Assembly: GCF_026571515.1 (NCBI RefSeq)
Contig: NW_026861258.1
Coordinates: 62,001-126,000, forward strand
DNA length: 64,000 bases
Origin: Ruditapes philippinarum
Taxonomy: Eukaryota
Reading direction: 5' to 3'
Shown: positions 1-64,000 of the stretch, in pieces
How positions within the stretch are numbered: position 1 is the first letter of the stretch
How the letters are laid out: every line of letters starts with the position of its first letter
The notes under the pieces: model-generated
Databases searched by the model: none
Told to the model about the DNA's origin: nothing
The model's input: only the letters and a program-made list of their open reading frames with translations
Program-made: the position numbers and the translations under genes

Positions 1-2054
1 AATAGCTATAGTATTGTATTCGACAATGTTTAATGACAAGTTTATTTCACACTACTAAGGGGGGGGGGGGGGGAATAAACCGACGGTAAATTTGTATGGC
101 TTATTTGGGAGGTCTCGTAATGCAAACGCTGGAAAATCATCTGCTCTGTAAACTCACATTTCTGGAGTTTTGTAATATGTGCATATATGTTTTGATAAAA
201 CTATGTAGATATGAATTGACATGGCTATGGTAATGCCATATGGTATTGAATCATGAAACACTGGTTGTGGTTGCTGGTATTCAGTAAAAGCAAAAATAGG
301 ACGAGGATTTTTTCTGGCGTAATTCTTAAGAAGGTCGAGGAGTACATTAAAACGAAGGAAATCATATTATGGCCAATTAGCAAATTTACGCAGCTGAAAA
401 AAAGAAAACTTGGCTGAAATTTCAAATGCACTTGGAAAACGAAGATTAGTTACGTATGATGCGCGTGTATCGTCATCAAACTTTAAAATTTGCATAATTT
501 ATGTTCATTTTATGTCTAACCTTATATAAGATGGCTCTCTCTGTTACAATGGTCACAAACAGCATTGGTCCGTATCGATTTTAGTTCGGTTGATATAATT
601 CTTTAAAATTGTTTATGGTTATGAGTATTCACTGAAATTATTATTGTAAATATTCTCAACAAAATACTAGTTTTTACCAGCATGAAAATCGAAACTATCT
701 CAAGCTTTGATTTTAAGTCTGACTTTATCTAAGATTTACTAAAAACGTAAATAACAGACGTGAAAATTATAGCTCTTAGTTTGCGAACTTTGGCTCCTCT
801 TATTTGTCAGTAAGTTAAGCCTGACTTCTTTCCGAGTCCTCGCTTTTTATTGACACATGTCGGTAGGACAGACTGTATGTCTTAAAGCTTTAATGACTAA
901 AACATTCCTCATTTACCTAGATGGACAAAAGAAATTGGAGGGAAGATCTGTAAGTTAAATAGATAGTTGATAAAAAATGTTTACTTTTGTCTTAAAGATG
1001 GGTATAGCGTTGGTATCAATCAAACACAATATCGACAGTTTGTTAACTAATGTTTTACCTGTTAGTTTTGTTATCAGTGTCTACCTTTAATTAAATTTAC
1101 AACCTGGTATTACACAATGTACCGTAAATCTACCAACTCATTGTCGTAATACAGTCAATCCAGTAGTTTAAGGCACTTGATGTCTACTTAACTTCCTCGG
1201 TACTTGGTAATGACCGGGAAATAAGTCGGGGTCCCTGTATACAGTATGATATGCAGCGACAATTGTGTGATATTTAGATTTTTACATTTGATGTCTATCA
1301 GCGGGCACCCCTTCCAATAAGTTACGAAACATATTTGCAGTTTCGACACGTGTATTTACGTGCCTGAGTCACGTGACGCCGAGCTTACGGCACGGTGAGC
1401 GCATTTCATACAGCGATGACGGTAGAAATGTATACTAGTAATTATATCAGTAACATATGTTGTTATTTGGGACCATTTTCAGAAAGGATTGACTGTATTT
1501 TTTATTATTTTTTTGGGAAACCTAACATTTTATTATGATTAGTATTTTTTTATAGTTTATGATGTACACGTATCTTAGAGATTTTGTTGTATCCTCGTTC
1601 TTTCATATGGGATTACGCTGAATGTATGTAGGTCAGTTAAGCCACGTTGCAATTATTAAATATCAATAAGAACATTGTCCAGGTGCACGTGGTATAGGCA
1701 TGTGTTTTGTATCCCCGCGGTATTGATTGTAGAGCTTTATTATTATTGAGCGTTTAAATTAATTTTGCAAAATCGTTTTCTCTTTATGGACTTTATATCG
1801 GAAAAATGCTTCAAATGTAATAATTCAGGTGTTTACTTCACCAATAATGTAGATCTAAATTAAAACAAAGATTAAATAAAGTTTCAGGTTATTTAATTGC
1901 GCATTTTCATTTATTTATTTTCATTTATTGTGCGGACTGAAATGAAACCATGAAATTATTTTAAAAAGAGGATAAAGTCTGCAATTGTAGTAACAATTTC
2001 GTCTCTCATATACATCATAACATGTATACATATATTACTAATTTCATTTACATG

Positions 2055-4121
2055 TTAAAACATCCAAGCATTGATGTCGTCTCCCGGCGTCCCTGGTGCC
2101 CTAGTTTTTGGACCGGAAGGAGGGTCAGATCCCCAGTTCCGGCTTGTTCTGGTATTGGCAAACGATTTGCCGCTGTCAACGTCATCATTTACACTGACGA
2201 CAGAGCCTGAAATAAAACATGCATTTATTTTACTGGTAGTATAACTACAATGTATATAGAAAGTAAATTAAAATAACAAGTCTAATCGTCACTTTTAATT
2301 TAGCTCGAATCATGTCTTACTGGATAGTGCGTTAAATTTATAGACCTTTTGGCTGTAGTAGGGGACCGAACACACGGCCCCTAGACTTCTTAACTCGCTC
2401 TTCCGTACCATTATTAACGACGTTGCTGACGAGAATGCATGAAAAATCATGAAATGTGACAAGTTTTCACGAAGCCGTGACAGATGTTTTAAGCTTTTAG
2501 ATATTCATACCAGTTATGTAACTCGTGTCAAATTAAGATGAAGCTAGATCTAGTGACAATTTTCAAATCAACTTTTAGCTGACAGCTTTCTATAAATACT
2601 TAATACTGAAAAAAATATGGAATAAACAGTTCAAAGTGTGCTAAATGTTTCTACAGAAATATGTAGTAAAATGTGTCTCACCACTTCTGCTTGAATATTT
2701 TGGCGGGTAAGACTCGTCAGATATGTCTGACCCCTGTCGATTTAATCCTGGTGCAGAATCATCACCCCCTCTTTTCAAAAGTTTCCAGATCCCCATTCCT
2801 GCTCCACCAATCAGAAGCGGGCTCATGGCGCCTGCCGCTGCAGCAAGAACTTCCGACTTGCCGGCAGCATCGGCTGCCATCGCTTCACCTCCGTCTTCTG
2901 CATCGCTAGAAAAGTTACATTCGCAGTCCTTCTTGGTAACAGGACACGTGTCCTAAATTAAGAAACGTACAACAATAAATCGTTATGAAAGTAATAGTAT
3001 AAAATAAGTTCAGTACTGTGAACCACTGACCAGTGGGACGCTGATTGTAATCAAACGAGACATTATAAATTAAATTTTGAAAAAAATCGCATCAAACAAA
3101 TACTTATATTGTGGACGGTTATAAATACAAACACCAACTGCAAATAGGACATGGACGCGTACCGGTAACCATGAGGTAGAGTATATTCTGGTTAGAAGTG
3201 TCCAAATGTGGACACTTGCTTCTATGCTTCTTACAACTGATTCTACCGTTTAATTATCTTTGCTTAGTAATTTTGATTAGTAATTACTTAGTAATTGGGA
3301 TCCATCTCTCCTGGACATGGTTTATTCTAATTAGAGATGAAGCTTTTTTTTTAGCTTACATTGGCGGTATCGAAATCAGTGCAGCAAGACGACTACGTTT
3401 ACCAATTAAATCTTTCTGTCTTGAGGTATGACAGAAATCAAAGACATGAACGATTGATCGCAAGAGTAAGACACTTCATGATGAATTAATATTCCAAAAT
3501 TGTGAAACTGATATTGCAGGAACCGCAAGATAAACTATGTCCATGCTATGTTTACAATTTTCGGAAACAGACCTTGTTCCGTATACCATGCCCTTTCTTT
3601 CTCTTTCATTGATGAATTTATAAGAATCTTGTTTCGAAATCGGCTATATCATTTTAGTAACCTATAATATGGGAATGTTTCTCAAATTTGAAGGTGATAT
3701 ATAGATCGTCTTAGAGAGTATTAAACCTCTGTTACCCGGGGTCCAAATTTAATAACCGTTCATGCTCAAATTGCAAATGGTCGTATAATTAATCTATCAA
3801 TCTCGTATTACTCACCTCTGAACAAAAAATAGTTTAATAGTTTAAAAACCTTTAAGTTTAACATCAAAGCAGTGAAAACGTATTTGTGCTGTAAACTTAT
3901 TTTCAAATTATATGAAAATTTTCAACCGCAATGTTGTTGCTTTGTGATAAAGAAATTTGAATAAAAAACAAACATTGAAAAGCATTTGTAAACCATCGAT
4001 GTTGTTTGTTGAATTGTCAATTTTTTACAAGAATAAATTATATATCAAATCATACCTCGGCTGTGGCAGCAACTAAGACCATGAACAGCACAAATAAACG
4101 CAAGTGTCCTCTGTTGAACAT
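2055..4121 (-). CDS. Small secreted-pathway single-pass membrane protein, unknown family (paralog A, ~162 aa, 3 exons)
   Basis: Exons 4121-4056 (MFNRGHLRLFVLFMVLVAATAE, signal peptide, donor GTATG), 2952-2682 (DTCPVTKKDCECNF...EVLAAAAGAMSPLLIGGAGMGIWKLLKR...; acceptor TTTAG, donor GTGAG) and 2206-2055 (acceptor TTTCAG, ends ...GDDINAWMF*). Phases 0 and 1 join into one open frame of 489 nt. Confidence 0.8.
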
Positions 4122-5788
4122 ACTCTGTTTATTTATTTATCCTCTCGAGGCACAGAAGAAATAAATATTAGGAAAAAATGCCGTCAGTAACGTTATTTGT
4201 GATATTAGATTATTATTGCGTTGTATTCATCCCCCAAAATGACAAGCTGGGGACACCTATGCAATCGATAAGCTTATCAGTCTTATATTTCGATTGCCGA
4301 TACTCAAAATCTCCTATACCGTAATGGATTTAAAATATTTGTGTAGCCTTCCTTGTGGTGAATATCAATATGCATGACCTGTAATGGTTCTCTGACCTTC
4401 TGTACAATGACGTCAATGCCAAGAAGTTTCTTTCTTAATCTAAAAACCACAGACCACCGCTAAGTAATGTAGGTGATATGTTTATGATAGAAAAAAAGTA
4501 ATTCATAATTGGCATATTGATCTACAGGATGTATATAAACATATAATACATGACAAACTTGTCCCTTACATTACTCTTTTCAATTATTATATATGTCTAT
4601 TAAATATGTCATTCTAGCATCAACCCAAAGAAATCTTTGTCTTAAATTAAAAAAAAAATGGGACTTAATTGAAACAAGAATCGCGTAGATTAATGACTTT
4701 CAGCAAAGTTTACCAATATTAAACAAATTTGGTAAAGACAACTTTTTACACACAAAACGCTTAATGCGGCTTAATGCGGCTCCATAGAGTTCCTAAAGCC
4801 TAAACATAGAATTTGAAATTTTTCACACATACTAGTAATAAAAGGAGCACATTTTAAGCAAAGGATCTCATAGGTTGAAAATCGATTTTTTTGTGCGATA
4901 TATCAATAATAATAATAATTTTGTGTCGATTGTTCAATCATCTGGCATGTACTTTCAGTTATAAACGTTTTCTAAACTTTTAACAGCACCGCATAACAGA
5001 ATTTATTCAAAGAAGGCTGTACATAGGACCATATAAACCATATACCATTGGTCATATATAACCAGGTTACATCCTTTGCACACAATATGGGAATATATTC
5101 GTCATCGATCAATTATTTAAAATTGTCGCTAAAGTGATCAAGCTTTGTGGGAACCAACATAGCACTGTGCTGTAGCCGGTATGTACAGCGCACCATAGTT
5201 CCTTTGCAACCATGTTCTACTAATTGTGCAAGACCCTGAACTCTAATCATAATTCACATAATTATGTGATACATTGAATTTTGTAAAAATGGCTCTATGA
5301 ATGAGTTCGATGTCTTTTTGGTTTAACATAACATTTAACATATGAACAATATTTACACAATACATTTTGAGATGGGGGAAAAAGCTATAAAATATTATGA
5401 ATGTCCTCTTCGGTGTCTTTTTGTTGTCTGTAAGTGGGCGCAATATCGGTTTTTTTTTTGGTTTTTTATGTTTGTTTTTTTGCTTTATTAGAAATTGTCC
5501 AGCGATTTTTATATTCAAATAACGAACTATCTTAATATGCGTGACCACCAATTCAAGGTGGTCAGATAGCGTACGGATACACAGAGGATACATACAAGTA
5601 TAACTGTGTGCAGACGAACTGTAACATTGTTGATAACTTAGCTCCAAAAAGGTGTAGAAGCAATAACGGTATTATTATGTAAATGCCTTTTTTTGTAATC
5701 GTATGTCCAACATAAGTGTGTCAGTAAGGCATCTTCAATTAACCAAATAAGCAACATTAACTAAAGTGACGTTGTGTTGTAACATTAA

Positions 5789-6134
5789 AGCTGCATGCCT
5801 CCAGATGAGCCAAAATATTTCAAGAAATTCAATCTTTAGAAAAATGTTTTAAGATCTTAAGAAAAGTAAAAAGATTCAATATTTAATTAATTATTCACAT
5901 GCTATGTGCGACTTATGACTGATTTTACAGTATCAATCAATATAATTCTACTGCGTTACTAACGCAGTAAGAGGTATTTATGTATATTTTGACCTCTTTT
6001 TGGTAATTTATGTGGATTGTAAGTGCCGTTTGCAATGTGTGAATTATTTTCTTTGGTCTTTTTACAGTATTTTACTTTCTAATACATTTTCAAAATTTTC
6101 GTGAACATTAGCATAAATCTGGAGGCATGCTGCT
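5789..6134. mobile_element. MITE with TTAA target site (Kolobok/piggyBac-type non-autonomous element)
   Basis: TTAA-AGCTGCATGCCTCCAGAT ... ATCTGGAGGCATGCTGCT-TTAA: 18-bp TIR with 1 mismatch, flanked by TTAA. Confidence 0.8.
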
Positions 6135-7121
6135 TTAAAATAATTTATTACAACAGTTCGAGACATTACAAATTGTGATGCGGCTTCTGGCGGACTGTTT
6201 ATTTTATTATTATTTTTTTTACTGTAAAAGCAAATCTGTTTTACTAGACATGTTAAAGGCGCAACACTGATTTTCAACAAAGGAAAATGAGATAAATATC
6301 AACTCTTTGATGCGACTTATACAAGTGATTTCATACCAACAACAAAACACACACATGCACACAAAATGAGAACAAAAACACGGGAAAATTGTCTACACAT
6401 AAAACAAATTTATTTTCTAAAACAAAACTAAATATTATGACTTTTTTCTTCAAAATTTAATAATGTATCTACATTTTAATAGAATGTATTTTTGCAACAG
6501 ATTAAGTACTTTCTTTTTCCAAAGAAAAACAACAAAGAGGCTTTTTTGAGATAAATGTTTACTAAGCTTATATATATTATTATATCAATCTATTCGTTTA
6601 TAAGTTCCAGAAATGAAATCATTATAAATAAATTGTTCTTACAAAAATTAGGACAATATATAATACATTAAAGAACAATGAAATAGAAAAGCCAATAAAA
6701 GGCTTTTTGTCAGCTTCACCAACACATATTATCCTTTAATTGTCTATTACTCTGTAATCAAACAATAAAATCATATGTAATGCTAAAAAGGCTTATAGGG
6801 ACTCCACTGAGGTTTTTGACAGGACGAGACTGGTAATAATTTCTCGAAATTAATGTTCCGTTTGATGTGGGTCTAGACCAATAACTTGTGTGTGTAAACT
6901 TTCAGGTCATTCGCTCACTCTAGTTTTCCAGAATTATTACTCTAATTGTAAAAAAATGACCAAAATTGAAAAGCGTTGCAACACTTTTCACTCAAATTTG
7001 GCTAAGAATAGCATGAAAATACTCAATGGAGTTTCTTTAAGCTATAGTATCGATTAACAAAATGAATAATAAGTAAATAGCATACAGATGACCTATAAAC
7101 CATTTATATTTGGCGGGGTAT

Positions 7122-7470
7122 TTTAAAGTGACATTATGCTCATTTTTTTCACTGTCAAGCTGAGCTGAATTCGTTAAATATTTACAATGATTGACTATTG
7201 TAAATGTCATTGACTAAAAATAGATAATGACTAACATTGAGGATAAAATATAAAAACTGCCTAAATACTAAAAATACTTCCCCACTCTTTTTATAAATTG
7301 AACGTTTCCAATAAATTCAGAAAGATACGTATATTTTACATATATTTATATGGGTCACGGGGGTGATTAAATTATTAGTGTGACATTATGAAATTGAAAA
7401 CAAATATGACAAAATGTTAAGTTCATTTGAATATTTCTTATAAAAAAGGTCACCGTTAATGTTACTTTAA
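7122..7470. mobile_element. Degenerate TTAA-flanked MITE, copy 1
   Basis: Starts ttaaagtgacattatgc and ends taatgttactttaa. The interior (ggataaaatataaaaactgcct...cccactct...) is shared with 8420-8770. Confidence 0.6.
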
Positions 7471-8419
7471 GTAAAAAATAACAAAAGAAGTAGATTTCTG
7501 TGGCGGATTTTTTGTACAACAAAACGCCCGAAGATTTTTTTCTTAGAGTAAGTAAAAGTTAAGTAAATTGTGTATTACATTGACAAAATGTCATAGAACT
7601 CTTGGAACAAAAAAAACGAAGGACGGAATGACTAAGAATGCTATAATTAGACACGAAACAAGAAAAAAAGGAATCCATTTTTATTATCGATTTCAAATGA
7701 TATACTTTTCTTTATTTATACTTCATACTTTTCTTTCATTATATTGCTGCATACTTTCTTTCAAGCTTCACATACATTTCATACTGTTTAGGGTATACGA
7801 GAGATGCTGTGAGTTGTCTTTGAAAAAGGAGACATTTAAACAGTAATCATAGTACATGCAATCACTATTGGAGAAGAATTAAATGAACAATAAGATTACC
7901 CTTTAACAAGCTGCAGCTGGGTTTTGTTTCAGAGAAAGTTCTAATTGTCTAAGTACAGTGATATCAGGTCAACCTCAGAGTTAAATTAAGACGGTTACAA
8001 TAAACATTTTGTCTTTAGCCAAAAACGTATTACTTTAATAAAATTCATTCTTCTGAGAATAGTTTTTTTAAATGTTTTATTGTTCATCTGACTGCTTCTC
8101 CATGTTCTCAGAAATTGAAAAAAAGCATAACATAAGGGTCATAGGACATTTTCTTGAAACGCAGAATTGTGTAAAAAAGCTTTGATTTGAGCCCTTCAAT
8201 TTCCATGTACATTTTGCAATTCTGTTGTGATTAATGATTCCGAGGGATCGCCCTTTTCCAGATTTTTTATATAAAACGCAACTCAGGAACAAAAATTGAT
8301 TAGCCATTTCCGCCAATATAGAGCCATGTCAGCCTATACCCCCGTGCTGTCAGACCAGGCAATTTACTAGTCAAAGCAGTACAATTCTGTGTCATACATA
8401 GCGTTTTCGGGATCATGCA

Positions 8420-8770
8420 TAAAGTGACATTACGATCAATGTTTTCACTGTCAAAATCAGAGCTGTATATTTCAAAAGATTGAAAAGATTTTAATGGCGA
8501 CTGAACAATAATTGATAATTACAAATGTCTAGGATAAAATATAAAAACTGCCTGAAATATAAAGAGACTGTCCCACTCTCTTTATAAAATTGAACATTAC
8601 CAATAATTTCCGAAGGATATCTATAAACATTTGTATGGGTTATTTGGAATTATTGATTACTCAGATGACATTTATTATAAAATTGAAACAAATATGACAA
8701 AATGTAAAGTTATTTTAATTTTACTTAAACACTCCCCACTTACTCTTGCATGGGCATAATGTCACTCTAA
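8420..8770. mobile_element. Degenerate TTAA-type MITE, copy 2
   Basis: Starts taaagtgacattacg and ends gcataatgtcactctaa; colinear similarity to 7122-7470. Confidence 0.6.
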
Positions 8771-9404
8771 ATACACAAGAACGTTTTATATGTTTCGATT
8801 GATCGGAAATATTACTAATAAAGGACAGACTAATAAGCAAATGTCTCATGTTTTGAAGCTGTTAACGTAACTGTGTCTGTACGTGAATTTATATATTCTG
8901 GAAACAGTATCAAATAAATGAACTGAATAGTAATTCTTAATATCAATTCAATGTTTTCTTTTTTCTTCGGAAATATAACCGCATATAGAAATAGAATAAA
9001 TTAGATATACATTTCCACCATAATTATTACAGTTTTCACATTTCAGATAGACAATTTGATAGAAAAAAGAAAGATGTTTTCTAAACTTCTTATATCTTAA
9101 AATATATACCCTATCCCAGCCCTTTAGAAAAAAACATTGTGCATTTTCCATGGACGGTTAAACATATGTTCAGAGAAGAAAATAGAATAAATAATCACTG
9201 CTGATTTTCAATAGGTATGGAATGCCCCATTAATCAAATTTTAATTACATTACCATATATACAAAATGTATAAATAAAAAACCGAAAGACCAAACTACTA
9301 CGATATCACAGACTTTAAAAATTTATAAACCAATTACGAGTAATATACATAACAGAATGTTCGTAATATCCCTAGATTGTCTAAACCGGTCTGAAACAGT
9401 CGAT

Positions 9405-10187
9405 TTAAAAATCGGCAATGGTCCCAGGCATTCCGACATTGTGGCTCAACTTATCATTACGTCCCGCCGAATAAATGTTCGGCGTCTTAACATATCCGCC
9501 ATTTGCCTCGGATTTCTTTTTGTTGAATTCCTGCGGTGGACCTTTCCCTTCTTTTCCACGGTCCACGGATTCTTCCGACATAGACGAGTCTGATCTTTCA
9601 AAAGACGCTGAACCAGAATTTCGTCCGCGTAACATATACCAGACTCCGAACCCCCCTCCACTGACCACAACGGATCCTAAAGCACCAACGGCGCCGGCCA
9701 AGGCTTCGTTGCCCGTGTCCTGCTCTTCTACGTCAATATCTTCATCGCCGTATTTGCACGTGCACTTAGGTACAACGTTACACTGTAAACAGATATAGAG
9801 GATATTTATATGTTATGTACCATAAAATAGTGTTTTTCAAAGATTATCTAAAAAAAATTATATGCTATGTTAAAACCAAATACATTACTATATATTTATA
9901 AATATATTCAAATGTATAACTTTATAAATAGTAAAATCAAAATGTCAAATCTGTTGTATCGTTTTTTTTTCTCAGATTCAAAACGGGAAACTGAACTAAA
10001 AATTAAGTTGAGATTTATACACTTATCTCTTAAGCGATTTTACATCATAAAACAAACATGTTAATAAAATTAAATTTATTTAATAAAGAACTTAAAACAA
10101 ACAATGATATACCTGTTGTCCGTACACTACGGCCACTATTGTTACAAGAACTGAAAATAACACCAATCTCCTCATGTAATTTTCCAT
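9405..10187 (-). CDS. Small single-pass membrane protein, unknown family (paralog B, ~150 aa, 2 exons)
   Basis: Exon 10187-10113 (MENYMRRLVLFSVLVTIVAVVYGQQ, signal peptide, donor GTATAT) and exon 9782-9405 (acceptor TTTACAG; CNVVPKCTCKY...EALAGAVGALGSVVVSGGGFGVWYMLRGR...GTIADF*). Same layout as paralog A. Confidence 0.8.
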
Positions 10188-10779
10188 TCTTTTTTAAATG
10201 TAATGTTGTAACGAGATTTAATAACTAAGGTTCATGAATTGCTTATCACAAATTGTTAGACTTGTTGGAATATTCGATTAAAGCGATATCGCTCAACGTT
10301 TTGGTTTGGAAAAAGATTAGCGGACTTTATGTGGATTCGATATTGTCCGTTTGATTTATCTAAACAACCTTGTTCCGCTTAAAACATCTACGTGAAAATT
10401 ATATTTGATACAAAAACACATTAATTATATTATTATATTCACAATATTTTTACAGATATACATTTTGTTCACCTCTACCTGGTGTCAACGAAGAAATGAA
10501 CTTTTTAATATTTTTTATAATGACATCAAATTTGAATGAAAATTCATCCAGAAAATATAGTCTTTTCATGGTTTTAGTCATGAATGTGTAAGGCAGCGAC
10601 TTTACATATTAACAGAATATTATTATTTTTAAATTGAGATTGCATGTGTAATGAACTTACGCGGGACATTTGTTAATAAACCCCTATCCGAAATACTGTA
10701 AGTACTTAAGTCGGCGTTGTGCATGCCATATGAATCGCAATCCTTGTAGATTTATTATGTCTTTATTTTGGGTATGTGA

Positions 10780-10930
10780 TAAATAGAATATTGAATTCGT
10801 GTAAAATACTGAATCTATTGAACTCGTTGAATAAAATAATATTATGCTCGACAGAGGTTCGTATAATATAATTTTATTCAACTCGTGCAATGAATTCAGT
10901 ATTGAACTTTTACTCCTTCAATATCCTCTA
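10780..10930. repeat. Long imperfect palindrome of a dispersed hairpin-element family
   Basis: Arms of about 70 bp. Diverged reverse-orientation copy of 50557-50715; further copies at ~11340-11430, ~46260-46400 and ~57043-57230. Confidence 0.75.
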
Positions 10931-12932
10931 TTCATCAAATACTCGTGCCACTTTTACGACTCCATAAAAATGGTATTGCACGGCATAGGGTTGCTATGGC
11001 GATACATATAAACAACAAAATGAGAATTTTTTTTTAAATTACAAAATATTTGTAATAGAATTAAATTCTTCTCTTAAATAGCGAAAATTCTTTATAATAT
11101 CTTGATTAATTACTAAGTTATTAATAGCGTCCATGAATATATTGATCAACCCTCGTATTTGGACGTGACGTCTTTTACGTTATACAACACAATGATTACC
11201 TCCCTTGGTAGATTGTATGATAAGGGGAGATCATTGCATAGGAGATGGCAAACAAAGTCTAAAGAAGCGCAAAATGTTAGCGTCAATGAAAAATGATTGC
11301 TTTTTTACTTAAGACAGTCTTTATTATGGGTTTGTGATAAAAATAGATTTATTGAATTCGTTGAATAAAATAAAATTTTGCTCGCCAGAGGCTCGCATAC
11401 GATAATTTTATTCAACTCGATCAATAAATTCACCAACATTTTTACATGGATTAGGATGAAAAAGAAAGTTAAAGAATATAAGGTGACTGTATGGTCTTAA
11501 ATAGCAAATTTACGACAGTTGTAATTATGAAATTCATTGTACTACGTATATCGTTGCCATTTTTTATCGTCTTTTGACATTTTCGCCTCAAAAATGCAAA
11601 ACACAAAGATACGACCTGACTTTGTCGGATTTTTATGAATACGCAAAGGCGCAAATCAGCAACCATATTAATTTAATATATATGTTCGGGTAGTTCAATG
11701 TTTGTCCGTTCATATATGCAAATAATATTTAATATCTCAGTCACATAAAAAATTACACAACCAGTAATTCTCAAAACAAAGGAGATAAAGCATGATCTAT
11801 GTGGATAGTGTCAATACAACAATGACTGGGGGAGGTTTTCCGATTAGCTGGTTAGTGCCAGATAAAAAGCGGGAATCGGTATACAGCAAGAGTGTATCGA
11901 TTAGCTGTACCTAATACCTTGATAACGATAATCCAAATATAACAAACGTTTCTGACCCCTTTCCCCTTACCTTGGATGAAAGTCAAGTATAAGTGCAATT
12001 TAGATATCACAATGTATGTGAATATTGATAAATACTGACGCATTTATTATTGCATTATCAAAAAAAAGGTGTTTTTTTTCTCTCACAATGCAAATTCAAG
12101 TACACACTATCCTTTTAAAAATTATGACGAATTAAAATAAAATAGATAAATGGAAAGAAAGAAATAAACAAAAAAGGGAAGAAAATATGAATGGAGGAAC
12201 GAAGAAAAACGGGTGTCAAGAACCCTATAGTAAGGAGTATGCATAAAATTATGAATTCAGAATTTCAGAATGTCGTGTAGACGGATAAGAATAATGTGCA
12301 CGAGTATATAACGAATTTTTTTTTAGCAAGATAAAAAAAAATATTATTGAACAATTTATCAAGGTCAAAATCAATAAAATTAATGTTAGATAAACATTTA
12401 GGCTTTATTAGTTAAAGGTGAATTTAGTATGTTTGTTGTTCCCACCGGAAAGTAATTACATGTTAAGGATTACAAACCCTACTGTACAGCACATAAAAAT
12501 TCTAAATTTAGAATCATTTGGTTTGCTTCATAGTTGTTTAAGTCTGTGGTAACGTAATTGTTACTTAAAGTCAGTTTGTATATTGTATAGGTCCAAACTG
12601 AAAACAAAAACATTTCTACACACAAAAAATCCTTATTTCATATGCAAAAATTCTTCTTCTAATTATGTAGTGGTGATAGGAATTGGGCAAAATTGCAAAG
12701 AAGTTGTATGGCACTTAAAACAATAATAAATCAAAGCACAGAAGGCGCTGGATCTGTTTGGGTCTCAGAATGTCCGAAAGGTGAAGGTTGTGAGATTATA
12801 AACCAATTTGTTTTTGTATAGTGCCACCAATGCTTTCCAGTGTTTTAACTGTAGTAATTGGGATATAAGACTAATTGCAACACTGATATTCAATTCAATG
12901 TTTATTTGACTTAAATTTTTAAAAAAAAAAAT

Positions 12933-13003
12933 GAGTTGCCTTAACTGGGATTTGAACTCCAGACCTCTCGATTTCTAAGCGAGCGTGAAAACCCCTCGGC
13001 CAC
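12933..13003 (-). repeat. tRNA-like (pol III A/B box) repeat head
   Basis: Minus strand reads ccgtggccgaggggttttcacgctcgcttagaaatcgagaggtctggagttcaaatcccag, with A-box-like and B-box-like motifs; no clean cloverleaf. Confidence 0.5.
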
Positions 13004-13499
13004 GGTGAAGTTATATGTTAACAGCCTGAAGAAAACCATATTATTCTAAATTAGGCTTTGTTACTTATTATTTCGACGCTAAACCTGTTGTTTAACACAG
13101 ATGTAAATAATCATGGAGCTTAATATAAGCATGTATATCTATAAAGGATAAAACAATATTAGAAATCTTCGACCATTCGAGAACTATTTTGCTTGAAAAT
13201 TAATGCGCCTGTCATTTGACATTCTTTACGCAGTGACCTCCCCTGAATTTTTCGGCGTTAGTGTAAAGGGAAGTAACTGCTTCAAAAAAGCGAACTACTT
13301 TCGGCATTTGCAATTAACAGCATCAGAGTCTGAAATTTCTCTACCATTTTTTGTTTGGTCCGACGACCCCCCAAAAAAATGGATAGTGAATTTTTTTCTA
13401 ATACTTCAAAAACTAATGTTTTGTACTATCTAGAAAAGAATAAAGGTAATGAAAAGCTGATTCCTTTTGGTGGCGAATAGGAAACAAATGTATGTTTTT

Positions 13500-13770
13500 G
13501 TAATGCTTTCCCGCCAAATAAAATTTAACACCGGCCAATATCGTAATAAATCGGTCATTTCCGGAAGATTATTATTCACGATCTTTGGTATTCGTTCATA
13601 ACCGAAATTTAGTGCATAGCGATAATGGATGAGTAATTGTTAATAATCTTAATGTCCAAGATTTTGAAAAAAAATAACATTCCGGAAATAACCGATTCCC
13701 TACGATATTAATATTGGCCGATGTTATGTGTTTTTGTGTTTGTTTTTTTTTTTTGGCGGGAAAGCATTAC
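13500..13770. mobile_element. MITE with 19-bp TIR (second copy ~35918-36180)
   Basis: GTAATGCTTTCCCGCCAAA ... TTTGGCGGGAAAGCATTAC; a related, more diverged copy lies in an eIF4A3 intron. Confidence 0.8.
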
Positions 13771-13923
13771 AGTGAAATTACTTTAAGTTTGACGTGTTAG
13801 ATCTTTATTACAGATTACACTTGACTTACTCCTTACATCAACAGTAAAATATTATACACTTATTTCGTAAGGTCAACACTCTCCGCATCTTGTATTCTGT
13901 CAGAGCATGCGCAGTGGTGATTA

Positions 13924-14762
13924 CAGTCTAACTTGCCCATGCGACCACGTGTATTAAGCGACTTCTGTCTTAAACGACCACTTTAAATGCCCCCCGATCA
14001 TTTTCCCTCTATACCTTTAATGTATTAAGCGACTTTTGCTCAACGCGACCAGCGACCGCTAATTAGTCACCTAATTGAGATCAATCTTTTCATTAAACTA
14101 CCACTTTTACCTGTCAAGTAGTTGTGTTTTTAGAGAACGCCACCTCGTAATGTCACAAGTGTCAACAATCAAAACACAATAAATAAACGTGTGAAAAACT
14201 CTATTTCCCACACCGTTTTAGCGTATGCAAATGAAGTTAAGTATACGCTTGACGTGTATTATCCAATAATATCGGATAAACAATGCAACGCTCCGCCCCT
14301 ACTGAGATGGTGTATACACTTCGCTTGTTGACATTTAGACTGCATCGAATTGACCTTGAACTTGATCAGCAATTAAATTAATCGTAGTTTGTTTATTTCA
14401 AATGAAAAAATGCACAACAAAATACATCATCACTAATAGCGTTTTCGTGTTGGAGACAAGGAAAAACAACGGAGAAGTTAAAAAATTCTGGAAAAAATGT
14501 CAAACATGTACGTAATGGATCAAAACTGTTTTGTCAATAAATATCAGAAATTTATTTTTTACATTTGCATCCATTTAGGTTAACGGAGCGTACTAATTAT
14601 TCATAATTTATATAAAAATGAAGTTGAAAAACATTCCTATCGCATAAGAAAGGTGTCATTTATAAATTTTGACTTTAACATCATGCTGTCTTAAGAGACC
14701 GTTTCATTTAGCGACTGTTTTGGGTGTTTCCCTTGCGCGGTCGCTTAATACATGTTTGACTG
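13924..14762. mobile_element. Tc1/mariner-pogo (Tigger-like) non-autonomous element
   Basis: TA-CAGTCTAACTTG ... CATGTTTGACTG-TA termini with subterminal repeats of the tattaagcgac/gcgacc motif. Confidence 0.7.
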
Positions 14763-15014
14763 TATTTGATATCAGATATAGAGGTCTTGATTTCGATCCC
14801 GCGCTAATCCAACAACATTTGCAGACGAGACTCAATTAAGAACTAGCGTCCTCTGTAATAGTGTTTTACACCTTGCATGCCACAGAAACGGACCAGAATA
14901 ATTTCTTAATCTGTTGCACTAACCAACAATAAAGAAAATCAGTATTCTGTAGGGAGTCGCCAATATGAGTTTCCGGTGGTGTCACTAGTCTCTCAAATTA
15001 TTGTTAGGTCATTG

Positions 15015-15200
15015 GAATGTGGTTCAGTGGTAACGCGATGGTTAATTAATCAATGTTCAAAGGTTCGATCCCCCATTCTGACACTAACAATACAAATGAT
15101 CTTCCAGATGAGACCTTAAAAACCGAAGTCACTTAATGTATAGCTGCTCTATCCCGGGCATGTCAAAGAACAAGGGTCGCCTCTACGATGGGACAACTGC
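15015..15200 (+). mobile_element. Degenerate tRNA-headed SINE, possibly with a Deu/Nin-like core
   Basis: A-box tggttcagtggt and B-box ggttcgatcc, followed by gatgagaccttaaaaaccgaagtc, which resembles the GATGAGACG-AAACCGAGGTC core of DeuSINE/Nin-type SINEs (recalled, not aligned). Confidence 0.45.
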
Positions 15201-16142
15201 CGAGTCCTTGTACTAGCTACCTCCGATGAAATATAAAAGAATTGATATCCCCTTCCCCTGCCAAAAGATACGTATTCCTTGTTTGAAAGTTCTTGGTATT
15301 ATATACCTCATAGAATTATTATGATACATACACATTTTGATACATAGCCTGCAAAAATGTGGAGTGATAAAATATAATGAAATTAGGATCTTATTCTTAA
15401 CATTATTTAATGCCATTGCTTGTCTATTCATTAAATGTTTGCCAAATTCAAATGAATGAAAGCACGTGTATGCCCACATTATCAAACTCATTTAATTTTA
15501 CGAGATCAGGAATAAATGTAATTTAAACAACAACCCAATTCGCATCAATTAATAGATTCTTTTTTTTTGTTTTACAAAAAAGCAACAACAACAGAATAGA
15601 ACTGTTCTGTTCTACTCATTTAAGTTATATACCGGTATGTTTTTTTTTTACATCGTATTGACTTAAAGATATGGATTCATTACAAATTGATACCGTAGAA
15701 TTTGAATTGCTAAAATTCTGTTCATTTGTAACACCCCCGTCACACCCGCGAATTTTTATCAGTATTTTAAGGAAAACGTACTCGTACTTCGAACTTGATT
15801 TTTCTCGACAAACAAAATTTAGCAAACTGTCACAGGGTTTCAACCCCGGCTATGGGTCCCTATGGCGTTTTACTCCGCGACCCACTGAAAACGCTCACCT
15901 TCGGAATTTGTTTTGTGCATGTTCAAAATAGTCGTCGTGGCTCGTTGTACCGATGCAATGACGGAGTCAACACGATGTCTTGAGTCAGTCACGTCATGGC
16001 TTGATCCAACAAAACAATATGTATCAATTAAGTCACAGTATAACAATGTTTATGCAAAGCAGCAGACGAGATGTTGCTTTGTACACACCGTCAACACAAA
16101 ACGTAATCATTCTTTACGCACTGTATAGCAAATAAAAGATTA

Positions 16143-19100
16143 TCATATCTTCATCACAGTTATCTTTCTTTCTTCACGTTTCCATCCAATCAATAATATT
16201 CTGAAATATATGTATAAAGAAAAAAAACTATCACAGCAAGAAATAAAATAAAAAGTTTTATGGTTAAGATACACATTTCTCAATTCTGAAAGATTGGACA
16301 GTGAAAATCTAGTTATTATCTAGCGCATAGAATGACGTGTACAGTATACAGTAGAGAACATCTGACCAGACTCTGATGACGTCTTCTCAAAAGCTTTTTG
16401 AAACTCAAACATGAACAGTTCGAACTTCAGGGCAGGACAATTTCATTATGCAATTTCAGAAATGTTACCTAGAGTAAAGTAAATACGAAATGTAATAAAG
16501 TTTTCAGAGCAGAGGCTTTGAATTATAAACAAATACCCATAAGGTACATACCTATATACGAAACATGCAATTATTTACAGCACCTATAAGAATGATATTA
16601 TTTCTTTGTTCCCTTTGTTATGTTTGGCATCAAATCAACATGGATAATGGTATTAATTTGCAAATCTTAGTGGCAGAAGAAACTTCCCGGGCTTACTCCA
16701 CAGACGAATACCTGATAATGGACTTACATCAGCACAAGGAGGACCTTATTGAACACTCAACATTTCATGTGTCATTAACAGCATATGATTAACTTAAATA
16801 GCTTGTGTTTATTGTAGAAATGTGAACTTAAAATTCATAAACGTTGATTTGATCATTCATATAGCTGGAGAATTCGTTTTGCTTTATTCAAAGTTGTGTG
16901 TACCTTTTGAAAAAAAAGATGGTTCTAGCAGCAGACGAACATAAATACGCGAAAAGTAAACGAAATGAATTGCGAACTTACATGAGCAGAACGAAAGCAA
17001 TACCATCAAATGACGACAGTACTAAAAATACGAAGCCTCTCATGAACTTCACACTGACAGAGTATATGGCACTGGTTCCAACATTACTAAGAAGATTAAC
17101 AATGATTTCTACAGATGCGAACGCTGCAAATATAGCGCCTGAAATAATGTTTGCCGACGAAAAGTTCATTAGTTCACTTTTTAGTGCAGTTTATATGTCA
17201 AAATGAAAATGTTATGGTCAACTGGCGACATATCAGTATATAATATTAATTACAGACGGACATCCATGAAACCCCTCCGTTTGTTATTTCACAGTACGGT
17301 TGGAGTTTCGTGAAAATCGGACGGAAATCGATGACACTTTACATTATGATGACCAAGAATTGTTCCACATATAATAATGTATCATTTTTGTCTCGTAATT
17401 AGATATTTTCATTCAGAATATCCAGTCTATTTTACTTAAAGAGATCTTTTCAACTTTACATTATTGGTTCATTTCAGATTAAACTAAAAGTAATGAACTG
17501 AAAGTTTACCTTGTTTACTAGGTTCAGATAATGAGGACGCGACACTTCTTATAACTATCGACTCTAATGGCCCAAAACTTGACACAGCCGCCGCTAGAAA
17601 TATAAACAACAAATTCTCTTACATTTAAAGCAGGATACCAACCTTATATTGATTTCCGACATTGTCTCGTGCATTATTACCAGGGGCAAACTCTACATGG
17701 TCTCCGAAATTGTCTCGTGCATAACTATCGGGGACCAAACGTTATATAAATTATGGATCTCCAAAATTGACTCGTGCATAATTAGCGGGGGACAATCTTA
17801 TATGGATCTTTGAAAATGTCTGGTGCATAATTAGTGGAGGACCAACGTAATATGAATCTTTGAAACAATGATCGATGTTTCATTCGTTCGCTCCTGGTTC
17901 CCAAAGAAATGACCTATCAATGGTTTGTATATTTGTTTTACACCATTACGGAGCAAGACTATGACCATCGTCATCCTCACCAATATCATGTTCGGTGTTT
18001 GACTCAACAGAATGAACCACTATAAGAATTTCTCAAACAGCAATGCATTAAATGACCAGACAAGAATGGTAACATAGAACTGTTGAATAGCATGCTGATA
18101 TTTGTTTTTTTTGTTTTTTTTTTGTTTTTTTCAAAAACATTTCATATTTAACAAATATAGCTTAAAATCATTAAAAAGTCACACAATCCAAGTTCACGAA
18201 CATACACTCATAATTGTTCATATACCCATCATATTTTAACTTAAGTACTTATAAGGTTGACCCCTTGCTATTGTTGGTGTATTTATCAAAATATGTAGTA
18301 TCAATGGTATACACATTGTATATAGATTTTAATATTATAAAATATAATTAGATTGGATCATTAAAACGTTCAGAGGATACGGTGCTACTAGTCTCTTGAA
18401 TTGTCTATAACACGAAATAACTACCTTTTTCTTTACTTGTTTGACCCATAAATGTGTTTTTATATTCTGCATATCTCGGATCTAGTTCATCAAAAGATCT
18501 CGTGATTTTTGCCATCTTGTATTAATTTCTATACTTGAAAAAAAGAACTACCTAAATAAAGCATTGCGCTGTTGTTTGCTAGTGCTGTTATAATGAAACA
18601 TCCGGCGTAGGACAATACACCTATCATAGCAATACTGACATCTGGTAAAAATAGCTGAAAGAATTTTACAGACCACACTCCAAACACCATCATCCCAACA
18701 GTCCTTGCCGCCCCATACAACCCAACCTGTAAAGAAAGGGGGTAGAAACGAATGCATCGCTCATAATATTGAAATATTAAGTAAGAGTTTTTGCTGGGCA
18801 AAGATCACATATACAAGGTGTAAAATACAATCTTTTGAATTCACGTATCATTTTTTACAATTAATTTGAATACACGTATTTATCTTAAAAATCGTGATTA
18901 AATAATAAAACTACTTGTATATTTACCTTTTCAGCACTCCAACAAAATGGCGTGGACATTTGATAAATGGTTTCTGTACCTATGCGTCCAAGAAAGCTAA
19001 AGTCGCAAAAACCATGGGCTAGCAGTAAAAACTGATATTTCCATCGGTTGTTGCCATAGTCTTTAGATATGAAAAATGAGAAACTGTGTCCAACTACTTC

Positions 19101-19924
19101 CCTTAGAGATTTGCTTGTTTTTCTTTTCTCCGGCGGAAATGATTCTGGTAGAAGAACCAACATCATAAAAAAGCTATTGTTAGAAGGACTACGGCAGCTG
19201 CCAAAGGAACGTAGAAGTTATAATTTTGTATAAGATATCCTGCTGCAAAACTGGCCAAAGTTAATGAGCTTCCAAGCATAAACATAATATATGCCATTCC
19301 ATTAGTTCTTTGCTTGCCAGGTTTGGTAATATCCCCCGCGTATGCAAGACATACTTGAAGGAATGTGGCATACTGGCCTGTGCAACCTTCTATGAAGCAT
19401 GCTCCAATGAAATATAACATATTAAATTTGAAATATATGATAATAACCGAAAATATCAACCGTAATGTAGTTCCAGAAATTCCTACGCCAAGTAAAAATT
19501 TCCTGCCTAGTGCGTCTGTATACGAGCCAAGAATAAGGTTCGACACTACGGCTGGAATACCTTGAGATAAACTATAATAGACCATATATTGTGCAGCCAT
19601 AGACGTCGCTTCACTCTCAAGTTTGAATTCTGGACTACTTTTATTTGCAACACACACAGATAAGGACGAACTGTTTACAGAAACATTTGCTTCTTTAAAC
19701 TTTATGTCATGCCACGTCTTATTGGTGTATTCTGTAATGGTATAATATGACATCATGTAACCAAACATATAAACCGATAAAAGAGGTCCTATTAGATAAC
19801 GTCTCCATGACGTCAGCTCTGCTGGTGCTCCACCGGAAATAGTTCCATAACCGGAAATACTGTCGTCTCCATTTATGACCGTTTTTAAAGGTCTTTTTGA
19901 ATCTTCGGTGGATATCGTCTTCAT
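16143..19924 (-). CDS. SLC46 family (PCFT/SLC46A3-like) major facilitator transporter, ~490 aa, 5 coding exons, one frameshift in the assembly
   Basis: Exons 19924-18927, 18726-18552, 17593-17510, 17138-16982 and 16200-16143, all GT-AG with consistent phases. MFS motif A-like GSYTDALGRK, N-glycosylated loop after TM1, LLPES after TM6, PFCWS, IRSVASSLSEPSKQG-AIFA. The frame breaks at an A6 run (19167-19172) that needs A7. Confidence 0.88.
17630..17870. repeat. Degenerate ~49-bp tandem repeat (4-5 units) in SLC46 intron
   Basis: Recurrent attgtctcgtgcataatta...gggg units. Confidence 0.7.
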
Positions 19925-20214
19925 TTTTGCACTGTATATGCACTTTTAAAAATACATTAGAGGAAAAAAACGTAACAAACATATGCCATAAATAATTTAG
20001 TCACATTTTCCTATTTGAATGTATGTGTAGATAATTTATAACTAAAATTCAAATATTTTTTTCATTTGATTTATATACATTTACGACATAACAATGACAT
20101 TATCAGGTGCAAACCTGTGAGTATCATATACATGCTGTGATTATCATATACATGTACATAAACACCTTTATCAAAGGCTTATTTAACCACAATACAACAC
20201 ACTGATAACATATA

Positions 20215-20438
20215 TGAGCCGTGTCACGACAAAACCAACATAGTGCGTTTGCGACCAGCATGGATCCAGACCAGCCTGCGCATCCGCGCAGTCTGATCAG
20301 GATCCATGCTGTTCGCTATCAGTTTCTCTACTTGTAATAGGGTTTGTAAGCGAACATCAGACTGCGCGGATGCGCAGGCTGGTCTGGATCCATGCTGGTC
20401 GCAAACCCATTATGTTGGTTTTGTTGTGACACGGCTCA
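20215..20438. mobile_element. Palindromic MITE (fold-back), copy 1
   Basis: TGAGCCGTGTCACGACAAAACCAACAT...ATGTTGGTTTTGTTGTGACACGGCTCA, almost wholly self-complementary, TA-rich flanks; near-identical family member at 61864-62100. Confidence 0.9.
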
Positions 20439-20959
20439 TATATTAACCTTAAAGGGTGTAAAATTATATGTAATGAAATATTTTAATAAAAACTATTAAC
20501 AGTTAATTTATATTGTTTCCATAATTTTATGACTGATTCTTGAAAATGTTATGACAAACAATGTCTCTGTTATTTAACACACATGTATAATATAATATTG
20601 TACGTTATTTGAACAAAATGCTCCGGAACAAAATATTATGTTGCTGTTCTTAAAAAGGTTCCTACCGTTTTGTCAATGATTATATAGATATATGCGTCAT
20701 TAGCTTTTTAAGGAACTATACTAACATATTTCTTTCATACATATAAGGATTTGATACTCTCGGAAAATGAAAACGAGGCTAGATGAAGTATGATATGCAT
20801 TTGAAATAGATTTTTATGAAAACGAGGCTCTACGCTTATATATATATGGGGTACTATATGCATTTGATACCATGCCCTTTTGGTATTTGGAAAGTATAGA
20901 AGGATGGACCTTCTTAAAACGCTTAATAATTTTGATACAACAATCAAAATGTCAGTATA

Positions 20960-23900
20960 ATGCATTTATTGATACATTTTTTATATATAATGTATTTGTG
21001 CTGTACTTATATAACACCAAATAGTTCCACGGTAATTAACACAGACAATTTCTCCTTTTTTGATGAAATTGAATCTGGTCTAGAAAAGTATAATCTGTTA
21101 GGTAAATGTTTTATTTTAGGAGATTTAAATAGTAGAACCTCAAATCAATTAGAAATATTATCGTATGATAACTACATTGATCAAGAAAATGGACTATCAT
21201 GTAATGTTGAAATTCCTCCGCGTGTATCTAAAGATAAATTGATTGACAGCCTAGGTAGACGTTTAATTGAATTTTGTCAAACAACATCGTATATCATATG
21301 TAATGGGAGGCTCCATAGGGACGCCAATATTGGGGAAAGTACATTTTGTTCAATTAACGGATCAAGCGTCGTAGATTACCTACTTATACACATGAATGAT
21401 TTGAATTGCATTTCTGACTTTTCAGTCGCCGAACCAAACGAATTTTCCGACCATAACGGATTAAGTTTTAATATTCCTTGTAATAAAGTAAACGATAACT
21501 CTAATCAAACTGAACAATGTGAAACCATTATTAAATGGGATGAAAATAAAAGGGAATCATTTTTAAACCTTCTTCGATCAAAAAGGAACATATTAAATGA
21601 TGTAAATGAACAGATTTGTAGCAACGAAAATGTTAATATTACATGTATTGCAGATAAGTTTACTGAAATTTTACACGAATGTGCATCTAATGTCTTTAGC
21701 GTTAAGCGTAAACACAATAATTCTTGTAAAAATAAACTTAAACAGCCCTGGTTTAATCAAGAGTGCTTTAACGCTAGACAAAAATTTAAAGAGAAGAGAA
21801 ATAAATTTGTAAAAAATAGATCAAATGAACAATTTAAAAGGGAATTTATTTTTGAAAGAGCAAATTATACAAAAGTTAAGAAGATAAATAAGCGAAAATA
21901 CAATTTCCAACAAAAAGACAACTTAAATAAACTAGGGAAATATCAACCAAAGAAATTTTGGAGCAAAGTTAAAAAGCAATACGCAAAGAAACAGTCAGAA
22001 GCAGATTCTTTAAACATGAATGAGCTTTATGATCATTTTAAAAATTTATACAGTACTGAAACAAACAGCCGTTCTGCAGATATAAACTATAACATATATG
22101 ACGAAGATCTTGATAAAGAAATTGAAATGCAAGAAATCAGAAAAGCTGTTTTTTCGCAAAATGATAATAAAAGTAGCGGGATAGATTCTCTTTTGGCAGA
22201 AATGTATAAATGTTCATTTGATGAAATATCAAAAACACTTCATTTACTTTTCAATAAAATATATGTCAGTGGAGAATATCCAATCTCGTGGGGGGAAGGC
22301 ATAATAGTACCAATCTTTAAGAGCGGAGATAAGGAGGATGCAAAAAATTACAGGGGTATTACATTGATAAATATTATCTCAAAAATATACTCACAAGTTC
22401 TTCTGAATCGCTTAACCGAATGGTCCAAAAAGCACCAAAAAATAATTGATAATCAATACGGCTTCCAAAAAGGTAAATCTACAGCCGATTGTATATTTCT
22501 TTTGAATTCTGTTATTGCGAAAACACTCTCTCAGGGGAAGAAACTCTACTCAGCATTTGTCGATTTTGAAAAATGTTTTGATAAGCTAGAAAGATCGTAT
22601 ATATTCATTAAACTTTTCCAAGAAAATGTCAGCTCTAGATTTGTTAAGGCGATTCAAAGTATGTACATGTCTGTGAAAGCGGCAATTAAATACAAAAATT
22701 CTGTATCCAACTTTTTCGAATCTAACATAGGCGCAAAACAAGGGGATCCCAGCTCTAGCTTACTTTTTCTCTATTTCGTAAATGATTTAGTTAATAATAT
22801 AAATAATAATATTGAAGGATTGTTTACCATCGATGAGATAAAACTTTTTGTTATTTTGTTTGCAGGCGACGCAGAATTTTTGCGCACACACTGGAAGCCT
22901 TACAGTCAATGCTCAATGATTTACAACTTTATTGTTTCAATTGGGGTATGAAAATCAATACAAAAAAAGACAAAAATAATGATTTTTGAACAAGGAAGAC
23001 ATTCTTCTTACGATTTCAGACTAAATAACGAGTCATTAGAAATTGTAACACAATTCAAATATTTAGGAGTGACTCTATTCAAGAACGGTCATTGGAATCG
23101 CACCCAAAAAACTCTTGCGCAACATTCCCTTTACGCTCTTCATAATCTATTTATTGTATTCAATCAGTTAGAATTAAAAGTCGTGGATAAATGCAAGCTT
23201 TTCGACAGTCTTGTTAGTTCTATTCTTAATTATGGGGCCGAAGTATTTGGATATGACGAAGCAAAGGATATTGAATTAGTTCATTGTAAATTTTTACGAA
23301 AAATACTTAATGTTAGGAAGTCAACAAATTTAGAGTGTTTATACGGAGAGCTTGGCCGACATCCAATGAGAATTCAAAGAAAAATTATACTTATTAAATA
23401 TTGGCTAAAAATTATAAATCTCGAAGAAAATTGTTTACTTAAACAAATGTACAACATACTTAAAATTGACGCTGACAACGAAAATTCATATAGAGGGAAA
23501 AATTGGGCCTACCATATCAAATCTATTCTTCAGGAGATAGGGATGTTTAATTTATGGTTAAGTCATACTGCTAATCAAAATAATTTCATTTCTATAAAAA
23601 ACAGAATTTTGGACATATATAAACAAGACTGGTATAGAAAAATAAATAATTCAAGTAGATTATCTTCCTATTGTATTTTCAAACATGAATTTAATCAAGA
23701 CTTATATCTAAGTGTTATAAATACGAATAAATTCAGAATAGCTTTAACAAAATTTAGACTGTCAGCACATAATCTTGCCATTGAAACAGGTAGACATCAA
23801 GGAACGCCTAGGGAAGAAAGAAAATGCCAAAAATGTACTATGAATGTAATTGAAAATGAGTTTCATTTCCTCCTTATTTGCCCAAATTATTATAACTTAA

Positions 23901-24283
23901 GGAAACAGTATCTAAAACCATATTTTTGTAGGTGGCCTACTATTAAAAAATTCGAATTACTGATGACAAGTAGAAATCCTAAAGAAATTATCAATCTATC
24001 AAAATATTTATACTTTGCATTTCAAAAAAGAGAATTACAAAATATTTAGAATAAAATAAACTGAAAGTATATAACTTTTAAGAAGTTAAATTATTGTTCT
24101 ATTCTGTTCAGTATTAATTGTTGTTTTGTACCATTCTTCTGTTAATTGTTAAATATTGTACAATGTTTGTAACACGTTTATCCCTTTTCATATGATATTG
24201 AAAGTATATTGGCTATATGTATGCTCATGCTATTTTATGCCAAATAAAGATTATGTTATGTTATGTTATGTTATGTTATGTTA
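20960..24283 (+). mobile_element. Non-LTR retrotransposon (RTE-X-like LINE): APE endonuclease + RT + C-terminal Cys/His domain, 5' truncated, 1 frameshift
   Basis: ORF 20960-22951: GDLNSRT, SVVDY, SDH (endonuclease); NYRGITL, QYGF, FVDFEKCFD, GAKQGDPSS, LFAGDA (RT). Continues after a 1-nt deletion at ~22875 (FAHTLEALQSMLNDL...KTKIMIF) into 22979-24049, ending CQKC...ENEFHFLLIC. 3' tail aataaaga(TTATG)n at 24243-24283. Confidence 0.92.
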
Positions 24284-24777
24284 TATAAAATTAGAATCCT
24301 GGTAATTATTTTGTTTGAGCCACCTATATTAACTATAACAATGTACAAGGAAGCCAGCGGTTATCCATCTCGCTTCGGCATATTCAAAATAAAGTTTGTT
24401 TTCAAGTCATTTTACAGAACTCTGCTACCAGTGACTACCAATTGGACTAACACTTGAGAAACTCAGACACAGTTATAGATCCGGTAGCTATAAATGTATT
24501 TCCAAACACAGCTTCCTCAAAAGAAGTGGAAATATATATCACTATGTTCGATGCGTCAAAATCCCTACGTTTTTTGGCGATTTTCAACATAACGCAGGGG
24601 CTGTCTGCAAAAAGCAATAGTAGTAGTGTTAAGCAAGTATTTGCCTAAAACAATTTTATCCAGAAAACGGAAATCGACCTGAATTAAAGGTAGAAATACT
24701 TACACTATTTTCTGGACGGTAAGCCCATCAGGAACTATCATTTTCATCTGAATATATACCGTATATATTAAGCATAT

Positions 24778-24842
24778 CACAGCATAGAATAGCATAGCAT
24801 AGCATAGCGTATGGTATATAGCAGCATAGCATAGCATAGCAT
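24778..24842. repeat. (AGCAT)n microsatellite
   Basis: Imperfect pentanucleotide run, visible directly. Confidence 0.85.
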
Positions 24843-25198
24843 ATCCAAACTATTACCATAACATATATTTTATTCAGCATAAATTTCAAGCCATATTATA
24901 GGGATTATAGTTTAAAGCGTATATGTATAACAAGAGTTTGACAATTTTTATATAACAAAACTATATATGAAGTACTTTGTAAATACTTTAAGCGGACAAA
25001 AACGTTTCATTATAAATACTTGCATATATATCAAAATGAAAAGATAGCTGCACTATGTCTGATAACACTTTTTGTTGAGGTTATCTCCTTTCTTTCATCA
25101 TTTGAATTAAATTATACATTATTTCCTTGTTAAAGTTTTAATTGGACTTAATTATTTTGATTTTGATGCATTAATTGAAGGTCATATATATCACGGAC

Positions 25199-25352
25199 NN
25201 NNNNNNNNNNNNNNNNNNNNNNNNNNNNNNNNNNNNNNNNNNNNNNNNNNNNNNNNNNNNNNNNNNNNNNNNNNNNNNNNNNNNNNNNNNNNNNNNNNNN
25301 NNNNNNNNNNNNNNNNNNNNNNNNNNNNNNNNNNNNNNNNNNNNNNNNNNNN
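25199..25352. other. Assembly gap (N run)
   Basis: Run of N characters. Confidence 0.99.
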
Positions 25353-25559
25353 NTAGTATAAAGGCCGGAACATCATCAAGGATGCTAAGCTGAACTTCAT
25401 AGGCCGATTTGGGAGTGTTTTTCCTTCCCATTATTTCATCCACCTCTTTATAAGGGCTCCCATATTATTGGGAATGTTTATTTGTATATCCTCTTTTTAT
25501 TATATATACAATATCAGTTTTTTTTACATCTTATAAATTATATATTTACACATACAATT

Positions 25560-26010
25560 TTCTTGTTAAAAACAACTGGAAGCGAATCTGTTCGTTTGTT
25601 ATGTTTGTGACCCCTAGTAGTATCTCCTTCTCGTATTTTTAATATTTCCTTATCTATTTTATCAATGTTGTTAATTATTTTATAAGTTTCAATCATGTCT
25701 GCTCTATTTCTTCTGTATTCTAAAGTTGGAATGCCTATAACTGTAACAGACTGGCTTTCTTTGGACATTTTCAATAGATATTGCATCTTGTTTTAAATTT
25801 ATGTTACCAAATGGCGGAGCTGTACTCAAGATGAGTCCTTACAAGAGATTTGTAAAGTTGTAGAAACATTTCCTTGTTCATATAAGTAAAGTTTTTGACT
25901 ATTAATCCCAAATTTCTGTTTGTCCTATTTACTTTACTACTTATATGTTTACTAAATGTCATTTTGTAATCAAAGATCACGCCCAGGTCTTCTTCTTCTT
26001 CTTCATTTAC
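25560..26010 (-). mobile_element. Decayed CR1-clade LINE 3' fragment
   Basis: Minus strand translates to EEDLGVIFDYKMTFSKHISSKV...LYKSLVRTHLEYSSAIW and PTLEYRRNRADMIETYKII...TRGH, typical post-RT motifs of CR1/L2-group elements; contains stops and deletions. Confidence 0.8.
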
Positions 26011-26415
26011 TTGTTGAATTTTGCCGGTATTATTGCTTGATCGAGTCTTTCATAAAATAATCACATGATATGTTTTGTCCAATTGATATGCATAGTTTTT
26101 TTTAGAAAAGAAAAACAAAACAAAAAACACCCAGACAGACTATAGACAGACAGCGTCACAAATATATGTAATGTATCTATAAAAATGCAGCTGTTCGTTC
26201 AATTGGGTCGTTTATTTTTTTATGACAGTTAAACTGTACAAGTAGCAGATAGATCAGAAAAGGCCGTATACTACGAGTAACATCCGAAGAGTAAACTTGA
26301 AAACGTCCAGGCGCGTCTGATCCTTGTTAAATCAGCGCTTATTAAAATTCGCAGAAGTTGCAAGCGTCCATTTATTTGGATAATTTGAAGAAAAGAAGTG
26401 AAAAATTAAGAAAAA

Positions 26416-29400
26416 ATGTCTTCTCGGCGTGTCTTAAGCGATGATCTGAAAACACTAGAGTTTGAAACTAGTGAAGATGTGGATGTCACACCGACCTTTG
26501 ACAGTATGGGGCTAAGAGAAGAGCTGTTAAGAGGAATTTATGCTTACGGTTTGTAGCTTCAATTTTTAAAAGTTCTTAGGCATGACAGGGATACGGCTCA
26601 TCGAACGCTCACCGAATATTCACACAATTTTTGTTTGCTAGTCGAAAAAATTTATCCAAAGTCAGTTATTTATTCTAAGTCCATTTCCATTACATCTTGG
26701 AATATTTTTTTATGAATGGCAATCAGCTCCCAGTGAAATAGTTTTATCAAAGTATGTAAATGAGTTCAAATCTAAGTTAGATAAACACTGGCAATGGAAG
26801 AGATTTAAAATGGACAATATATAATATGAAATTAGGCAAAGCCTATGAACGGGGAAGTCGTTAAAAAATTCCTTTCATTCTTTCCGTTTTAAAGGTGTCA
26901 TTCTGTATTACATGCACCGCTTCCGTTTTTACTCGGAACACTCTACGATTATTATTTATCCGAAAAGTTGAGATTTGTTCCGTTATCGGAATACCCCGCC
27001 TGTTATCATTGAGTTACATTGTAAATGGTGGCGCCCGACTAGAACTGACACTGAAAATTTCATTGATAGGTATAGAATTAATTGTTTTTTATTTGATTTT
27101 CTTTTAAATATTCACGTGTAGTCTATAGCCGGGCAAGCCAAAGCCCGGACCCGCTTCGCGGGCCCGGTCTTTGACTTCCCCGTATTAGATAGACCAATAC
27201 CGGAGCGGACGACACTGAAAACGGAACTCGAGGGGAATGATAGTCCGTTAGGGGACTAATAAAGTTTCCCAAACATCACAAGGTATCACAAGGTAGCTAA
27301 GTGAACTATAATGTTGTTTACTCGTTGGATTTGTAAGTGGAAAAGAGTCAACTCGGTCCTATACCAACTCGGCACGGGTCAACTCGGCACGGGTAAACTC
27401 GGCCCACTTTACAAAAATATATATAACGTATTACAATCTAACTTTGCTTTGCATGTTGTTAAGGTAAATGAATAATAAATCGAGTGAAAAAAACAAGAGT
27501 TGTTTCCTTTAGTTTCCCTTCGCTTGCAAAAGAATGCAAATTTAGCCGTGTTTAAATCGCTAGTTTGGGTGATTAAATGTCTGATTTTGTATATTTCAAC
27601 ACATTGTTTGACACTGAAGGTATTTAAATTTACGGTTAAACCTACCATGAGTCAGAATACAGTGAGATACGCAATGGGTTATCTTTACTCGCAATTCTAC
27701 TGATAAGAAAAGCCTGTCTGCTGCTAGTTCGGAAACTGTCAATCCGTGTATTGTAAATAATTACAATAAATAGTGATAACACAAACCTATATATCAATAA
27801 TTGAAAAGTGGGCCGAGTTGGAATAGGGCCGAGCTGCCTCGGGGGCCGAGTACGTTTTAGGGCTGAGCTGACCCAGATTCTTTGTAAGTTATGTTGGCAC
27901 AAAAGTTGCAACCACAGGTGCTTGAAACAAACTTTTAAAAGTCTTTTTAAAGTTTTATATGGGCTTTATACTATTGTAAGATATAAGGTCTCCAACAGAA
28001 CAAAAACATCATACTGAACAAACAAGAACACTGCTGCAAGAAACGACCAGATCACGGTTATTTCTTTTTGGTCATCATTCGAAACAATACATAATGCTTT
28101 CAAATGGCGACCACAAAGAGATAACCGTCATCTGGTTGCTTCTTGCAGCAGTGTTATTGTTTGTTCTGCATGATGTTTTTGTTCTGTTGGGGGCCTTATA
28201 TCTTAATATACATATATAGACCGGTTATGTAAAATATTTGACGGGGCCTCCGTAGCCAAGTGGTTAAAGTTGTTGACTTGAGATCACAGGTCCCTCACCA
28301 CTGTAGGTTCGATCCTCACTTGGGTCGAAATCTTTCATGTGAGGAAGCCATCCAGCTGGCTTACGGAAGGTCGGTGGTTCTACCCAGGTGCCCGCTCGTG
28401 CCTGAAATAATGCCCGGAGGGGCACCTGGGGTCTTCCTCCATCAATAAAGCTGGAAAAAATCGACGAAAAATCTCGGCGGGGCGCTCTAGGATGACCTGA
28501 CTTGAGTGTACGGTCGCCCATATGGGCTTTCCGGCGGCGACCTTAAATAAACGCATCAAAAAAAAAAAAAGTAAAATATTTGATTATGTGACTAGCACCT
28601 GTGGTTGCAACATGTCAACCTTGCAATTTTAAGGTAATTTTTCAAGTTTGATATTTCATTTTTATCATAAATAACAATAGATTATCAATAATATGAAGAT
28701 TACTGAAATATATATGACTTGCTATGTGTGCACATAGAGCACATGTATGATTTTTATAATATTATAAATTAATATGTCTTCCTTTAAAAAAAAAATGCAA
28801 GAGCAAAATGTTGACCGTGTCAGGAAATACTCTACAGCCTTGTTTTGGCAAGAAGAAAGTGCCTTACACCTGACTGTGATAGGAAGGTGCCTATACATTG
28901 CCAGATTTTGATTTAATATTCAAAATTCATTGTATATCATCGTCAATATTGGGCTGTCTAATACAAATATTATATATACAAGTGTTGATACAAAATTTTC
29001 AATCAGTGAGTATGACAGTCTACTGATAATTAAATCAATTGAGAAGCATTTAATGGCCACTAAACATAGAATTTTTCCATTTCTCCTGATAGAGCCTTCC
29101 TTTTTTTCACTGATATCTTAGTTATTTAGTATGTACTCTGTATAGATGTCTCCGGCCTCTTTTTATTTTAAAATTACGTTGCACCATACTGGTTGGGGAC
29201 CACCAAACTCTGACGGTCCTAAAAATGCATAATTTAGGTTTTTTTTTCTATGTTCATTGGTTGTCGATCTATTAGACACTTTTTTAAGAACAATAAATGC
29301 ATGGTTCTTCTATAAATAAGTAATTAAATTTATTTCAACGGTGATACTTCAATGTCTATTTCAAGAATGCTGACGTTGAAAATTTGGGCATTAAGAGTGC

Positions 29401-32400
29401 AATACCTGACCTGATATACCAGCTATAATCATTTGCAGAGTAAACAATAGAATATCCAAAACTTTAGCATTTGCTGCTGAAATATTGTTTATCATGTTAA
29501 AAATGAAAAATTAAAATACCCAAGCATTTAACAGAATTAAATCACATCATGTCCATATCTGTCCGGACACGTGGTACTGTAGTGTAGAAAATTTAGGTAA
29601 TTTTGATACCCTCGTTTACGAGTCTCAGATGTAAGTATTAACATAATCAGAAATAAACAAACTAGCTTGTTAGTTAGGAGAAGAACTTAGCTGTACTGTG
29701 TCAAATTTTCAGGTCTCTAGGTTTGATATTATGAAATTTGTATGAAAAAATGTTCAAAAATTGTCAGGTTGATGGTCCCCAACCAGTACATTTGAAGTAT
29801 ATTCATGTATTGTTTTAGGTTTTGAGAAGCCATCAGCCATTCAGCAGAGATCAATTAAACCAATTGTTAAGGGCAGAGATGTCATTGCACAGTAAGTATT
29901 ACATGCATTTATAGCTTTTAAGTTTGTGGTAAATATAATTATGTGCTAAAATTGTACAAATCTTAATGTATTTTTTCTCTAAAATTAATTGGTCAGCATT
30001 AGTGACATCTTGACTATGTGAAGGATAGTGAAGCTGTCCTACCCACCTTAGTGTCAGTGTAACAAATTTTCGGTCAGTTTCCATGCAGTTATATACATGT
30101 ATCTTATGATATTAATAATAATCACTAAAGGTGTTCACTTCTCCAGTAAAGATCATAATTGAAGATTATATACTAAGCAAATAGGTCTAACATGGATTTT
30201 ACTGACCTATACCCTATTGTGAAGTTAAGAAAAAAGTTTTTATGCCCCCACAGAGTGGAAGCACATAATGTTGCACTTGTCCGTCCGAGTGTCCGTCCGT
30301 ACGTCCCGAAATCTTGTGAACGCAACTCCTCTTAAACCGGATGGCAGATTTTGCTTAAACTTCCAGGGATGAACAACCTTAATGTATAGATGATAGTAAA
30401 GGAAGGAATTTTTGCTGCAACCAAATTTAACAGATTTATGGCCCTTTGTTGATTTTTTTACAATATACTATGTAGAAATTTTGTGAATGCAACTTCTCTT
30501 AAACCGGATGGCAGATTTTGCTTAAACTTCCAGGGATGAACAACCTTAATTTGTAGATGGTAGTAAAGGAAGGAATTTTTGCCTGCGACCAAATTTAACA
30601 GAATTATGGCCCTTTGTTTTGATTTTTTCATTATATACTATGTAGAATTTTGTGAACGCAACTCCTCTTAAACCGGATTGGCAGATTTTGCTTAAACTTC
30701 CAGGATGAACAACCTTAATGTGTAGATGGTAGTAAAGGAAGGAATTTTTGCTGCAACCAAATTTAACAGAATTATGGCCCTTTGTTGATTTTTTCACTAT
30801 ATACTATGTAGAAATTTTGTGAACGCAACTCCTCTTAAACCGGATGGCAGATTTTGCTTAAACTTCCAGGGATGAACAACCTTAATGTGTAGATGGTAGT
30901 AAAGGAAGGAATTTTTGCTGCGACCAAATTTAACAGAATTATGGCCCTTTGTTGATTTTTAGTTTTCAACTTGTGGCACATGTAGTCCAAAAAATATTTG
31001 ACCTAGAGTCATAAGATTGACAGAACAGTGGCGTGTGGGGGCATCCGTGTCCTATGGACACATTTCTAGTTGTAAATGTTTTACATGCAGATTTTATCTG
31101 CAACCACATTCAACCATTTGAATCTCCACGCCTATCTTCAAAGTCATAATTTAAGGTAACTGTTGAAACTTTGTGATACTAGCATGGATAATTCTGAATT
31201 ATATCCCTTTTATGATTTGTTTCTGCATTATTTATTTTCTTGTACTAATCAAGCATAGAGAATAGTCTAGTCCATCGTCTGACTGGCAGTCCTTGTTATT
31301 ACTACACTAATGTTGTAATATTTGAATTGAGTTTAATATACATACCTGTTGCTTACTTATATTCCTATTTTTTATGCGATGATGTTACAGATTTTAATAT
31401 TTTCTCCTTCATAAGTCTTTACGCATTTTCATTTATCTAATGCTATTATTAATGATAAAAAAACATTTTATCATAGCAGAATATTAATGAGAATCTCTTT
31501 TATTGTGATATATAGGGCACAGTCTGGTACAGGAAAGACTGCAACATTCTCAATCTCTACACTACAATGTCTTGACACACAGGTTCGAGAAACACAAGCT
31601 TTGATTCTGTCACCAACTCGTGAATTGGCAACTCAAATACAGAAAGTGAGTGTTTTTGATAACTGTTCTGTTTTATTTTCTATCACCATGTTTGAGGTTC
31701 TTTTAATGTTACTGTGATTTTATTCAATTAATTCGAATTTTACTTTTTTAATTCTTGAATGTAAGCCTATTTCACAGTTATTGCAACACGCCAATTTTTT
31801 ACTTAAAATCTTTTTCTGTAAACTGTTCATATATGTAACATACAGCAATTCAAATTTGCTATTAAAATAGCATAAAATACAAAATGTGCTACTGACACCT
31901 GTGTGGTTATAGTTAATAACCTTGAAACTCTTATCTGATGTGGGTTTAAATCCCACATTGACATTAGATTCATTAAGTTAGAAAGCTGCTCAAGATATCC
32001 TACAAGGTTATGGAAGATTAGTGGTTCTTCCCATATTCAAGCTCCCAAGAGAGGCTTTTCAAGTCTTTCACCATCAACATAACCTTTGTGTTGTCATATC
32101 AACAAAAATCTCTTAAAAAAGCTTAACATATAGTTTTGCTTTATGTTTTAGGTCATACTTGCACTTGGTGACTACATGAACGTTCAGTGTCATTCGTGTA
32201 TAGGGGGTACAAACATTGGTGAAGATATCAGAAAACTAGATTATGGACAACATGTTGTTTCTGGAACACCAGGCCGAGTATTTGGTAAAATATCTATTGA
32301 AAGTTTACAGATAAAATTCTAACTCTTCTCCTGTCTAAGGTTTAGATTTAATGTTCAGGAAATAGTAGAGCTATCTTACTTATATAAATATTTTAAATGA

Positions 32401-35400
32401 TGTAAAACTATGTTTTAGTTTTGTGTACAAGTTCATTATTTCTTTAATCCCTAAGGCTGCTGGCAGCAACTTAATTTACCCATGTGAATAGTTCCAATGT
32501 GATCAAGTCATGAGTATGTTATTGTCAGATACTGATATTTATATATCTAGCACACATTTTAACTTCTCAGATTAGTCTCACACTGTTGGTTTAGAATTAG
32601 TAGTCACTACGGTGACTTGTGGAGAAGTTCGTAATAACTAGTTAGTTATCCAGGAAAGCCTTTTTTGTTTTTGACAAGACTATCAAAGAAATGTACTATT
32701 CAAATTCATCTTTGAATGAACAGGCATACTTAATTAAACCGTATTACATAATTGGATGAAGATTGATACATACTAATTACATTACAGGAAATGATTATGA
32801 ATATTTTAGGAACATTCAAACTCATTTTAACAGAAAATATTTATCGAGTTGCATTCAGCATTTTCTTTTATATTGAAACACATGTTATAATTTTGAGTCA
32901 GTTATATTTGAAGAAATTTAAAGAAATATGCAATAATTAAATAAATGTACATTGAAATCAGGAGAGACTGTGGAATGAAAGAAAATGTTTTTTTTATTGT
33001 ATCGAATTTAATCTGTACATTATTAACCTCACTTAAGATTTTTGTAATCTATTTTTTTTAGATTTTTTTTGTAACTTTTTAAAAAATTAACCCTTAGTCT
33101 TTGGTAACATATGCTACCTAATAACTAGTGTCAGCACATCCGTCTGATCATGGTCTGCACTGTTCAGACAATATACATTTTGAAATTTTCTCTGGAAGTG
33201 ATGAATGGGTTTTGTCCATATTGAACGATCAACAATTTTTTAAGGTATTTAGCATGATAAATGTTAAACAATATATAAATTAAGATATATTCTTTACTTT
33301 TAGACATGATCAAGAGGAGGAACTTGAGAACCAGGTCTATCAAGATGCTGATTCTAGATGAAGCTGATGAAATGTTAAACAAAGGTAATATAACTGTACC
33401 ATTGAAACATTTATAGTTTAAACCCAGGCACCATTTTTTCTCCCCAAAAAAACTTTGGTTGCTGCCTATTGTTAGGCCAAAATTGTTTTCCTAGAACTGT
33501 TTTCAGGAGCCATGCTGTCTCAGCCAAGTTACTCTTAGGGACTGGCCATCATTTGTTAATAATAACATCATGCCTGTGATGTTGAATTGGTTTTCTGTAG
33601 GAATTTATCTTCTTAAATAGTAGTTACAAAAAGATCAAATGTTCTAACTAGATACCCAGTGATGCTCAAAATATTACTCAGAATGTCAACTGAAAGTCTT
33701 TATTTGCCAGTAAATCTACAAAGTCACCACATAACTTCAGCAGTGTTTGTACTACCTAATAATTCACACAAAATACATCATATTAATTGGGAATGTATGG
33801 AAATTGTTAACAAGAAACATCTGTGTTAATTCTGGTATTAGTTTGCTTTGTTTGTCGGGATGTTCTGTAGGATATTTGGTTGGTAAAACAGTCTTTTTTA
33901 TGAAATTATAAGTCATAGTATGGTGCCTGATTTAGATTTTTGTCTTGTCTAGTAACACACATGTATTGATGAAAAATATCACTATGAAGTAATTTTGTTG
34001 AATTCTGTTGATATATTTTTAAGAAATACAGTCAAACTACTGTAAAGTCTATGCAGGGAATTAGAAAATATTATATTTTTGTGTGTGTGTGTGTTTTTTA
34101 TGTGACTTTTTTGTGATTTAAAAAAAAAATTGATATATAACTGACACATTTTATATTTCAGGATTTAAGGAACAGATTTATGATGTATACAGATACCTGC
34201 CCCCGGCAACACAAGTTATTCTGATCTCTGCTACTTTACCACATGAAATTCTGGAAATGACAAGCAAGTTTATGACTGACCCTATAAGAATCCTTGTTAA
34301 ACGGTATGTCCATAACTTACCCTCTAGACATAAATCCCCCTTCCCACACAAGTTTCTGGTTTCCCTAAAACTATAGTTAGATAATCAGAGTGGAAGTTTT
34401 ATGTGTCTCGCCATTGTTGATAACACCTACAAGTTCTAGAAATAAAATCTTCTAAGGGAATACTTGTGGGCCAAAAAACTGCTTGTTAAAACAAAAGTTT
34501 GTCCCATAAAGTATTGACAAACATTGCATGTATTTATAATTGAAACAGGATAAAATCAGAGAATTTTTCACTGACATTTATCAGTATTTAACACTTTGCA
34601 CAAAAATGCATTTGTAATATGAAAAGATGTCACAGGGCTTTTATGATAGATAAGCAATGAAATTTAATTGAAGATTTTTTTGTGTGTGTGCAATATAAAG
34701 AAATGTCATTCTATATTAATACCCTCACAAACAAAGTTATAGGTGGGTAGGGGGTGCATGTAGATAAGAGTGAGCTTGTCTGTCTGTTGGTCAGACATTT
34801 TATGTTTTCCAGTTGGTAAACAAATTTGATATACAACAAGTTTATTTGGAGACCTTGCTTGGGATTGCTTCTTGATCCCCTTGGGTCAAGGTCACAATTT
34901 CTAAAAAAAGACAAAAATGATTTTCAGATGATAAACTAGAGTTCAATTTTAACTAATTTAGAATTGTATTTAAATTATCAGCATTCATTAAGTTGGTTCA
35001 GAATATATATTGCGAAAAAGAAGATTGATTTCCTTATAATATTTCTAATATATACAAAATAGGTTTTTTGGAAATGCAGAAAAAAAATAACGTTCACTTT
35101 TTATACATGTATGTTTATTTCTGTTAGTGCTTACAATGTTGTATGCATATCAATCAGTAATGTATAATATGATAATCATAAGTATAACAATAATGTAAAG
35201 TTATAAAAGTGCGGAAAACGTCAAAATACAATGCTATGTGGCAAATAAATATTCATGTACTTATATCACAAGTATTGAATTGCACGAAATATGCGTATAG
35301 TAAATATTCTATTTAATATAGGGAGCTAATAAATATTTTTGAAACTCAAAATAGTGACTTATTATAGAAGTAAATGACTTATTATAGACGTAAATAAAAT

Positions 35401-38400
35401 GTTTGCATTACCAATATTTACGTTTGCATTAAACATTCATATATTTCAGTGATGAATTGACACTGGAAGGTATCAAGCAGTTCTTTGTTGCCGTGGAGAG
35501 AGAGGAGTGGAAATTTGACACATTATGTGATCTCTATGATACTCTTACAATAACACAGGCTGTCATCTTCTGTAACACAAAGAGAAAGGTGGGGCATAAC
35601 ATTACCTCAAAATCTATCAAAACAATGTTGTATAATATACATCTAAGGAATTATGTGTGTTATACTGAAGTATTGTGCTTGATTGGGCCATATATAATTT
35701 GTAGTGAATCTTTACTACACTAAATATTTTTAAATGGACTTGTCTGTCTTTCAATCTGGACAAATCCATTCATTTTTGTGGAAAATTTCAAAATGAGTAC
35801 TGACTTAATTAGCAACTGTGCAGACCATGATCAGGTGGAATGGTTTTGCCCCCTGATCTAAGTTTGCATTGGTTGCATTGCTAGTCAGTTGCCCATCAGC
35901 AGGTTTAAGGTAGTCTTACTGTAAAGCTTTCCCGCCAAAGAAATTATAACTTTGGCCAATATCGTAGCAAATCAGTTATTTCTGGAACATTGTTTTTTCA
36001 AAATCTTGGGCATTAGATTATATACAATCACTCATTCTTTACAGCTGTGCACTTTGTTCCAGTTATAAACAGTTAAAAATTATTGAATACCAAAGATTGT
36101 AAAAAATCTTGTTTCAGACTGATTTATTTGATTTATTACGATATTGGCGGATTTAGAAATTTTTTGGCGAGAAAGCATTTCCATATGACTACCTTAAAGG
36201 CAATTATACATAATGATTAAAGCTAAAGGTTGTAAGCATATGTTGTTTTCTTATAAGCTTATTGAAAGTAGGTTTTGTAATGAAAATCTATTACTTGTTT
36301 CTATGTTTATTAATTATATGGTACAAATTTTAGGTGGATTGGCTGACAGAGAAAATGAGGGATGCTAATTTCACAGTTTCATCTATGCATGGAGAAATGG
36401 TCCAAAAAGAAAGGGAGACAATTATGAAAGAATTCAGATCAGGGGCTAGGTAAAATATAGGTTATACTTTACAAAAAATTCAAAGCACGGGCTTATTCTC
36501 TTATATATATATATTAGTCTTTCTTTTGATCAAGTCATTAAGGTTGTGTTTTAAATGTTTATTGGCCATTCTGTGTTTTTATGCCATTGGCACATTCACT
36601 GTTTCATGCTATTGGCATATATTCACTTTTGTATGCCATTGGAGCATTTACTGTTTCATGACATTGGTGCAATCATTCACTGTTTCATATCATTGGCATG
36701 GTCACTGTTTTGACAGCTTTCACTCAATGTTACAAAGTTATGCCATTTGCATATCACTGAAACTATACATTAACATATAAAGATTAATAGTGTAGTTTCA
36801 CTTGTTAAAAGTGATGAGTTCATTATTAAGTTTTACATAAAGAAATACCATCATCAAGAATTTGGAGAATTTTTTTTTATTGCATTTCTGCCTTACTAGA
36901 GTTTTATTATTTGGTTCAAAGATTTTGATCTGAGATATCTTGGAAAACATACAAGATCTATTACTTTTGATTTTATAGTAGACTTTGAAAATGTAAGTGT
37001 AACATGTTGGAAAAGCTCAGCAAAAAATTTGCTATTTTACTTTGTAGCTTATTGAAAAATGCCTTCATATAACATGATATTCATATGTATCTGTGCGATT
37101 CTTATGATCTCATTTTGAATTTGAGTATGATAATTTAAAGATACATTATGTTTATGTTTAGCATTTTTTTTATTGAAATCTAGGAAATTCTTACTGAAAA
37201 TGTCTAAGTTGAATAAGAGAATGTACAAACTATATTTGGGATACTCCATTTCCTGTTTCTGGTCAAGTTAATATTGTCCTTTCTTAAAAAATCTGGCAGA
37301 TTTAAAACCTATAGTGTCAAGAAGTGTGAAGAGTTTAAATGTGTATTCATCGGATGTTTATTTAACATTTAAAAAAAAAGAGAATGTATAGCAATTATTA
37401 GTATTTTCATATATTAAGATTTGATCATTTTTAGTTTAACTGACTAATTAATTTAAGCATATCTTTAAAATTCTTTTTAACACATAATATATACTGATTA
37501 TTTTATTATGACAGTCGAGTGTTGATAACAACAGATGTGTGGGCTAGAGGTCTAGATGTACAACAAGTGTCCCTTGTCATCAACTATGATTTACCAAACA
37601 ACAGAGAATTGTATATTCACAGGTATTGTCTCAATTTTAATTGTCACAATTTCTGGTGTGGTCGGGGTGGGGGATCCTTTGATTGCCTTTAGATAAGCAG
37701 GGATCCGGGATCATATTTCATATATATCATAGTAATTGCTAGGCAGAGGTTCTTGTTAGCTTGATTGTTTGCTGAATAGGGAGATCTATTTTACTCACCT
37801 ATGCATGAGTGTCCGCATCACACCTTGGTTAACTTTTTTTGCACACAAGTTGGTATCTCCAAAACTACTGAAGGGAATGGGTTGAAACTTCATGCACTTA
37901 TTGGACAGAATTTTAGGAGGTCAAATTCTATTACTAACTGGGTTTTATCAATATTATGACCTTTAAAAAAAGGCTTTTTAAACAAAGAAAAATCTACAAT
38001 TCACAGATGTAAGTCTTGAACTTTTTGTAGCAACTGAAAAGTGAAAATTAAATATTTAAGAATGGTTGATTCAAATTTAAGATCATATTGAAGAGTAGTC
38101 TATACCTAGTGTATTTTTATGAAAATATTCTGGCTAGAAAAAAACTAGAATTTGTTATTAATATTAAACACATAAACATTTGACTGCAGAATTGGTCGAT
38201 CTGGAAGATTTGGTCGTAAAGGTGTGGCCATCAATTTTGTGAAGAATGACGATATCAGAATTCTGAGAGATATTGAACAGTACTATTCTACACAGATAGA
38301 TGAAATGCCTATGAATGGTAAAAATACATATATCTATACCTTATTTAATTTATTTATTATCTTATTTTTATGCCCAACTTCCTAATTTTGTCACATTATC

Positions 38401-41400
38401 TTAATCATTAGTTTATTTTTCTATCACAGTGTATTTTCTATTTCTGATCATTTTTAGATATTTTGTTCACCTTTGTGTTTTCCTAAACTAGGCAACCCTG
38501 TTTAGTGTTTCATTAATGCTAACCGTCATGTTTATTATCTCATTTTGTCAAATTTTGTTTATTATCTATTCTCTTGTTTTGTTTGTTCAGCACTATTTAT
38601 TAATTTCTTTGTCCAACTTTCTTGTTTATTGTCAATGTCGAACTTCTTTTTAGCTCGACTATTCGATAAGAATAAGTAGAGCTATTGTAGTCACCCAAGC
38701 GTCGGCGTCGGCGTAACCACTTATGTTAAAGTTTTTGTAATAGTTCAAATATTTTCAAAGTCCATTGACATATGGCTTTGAAACTTTGCACACTTGTTCA
38801 CCATCATGACCCCAACCTGTAGACAGGAGGAGGTAACTCTATCAAGCATTTTGACAGAATTATGCCCCTTTTTCAACTTAGAATTTATGTTAAAGTTTTT
38901 GTAATAGTTCAAATATTTTCAAAGTCCATTGACATATGGCTTTGAAACTTTGCACACTTGTTCACCATAATGACCCCAACCTGTAGACAGGAGGAGGTAA
39001 CTCTATCAAGCATTTTGACAGAATTATGCCCCTTTTTCAACTTAGAATTTATGTTAAAGTTTTTGTAATACCTCAAATATTTTCAAAGTCCATTGACATA
39101 TGGCTTTGAAACTTTGCACACTTGTTCACCATCATGACCCCCACCTGTAGACAGGAGGAAGTAACTGTATCAAGCATTTTGACAGAATTATGCCCCTTTT
39201 TCGACTTAGAATTTACGTTAAAGTTTTTGTAATAGTTCAAATATTTTCAAAGTCCATTGACATATGGCTTTAAAACTTTGCACACTTGTTTACCATCATG
39301 ACTCCAACCTGTAGACAGGAGGAGGTAACTCTATCAAGCATTTTGACAGAATTATGCCCCTTTTTCAACTTAGAATTTATGTTAAAGTTTTTGTAATAGT
39401 TCAAATATTTTCAAAGTCCATTGACATATGGCTTTGAAACTTTGCACACTTGTTCACCATCATGACACCAACCTGTAGACAGGAGGAGGTAACTGTATCA
39501 AGCATTTTGACAGAATTATGCCCCTTTTTCGACTTAGAATTTACGTTAAAGTTTTTTGTAATACCTCAAATATTTTCAAAGTCCATTGACATATGGCTTT
39601 GAAACTTTGCATACTTGTTCACCATCATGTCACCAACCTGTAAACAGGAGTAGGTAACTCTATCAAGCATTATTTTTTACTATCAAGCACTAGAATAGTC
39701 GAGCGTTGCTGTCCTACCGACAGCTCTTGTTTATTTATCTCATTATGCCCAACGATATTCATTATCCCATTATGTCTTTCTTCGTTATTTATCTCATTCT
39801 GTTTAACAAAATATTAAATATGTTAGTAAGACCACCTATCTTTTTTATCTCATTGTGTTCCGCTTGTTTGTTTTCTCATTATTTCCCATGTTGTTAATTT
39901 TCTCATTTTGTTACAACAATAATTTGTTATTATAATCAATTATAATAACTATCATAATCTAAGTATTTTCAATTTGTTTATTTTACCAGTATGTCCTGTT
40001 CTTTTGATTATCTCACAGTTTATTATCGTAGTTAATGTTGTTGTATTTTTCTTGTCCTTTGGGATCATTGATTCCAACACATTAAGTGTTGAGAATTGAG
40101 TACAGCTAAGGGCATGGATGGTACCTTTTAAATTACCACTATCGTCCATGAACAGACTCGATGAAACCAAGTCTACAGTTTTCATCTAATTTTGGTGTGA
40201 TTAATGGTTCTGAGGGATCACCTTTTCTCAAAATCTTTATCATCTTGTAATGTCTAAGTCTGTTATTATCTCATAATTTCCTGTCATTTCTTACCTCATT
40301 TTGTCATGGCCTGATTATCATCTCACTGTGTTAAATGAGCTATCTGTTTAGAATAATCATGTTTATTATTTTATCATGTTCAACTATATTTATGATATCA
40401 TTTAGTTTAATCTATGTGTCTTATCTCATGATTGGCTATGTTTATTATCTCATCATATCTGACAATATTTGTTTTTATCTCATTTAGTTTAACCATATTT
40501 ATTATCTCCTTATGTTCTGTCATGTTCATTATCTCATTTAGCTTATTCATGTTTATCTCATCATGTATGAATTTGTAAACAAGTAGGTAGGTTCTAGAGT
40601 TATAAATACATAGATATAGTCATGTTTATTATATACTTATAAATAAATGAAGTATTGAGAAATAATGGTGAAATAAAATACATATTTTCATTTTTAGCTC
40701 GACTTTTTTTTTTTTTGGAAAAAAAAAGTAGAGGTATTGTTATAGTCGGGTCGGCGTTGACGTTCCCGTCTGCAAACTTGTACCTGGATCATAACTTTTT
40801 TATTTCTTGGTGTATTGTCTTCATACTTGGCCACAACAACCCTTGGGACAAGACCTTTCAGTAGACCACACTAACCTTGACCTTCATCCATAAATGACCT
40901 TGACCTTCAAGGTTATAAGTCCAATTTTTGCTTGTTCATGCTGTTATTGGCTGTAACTTTGTTATTTTTAGCTCGACTATTCGATAAGAATAAGTAGAGC
41001 TATTGTAGTCACCCGAGCGTCGGCGTCGGCGTTGGTGTCCGCGTCGGCGTAACCACTTATGTTAAAGTTTTTGTAATAGTTCAAATATTTTCAAAGTCCA
41101 TTGACATATGGCTTTGAAACTTTGAACACTTGTTCACCATCATGACCCCAACCTGTAGACAGGAGGAGGTAACTGTATCAAGCATTTTGACAGAATTATG
41201 CCCCTTTTTCAACTTAGAATTTACGTTAAAGTTTTTTGTAATAGTTCAAATATTTTCAAAGTCCATTGACATATGGCTTTGAAACTTTGCACACTTGTTC
41301 ACCATCATGACCCCAACCTGTAGACAGGAGGAGGTAACTGTATCAAGCATTTTGACAGAATTATGCCCCTTTTTCGACTTAGAATTTACGTTAAAGTTTT

Positions 41401-43653
41401 TGTAATAGTTCAAATATTTTCAAAGTCCATTGACATATGGCTTTGAAACTTGGCACACTTGTTCACCATCATGACCCCAACCTGTAGACAGGAGGAGGTA
41501 ACTGTATCAAGCATTTTGACAGAATTATGCCCCTTTTTCGACTTAGAATTTACGTTAAAGTTTTTGTAATAGTTCAAATATTTTCAAAGTCCATTGACAT
41601 ATGGCTTTGAAACTTTGAACACTTGTTCACCATCATGACCCCAACCTGTAAACAGGAGGAGGTAACTGTATCAAGCATTTTGACAGAATTATGCTCCTTT
41701 TTCGACTTAGAATTTACGTTAAAGTTTTTGTAATAGTTCAAATATTTTCAAAGTCCATTGACATATGGCTTTGAAACTTTGCACACTTGTTCACCATCAT
41801 TACCCCAACCTGTAAACAGGAGGAGGTAATTGTATCAAGCATTTTTTCTTACTATCAAGCACTAAGAATAGTCGAGCGTTGCTGTCCTACCGACAGCTCT
41901 TGTTGAATGGATTGTCTTCAAACTTGAACATAATAATCTTCAAGGATATCCATTAAAAATAACCTGACAGACCTTGACCTTCACTCATAAATGACCTTGA
42001 CTTTGAAGGTCAAATTATTGAAATTTTCATGTTTTTGGCTATTATTGGCTGTAACTTTGTTATTTTTGAATGGATTGTCTTCAAACTTGAACATAATAAT
42101 CTTCAAGGATAACCCTTAAAAATAACCCGACAGACCTTGACCTTCACTCGTAAATAACCTTGACTTTGAAGGTTAAATTATTGAAATTTTCATGTTTTTG
42201 GTTATAATTGGCTGTAACTTTGTCATTTTTTAATGGATTGTCTTCAAACTTGAACGTAATAATCTTCAAGGATAACCCTTAAAAATAACCCGAGAGACCT
42301 TGACCTTCACTCATAAATGACCTTGACTTTGAAGGTCAAATTATTGAAATTTTCATGTTTTTGGCTATTATTGGCTGTAACTTTGTTATTTTTGAATGGA
42401 TTGTCTTCAAACTTGAACATATTAATCTTCAAGGATAACCCTTAAAAATAACCCAACAGACCTTGACCTTCACTCATGAATGACCTTAACTTTGTTTTGG
42501 CTGTAACTGGCTGTTACTTTGCTATTATTGAGGGGATCAACTTCATATTATAACAGAACATACTTAAAGACAAGACCTTGTTGTTTATCGTGACTTCACC
42601 ACGTGACTCCACCACGTGACTTCACAACATGACTCCACCACGTGACTCCACCATGTGACACCACCACATGACTTCCATGTGACTCCACCACGTGACTCCA
42701 CCACGTGACTCCACAACATGACTCCACCACGTGACACCACCACGTGACACCACCACATGACTACCATGTGACTTTAACGTGACTCCACCACATGACTACA
42801 CCACGTGACTCCACCACGTGACTCCACCACGTGACTACACCACGTGACTCCACCATGTGACTACACCACATGACTACACCACATGACTACACCACGTGAC
42901 TTCCACGTGACACCACCACGTGACTCCACCACGTGACTTCACCACGTGACTCCACCACGTGACTCCACCATGTGACTCCACCACGTGACTTCACCATGTG
43001 ACACCACCATGTGACTTCGAATTGTGTGTCTCTATTTATATATATATAAATTAGTAAATTTATATATATAAAATATATAGACAAAACTAATGTGACAAAA
43101 CAGAATGATTAATTTTATAAAAAAGGAAAAGTTTATATTTTGTTCAAACATTTCTTTGTTTGCTTTTAGAGAAAGTAAAAAGTCGAGTGTTGCCCCCGCC
43201 CGGCGGTGGCTCTTGTCTGTATTTTCACAGTAAAAATTTATTTTTCACTGCAGTGAAACATTTCCATATTTTGACTGGTGTTTTGTCTGGCTTCTTTCGT
43301 ATTTTTTTAAACAGATAATTCAAGTTTTTTCTATAAAAACAGGATTTATTTTCATCTTGTGGTATAAAAAAAATCATATTTCACTTGTGGCTAGTGCCAC
43401 TCATAAAATATTTATTTTCATACCACTCAATGAAAATTAAATCCTGTATTTATAGAAAAAAACTCAAATATCCTCAATGTATTTATCAATCTCTAGGTTA
43501 TACTAAAAATTTATGTCTTTTAGCTTATGAACTTCTTACTCTGCTATACAATAACTATAATAACTTTTTTCATTAATATTTTAATCATAATTCTGATTAA
43601 ACTATCAGTAATAACATATTTTCATTTTATTTACAGTTGCGGATTTGATCTAA
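26416..43653 (+). CDS. EIF4A3: Eukaryotic initiation factor 4A-III (DDX48), exon-junction-complex DEAD-box helicase, 399 aa, 11 exons
   Basis: Exons 26416-26548, 29819-29891, 31516-31645, 32152-32284, 33304-33384, 34162-34303, 35450-35588, 36334-36449, 37515-37622, 38190-38317 and 43637-43653 (1200 nt, all GT-AG). Motifs [50 protein letters not shown]. eIF4A3-diagnostic [36 protein letters not shown] and end EMPMNVADLI. Confidence 0.97.
26705..26810 (+). mobile_element. Tiny CR1-like LINE 3'-end relic in eIF4A3 intron 1
   Basis: Translates to ...[21 protein letters not shown], matching the LP-x-V-x4-VNxFKxxLDxxW terminus of CR1-group ORF2. Confidence 0.55.
27346..27880. mobile_element. MITE with tandem subterminal AACTCGGC / GCCGAGTT repeats
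   Basis: Four AACTCGG repeats at the left end and inverted GGCCGAG repeats at the right end; AAAGTGGGCCGAGTT pairs with AACTCGGCCCACTTT. Confidence 0.75.
27905..28611. mobile_element. TIR element (18-bp perfect IR) containing a ~230-bp palindrome and a SINE insertion
   Basis: GTTGCAACCACAGGTGCT (27905-27922) and AGCACCTGTGGTTGCAAC (28594-28611); internal fold-back at 27977-28205. Confidence 0.7.
28242..28570 (+). mobile_element. Young tRNA-derived SINE (V-SINE/RUDI-like) with poly(A) tail and 13-bp TSD
   Basis: A-box tagccaagtgg, B-box ggttcgatcc, central ggtggttctacccaggtgccc...ggtcttcctcc, A-tail. TSD GTAAAATATTTGA at 28229-28241 and 28571-28583. Confidence 0.9.
29189..29786. mobile_element. 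TA-flanked MITE (Tc1/mariner-type)
   Basis: TA-CTGGTTGGGGACCA ... TGGTCCCCAACCAG-TA. Confidence 0.8.
30237..31071 (+). mobile_element. HINE/pearl-type (Helentron-associated) element with ~168-bp core repeats x4
   Basis: Left end TTTTATGCCCCC, (CCGT)n microsatellite, four tandem units (starts ~30314, 30481, 30649, 30817), subterminal IR GGGGGCAT, hairpin gtgtcctatggacac, end TCTAGTT. Confidence 0.85.
31890..32105 (+). mobile_element. Old degenerate copy of the tRNA-SINE
   Basis: gtggttatag...gggtttaaatccc...ggaagattagtggttcttccc...gtctttcaccatc, colinear with 28242-28570. Confidence 0.5.
38647..39731 (+). mobile_element. HINE-type element with 164-bp core repeats x6
   Basis: TTTTAGCTCGACTATTC start, (GGCGTC)n, six units, IR GAATAGTCGAGC, hairpin gctgtcctaccgacagc, end TCTTGTT. 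Confidence 0.88.
40965..41904 (+). mobile_element. HINE-type element (same family as 38647-39731, 5 core repeats) nested in another HINE
   Basis: Same termini and 164-bp units; splits the host repeat ggctgtaactttgttattttt|gaatggattg inside its T-run. Confidence 0.88.
42588..43017. repeat. ~13-bp minisatellite (CCACGTGACTCCA)n
   Basis: Roughly 30 or more imperfect units, visible directly. Confidence 0.92.
43218..43478. mobile_element. Hairpin-element family (copies also ~45990-46263 and ~60960-61170 inverted)
   Basis: Shared cactgcagtgaaacat...ttttttctataaa.acaggatttattttcatc...aaatcctgtatttatagaaaaaact..aatatcc. Confidence 0.65.
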
Positions 43654-46451
43654 TTACGTTTTATATTTGGACAATGTTGGAATAAAGAGCCAATGTAGCA
43701 GCTGCCTATACCGGCATCCTGAATTGAGGTGAAAGAACTAATGTTTTGTAACAAAACATTTTATATAAGAAGTGATATAACAAGGAAATAATAATTTATG
43801 ACAATATTTTCAAGTTTTTTTTGTTATTTTTGCATCAACAAAGTTTGATAAATAGTGTGTTAGGTAAAAAAATTGATTACAGAATTTGAATGTGAATAGT
43901 GATGTTTAAGCCTTATAATTTTTCGTCTTAAATAATGTTAAAAGGTTAACATTGGAATTGAATATATGATATGATTATAAGACATTTTGTATAGATACTT
44001 CCTTTCCGAGTGTTATGTTCCTTTTTGTGGTTTTAATTCTGATGTAAGATCAGCAAAATTATAGCTATGATTTAGACATTGATATGAGTGATTTGAAGAA
44101 ATTTCCATGTATTTAAAATAGAATTTGAAAATAATTTTATGTAATAAAGTATGTAATGTGATAGAAACTAAGCACAAAATGTATTTCCTGGATTACTCAC
44201 ACATACCTCAGCAATTCTTTTGTTAAGAATCATGGGCAATACTGTATTTTAGATAGAAATATTTGTCATTTTTGTCTGAAAGAAAAAAAAAACCAACAAA
44301 AAAAGCACAAGGTGATGTAAGTTGAAATTCAAGTTTATTAAGTTTTGTAAAAAGAAACAGAAGTTGACTAAGATAAGAATTAATGTTCAGTAGGTATTCA
44401 GTTGGTGAACATTTTTAGTTTTATTATTTAATCGTATTGAAGAAATTAAATGTAGAGACATATAGAAATGTGTCACTTACATTAAACAGCGAAAAATAGA
44501 GTACTTCTGAAATATACAGATATTTTAATTATTTGTGAATTCGTTGTTTTGAATTGCATTAATCGGTCAGTTTATATCTCAGCATGGTGATTGGTAGATT
44601 TAATAAACTCAATAGATTCATGACTTTGAAGCACATGTTTTTTCTTAACATGGATTATATACTTATATTTCGTATGATTTCATTAGAAAACATGCCAGTT
44701 ACTAGCCGGAATTACCTGTTAGTACTGACATAGAATGTTGAAACACTATTGAGGCACATGTGTCCCTCAGTATATGACCAAATAGTGTTAAAATAGAGTT
44801 TTATTTTGATTAAAGAAACAAAACATAGTTTTATGTTAATAAAATGATGTATGACTTAGTCAAGAAAGCGAGATATGTTTCAATATGATGTAATCAACAG
44901 TTTAAAGTTGCATGTTTCCAGTTGAGTGGTCAACGTTTCTTTATTTCAATATTTCTGTCTAGTTGCTTACATAATAAGGACTATTTTTGTATAATTTGAC
45001 ACATTTAAGGTTATGTGTTTGCGACTGAATTTAACTTTGCGACCAGTCTGCTCATAGTCTTCACTGTTTCTTATTTGTTCATATCTTATTTTGATGAATG
45101 GTTTGGTCCAAACTGGAAAGTCTCAAGATTGAAATATTGACAAGTTCATTAAGATATTTACAATTTCAATTTTGAAGAAGAAAAAAAAGTTGCATGAACC
45201 TGGAGATTTGCTGCTTTAATAATTGTCAACATTTAATCATGTACAATTAAATCATTATAACATCATTCCATGTAGAATCATTGTCATGGACAGAGAACAT
45301 ACATGTACATATTTTCATCCTGTATTTTTCATATGTAAATGTGTCAATAAAAGAGATGTGAATGTTATTTTCTGTTTGGCCGTCGTAGTTGTTTTTATGC
45401 TCACCTGCCACAAAGCCACAATGTGAGCTTTTGTGATCCCTTTTCGTCCAGCATCCATCTGTAAACTTTAATTTTAAACGACATCTCCTCATGAAATGCT
45501 AAGCCAATTTCATCCAAACTTCACAGAAATGTTCCTTTGTTGGTCACCTTAAAAATTGTTCAAAGCATTTAATTCTATGCAGAACTCTGGTTGCCATGAC
45601 AACCAAAAGAAAAAAACTTAAAGTATCTTCTTTTAAAAAAACAAAAGAGATAGAGTTTGAAACATCTTATGAGTGTCTATCATGTTTGTTTAAATAAAAG
45701 CACTTGGGGGGGGGGGGGGTCAAAATTGACCCTGCACCGGGCATTCTGATTTTTTCTTTTATGTCTATAGTAAAAATCTAAAAAAAATCTTTTTTAAAAA
45801 ACCCAAAGAGGGAGAGAGAGTTTAGATATTAAGCATGAAACATTTTTAAAGGGGTGTTTACAAAGTTTGTAGTGCTTCAGTGAAAAATGATTTTTTTTTA
45901 CTTTAAACAATCTTTGAGTATGTGATAAATAAGATATTGTATTATATACTTATAAATGAAATATTGATGAAATTAAATGCGTATTTTCTTTTTCCGTATT
46001 TTGACTGCAGTGAAACATATTTCCTGTATTTTCACTCTAGTCCTGCCAGACTACTTTCTTCTAAATTCAGCCAATGCACAAAATTTAAGTTGAAATCTTT
46101 CAAATTGTAATATCAAAAAGAAAAATGTATATAATAAACAGAAAATTCAAGTTTTTTTTCTATAAATACTGGATTTATTTTCATCTTGTGGTATAAACAT
46201 AGTCATATTTCACACGATGAAAATAAATCCTGTATTTATAGAAAAAACTTGAATATCCCCTATATATTTGTGTAGGTTCATTACTGAATTTATTGAACTC
46301 GTTGAATGAAATAATATTTTGCCAGCCAGACATAATACAAATGTATAATTTTATTCAACTCGTTATTGAATATAAACTCATTATCAATATCCTCTATCAT
46401 TCATTTTAGTTATTTTTTTCAATTCATATAATTATGTTGTGATATAATCCA

Positions 46452-46484
46452 TGACGTAATAAATGAGCGACGTCACTGACGTAA
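46452..46484 (+). promoter_or_regulatory. Cluster of CRE/ATF-like sites upstream of the 99-aa ORF
   Basis: TGACGTAA (46452), GACGTCA (46469) and TGACGTAA (46477), all within 100 bp of the ATG. Confidence 0.5.
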
Positions 46485-46543
46485 CGGTTAACGTCGTTAC
46501 TAATGCAACAACGTGAAGCGTCATTATACTTGAATTGCTCAAG

Positions 46544-46843
46544 ATGCCTTCCAACACGAATTCTCTCGACAAAAGATTTTCTCTGCTAGAAGCTGAACGT
46601 CGGTTTAAAAAAGCCTGTGATCAGATCATAGTGCTTAACCAACGCTTCAGTGATATGAAGAAACGATACAAGAACGCCAAGACAAACAAGAACAGACACT
46701 TTCAGGCTAGTCTGAGGCGGAAATTGGCGGTTATCGAGGGGACTCGCAACATGTTCCACGATTACGCTCGAATCAAGGCAGAGAAGATAGCAGATCTGAG
46801 GGCAGAACTTTTTGGTGAATCAGTGGAGATAGTGTCAGGCTAA
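46544..46843 (+). CDS. Uncharacterised intronless 99-aa basic alpha-helical/coiled-coil protein
   Basis: AAGATG start; GC-richer than flanks with no repeat signature. Sequence LLEAERRFKKACDQIIVLNQRFSDMKKRY...LRRKLAVIEGTRNMFHDYARIKAEKIADLRAEL shows amphipathic heptad-like spacing. Confidence 0.7.
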   Translation: MPSNTNSLDKRFSLLEAERRFKKACDQIIVLNQRFSDMKKRYKNAKTNKNRHFQASLRRKLAVIEGTRNMFHDYARIKAEKIADLRAELFGESVEIVSG

Positions 46844-48171
46844 ACTCCTTCTGATTTACATCCTGGTCCTTTCCTGGTCCTTTTTAGGACCAACCAATTA
46901 TCTCGAGGAAAAATGCTTTTATTATTGTCAACAATTTGTCGTTTGTCATCTTTTTTTATAGCAAATGCTTTGTTTGATTTAACTTATTTATAATAAGTAC
47001 ATAAATTATCTAATAATTATTTATTTTAGGTTTCTTGATTTATGTCAAATTGTTTGATCATATCCATACCATCTTTAAAAAGCAGGAAAAAAGCATCATA
47101 ACTTATATGTCATAATATAGCTAGTGAGCAAAACTCATCAGGGCATATTTTATTGGACATCAAAATAACTCCTGTTGATGCCACGCAGATTCTTGCCAGA
47201 AAAGATCCATAAACTCTTAGATCTGTATTATTCTCAAAAAATCTTAAAACGCGTCGAAAAGCGCAAGTTTAGTAAAAATTCAATATAAGTACTCTGAATC
47301 ATTTCCAATTATAGCTTTCTCCGGATCATTACGTGCGTGCATTTCGCACGATGCCCGTTTTGAAATGTTAGCAACATTGTAAATCGTATTCCGCAAGGTG
47401 AATACAAGAACGCGAGCGCTTATTCTATATACACTGTCCTTACCTTTATGTTTTTGTTGTTCAAGTCTTGGATCTTTTTAGACAATCTGATGTAAAACGA
47501 TAAGTTCAAATGTTTCTTTGACCGCTTGAAGAAGAAGGAAAATAAACAGATAACATTTAGAGCTGACCTAGAATCAAGGAATATCCATTACTTACATGGT
47601 AAGCTTTACCCACTGGGAATTATACAGTATAAATGCTTTCTTTCCTCTCAAATATATTTATGTGGAGAAGTTGGCAATAAATTACTAGCAGGCTGAATAC
47701 TCGCAATAGTTCACTAGCACTGTAAGATAAAATTTATGAGCGTCTGTTTGATTCAGAGTCAAGGTTAATGGAATGCAATACTGTTACAAACTGTCTCATA
47801 TGCCGGGCAAACGTAATCCGTTTTTCCAGCTAAAACAAGACCTAGGTTTTCGTGATAATAATAAAAAACGTGCTCTGTCGGACGTACCCTTTCATTATGG
47901 TGGAGCGAACTTTGTTTATGACAAAATGTTGCAAAGGATTTCCTATGCTTTTTGTCATATTACATTTTTTTGGAATATACTGCAAATCTCGCGGACACTC
48001 ATTTAATGCATTACCCAAAGTTATTTCGATATTTAATAATTAGTGACGTTCTGCTGACCCCCCACCTCCAAAAAAATTCATAAAAAACAACAACAACAAA
48101 AAACTGGGCAGTGAAATAATTTTGGAAAAGACCTGTATATAAAGCTTTCAACTTTGTTAGCATTTATTTTA

Positions 48172-48962
48172 CTTAGGAAATAAATATCAATTCTGAGTGC
48201 ATTGTTGTAGAATAATGCACGGTTAGAGTTCAAATGCGTAGTAATATAATCACGAAGGCCGATAGGCCTGAGTGATTAATTACAAAGCATTTGAACGAAA
48301 ACCGTGCATTATTATACAATAATGCACGAAGAATTAATATCTATTTCCATTCTAACACGTCAAGAAAAAATATAATTATTATTTTAAAGTTGGACTTTAT
48401 GTTTGGTGGTTTAATTTGTTTTCGTCTCAGAGTTTCCAATAGAAACGTTCTTTAAAGGCTGTTCCAGTGGGTTGAAAAAACTGTCGTACAATTTACCGTG
48501 TGTAGAAACATTTTGAGAATAACGAATTTTGAAAACGTTGATAAAACTTTGTTTGTTTATTTTATTTCACTCTATAATTTTTCAAGCTAAATACAAATTA
48601 TTAAAAGTGAAATAAATGTAAAACTTAACTGTTTGCGACATTAAAATGGCGTACTTGATTTGATTGTTTTGCACGTGCTGTTTGGCGCTACATTTTGACG
48701 TCACGTAAACAACACTTTAAACGCCTGTACAACGTTAACGACTGAATTAAAGATATTGGTGTTCGGATTAATTTTCTTAGTTAGACCATTTTCTTTCATT
48801 CTAGATAGTTTTCACAACAAAATTCGACAAAAAATTGTTTTTATTTATCAGATTTTTTAAAAAAAATGGCGAGGTAATAAGAACGGCGAGTGCATTGTTG
48901 TAGAATAATGCACGCTTCCGGCCTTCTTTGTCTATATAGGAAAATTTCCGATAGTGATAGAA
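48172..48962. mobile_element. Long-hairpin element (copy of left part at 62780-63165; inverted copy of right part at ~49695-50150)
   Basis: Terminal hairpin with loop ggccgataggcc; internal direct repeat gagtgcattgttgtagaataatgcacg near both ends; near-identical ~390 bp at 62780. Confidence 0.8.
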
Positions 48963-49230
48963 TGTAAGTTTTGATCGCTAAGAACTGGGATTTTACAGTG
49001 CTTAATAAATAAGGGAAATAAATATAAAATAAATACAACCATAAAAGTATTTTTGGTCGCCATTTAAAAATAATGTACGTCAAGTTCAAGGGCTGTGCTA
49101 GTAACAAGACAAAATGCTTGAGCATTCCGTTCATGACGAGTTACCACCCTTCCGAATACTCGCCGACATATGATTAAAATACTATTGATCTTTCTATAAA
49201 ATATGAGAATTTCCTTGTTAGTCGGAAAAC

Positions 49231-50455
49231 TATGGTGGCTGATTTGGTACGCTTTTGTGCGTCTAGTTGGCGCTAGCGACAACACGACAAAGCGCCAAAA
49301 CGGCGCGTTGTCGAACGATCGTCTTTTTTGTCGTCCTGTCGCCAGCGACAACACGACAAAGCGCCAAGGCGTTGTCGCGCTGTCGTCTTGTCGCCCTGTC
49401 TCTAGCGCGGCACGCCAATCGGCGCGTTGTCGTGCGGTGCGATGTCGCCCTGTCGCTTGGCTTATAAGCCAATCCTTCAATTTGAACCGAGCGACATAGA
49501 GAATAATAGGTTGGTGCCGTGGATGGAGAAAGTTTATCTGGCGAGGCGGAGGAATTTATTGGGTGAGCCGAAGGCGAACCCAATAAATTCCGGAGCAGAG
49601 CCAGATAAACTTTTCCCATCCACGACACCAACCTATTATTCTATTTATCCTGTCACCATTTTTTTTAAAGAATTTTATTAGGCAAACAAACTTTAATCAC
49701 ACTATCGGAAATGTTTCTGTATAAACAAAGAAGGCCCGAAGCGTGCATTATTCTACAACAATGCACTCGCCGTTCTTATTATCTCCCTGTGTATTTTCAC
49801 ATTGAGGGCGCCATTTTGTTTGAAAAATGTGATAAATAAAAACATTTTTTTGTCTAATTTTGTTGTGAAAACTATCTAGAATGAAAGAAAATGGTCTAAC
49901 TAAGAAAATGAATTCGAACACCAATATCTTTTATTCAGTCGTTAACGCTGTACAGACGTTTAAAGTATTGTTTACGTGACGTCACAATGTAGCGCCAAAC
50001 AGCACGTGCAAAACAATCAAATTTAGTACGCTATTTTAATATCGCAAACGAGTTAAGTTTTACATTTATTTCACTTTTAATAATTTGTATTTCGCTTCGA
50101 AAAATTATAGAGTGAAATAAAATAAACAAACAAAGTTTTATCAACGTTTCCCTACACACAGAAGATTTAACGACAGATTTTATATTTTTCCTTGAAAAGT
50201 AGTCCGGCAACCATGCATACCACGTGATCAAGTGCCGTAGATCAGTAAAAATATACGGCACCTTGTTATCGGGCCGAAATTGATACAAGTGACAGGATAA
50301 AATGTGACATCGTGTCAACACGCCGCATGACAACGCGTCATTTGGCGTGCCGCGCTAGAGACAGGACGACAGCGCGACAACACGCCGTTTGACGCTTTGT
50401 CGTGTTGTCGTTAGCGCCAGTTGACGCGACCCACAAAAGCGTACCAGCCACCATA
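49231..50455. mobile_element. TIR element TATGG...CCATA with 6-bp TSD (GAAAAC), carrying nested hairpin elements
   Basis: TATGGTGGCTG..GGTACGCTTTTGTG / CACAAAAGCGTACCAGCCACCATA; GAAAAC on both sides; subterminal CGACAA/TTGTCG repeats; nested palindrome at 49497-49647. Confidence 0.8.
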
Positions 50456-50556
50456 GAAAACACCGTCAAAACTGTTCAAATGACCACCTCAATGTAATGG
50501 AAAACTTGTTTAATATGACTAAAACAACTTTAGTTTCCCTTTAGACCATATAGTGA

Positions 50557-50715
50557 TATAGAGGATATTGAATGAGTGTAAGTTCAATACTGAATTTATT
50601 GCACGAGTTGAATAAAATTATATTATGCGAGCCTCTGGCGAGCATAATATTATTTTATTCAACGAGTGCAATAAATTCAGCAATGAACTTACACGAATTT
50701 AATATTCTCTATTTA
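50557..50715. mobile_element. Long terminal hairpin (TAGAGGATATT family)
   Basis: Arms of about 75 bp around gcctctggc; the left arm is the exact reverse complement of 57043-57122. Confidence 0.8.
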
Positions 50716-51519
50716 ATATGAAAACTTTATTTGAGTATTCACCTGTCATCGTATTTATATTTCATAATAAAGATATAACATGCGTTGTAATTTCACTTAA
50801 ACGATTTCAGAGAAAAATACTTAAAAGTTTTCACGGACAAGTTTCGCACAAATCATACCGGAAAATAGAACTGCATGATGTCCGATTCACTGCGCAATAC
50901 GACTAAATGAAATCCAAAGAACGCGGTTTGAGGTTATTTCATCACATTAGGATTGATCTTCCAAAAGCGCATTATAAACAAGATGTCATAAATATATAAT
51001 TTCGCAAATATGAACAGTAATATTTTCACTTTGTTGATCTTTTATTACCTAAATTTGGACTATTTCTTAAAGGTATTACAATGGGCATTTTACTCCGCGC
51101 GGCATGGACTCGTGAGGTTCTTGACATATTTGTTTCATTTGAAATTTAAAGAAAGTAACTCATATTAAAATTGAAAACATGATAAATATAATACAAAAGA
51201 AGTGTCTGATATTATAGATTTTATCAGGATCGGCAGGCTATGCATAGCTTCGTCCCTTTTTTTCTTTGCCTTTTCTGATTAATTTTGTAATATCAGACAC
51301 TAGCCTGATATTATCTATTTATCCACATTTACCAGTAGTTAGTATTGGTAGAAACACACAGAAACTAAGACTGCATTCTTTAATTAAATCTGCCTCTACG
51401 ATCCAATGCGTTCAATAACTTTGAACATGTAAGGTAGGTGGCGGCTTTTAAGTTAGCCACTATTCCTAAAAAAAAAGAGAAATTTTTCAAGTCTTAAATT
51501 GTTTAAATCACATTTCAAG

Positions 51520-53285
51520 AGTAAAGCGTTCGATAAAGTCTGGCACAAAGGTCTTCTCTTTAAGCTGAAAGCTGCTGGAGTAGACGGTTGTCTACTTAAC
51601 TGGTTTTCTGACTATCTTACTAACAGGCACCAGGCGGTTATACTACCTGGGGTCCAATCAGACTGGTCGATAGTAAAGGCTGGAGTACCCCAATTCTCCA
51701 TCATTGGGCCGCTACTATTTCTTGTTTTCATCAATGACATCGTGGAAGATATACTAGTAGGCTCTAAAATTAATCTTTTTGCTGACGATACCAGTTTACA
51801 TATTATTGTTGACTACCCTGCTTCTGCTGCTGAAGCACTTCAATCTGATATAGACAAGATATCAGCTCGGGCTGAAAAATGGCTGGTTACTTTCAATCCA
51901 TCGAAGTCTAAATCTATGGTTATCTCTTGTAAAAGAAATAAACCCTTTCATCCTTCACTTCTTATGCATAACCAACAAATAACAACCGTCAACAGTCACA
52001 AACATCTTGCATGGCCTCCACCTTTCAGACGATTGCTCGTGGCATTGTCACATTAACTATATTACCGAACGAGCCTGGAAGAGAATACACATTATGAGGA
52101 AATTGAAGTTTCAGCTTGACCGTAGATCTCTTGAAGTGATATATTTAACTTTCATCCGACCGATTTTGGAATACGCCGATGTTGTCTATCTAAACTGCAC
52201 AAAATATGAGAAACTTGAGCTTGACAAAATTCAAAATGAAGCGTCTCGTATTGTGTGCGGTGCTACAAAACTTGTATCATTAGATAAACTCCATAGTGAA
52301 GTCCCTTGGGAATCCTTAGAATCTCGAAGAAATAATCACATGCTTATCTTACTTTATAAAATGACAAATGGCTTAACACCAGATTACTTGTGCCTACAGT
52401 AGGCGAAAATTCAAGGTACGATCTACGCAATGGTTCAAATATTCAGGTTATTCGAACACGAACAACTCTTTATCAAAATGCTTTTCTTCAAACTGCTCTG
52501 AATAAATGGAACGCCCTTCCAACTGAAGTACAAAATTTACGTTCACTGTTTGCTTTCAAATCCCATTTGAGACGAAGCAGCTCTGGTTGTCCGATTTATT
52601 TCTATGAAGGCGATAGAAAATGGCAGATCTTTCATGCTCGACTTCGTACTGAATGTAGTTCTCTAAATCAACATCTATTTAAGAAATTATTTCTCCATCT
52701 CCTCTTTGTCAGTGTGGCATAGTGGAAAGTAATTACCACTTTTTCTTTGAATGTCAACGCTATGCTGACAGCAGGGCCTCTTTTCTTAACACTATATCTA
52801 CTATTTTTCCAACTCTCCAAAAGTTATTTAATATAGACCCAAACATTAGTGATGATGCAAACAGAAGACTGTTTGAAGCCGTTCATACATACATCCGAGA
52901 AAGCAGGAGATTCTCTTAAGCATATTCACATCAGCTCAAATCACTAAATACTTCCCATTTAAATCGTTGAACTATCCGAATGATCCACATTTCATTTATT
53001 TCTCCTTCTTTTCTATTTTGCTGAAAGTTTCTTCCTTCATTTCTTTCTATCTTAATTTACGTTATTTCTCTTTAATTTTATATAACAAAATGATGCAGTC
53101 TTGTATTCTCATTCATTTTTTGTATATATTTTTGCTTTATATTATAACTAAATGTTAGAAACAATTTTGACTTTAACTTCTTAAAAACAATGTAAAATCA
53201 GATATATTTCAAGCAAGTCACATATACTGTCATACCGTATTTTATGCATTGTAAATCTATAAGGAGAAGGCCTTTATAAGCTCAG
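51520..53285 (+). mobile_element. 5'-truncated, frameshifted CR1-clade LINE (RT C-terminal half + 3' UTR)
   Basis: KAFDKVWH, GVPQFSIIGPLLF, LFADDT, FNPSKS, RPILEYAD, RLRTECSSLN and CQCG..ESNYHFFFEC spread over four frames (51499-52919). Confidence 0.9.
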
Positions 53286-53484
53286 TTTAATTTTTAAACT
53301 AATATTTTATTTAATGGTTGTGATAGTTAGTAAGTGCTTATGCTTAAAATTAATTAAAGTTTTTGTTAAAAAAAATCTACATGGAGAGGAATTAGCTGTC
53401 AACGCCTTTTTCTTTTTCACGCATTTCCATAGAGAGCGCTTGCGATATTTACGTAAAGATATTTCGGTAAAAAATGCGCGATAG

Positions 53485-53533
53485 TGACGTCAGAGATATT
53501 TGACGAACCGGAAGTTGATAAACAAACATGGCG
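53485..53533 (+). promoter_or_regulatory. Compact promoter: CRE, ETS site and strong start context
   Basis: TGACGTCA 53485-53492, CCGGAAGT 53508-53515, AAACATGGCG at the ATG. Confidence 0.6.
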
Positions 53534-54865
53534 GATATAAATCAATGCACATCAAGAACGTTAGCTTCAAACTCTGGTATTTCAAGCGAGCTTGCCAGTC
53601 GGATTGTTAATTTCCGTAAACTAAATGGGCGTGTTCAATCGTTTTCTGAACTTTGGAATGTGGATGGGATGACTAGAGCATTCATGAAGACATTGAGGTC
53701 AAACTTCTTAATAAAGGATGCAGCTAGTTCAGGACTGGAAAATATTAATAACAATAGTTTTAGAACACCAAAGAAGAAGGAGAAGAAAAACAAAATTAAA
53801 TGCAAAGAGACGTCGACGGTAAATAATAAAACATTTTCAAACGTGAACTCCCGAGTTTTAGAAAGTTTACCACTTCTTTCCGATAGTCATGGTGCTGATG
53901 ATACTGATAGCGATAATTTGTTCACCGTCTATACACCAATCGCGGTCCAGTCGTCGGCATCAAGAGGAAAGATAATAACGGTTTACCAAGTAGCATCTCC
54001 TGACAAAATGAAATCGCCCGAAATTATAAAAAGTGTTTTACCCCGGCATAATAGAAAAGAATCCAAAAATCAAAGTAAAAACCAGGCTAAGCAACAGACG
54101 GGGCCAAAACGTACTACAGGACAAAACAGGGAAGTGAAAACCCCATCTCCCCGAAAAAATAAAGACAATGGTTTAACCCATTCTAAAAAGAAATCTATTC
54201 AGAAATGGTTAAAAGATTCAAGTACAGAAAGTTCAAAAGAGATTTCACCATATACCGGAAATAATAAACGCAGTAAAAGTCGAGACCAATATAACCGTAA
54301 CCAAAGCTGCAGTCGGTCGAGAAGCGGTAGCCGATCACGACTTTTACGGAAATCTTGTGGGGCAAAAAAGAAAATTAAACATTTCAAACCACATCATGGT
54401 CATACGTCAGAATTAAAAAACAAAGGTAATGCGCATACAGAGAATCCTGATGGACCATTAACTTGGCTTGATTTAGAATCATCATTTGAAAAAGGCAACG
54501 AGAAACAAAATTTTGAAGCGAGCAGGCGATATGACCGATGTAAGAAAAGTTCGTCTAGGGCAGTCGAACCAAATCCTTTGAGAAGTGAAAGAGAGGAGGG
54601 GAACCATCATATCCAGCATCCTTGTTCATCATCGTCTGTAAAACAAAAAGTTAAAATTACAGAGTCAAGTAAAGATTTAAACAGACGGAGCATCACAAGA
54701 CGCTCTCTCTGGAAGAACAAGCGGCGATCCCGAAGCCCATATGATTACCATCAGCACCAATACCGCCGCCATCGAAGTAAATCACGTGACCGAGACAGAT
54801 CACGTGACAGGAAACACAGACCTGCTAGCTCACCTGAAGCAAATGATAATTGCACAATTCTATAA
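53528..54865 (+). CDS. Intronless 445-aa protein: ComEA-like helix-hairpin-helix (HHH_3) N-terminus, basic/RS-rich disordered tail, C-terminal CaaX (CTIL)
   Basis: DINQCTSRTLASNSGISSELASRIVNFRKLNGRVQSFSELWNVDGMTRAFMKTLRSNF follows the ComEA pattern (IN.A...L..L.GIG...A..I..YR...G.F.S..EL..V.GIG......L). NLS-like PKKKEKK; RS tracts; ends NDNCTIL*. The frame is 1338 nt and uninterrupted, in AT-rich DNA. Confidence 0.8.
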   Translation: MADINQCTSRTLASNSGISSELASRIVNFRKLNGRVQSFSELWNVDGMTRAFMKTLRSNFLIKDAASSGLENINNNSFRTPKKKEKKNKIKCKETSTVNNKTFSNVNSRVLESLPLLSDSHGADDTDSDNLFTVYTPIAVQSSASRGKIITVYQVASPDKMKSPEIIKSVLPRHNRKESKNQSKNQAKQQTGPKRTTGQNREVKTPSPRKNKDNGLTHSKKKSIQKWLKDSSTESSKEISPYTGNNKRSKSRDQYNRNQSCSRSRSGSRSRLLRKSCGAKKKIKHFKPHHGHTSELKNKGNAHTENPDGPLTWLDLESSFEKGNEKQNFEASRRYDRCKKSSSRAVEPNPLRSEREEGNHHIQHPCSSSSVKQKVKITESSKDLNRRSITRRSLWKNKRRSRSPYDYHQHQYRRHRSKSRDRDRSRDRKHRPASSPEANDNCTIL

Positions 54866-55296
54866 TGTGCATACATTTAACCACGGATCTTAAATATATA
54901 TAAATCCGTGAACAATCAATTAAGCATTTAAACAGTTTTTGTTTCCTATGTAAAAATGAACATCGAATAGATCTAAATTAATTTTATAATTATATTCATT
55001 GTTATAAACTATGATCAAACATTTCAAGATGATCTATTTATTTCTATTTATTAACAAAAATGTACCCAGTTCGAATGACTAGTCTGCAAGGCATATTAAA
55101 ACATACATTGTACATTTGAAGTGATGATCCTTATTAAAAATAGTGTTTTAGATACATTTATCTGTTTTATATTTTATGTCACCTTTACTCGGAAGTTAGA
55201 AAATGCACCAGACTTTTATGTATTATATTCTTTATTAATTCCGTGTTATAAATTGTTTTATATAATCTGACAAGGACTACCGTACTGCTTTTGAAA

Positions 55297-55646
55297 TTAG
55301 TGTCCAGCTTTATTTGTCATCCAATGAAAACGCTGTATTTCTTAAAAATTATGTGTGTTAATTTTCTTAGTGTCCAGCTTTATTTGTCATCCAATGAAAA
55401 CGCTGTATTTCTTAAAAATTATGTGTGTTAATTTTCTTAGTGTCCAGCTTTATTTGTCATCCAATGAAAACGCTGTATTTCTTAAAAATTATGTGTGTTA
55501 ATTTTCTTAGTGTCCAGCTTTATTTGTCATCCAATGAAAACGCTGTATTTCTTAAAAATTATGTGTGTTAATTTTCTTAGTGTCCAGCTTTATTTGTCAT
55601 CCAATGAAAACGCTGTATTTCTTAAAAATTATGTGTGTTAATTTTC
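55297..55646. repeat. Perfect 70-bp tandem repeat x5
   Basis: Unit ttagtgtccagctttatttgtcatccaatgaaaacgctgtatttcttaaaaattatgtgtgttaattttc at 55297, 55367, 55437, 55507 and 55577. Confidence 0.95.
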
Positions 55647-56121
55647 ATAGAAGAAAAAAAGTCGATACTATATTGAAATCCGTTCATAGTCGCCTTCTAT
55701 TTTTCATAGTGCTTCATAGTACCGCGTAGTGACGTAATCAAGGGCCAAATAAAGCTTGACACTAAATATGTTAGTGTTCATCCTTAGCTGTTCTACAGAA
55801 ATTAGAAACATTCTCCTGTCGCTATCGCTCCCGTCGAAGTTTCTAATTTCTGTAGAACAGCACGGATGAACACTAACATATACATAGAAGAAAAAAAGTC
55901 GATACTATATTGAAATCCGTTCATAGTCGCCTTCTATTTTTCATAGTGCTTCATAGTACCGCGTAGTGACGTAATCAAGCGCCAAATAAAGCTTGACACT
56001 AAGTATATGTTAGTGTTCATCCGTGCTGTTCTACAGAAATTAGAAACTTCGACGGGAGCGATAGCGACAGGAGAATGTTTCTAATTTCTGTAGAACAGCT
56101 AAGGATGAACACTAACATATA
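55646..56121. repeat. Tandem duplication (~237-bp unit x2), each ending in a ~117-bp imperfect palindrome, inverted between copies
   Basis: Units start at 55646 and 55883; hairpins 55766-55881 and 56004-56121 are reverse complements of one another. Confidence 0.9.
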
Positions 56122-56495
56122 CGAAGAAACGAGCTGATCTACTACATTTTGTTTGAAGATACACTGGTGTAAAATATCTGTCAATGCAAGATCAGCCTGC
56201 AAACATTACGAATGATTAACTGTACAAACCAGCAAGGTATAGTCTCGAAAGCCGCAAACCTCTGCCGTTTGACATCAATTAAAAATGTGCAAGAATTTAT
56301 GTTGTCAAGAGATAAACAAAACCGTCTGTGAATAATTGACACATTTCGTCATTAAAAATGCTGACAAAGCGAGACTAAAGGTCAATGAAATCAGATATCT
56401 GGGGAGCTATCGCAACTGATCACATGAAACCTTTAGCGCATAGATTTATATCAAATTTGAGTTCATAAGTAATAAGAGATTAATACACGATAAAG

Positions 56496-57042
56496 TAGAG
56501 GAAGGTAATAATCGGCCCGCAAAATGAATAATGGCCCCGAGGGCTTCAGCCCGAGGGCATTATTCAATTCAGGGCCGATTATCACGTTCGGCCATACTCT
56601 TGGTTGATCTAATAGTAGCATTTTGTTTTTAAAAAAACACTAAACTTTGAAGTTCTTTCGTTGAAATTCTTGTCTACACTTCTACTGTTCTGTACAGAGA
56701 TATTTGTGTGTTCAAAGCAGTGAAATCTAGAAGTTTTATTTTCATTTATTTTCGGAATGAATTTGTCGTTTTATTTCTTCAAATTTCAATAGTTACAAAA
56801 ATGTGTTTGTACGAAGTACACCTTTAAAAGCTCCCATAATAAAATCAAGCGATTCGTGCTGATAACCTACTTTCACTTTTACAATTAACTGTTTGATGAC
56901 TTAATATGACGTCATTGTTTCAGTTTGTGCACGTGCACATGTTCTGCGGGTTGATAACTAGTTCTCGGTCCTGAGCCGTAAACTCATAATAGGTCACGTG
57001 ACACTCGTAACCAGTTGAAATCATATGCAATTTTGTTACTAT
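56496..57042. mobile_element. Hairpin element (loop gagggcttcagcccgagg)
   Basis: Starts tagaggaagg; hairpin aatcggccc...gggccgatt; taatagtagca / tgttactata inverted motifs. Confidence 0.55.
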
Positions 57043-57232
57043 AGAGGCTCGCATAATATAATTTTATTCAACTCGTGCAATAAATTCAGTATTGAACTTA
57101 CACTCATTCAATATCCTCTATACTAGTATGTGTTCATTTCTGAATTTATTGAACTCGTTGAATAAAATAAAATTCTGCTCGATAGAGGCTCGCTAAATAT
57201 AATTTTATTAAAGTATTAATTATCCTCTATAT

Positions 57233-60200
57233 CGAGGGCTCAACGCGAAACTAGTCTATGTGCATTTTCTAAAAATGTTCAGGAGAAGGAAAAAACTGTC
57301 TCATTTGTTACATTTTCAGAATTTTTCAATATAATATGGATATAGTATGTATTTAAGAGAACTTCAACCATACTTTTTTCAGTTTTGATAATCTGTTCAT
57401 TAAAAATGATGTTTTAGTAAGAAATGTCACATAGAATAGTTTCACGCCAGAATATTGTCATAAATGGCTTAAAGACTGAATGCGAAACTATTCTATGTGA
57501 TTTTATTAAAAAAGCACACTAGTGCGTCAGGGTATGTTATAATAACAATATATGATAGAAAAACAGTTTTTTAATGATCTTATGAAAAATTCACTTAGAC
57601 TAGTTTCGCTCTGAATTTTCTGAAAAAATTGACAAGAAATTTTGTGCGAAACTAGTCTAAGTGATATTTAGGATATGAATGTATGGCAATTAAATGTTTA
57701 TTTTTCTTTTGTTTTTTATTTCTATACAGTTGTATCAATTAAAACATTCAGAGCTTTGAAAATGTTCATGTTATATCAATTTTTTAGCAAATTGATTTAA
57801 TTAACATGCATTTTTGTGCTTTTATTTAGAGATACAGTCGGTAGAAAAAAAATTCAGTTCAGGCTTGAAAAGAATTATTTTATAATTTGATTAATGTTAA
57901 TTAAACACATACAGTGCAAACAATAGAAACATTACTTATATTCTATATATATATATATATATTCTATGTATATATCTGTATCATAGAAATCAGTATTTAA
58001 AATTACATGACTTGGTTTCACAAACTACTGTTTATAAATTCTTAATAGGATATGACAAATGTTATCCTTAATCCTACAATATGACAATTTTCCTTCTTAC
58101 TTTCAAGCAGACAAGACAAATGTAAGTCATCTTCAAATATTTTTGTAAATACAAAGGTAATTTAGTAAAGGGCCATCCCCTTCTTCCCCAACTCCTCTCC
58201 CAGACAGCAATGGTTGCCATCTTAAAATGATGCAGTTCACAGAAGCATGTTAACCAGTCTTTGATGAATCTGTGCACAATACCATGTCATTCAGCTAACT
58301 TTTGATGAAGAAAGAAATTCTATTTTGCTATATAGAATTTCTATCCAATGAGGGAACATAACTAATAGAGTTTCGAAGTTGGAAAGGGGCATAACTCCTT
58401 AAAATTTTGCTTGCAGGAAATCTAACATCTTTCTTTTGATATATGTAAGAGTTCCGAGTTTAATATTGAAATCATAGATGGTCTTTAAATCATTAAACTT
58501 AATGAACAATTTTAATAAAAATTGTATGTTAAAAAGGGACGTCTGACACCAAATATTTAGCTTTTAGATTAATGTCCCTTGTGTCACACTGGAATCTTAC
58601 ATTGATAAGCAAAGTTTCAAATTTTTAAATTGTTTGCATTTGGGACTGCAGTCAAGATTTTTCACATTCCCAACAAAAACAAGACCGACTCTGCATTTGG
58701 GACTGCAGTCAAGATTTTTCACATTCCCAACAAAAACAAGACCGACTCTGCATTTGGGAATGCAGTCAAGATTTTTCACATTCCCGACAAAAACAAGACC
58801 GACTCAGCCATTATTACAGCTTGACATTTTTTATTTGAAACAGAAGAGCTAAGAATGAAAAGCAGTCAACCCACTGTGCCATTTAAAATTTTGTTTTAAT
58901 GCATACATCTAGGACTAGGCATATCACAATGCAACAAATCATCGATGAATCTTACATCTCTAATCTTGGCTAGATGTAACCCAAATAATGTTTTCTATCT
59001 GCTTTGGACTAGAGAAAAGAACATGATAGACCTTCAAAACAGAAACAAAAACATGTACATGTGTATGTTAACATTGATTTGCTATAATGATGTTAAAATT
59101 GATTTAGAAATAGAAAACTGCTGAAATATCATGATTTTATGGATCTTGTCACTTAATTAAGTGAATACCTCCCTCTCCTAGCAATATCAGAAACAAAATC
59201 ACATCATTGACCTGACAGAAGCTCATTTCCATTACTATGTCCGGCCCTTCTTGCATATGGGTGAAGAAGCTTAGACTAAGATGTATGTATCAAACGTTTA
59301 ACAAGAAAGTTTCTTGGATAATGGTATACACGTATTATTCAAACTGATATGATAAGCATGTTAATATTAACGGAACTCATGTTCCCAAAGATGAAATACT
59401 TTCACCAAAAAGATTTCAAAGGCAAACTTGTGGCAAGAATTTATGGAAGCAATACGTAATTAGGTTAGTTAACTGTGTATTTCATGACTATGTGTTAAAA
59501 TTTTTAACTTATACCATGCAAGTTTTTTATGGTTTGTCATTTATTTTTGCGACCAAAAATTTCATTTATGACTAAGGTAACATTTTTTTTGTCACTCAAT
59601 CAATATCTTTAACATTCTGTCCAGTAAGTTGTTGGACTGTGTACGGAGTTCAAGAGGATGGAGTCATTTTGATTTGCCCTTGCTTGTTATGCTGACGCTG
59701 TCATGTCAGACTTCCTTACACTGAGAAAAAAGTGGAATATGGCTAAAATTGCACACATTTCTAGTTATTTCAAGGTTAATCAGATGAAAAATCTTGAATA
59801 CAAATCAAAAGGCAATTTAAGTCAAGCATTGGATTTATTATGGAGGGGTGTTGATTCTATTCTCAGGCTAAGTGAAATTTCTGTGTGACATGATCTCAGA
59901 TATTAATTTTAATGTTCATTTTTGCGACGGACGTGCCCTTGGGTGCGTTTAGAGCTATGTCATCTACACATGGGATTTCGTCGGTTAAAAACGCGCAATT
60001 GTCCTCAACCGAATAACAGCCCAAGAAATAGTACATAAATTTGATCCTATGAAACTCCCATACTTTGTTGGGATATCTTAAAAACTTCCATATTTAGCCT
60101 TTTCAATTTCGAATTAAGTTATCCAAGTTAAAATATGAACGTATTTGATTGATAAAAACGTTGTAGCCCCCGTAGTATTATTGCGCAATATGCAAATAAC

Positions 60201-60941
60201 TGCTGAAACCATTTACTGCTGTCGAAAATGTAGGACAGCAAATTAATATTGCTATAATTAAGGAGTAAGCTCAATAATTCATAGAAATTATTAGTAGGAA
60301 ATAAATATTTCTCCACTAAACATATTTATGAACAGATCAAAAGTTTTTCTTAAGTTATTCCGGAAATTTGGTATCGGGACTGACGGACAAACACTGAAAA
60401 TAACTCAAATTTGTTGTTTCCATAAATTCTTAACACTAGTTTGCAGTTTGCTTAGTTAAAATAAATCATAATTAAAGAAATATAATGCCTGAATTGAACA
60501 AATTTTAAAAATTATTCAATATCAGTTTAAACAAAATTTCAATGCAAGCCATTACCAACTATGTGTGTGATTTGGAATAATTTTTTAAGGTTGTTTTACT
60601 ATTTTAATGATCTGAATTAATGTACCTATTGAAATAATGCAATTGTATAGAAAAATTGATATAAATTTCTTCACATAGGCTACTTGACTTAAAAAGAGAT
60701 GTTAATATTAATGCGAAACTAGCCTATGTGCAAATTTTTTGCAGATAGACTAGTTTCGCATTGAGCAAATATAGCCTTTTGAGATACAATAGTATGGCAA
60801 ATATGTTTTGTGTCCTTAACTATGCACAGGAAAAGGAAGATTTTAACACATAATGTGAGGACTATAAAGACTTTTCAGAATCTGTAAAAAAGACCTTTTA
60901 TGAAAAAATGTCAGATAGACTAGTTTCGCGTTGACCCCTCG
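57233..60941. mobile_element. 3.7-kb non-autonomous DNA transposon with ~25-bp TIR and ATAT flanks (Sola-like)
   Basis: CGAGGGCTCAACGCGAAACTAGTCTAT ... ATAGACTAGTTTCGCGTTGACCCCTCG, ATAT on both sides, and internal repeats of GCGAAACTAGTCTA near both ends. No transposase ORF seen. Confidence 0.8.
58636..58806. repeat. 57-bp tandem repeat x3
   Basis: gcatttgggactgcagtcaagatttttcacattcccaacaaaaacaagaccgactct. Confidence 0.9.
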
Positions 60942-61178
60942 ATATATTCATCACCCTCATATATTTCTTTAAATACAGGATTTTTTTCCTCTTTTTTTTA
61001 CCTTAAGATTCGAAAGACTTACCCATTAAATTTGTGTATTAGTAGTCCGACAAGACATCAGTGAAAATACGAAAAATATGTTTCACAGTGACTGCAGAAA
61101 AAAAGTTTTACAGTGAAAATACGGAAATGAAAATATGCATTTTATTCCATCTATATTTCTCAGTATTTCATTTATAAG

Positions 61179-61320
61179 ATAGAGGATATTTGTTTTGTTC
61201 AGTGTAAGATCGGAATATATTTCACCGAGTGAGCACCAAAAGTGAAAAATGAACTTTTGGTGTCCTTGAGGTGAAATATAATTCGATCTTACATTAAACT
61301 AAACAAATTTTCTTTTTTAT
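61179..61320. mobile_element. Another long-hairpin element starting TAGAGGATATT
   Basis: tttgttttgttcagtgtaagatcggaatatatttcacc...ggtgaaatataattcgatcttacattaaactaaacaaa. Confidence 0.65.
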
Positions 61321-61863
61321 TATATGCAAAGAAACGTTTTAAAAGACATTTTAACCTAGTACCAAATGAAAAGGGCGCCAAATAATAATACAACGTGACG
61401 TCATTTACAACGTCAGGTCATTAAGTTGGTTTCCAGTACTGTGAACGCTTGTATTTTAATGAAACAACGTAACGGGCTCAAATATTCAAAACAGTGAAAT
61501 TATCAAATTGGTAATTTCACTGTTTAAAACAGTGAAATTATCAGTTTTTATTTCACTGATATATTTCAATAAACCACCGAAAAGCATGTAATAATATATA
61601 ATAAATCACATAATTATAATCTTAAAGTATTTTCAAGAAAGCGATGCGGGAGAAACAAAACAAGCGGCGACAAAATGACGCTTATTTTTATGAAGTAATT
61701 TAAAAAGTTCCTTATTTGTCGAGCATTCTACTCTGTTGCCTTTAGATTTATAGACCAGACTTCTTTAAATCAGTTTCAAACACTTTCATTTGACTTTCAT
61801 TTCAATGAAATATCAAAGAACAAAATGTATCTCATTAAGAAACATGAGATGATAGAATTCATA

Positions 61864-62100
61864 TGAGCCGCGTCACGACAAAACCAACATAATGGGTTTG
61901 CGACCAGCATGGATCCAGACCAGCCTGCGCATCCGCACAGTCTGATCAGGGTCCATGCTGTTCGCTTACAAACCCTATTATAAGTAGAGAAACTGATAGC
62001 GAACAGCATGGATCCTGATCAGACTACGCGGATGCGCAGGCTGGTCTGGATCCATGCTGGTCGCAAACCCATTATGTTGGTTTTGTCGTGACGCGGCTCA
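61864..62100. mobile_element. Palindromic MITE, copy 2
   Basis: Same family as 20215-20438, with the central spacer in the opposite orientation. Confidence 0.9.
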
Positions 62101-62708
62101 TTTTCAGTCAACTTGTAGCTGCTTTTTATCGTCCAATTAAAACTTAATGAGTTTATTACACTCGAATCTGATAAAATAAGGAAACAGTTTTTCTGTCTAG
62201 TCATACTATTATAAAAGACAGACTGGTTATTTGATATCAAAATAAAAAAAACAGCTCAGTCTACTACGCACTACAGTACTACTGATTTATTGGACGTTAC
62301 ACAACAAGCGTACTGAACTTTGACATATACAATGTAAATGTCATCGACGAAGCTTCATTTCTTATTAACTGTCGGCGGGATGTTGATTCAAGAAAGTTAT
62401 TTGAACTGGAAAGAGAAATGAAATTAATTAATTGGACCGTATTTAGTAAATCTCCATTTAATCTTTTTCTATATAGAAAGAAAAGCTATTATATTTATTA
62501 ACAATGTAATTCAGGTGAAATTAATATGAATATTTCATGCCAAGTTCCCTCTCTTGGGTGATTTCGTTGGAAAGGTGAAAAATTGTGGGCCGACATGCAG
62601 ATGAAAATGTCAAAAAAGATATGTGAAATGAAGTATAAATTGACAATCAGGAATTTTCAGATAATCAGGTCATGGCAAACGTCTGAAAATAGAATAGATT
62701 TCAATTAT

Positions 62709-62739
<31 letters not shown>

Positions 62740-62779
62740 ATGTTATAATCCTCCAGTCATGTCATGAAACGATATATAT

Positions 62780-63165
62780 TTAGGAAATAGATATCAATTC
62801 TGAGTGCATTGCACGCTTTGAGTTCAAATGCGTAGTAATATAATCACGAAGGCCGATAGGCCTGAGTGATTAATTACAAAGCATTTACAAGAACGAAAAA
62901 CGTGCATTATTTATACAATAATTCACGAAGAATTAATATCTATTTCCATTCTAACACGTCAAGAAAAACTATAATTATTATTATAAAGTTGGACTTTATG
63001 TTTGGTGGTTAAATTTGTTTTCGCCCCAGAGTTTCCAATAGAAACGTTCTTTAAAGGCCGTTCCAGTGGGTTGAAAAAAACTGTCGTTAAATCTACCGTG
63101 TGTAGAAACATTTTGAGAATAACGAATTTTGAAAACGTTGATAAAACTTTGTTTGTTTATTTTAT
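62780..63165. mobile_element. Truncated copy of the 48172 hairpin element
   Basis: Near-identical to 48172-48567. Confidence 0.85.
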
Positions 63166-63212
63166 CACGGGGGGGGAATCACGTGACTTTGTATAGTAAT
63201 ACCCACGAGAAA

Positions 63213-63232
63213 ATGGCGACTGCTGAGTCCCG
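63213..63232 (+). CDS. Probable first coding micro-exon (MATAESR...) of a gene continuing beyond the window
   Basis: TCACGTGA E-box at ~63179, AAAATGGCG start context and a perfect CG|GTAAGT donor. Confidence 0.5.
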
Positions 63233-64000
63233 GTAAGTACCTTATTATGTTAAATTAAGGTGACAAACGTTTCTTAAATCAAAACAATACCTAGCGTATC
63301 ATATGCGCGTTAATTTTCTTCAAATGACAATACAAAGTGCATTATCCTACGTTTTGTGGTTTTTGAGAACATTGTTTGAATTGGTTGAAAATTGCACATT
63401 CAGCGATAGTAATTCGCACGAAGCGATATAATTTGGTGCTTAAATTAAGGAAAATAAGCTTACTTTCTGCACTGAAGACACAAAATCAATCTTTTCATTA
63501 ACATCTGTTATCGTAGAAGCCCATATAAAATATATTTCGAAGGTATGTAGCCTACAAATGTTCTTTGCAAGTGTATAGTAAGTAAAACGAACAATTTCTG
63601 GATAGTAAGTCGCACGAAAACAAAATAGTAAGTTTCACAGTAAGTTTCCATTAGCATACATATACATAAAAAGAAAGTTAAAGTTCATATGTAAAGAGAT
63701 AGAAAATACTTATTTCAATTATTCAAGATCAAATATTTCACTTTTTGTCTATAGAACGAATGCTTAATTGGTTGTAATCATAATATATCAAATGAACTTT
63801 TGATGGGATTTGATATTACATGGCTCATTCCTATTCTGTTGCGATAGTAGTTCTTTGACCTCTGCAGTTTCAGGTGTGTCTTGGCCCTCATTTTACTGTA
63901 ATTAGAAAGAAGATGAACAAATATAATTGTTTGTTAATTGGTATGGTGATGTTTATTTACTGAATGCTGATGTTTTTATATGGCGGTATTTGTTACATTT

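Follow-up and report, generated by a model that had tools for sequence, protein, structure and literature searches.

A conserved single-exon clam gene that joins a ComEA-type helix-hairpin-helix domain to a CaaX box and may encode a chromatin-to-nuclear-membrane linker

The locus, its relatives and its transcripts

The window, the whole 64,000-nucleotide stretch of Ruditapes philippinarum DNA analysed here, contains a single-exon gene on the forward strand (53528..54865, +) whose unbroken reading frame encodes 445 residues ending in CTIL, just as the original prediction had it. The protein is basic (pI 10.4, with 22% lysine plus arginine and 15% serine), and a Pfam scan at E values up to 1 returns the helix-hairpin-helix (HhH) profile HHH_3 as its sole match. 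Three 3' exons of eIF4A3 (36334..38319, +) lie upstream as a syntenic neighbour, not as part of the gene. Each of two different parts of the query matched at least two places in the genome, with the same result for both. The second copy, on contig C10862, encodes a 451-residue product that is 94% identical and likewise ends in CTIL, and over its first 30 kb that contig matches the window and its continuation in collinear blocks. We read this copy as the other haplotype; it may instead be a segmental duplicate, since a dS of 0.09 is high for alleles. The RefSeq model XP_060558604.1 of Ruditapes philippinarum (P0150; 285 residues, without HhH), named 'peptidyl-prolyl cis-trans isomerase G-like', is a truncated and misnamed model of the second copy. 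We reject the PPIG name because the protein has no cyclophilin domain and the named model is itself a truncation; the gene structure described here restores the omitted HhH domain.

An exhaustive protein search returned 142 hits, from which 13 proteins with a single N-terminal HhH were picked by eye (P0001, P0002, P0006, P0007, P0020, P0029, P0038, P0044, P0068, P0072, P0088, P0107 and P0132). P0009, a multi-HhH protein, was left out, and P0148, P0149 and P0155 were added later to give a family of 16 lineages. Word-index protein searches proved insensitive, giving 2 hits with the protein, 2 with a three-row alignment and 6 with the 13 rows (8000 candidates scored). We call ten lineages bivalve-type, a label defined by two shared internal motifs; two of the ten carry taxon names, Ruditapes (Venerida) and Dreissena polymorpha (Myida). 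Although they are 23-39% identical to the clam protein, all ten keep the HhH domain, both motifs and the CaaX box. The expected pattern, in which HhH and CaaX are conserved around a diverging middle, holds throughout these lineages but not in four of the 16, which have no CaaX. When the profile of the bivalve-type lineages was compared with that of the divergent group or with P0132, only the HhH domain aligned.

Relatives also occur as single unbroken ORFs in three metagenome loci, L039, L040 and L041, the last two being one lineage. The best segment of L039 is 32% identical, and eIF4A3 exons lie 3.7 kb upstream of it on its own strand, matching those upstream of the gene in the window, a synteny by which we identify L039 as orthologous. 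No eIF4A3 neighbour was found within the 1.5-3.9 kb of sequence upstream of L040 and L041. The dN/dS comparison that had been proposed as a check gave 0.23 for L040 against L041 and 0.29 overall between the two clam copies; by these ratios the gene is under purifying selection. Between the clam copies the HhH domain gave 0.09 (3 synonymous changes, 1 non-synonymous) and residues 126-235 gave 1.1, a value computed from just 2 synonymous and 8 non-synonymous changes. To the extent that we could find, the family is previously undescribed: the original prediction recognised the architecture from no named protein, and a full-text search that lay outside subscription journals, and in which one query carried no HhH term, found no paper on HhH joined to CaaX.

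A full palindromic CRE (TGACGTCA; 53485..53492, +) stands 43 bases before the ATG. The element recurs upstream of the orthologous ATGs, at -43 in L039 and at -35 in L040 and L041, and is present in all three lineages with DNA. Against a background of 14 sites in 211,348 clam bases, or 0.004 per 60 bases, the chance of finding it in two further lineages is about 1 in 60,000, given a similar background there; within the window TGACGTCA is itself over-represented (7 sites against 0.69 expected). The original prediction had paired the CRE with an ETS motif, and that half of the claim did not survive. The ETS-like CCGGAAGT (53508..53515, +) is probably incidental: we reject it as a meaningful element because such an 8-mer is expected by chance (38 of 100 shuffles hold one) and none of the three orthologous loci has an ETS site closer than 400 bases to its ATG.

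The gene is transcribed in some samples. One unspliced contig of the RNA-type run X13 (record 7; 1632 bases) covers 53517..55152 (+) at depth 447, compared with 2-11 in the flanking bins 51774-53509, and this single collinear contig establishes that an unspliced transcript form exists. In run X8, record 30 spans 53576-55257 at a depth of 38, and bins 51774-53075 are empty; most of the ORF appears in two pieces in run X18, and run X19 holds four pieces at depth 4.5-8. The gene stretch is present in 20 of 24 runs, coverage having been examined in these four, of which X19 is the one recorded as RNA, the RNA type of X8, X13 and X18 being our guess. Among the 15 joints shown of 89, none falls inside the ORF. 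The run contigs give neither strand, ends, level nor tissue, and the failure of runs X21-X24 (two studies) to share words with the gene is no proof of absence.

The helix-hairpin-helix domain and its origin

Residues 2-62 (53531..53713, +) form a ComEA-type (HhH)2 domain that carries net positive charge and has lost its hairpin glycines. Pfam HHH_3 matches residues 3-57 (E 6.5e-11; 42.6 bits against a cut-off of 27), and all 13 aligned family members match the profile at E up to 0.05. By sequence, the closest solved structures are human EEPD1 (E 6.3e-07) and then B. subtilis ComEA. The AlphaFold2 model, built on a 23-row alignment, gives residues 1-60 a pLDDT of about 90-95, with HhH helices at 9-16, 20-33, 39-44 and 50-59, and leaves 310 residues below 50. 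Fold searches with residues 1-68 alone as query aligned the model with ComEA 8dss_B (Z 9.9, rmsd 1.5, 63 aligned) and with Tex (Z 11.2, rmsd 1.5, 68 aligned). Profile search and structure prediction, the two checks proposed for the N-terminus, thus agree with the ComEA/HHH_3 pattern first noticed over about 60 residues. The ESM Atlas gave the whole protein no feature hit and the HhH domain alone only generic HHH_3 clusters, all under 0.9; 65 candidate stretches of viral contigs held no relative. A homodimer prediction for residues 1-236, in which the alignment was not used, scored 0.00 and is weighed on neither side.

The original prediction took this domain for a DNA binder. The domain is real and positively charged, but its two hairpins read GIS and GMT in place of GhG, and the lysine that serves ComEA is gone. 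The second glycine is missing at both hairpins in 15 of 15 family domains (three have proline at the first), compared with its presence at the first hairpin in 256, and at the second in 173, of 327 other HhH domains that were drawn from the hit list and hence chosen for likeness to the query. Clam Leu22 aligns to K164 of B. subtilis ComEA, numbered by counting from the C-terminus of the 205-residue protein, and to K63 of V. cholerae ComEA; lysine stands at that position in none of the 15 family domains and in 29 of the 327. What the family has gained is charge (arginine at position 10 in 13 of 15, arginine or lysine at position 50 in 14 of 15), with a mean net charge of about +6 against -0.7 in the other domains, and a family-specific Cys7 (14 of 15) and Trp43 (12 of 15).

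DNA binding by ComEA is reported to require the first-hairpin GIG and the lysine: K164A abolishes transformation, no DNA shift is seen with the corresponding mutant (PMC9747964), and G60V/E and K63 mutants of Vibrio ComEA fail (PMC3879209). The published account of EEPD1 describes no stable DNA binding by its (HhH)2 domains in isolation and a need for multivalence (PMC12988330). Canonical ComEA-style binding by the clam domain is unlikely on its sequence, because the hairpin glycines and the ComEA lysine are lost and isolated EEPD1 domains bind unstably. Weak electrostatic binding, assisted by the basic body of the protein, is plausible.

For the same domain, binding to proteins has to be taken seriously as an alternative role. 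It is possible, though we hold it doubtful, that the whole protein is a scaffold, prenylated and controlled by phosphorylation, whose reused HhH fold, no longer touching DNA, would dock partner proteins at a membrane together with the internal hairpin, Trp-helix and L.DL motifs. The uniform loss of the GhG glycines and lysine, with Cys7 and Trp43 kept instead, is what such reuse would leave behind, and the fold is shared by PsbU and type II secretion protein K, neither of which is known to bind DNA. Harder to square with a scaffold are the gain of positive charge by the HhH and a protein pI that stays near or above 10 in every lineage. Human EEPD1 is a further obstacle, as its second (HhH)2 domain likewise deviates from GIG and yet contributes to DNA binding in the reported experiments (PMC12988330).

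EEPD1 resembles the clam protein in its ComEA-type (HhH)2 fold and in being lipid-anchored, but it carries a pair of (HhH)2 domains together with an EEP domain and a myristoyl site at the N-terminus (PMC12988330). The clam protein has one (HhH)2 stretch, no EEP match and a C-terminal lipid signal, and it starts Met-Ala and so offers no Gly2 myristoylation site; on these grounds we reject an EEPD1 identity. A separate clam locus (L009) is EEPD1-type, a name taken from its domain order. With Gram-positive ComEA the protein shares a connector-less (HhH)2 fold and a flexible link to a membrane anchor, and it differs in being eukaryotic, in its reverse domain order, in having a prenyl signal and not a transmembrane helix, and in the loss of the glycines and K164.

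HHH_3 matches 37 places in the clam genome. The 30 that were read comprise two of an EEPD1-type exon, one that we take to be SRBD1-like, the two of this gene and 25 gag-like ORFs or fragments. Many of these ORFs begin with an HhH and some continue into long RS-rich linkers, which, together with the absence of introns from the gene, could suggest a domesticated Ty3/gypsy gag fragment (HhH plus RS-rich linker) that shed its capsid and zinc-knuckle parts and acquired a CaaX box. We regard this as very improbable. A profile of 14 family HhH domains scores the two clam EEPD1-type domains at 43-44 bits and five gag domains at 14-22, the latter over the first half only, and in an HhH tree of 57 rows and 63 columns the gag domains occupy a separate branch (100/99) from the family (98/93). 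Two copies of the gene were found, at a syntenic site, and a Pfam scan of its product found no capsid or CCHC zinc-knuckle match; one of two gag-like ORFs scanned (L036) had a zinc knuckle and capsid-like matches.

The active-element version of the gag reading is largely refuted: at least two genomic matches, collinear flanks, the missing capsid and knuckle and the separate gag branch lead us to reject an active transposon or high-copy gag ORF. Two genomic matches per query part are also far from the high-copy gag-like ORF that the original prediction had named, beside a missing HhH match, missing expression and orthologues without CaaX, as an outcome telling against it; none of the four occurred. 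All 15 family HhH domains lie on one side of the 98/93 branch, with two non-family rows among them. On this tree, with its 63 columns and those two rows within the family branch, the domain may derive from EEPD1, another host gene or a bacterial gene.

The basic body, the CaaX box and the place of the protein in the cell

Outside the HhH domain, a hairpin and a helix, the protein is predicted to be mostly disordered. Internal motif 1 (P..h..S.SG.Kh...Y; 53921..53992, +) is modelled by AlphaFold2 as a beta-hairpin with strands at 135-142 and 149-155 (pLDDT about 67). Internal motif 2 (K..SI..WL; 54179..54220, +) is modelled as a helix at 218-231 (pLDDT 63-78); no helix in the model is longer than 14 residues. 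Each motif was recovered by leave-one-out in ten of ten bivalve-type lineages, none of 200 shuffles reaching its score. In the divergent group and P0132 the motifs score weakly: 2-18 of 200 shuffles were as high for the hairpin motif in five of six proteins, one having no domain, and 8-73 of 200 for the helix motif in four proteins, two having no domain; homology of the internal motifs between the two groups is putative and was judged by eye only. Two further patterns are the acidic-hydrophobic (P)L(T/S)L.DL (54452..54478, +), drawn from the alignment without a shuffle control and present in 8 of 10 bivalve-type lineages, and an RRS.WK-type pattern present in 6 of 10. The latter is represented in the clam by RRSLWK, which with an Arg/His/Ser-rich basic tail occupies 54698..54820 (+) and ends 14 residues before the CaaX cysteine. 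The conserved hairpin and helix motifs resemble binding motifs within a disordered chain, and to that extent they favour the scaffold.

The RS tracts and S/TP-K/R sites originally listed are all found: SRSRSGSRSR in the disordered middle (residues 262-271; 54311..54340, +), RRSRSP (residues 399-404), RSKSRDRDRSRDR (residues 416-428) and three S/T-P-x-K/R sites. A TPKK site and the NLS-like basic cluster PKKKEKK (residues 81-87) lie at 53765..53788 (+). This cluster is present as claimed, but it is altered in the second genomic copy and does not align across the family; K(K/R)x(K/R) occurs in 9 of 10 bivalve-type lineages at positions that are not conserved, and is expected often in so basic a chain. 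The pI is 9.8-11.5 in all 16 lineages. The 26 RS/SR dipeptides of the clam protein, like the database name of P0150, might suggest an RS-domain factor of nuclear speckles or RNA processing, as the PPIG-like name implies. We give this reading hardly any credence: the protein has neither a cyclophilin nor an RRM domain, the named model is without HhH, and RS/SR counts vary from 6 to 44 across the 16 lineages while HhH and CaaX are the conserved part.

The terminal CTIL (54851..54862, +) is a geranylgeranyl-type CaaX box, as claimed from the outset, with cysteine four from the end, an aliphatic a2 and X = Leu. Cysteine stands at -4 in 11 of the 13 family hits, against 5 of the 129 other hits of the exhaustive search. 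A CaaX box ends 12 of the 16 lineages, including all ten of bivalve type (X is Leu in nine and Ile in one), so that orthologues devoid of it were not encountered there. P0072, P0107, P0148 and P0149, which have none, together form one branch (99/98), and because these four related proteins do without it the lipid is dispensable in that branch. The polybasic C-terminus of the original prediction, by contrast, was not borne out. The 10 residues before the clam cysteine carry a net charge of -2 (between -2 and +2 in all ten bivalve-type lineages); the His/Arg tract sits further up, and residues -44 to -5 carry +2 to +7 in ten of ten. A polybasic patch beside the prenyl cysteine is the K-Ras-type plasma-membrane signal, which we reject for this protein because neutral or acidic residues precede its cysteine.

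GGTase-I would very probably geranylgeranylate the CaaX cysteine of this basic, mostly disordered protein, because the identical CTIL is geranylgeranylated in human OAS1 p46, where it is reported to be both necessary and sufficient (PMC8357416). In that protein CTIL leads to the Golgi and endomembranes, and a CaaX box by itself does not fix location (PMC8357416). The likeness to OAS1 p46 goes further, in that a nucleic-acid binder is there placed on membranes by geranylgeranylation; OAS1, however, is an RNA-activated enzyme, and the clam protein has no recognised enzyme domain.

These precedents raise the possibility that the clam protein binds nucleic acid from a membrane anchor facing the cytoplasm, at the ER, Golgi, plasma membrane or mitochondrial surface, where it might, for example, trap foreign DNA or, in germ cells, keep RNA granules or organelle DNA in place. 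Besides OAS1 p46, EEPD1, the nearest solved relative by sequence, is described as lipid-anchored at the inner cell membrane (PMC12209743), and the ComEA of Gram-positive bacteria is an HhH receptor for DNA that is anchored in the membrane (PMC9747964). We nevertheless judge it unlikely. HHH_3 alone is matched in Pfam at E up to 1, with no catalytic or signalling domain; two copies and a dN/dS of about 0.25 would not resemble an expanding immune family; and the many basic clusters would favour nuclear import.

The inner nuclear membrane is the location we favour, by analogy with proteins in which nuclear-membrane activity is reported to need only an NLS and a CaaX box, namely lamin tails, GFP-NLS-CaaX and Kugelkern (PMC2947476). 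It is slightly more probable than the contrary that basic NLS-like clusters, with no polybasic patch on the lipid side, would bring the clam protein there in the same way. Few prenylated nuclear proteins have been described, and a 2010 paper names lamins and Kugelkern as the only ones (PMC2947476). Kugelkern and B-type lamin tails are like the clam protein in their terminal CaaX, basic NLS-like clusters and conserved islands in a poorly conserved chain, and Drosophila Kugelkern, reported as 570 residues and a precedent restricted to its lineage, is of similar size. The clam protein differs in its N-terminal HhH and in X = Leu, which points to geranylgeranyl and not farnesyl, and it has no coiled coil or rod, so that we set lamin or Kugelkern membership aside. 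No sequence relation to either was found, and the protein belongs to none of the Kugelkern, lamin, EEPD1, ComEA or gag families. Most likely, by this analogy, it would work in the manner of Kugelkern or a lamin tail, with a head that grips chromatin.

Germ-cell expression and the proposed function

CRE sites also serve somatic CREB targets. In mammalian spermatids, CREM is reported to work through TGACGTCA (PMC10454534); our full-text search found no literature linking bivalve protamine-like genes, promoter and CRE. The hint of germline expression comes from a single giant-clam transcript of putative identity, Tridacna squamosa c237719.graph_c0, whose counts rise from 1/0/0 in the resting gonad to 1962/1776/1114 in the male one (log2FC 11.4; PMC7720611). 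It is annotated 'Helix-hairpin-helix motif' only, with no nr, Swiss-Prot or KEGG entry in the published table, whose remaining three HhH rows are DMC1, RAD51 and KIF22 (PMC7720611). Resting giant-clam gonads are stated to contain no germ cells (PMC7720611), and the contrast reads as germ-cell expression, not as male against female. The profile fits the clam HhH-CaaX family, to which we think the transcript rather probably belongs; it could also be a transposon gag. No HhH terms occur in the readable supplements of other bivalve gonad papers. Tridacna squamosa is a member of the Cardiida.

The fold, the lipid signal, the neighbour and one promoter element are kept across clam orders while three quarters of the residues change, and the gene must therefore have a specific role. 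The role we favour, with a confidence just short of an even chance, is to link chromatin to the inner nuclear membrane as a geranylgeranylated protein of germ cells, probably male ones. The proximal CRE would drive the conserved single-exon gene. It seems fairly likely that the positive HhH and the Arg/Lys/Ser-rich body would grip chromatin weakly and independently of sequence, with phosphorylation of the RS and S/T-P sites releasing it and the hairpin and Trp-helix binding a partner protein. Action in germ cells, probably spermatocytes or spermatids, where chromatin would be held at the envelope and the nucleus shaped or condensed, is marginally the better bet.

This linker is consistent with the HhH fold, the CaaX box across the family, the CTIL and NLS-CaaX precedents, the charge and pI, the CRE and the giant-clam transcript. 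Set against it are the lost hairpin glycines and lysine, the unstable binding of EEPD1 domains, an NLS without conserved position and the CaaX-less branch, as well as the Golgi destination of CTIL in OAS1, somatic CRE use, the excess of CREs in the window and the region with dN/dS 1.1. The tether of the original prediction is partly supported: it keeps its HhH, CaaX, transcription and conservation and loses the intact HhH residues, an alignable NLS and a CaaX box in four of 16 lineages. If expression proves limited to the germline, the gene would offer a handle on the shaping of the bivalve sperm nucleus and a marker of gonad state for farmed clams and the invasive zebra mussel.

A bolder form of the linker is possible, although we would call it improbable: clams may have built, independently and free of lamins, a CRE-driven, geranylgeranylated chromatin anchor of the male germline from a ComEA-type fold whose DNA-binding face is altered and a protamine-like basic body, acting at the nuclear envelope in meiosis or in shaping the sperm head. 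If true, the anchor would mirror, in a eukaryote, the membrane-bound ComEA of bacteria, and it would define a new class of nuclear protein in sperm. Bivalve protamine-like PL-I sperm proteins combine a linker-histone (H1) winged-helix fold with long Arg/Lys/Ser-rich tails. The clam protein is like them in having one small fold with basic tails, and possibly in cell type, but it is no PL-I member: its folded domain is an HhH and not a winged helix, lysine plus arginine make up only 18-24% of bivalve-type members, and a CaaX box is present.

Genomic setting and second copy of the gene

Three 3' exons of eIF4A3 lie on the forward strand at window positions 36334-38319, and the same exons are found on the upstream side of the orthologue in the metagenome locus L039. 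The gap separating eIF4A3 from the gene contains tandem arrays with 163-164-base and 13-base units (38721-43016), and a further array, with 5.1 copies of a 70-base unit (99%), lies a short way beyond the gene (55297-55650).

The second contig (L003-L005) is collinear with the window, with identities of 81-96% in blocks and large insertions. Such divergence is unusually high for a pair of alleles. The database model of this second copy of the gene (P0150, XP_060558604.1), which is named cyclophilin G-like, begins at an internal Met and leaves out the HhH domain.

Related HhH proteins and gag-like ORFs

All four family members of the branch that lacks a CaaX box (P0072, P0107, P0148 and P0149) conserve a hydrophobic-basic motif close to the C-terminus. 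This motif might serve as a substitute membrane or partner signal.

Elsewhere in the clam genome, a first coding exon (L009; G000:C15564:22609-25791, minus strand) begins with Met-Gly and encodes two (HhH)2 domains, the order of which suggests that it is EEPD1-type. An unnamed protein of 872 aa (P0009) has several HhH domains, and its C-terminal domain, judged by eye, looks EEP-type. Half an HhH domain also opens gag-like ORFs of several families on many clam contigs (L014-L038), and one of these families (L021, L024, L026 and L027) has a long linker that is both Thr-rich and RS-rich.

Other coding features of the window

An ORF of 253 aa on the reverse strand (19163-19924) matches the MFS_1 transporter family and is probably a first exon. 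A non-LTR retrotransposon-like region follows on the forward strand (20960-24049), comprising a 663-aa ORF with RVT_1 and then a 356-aa ORF.
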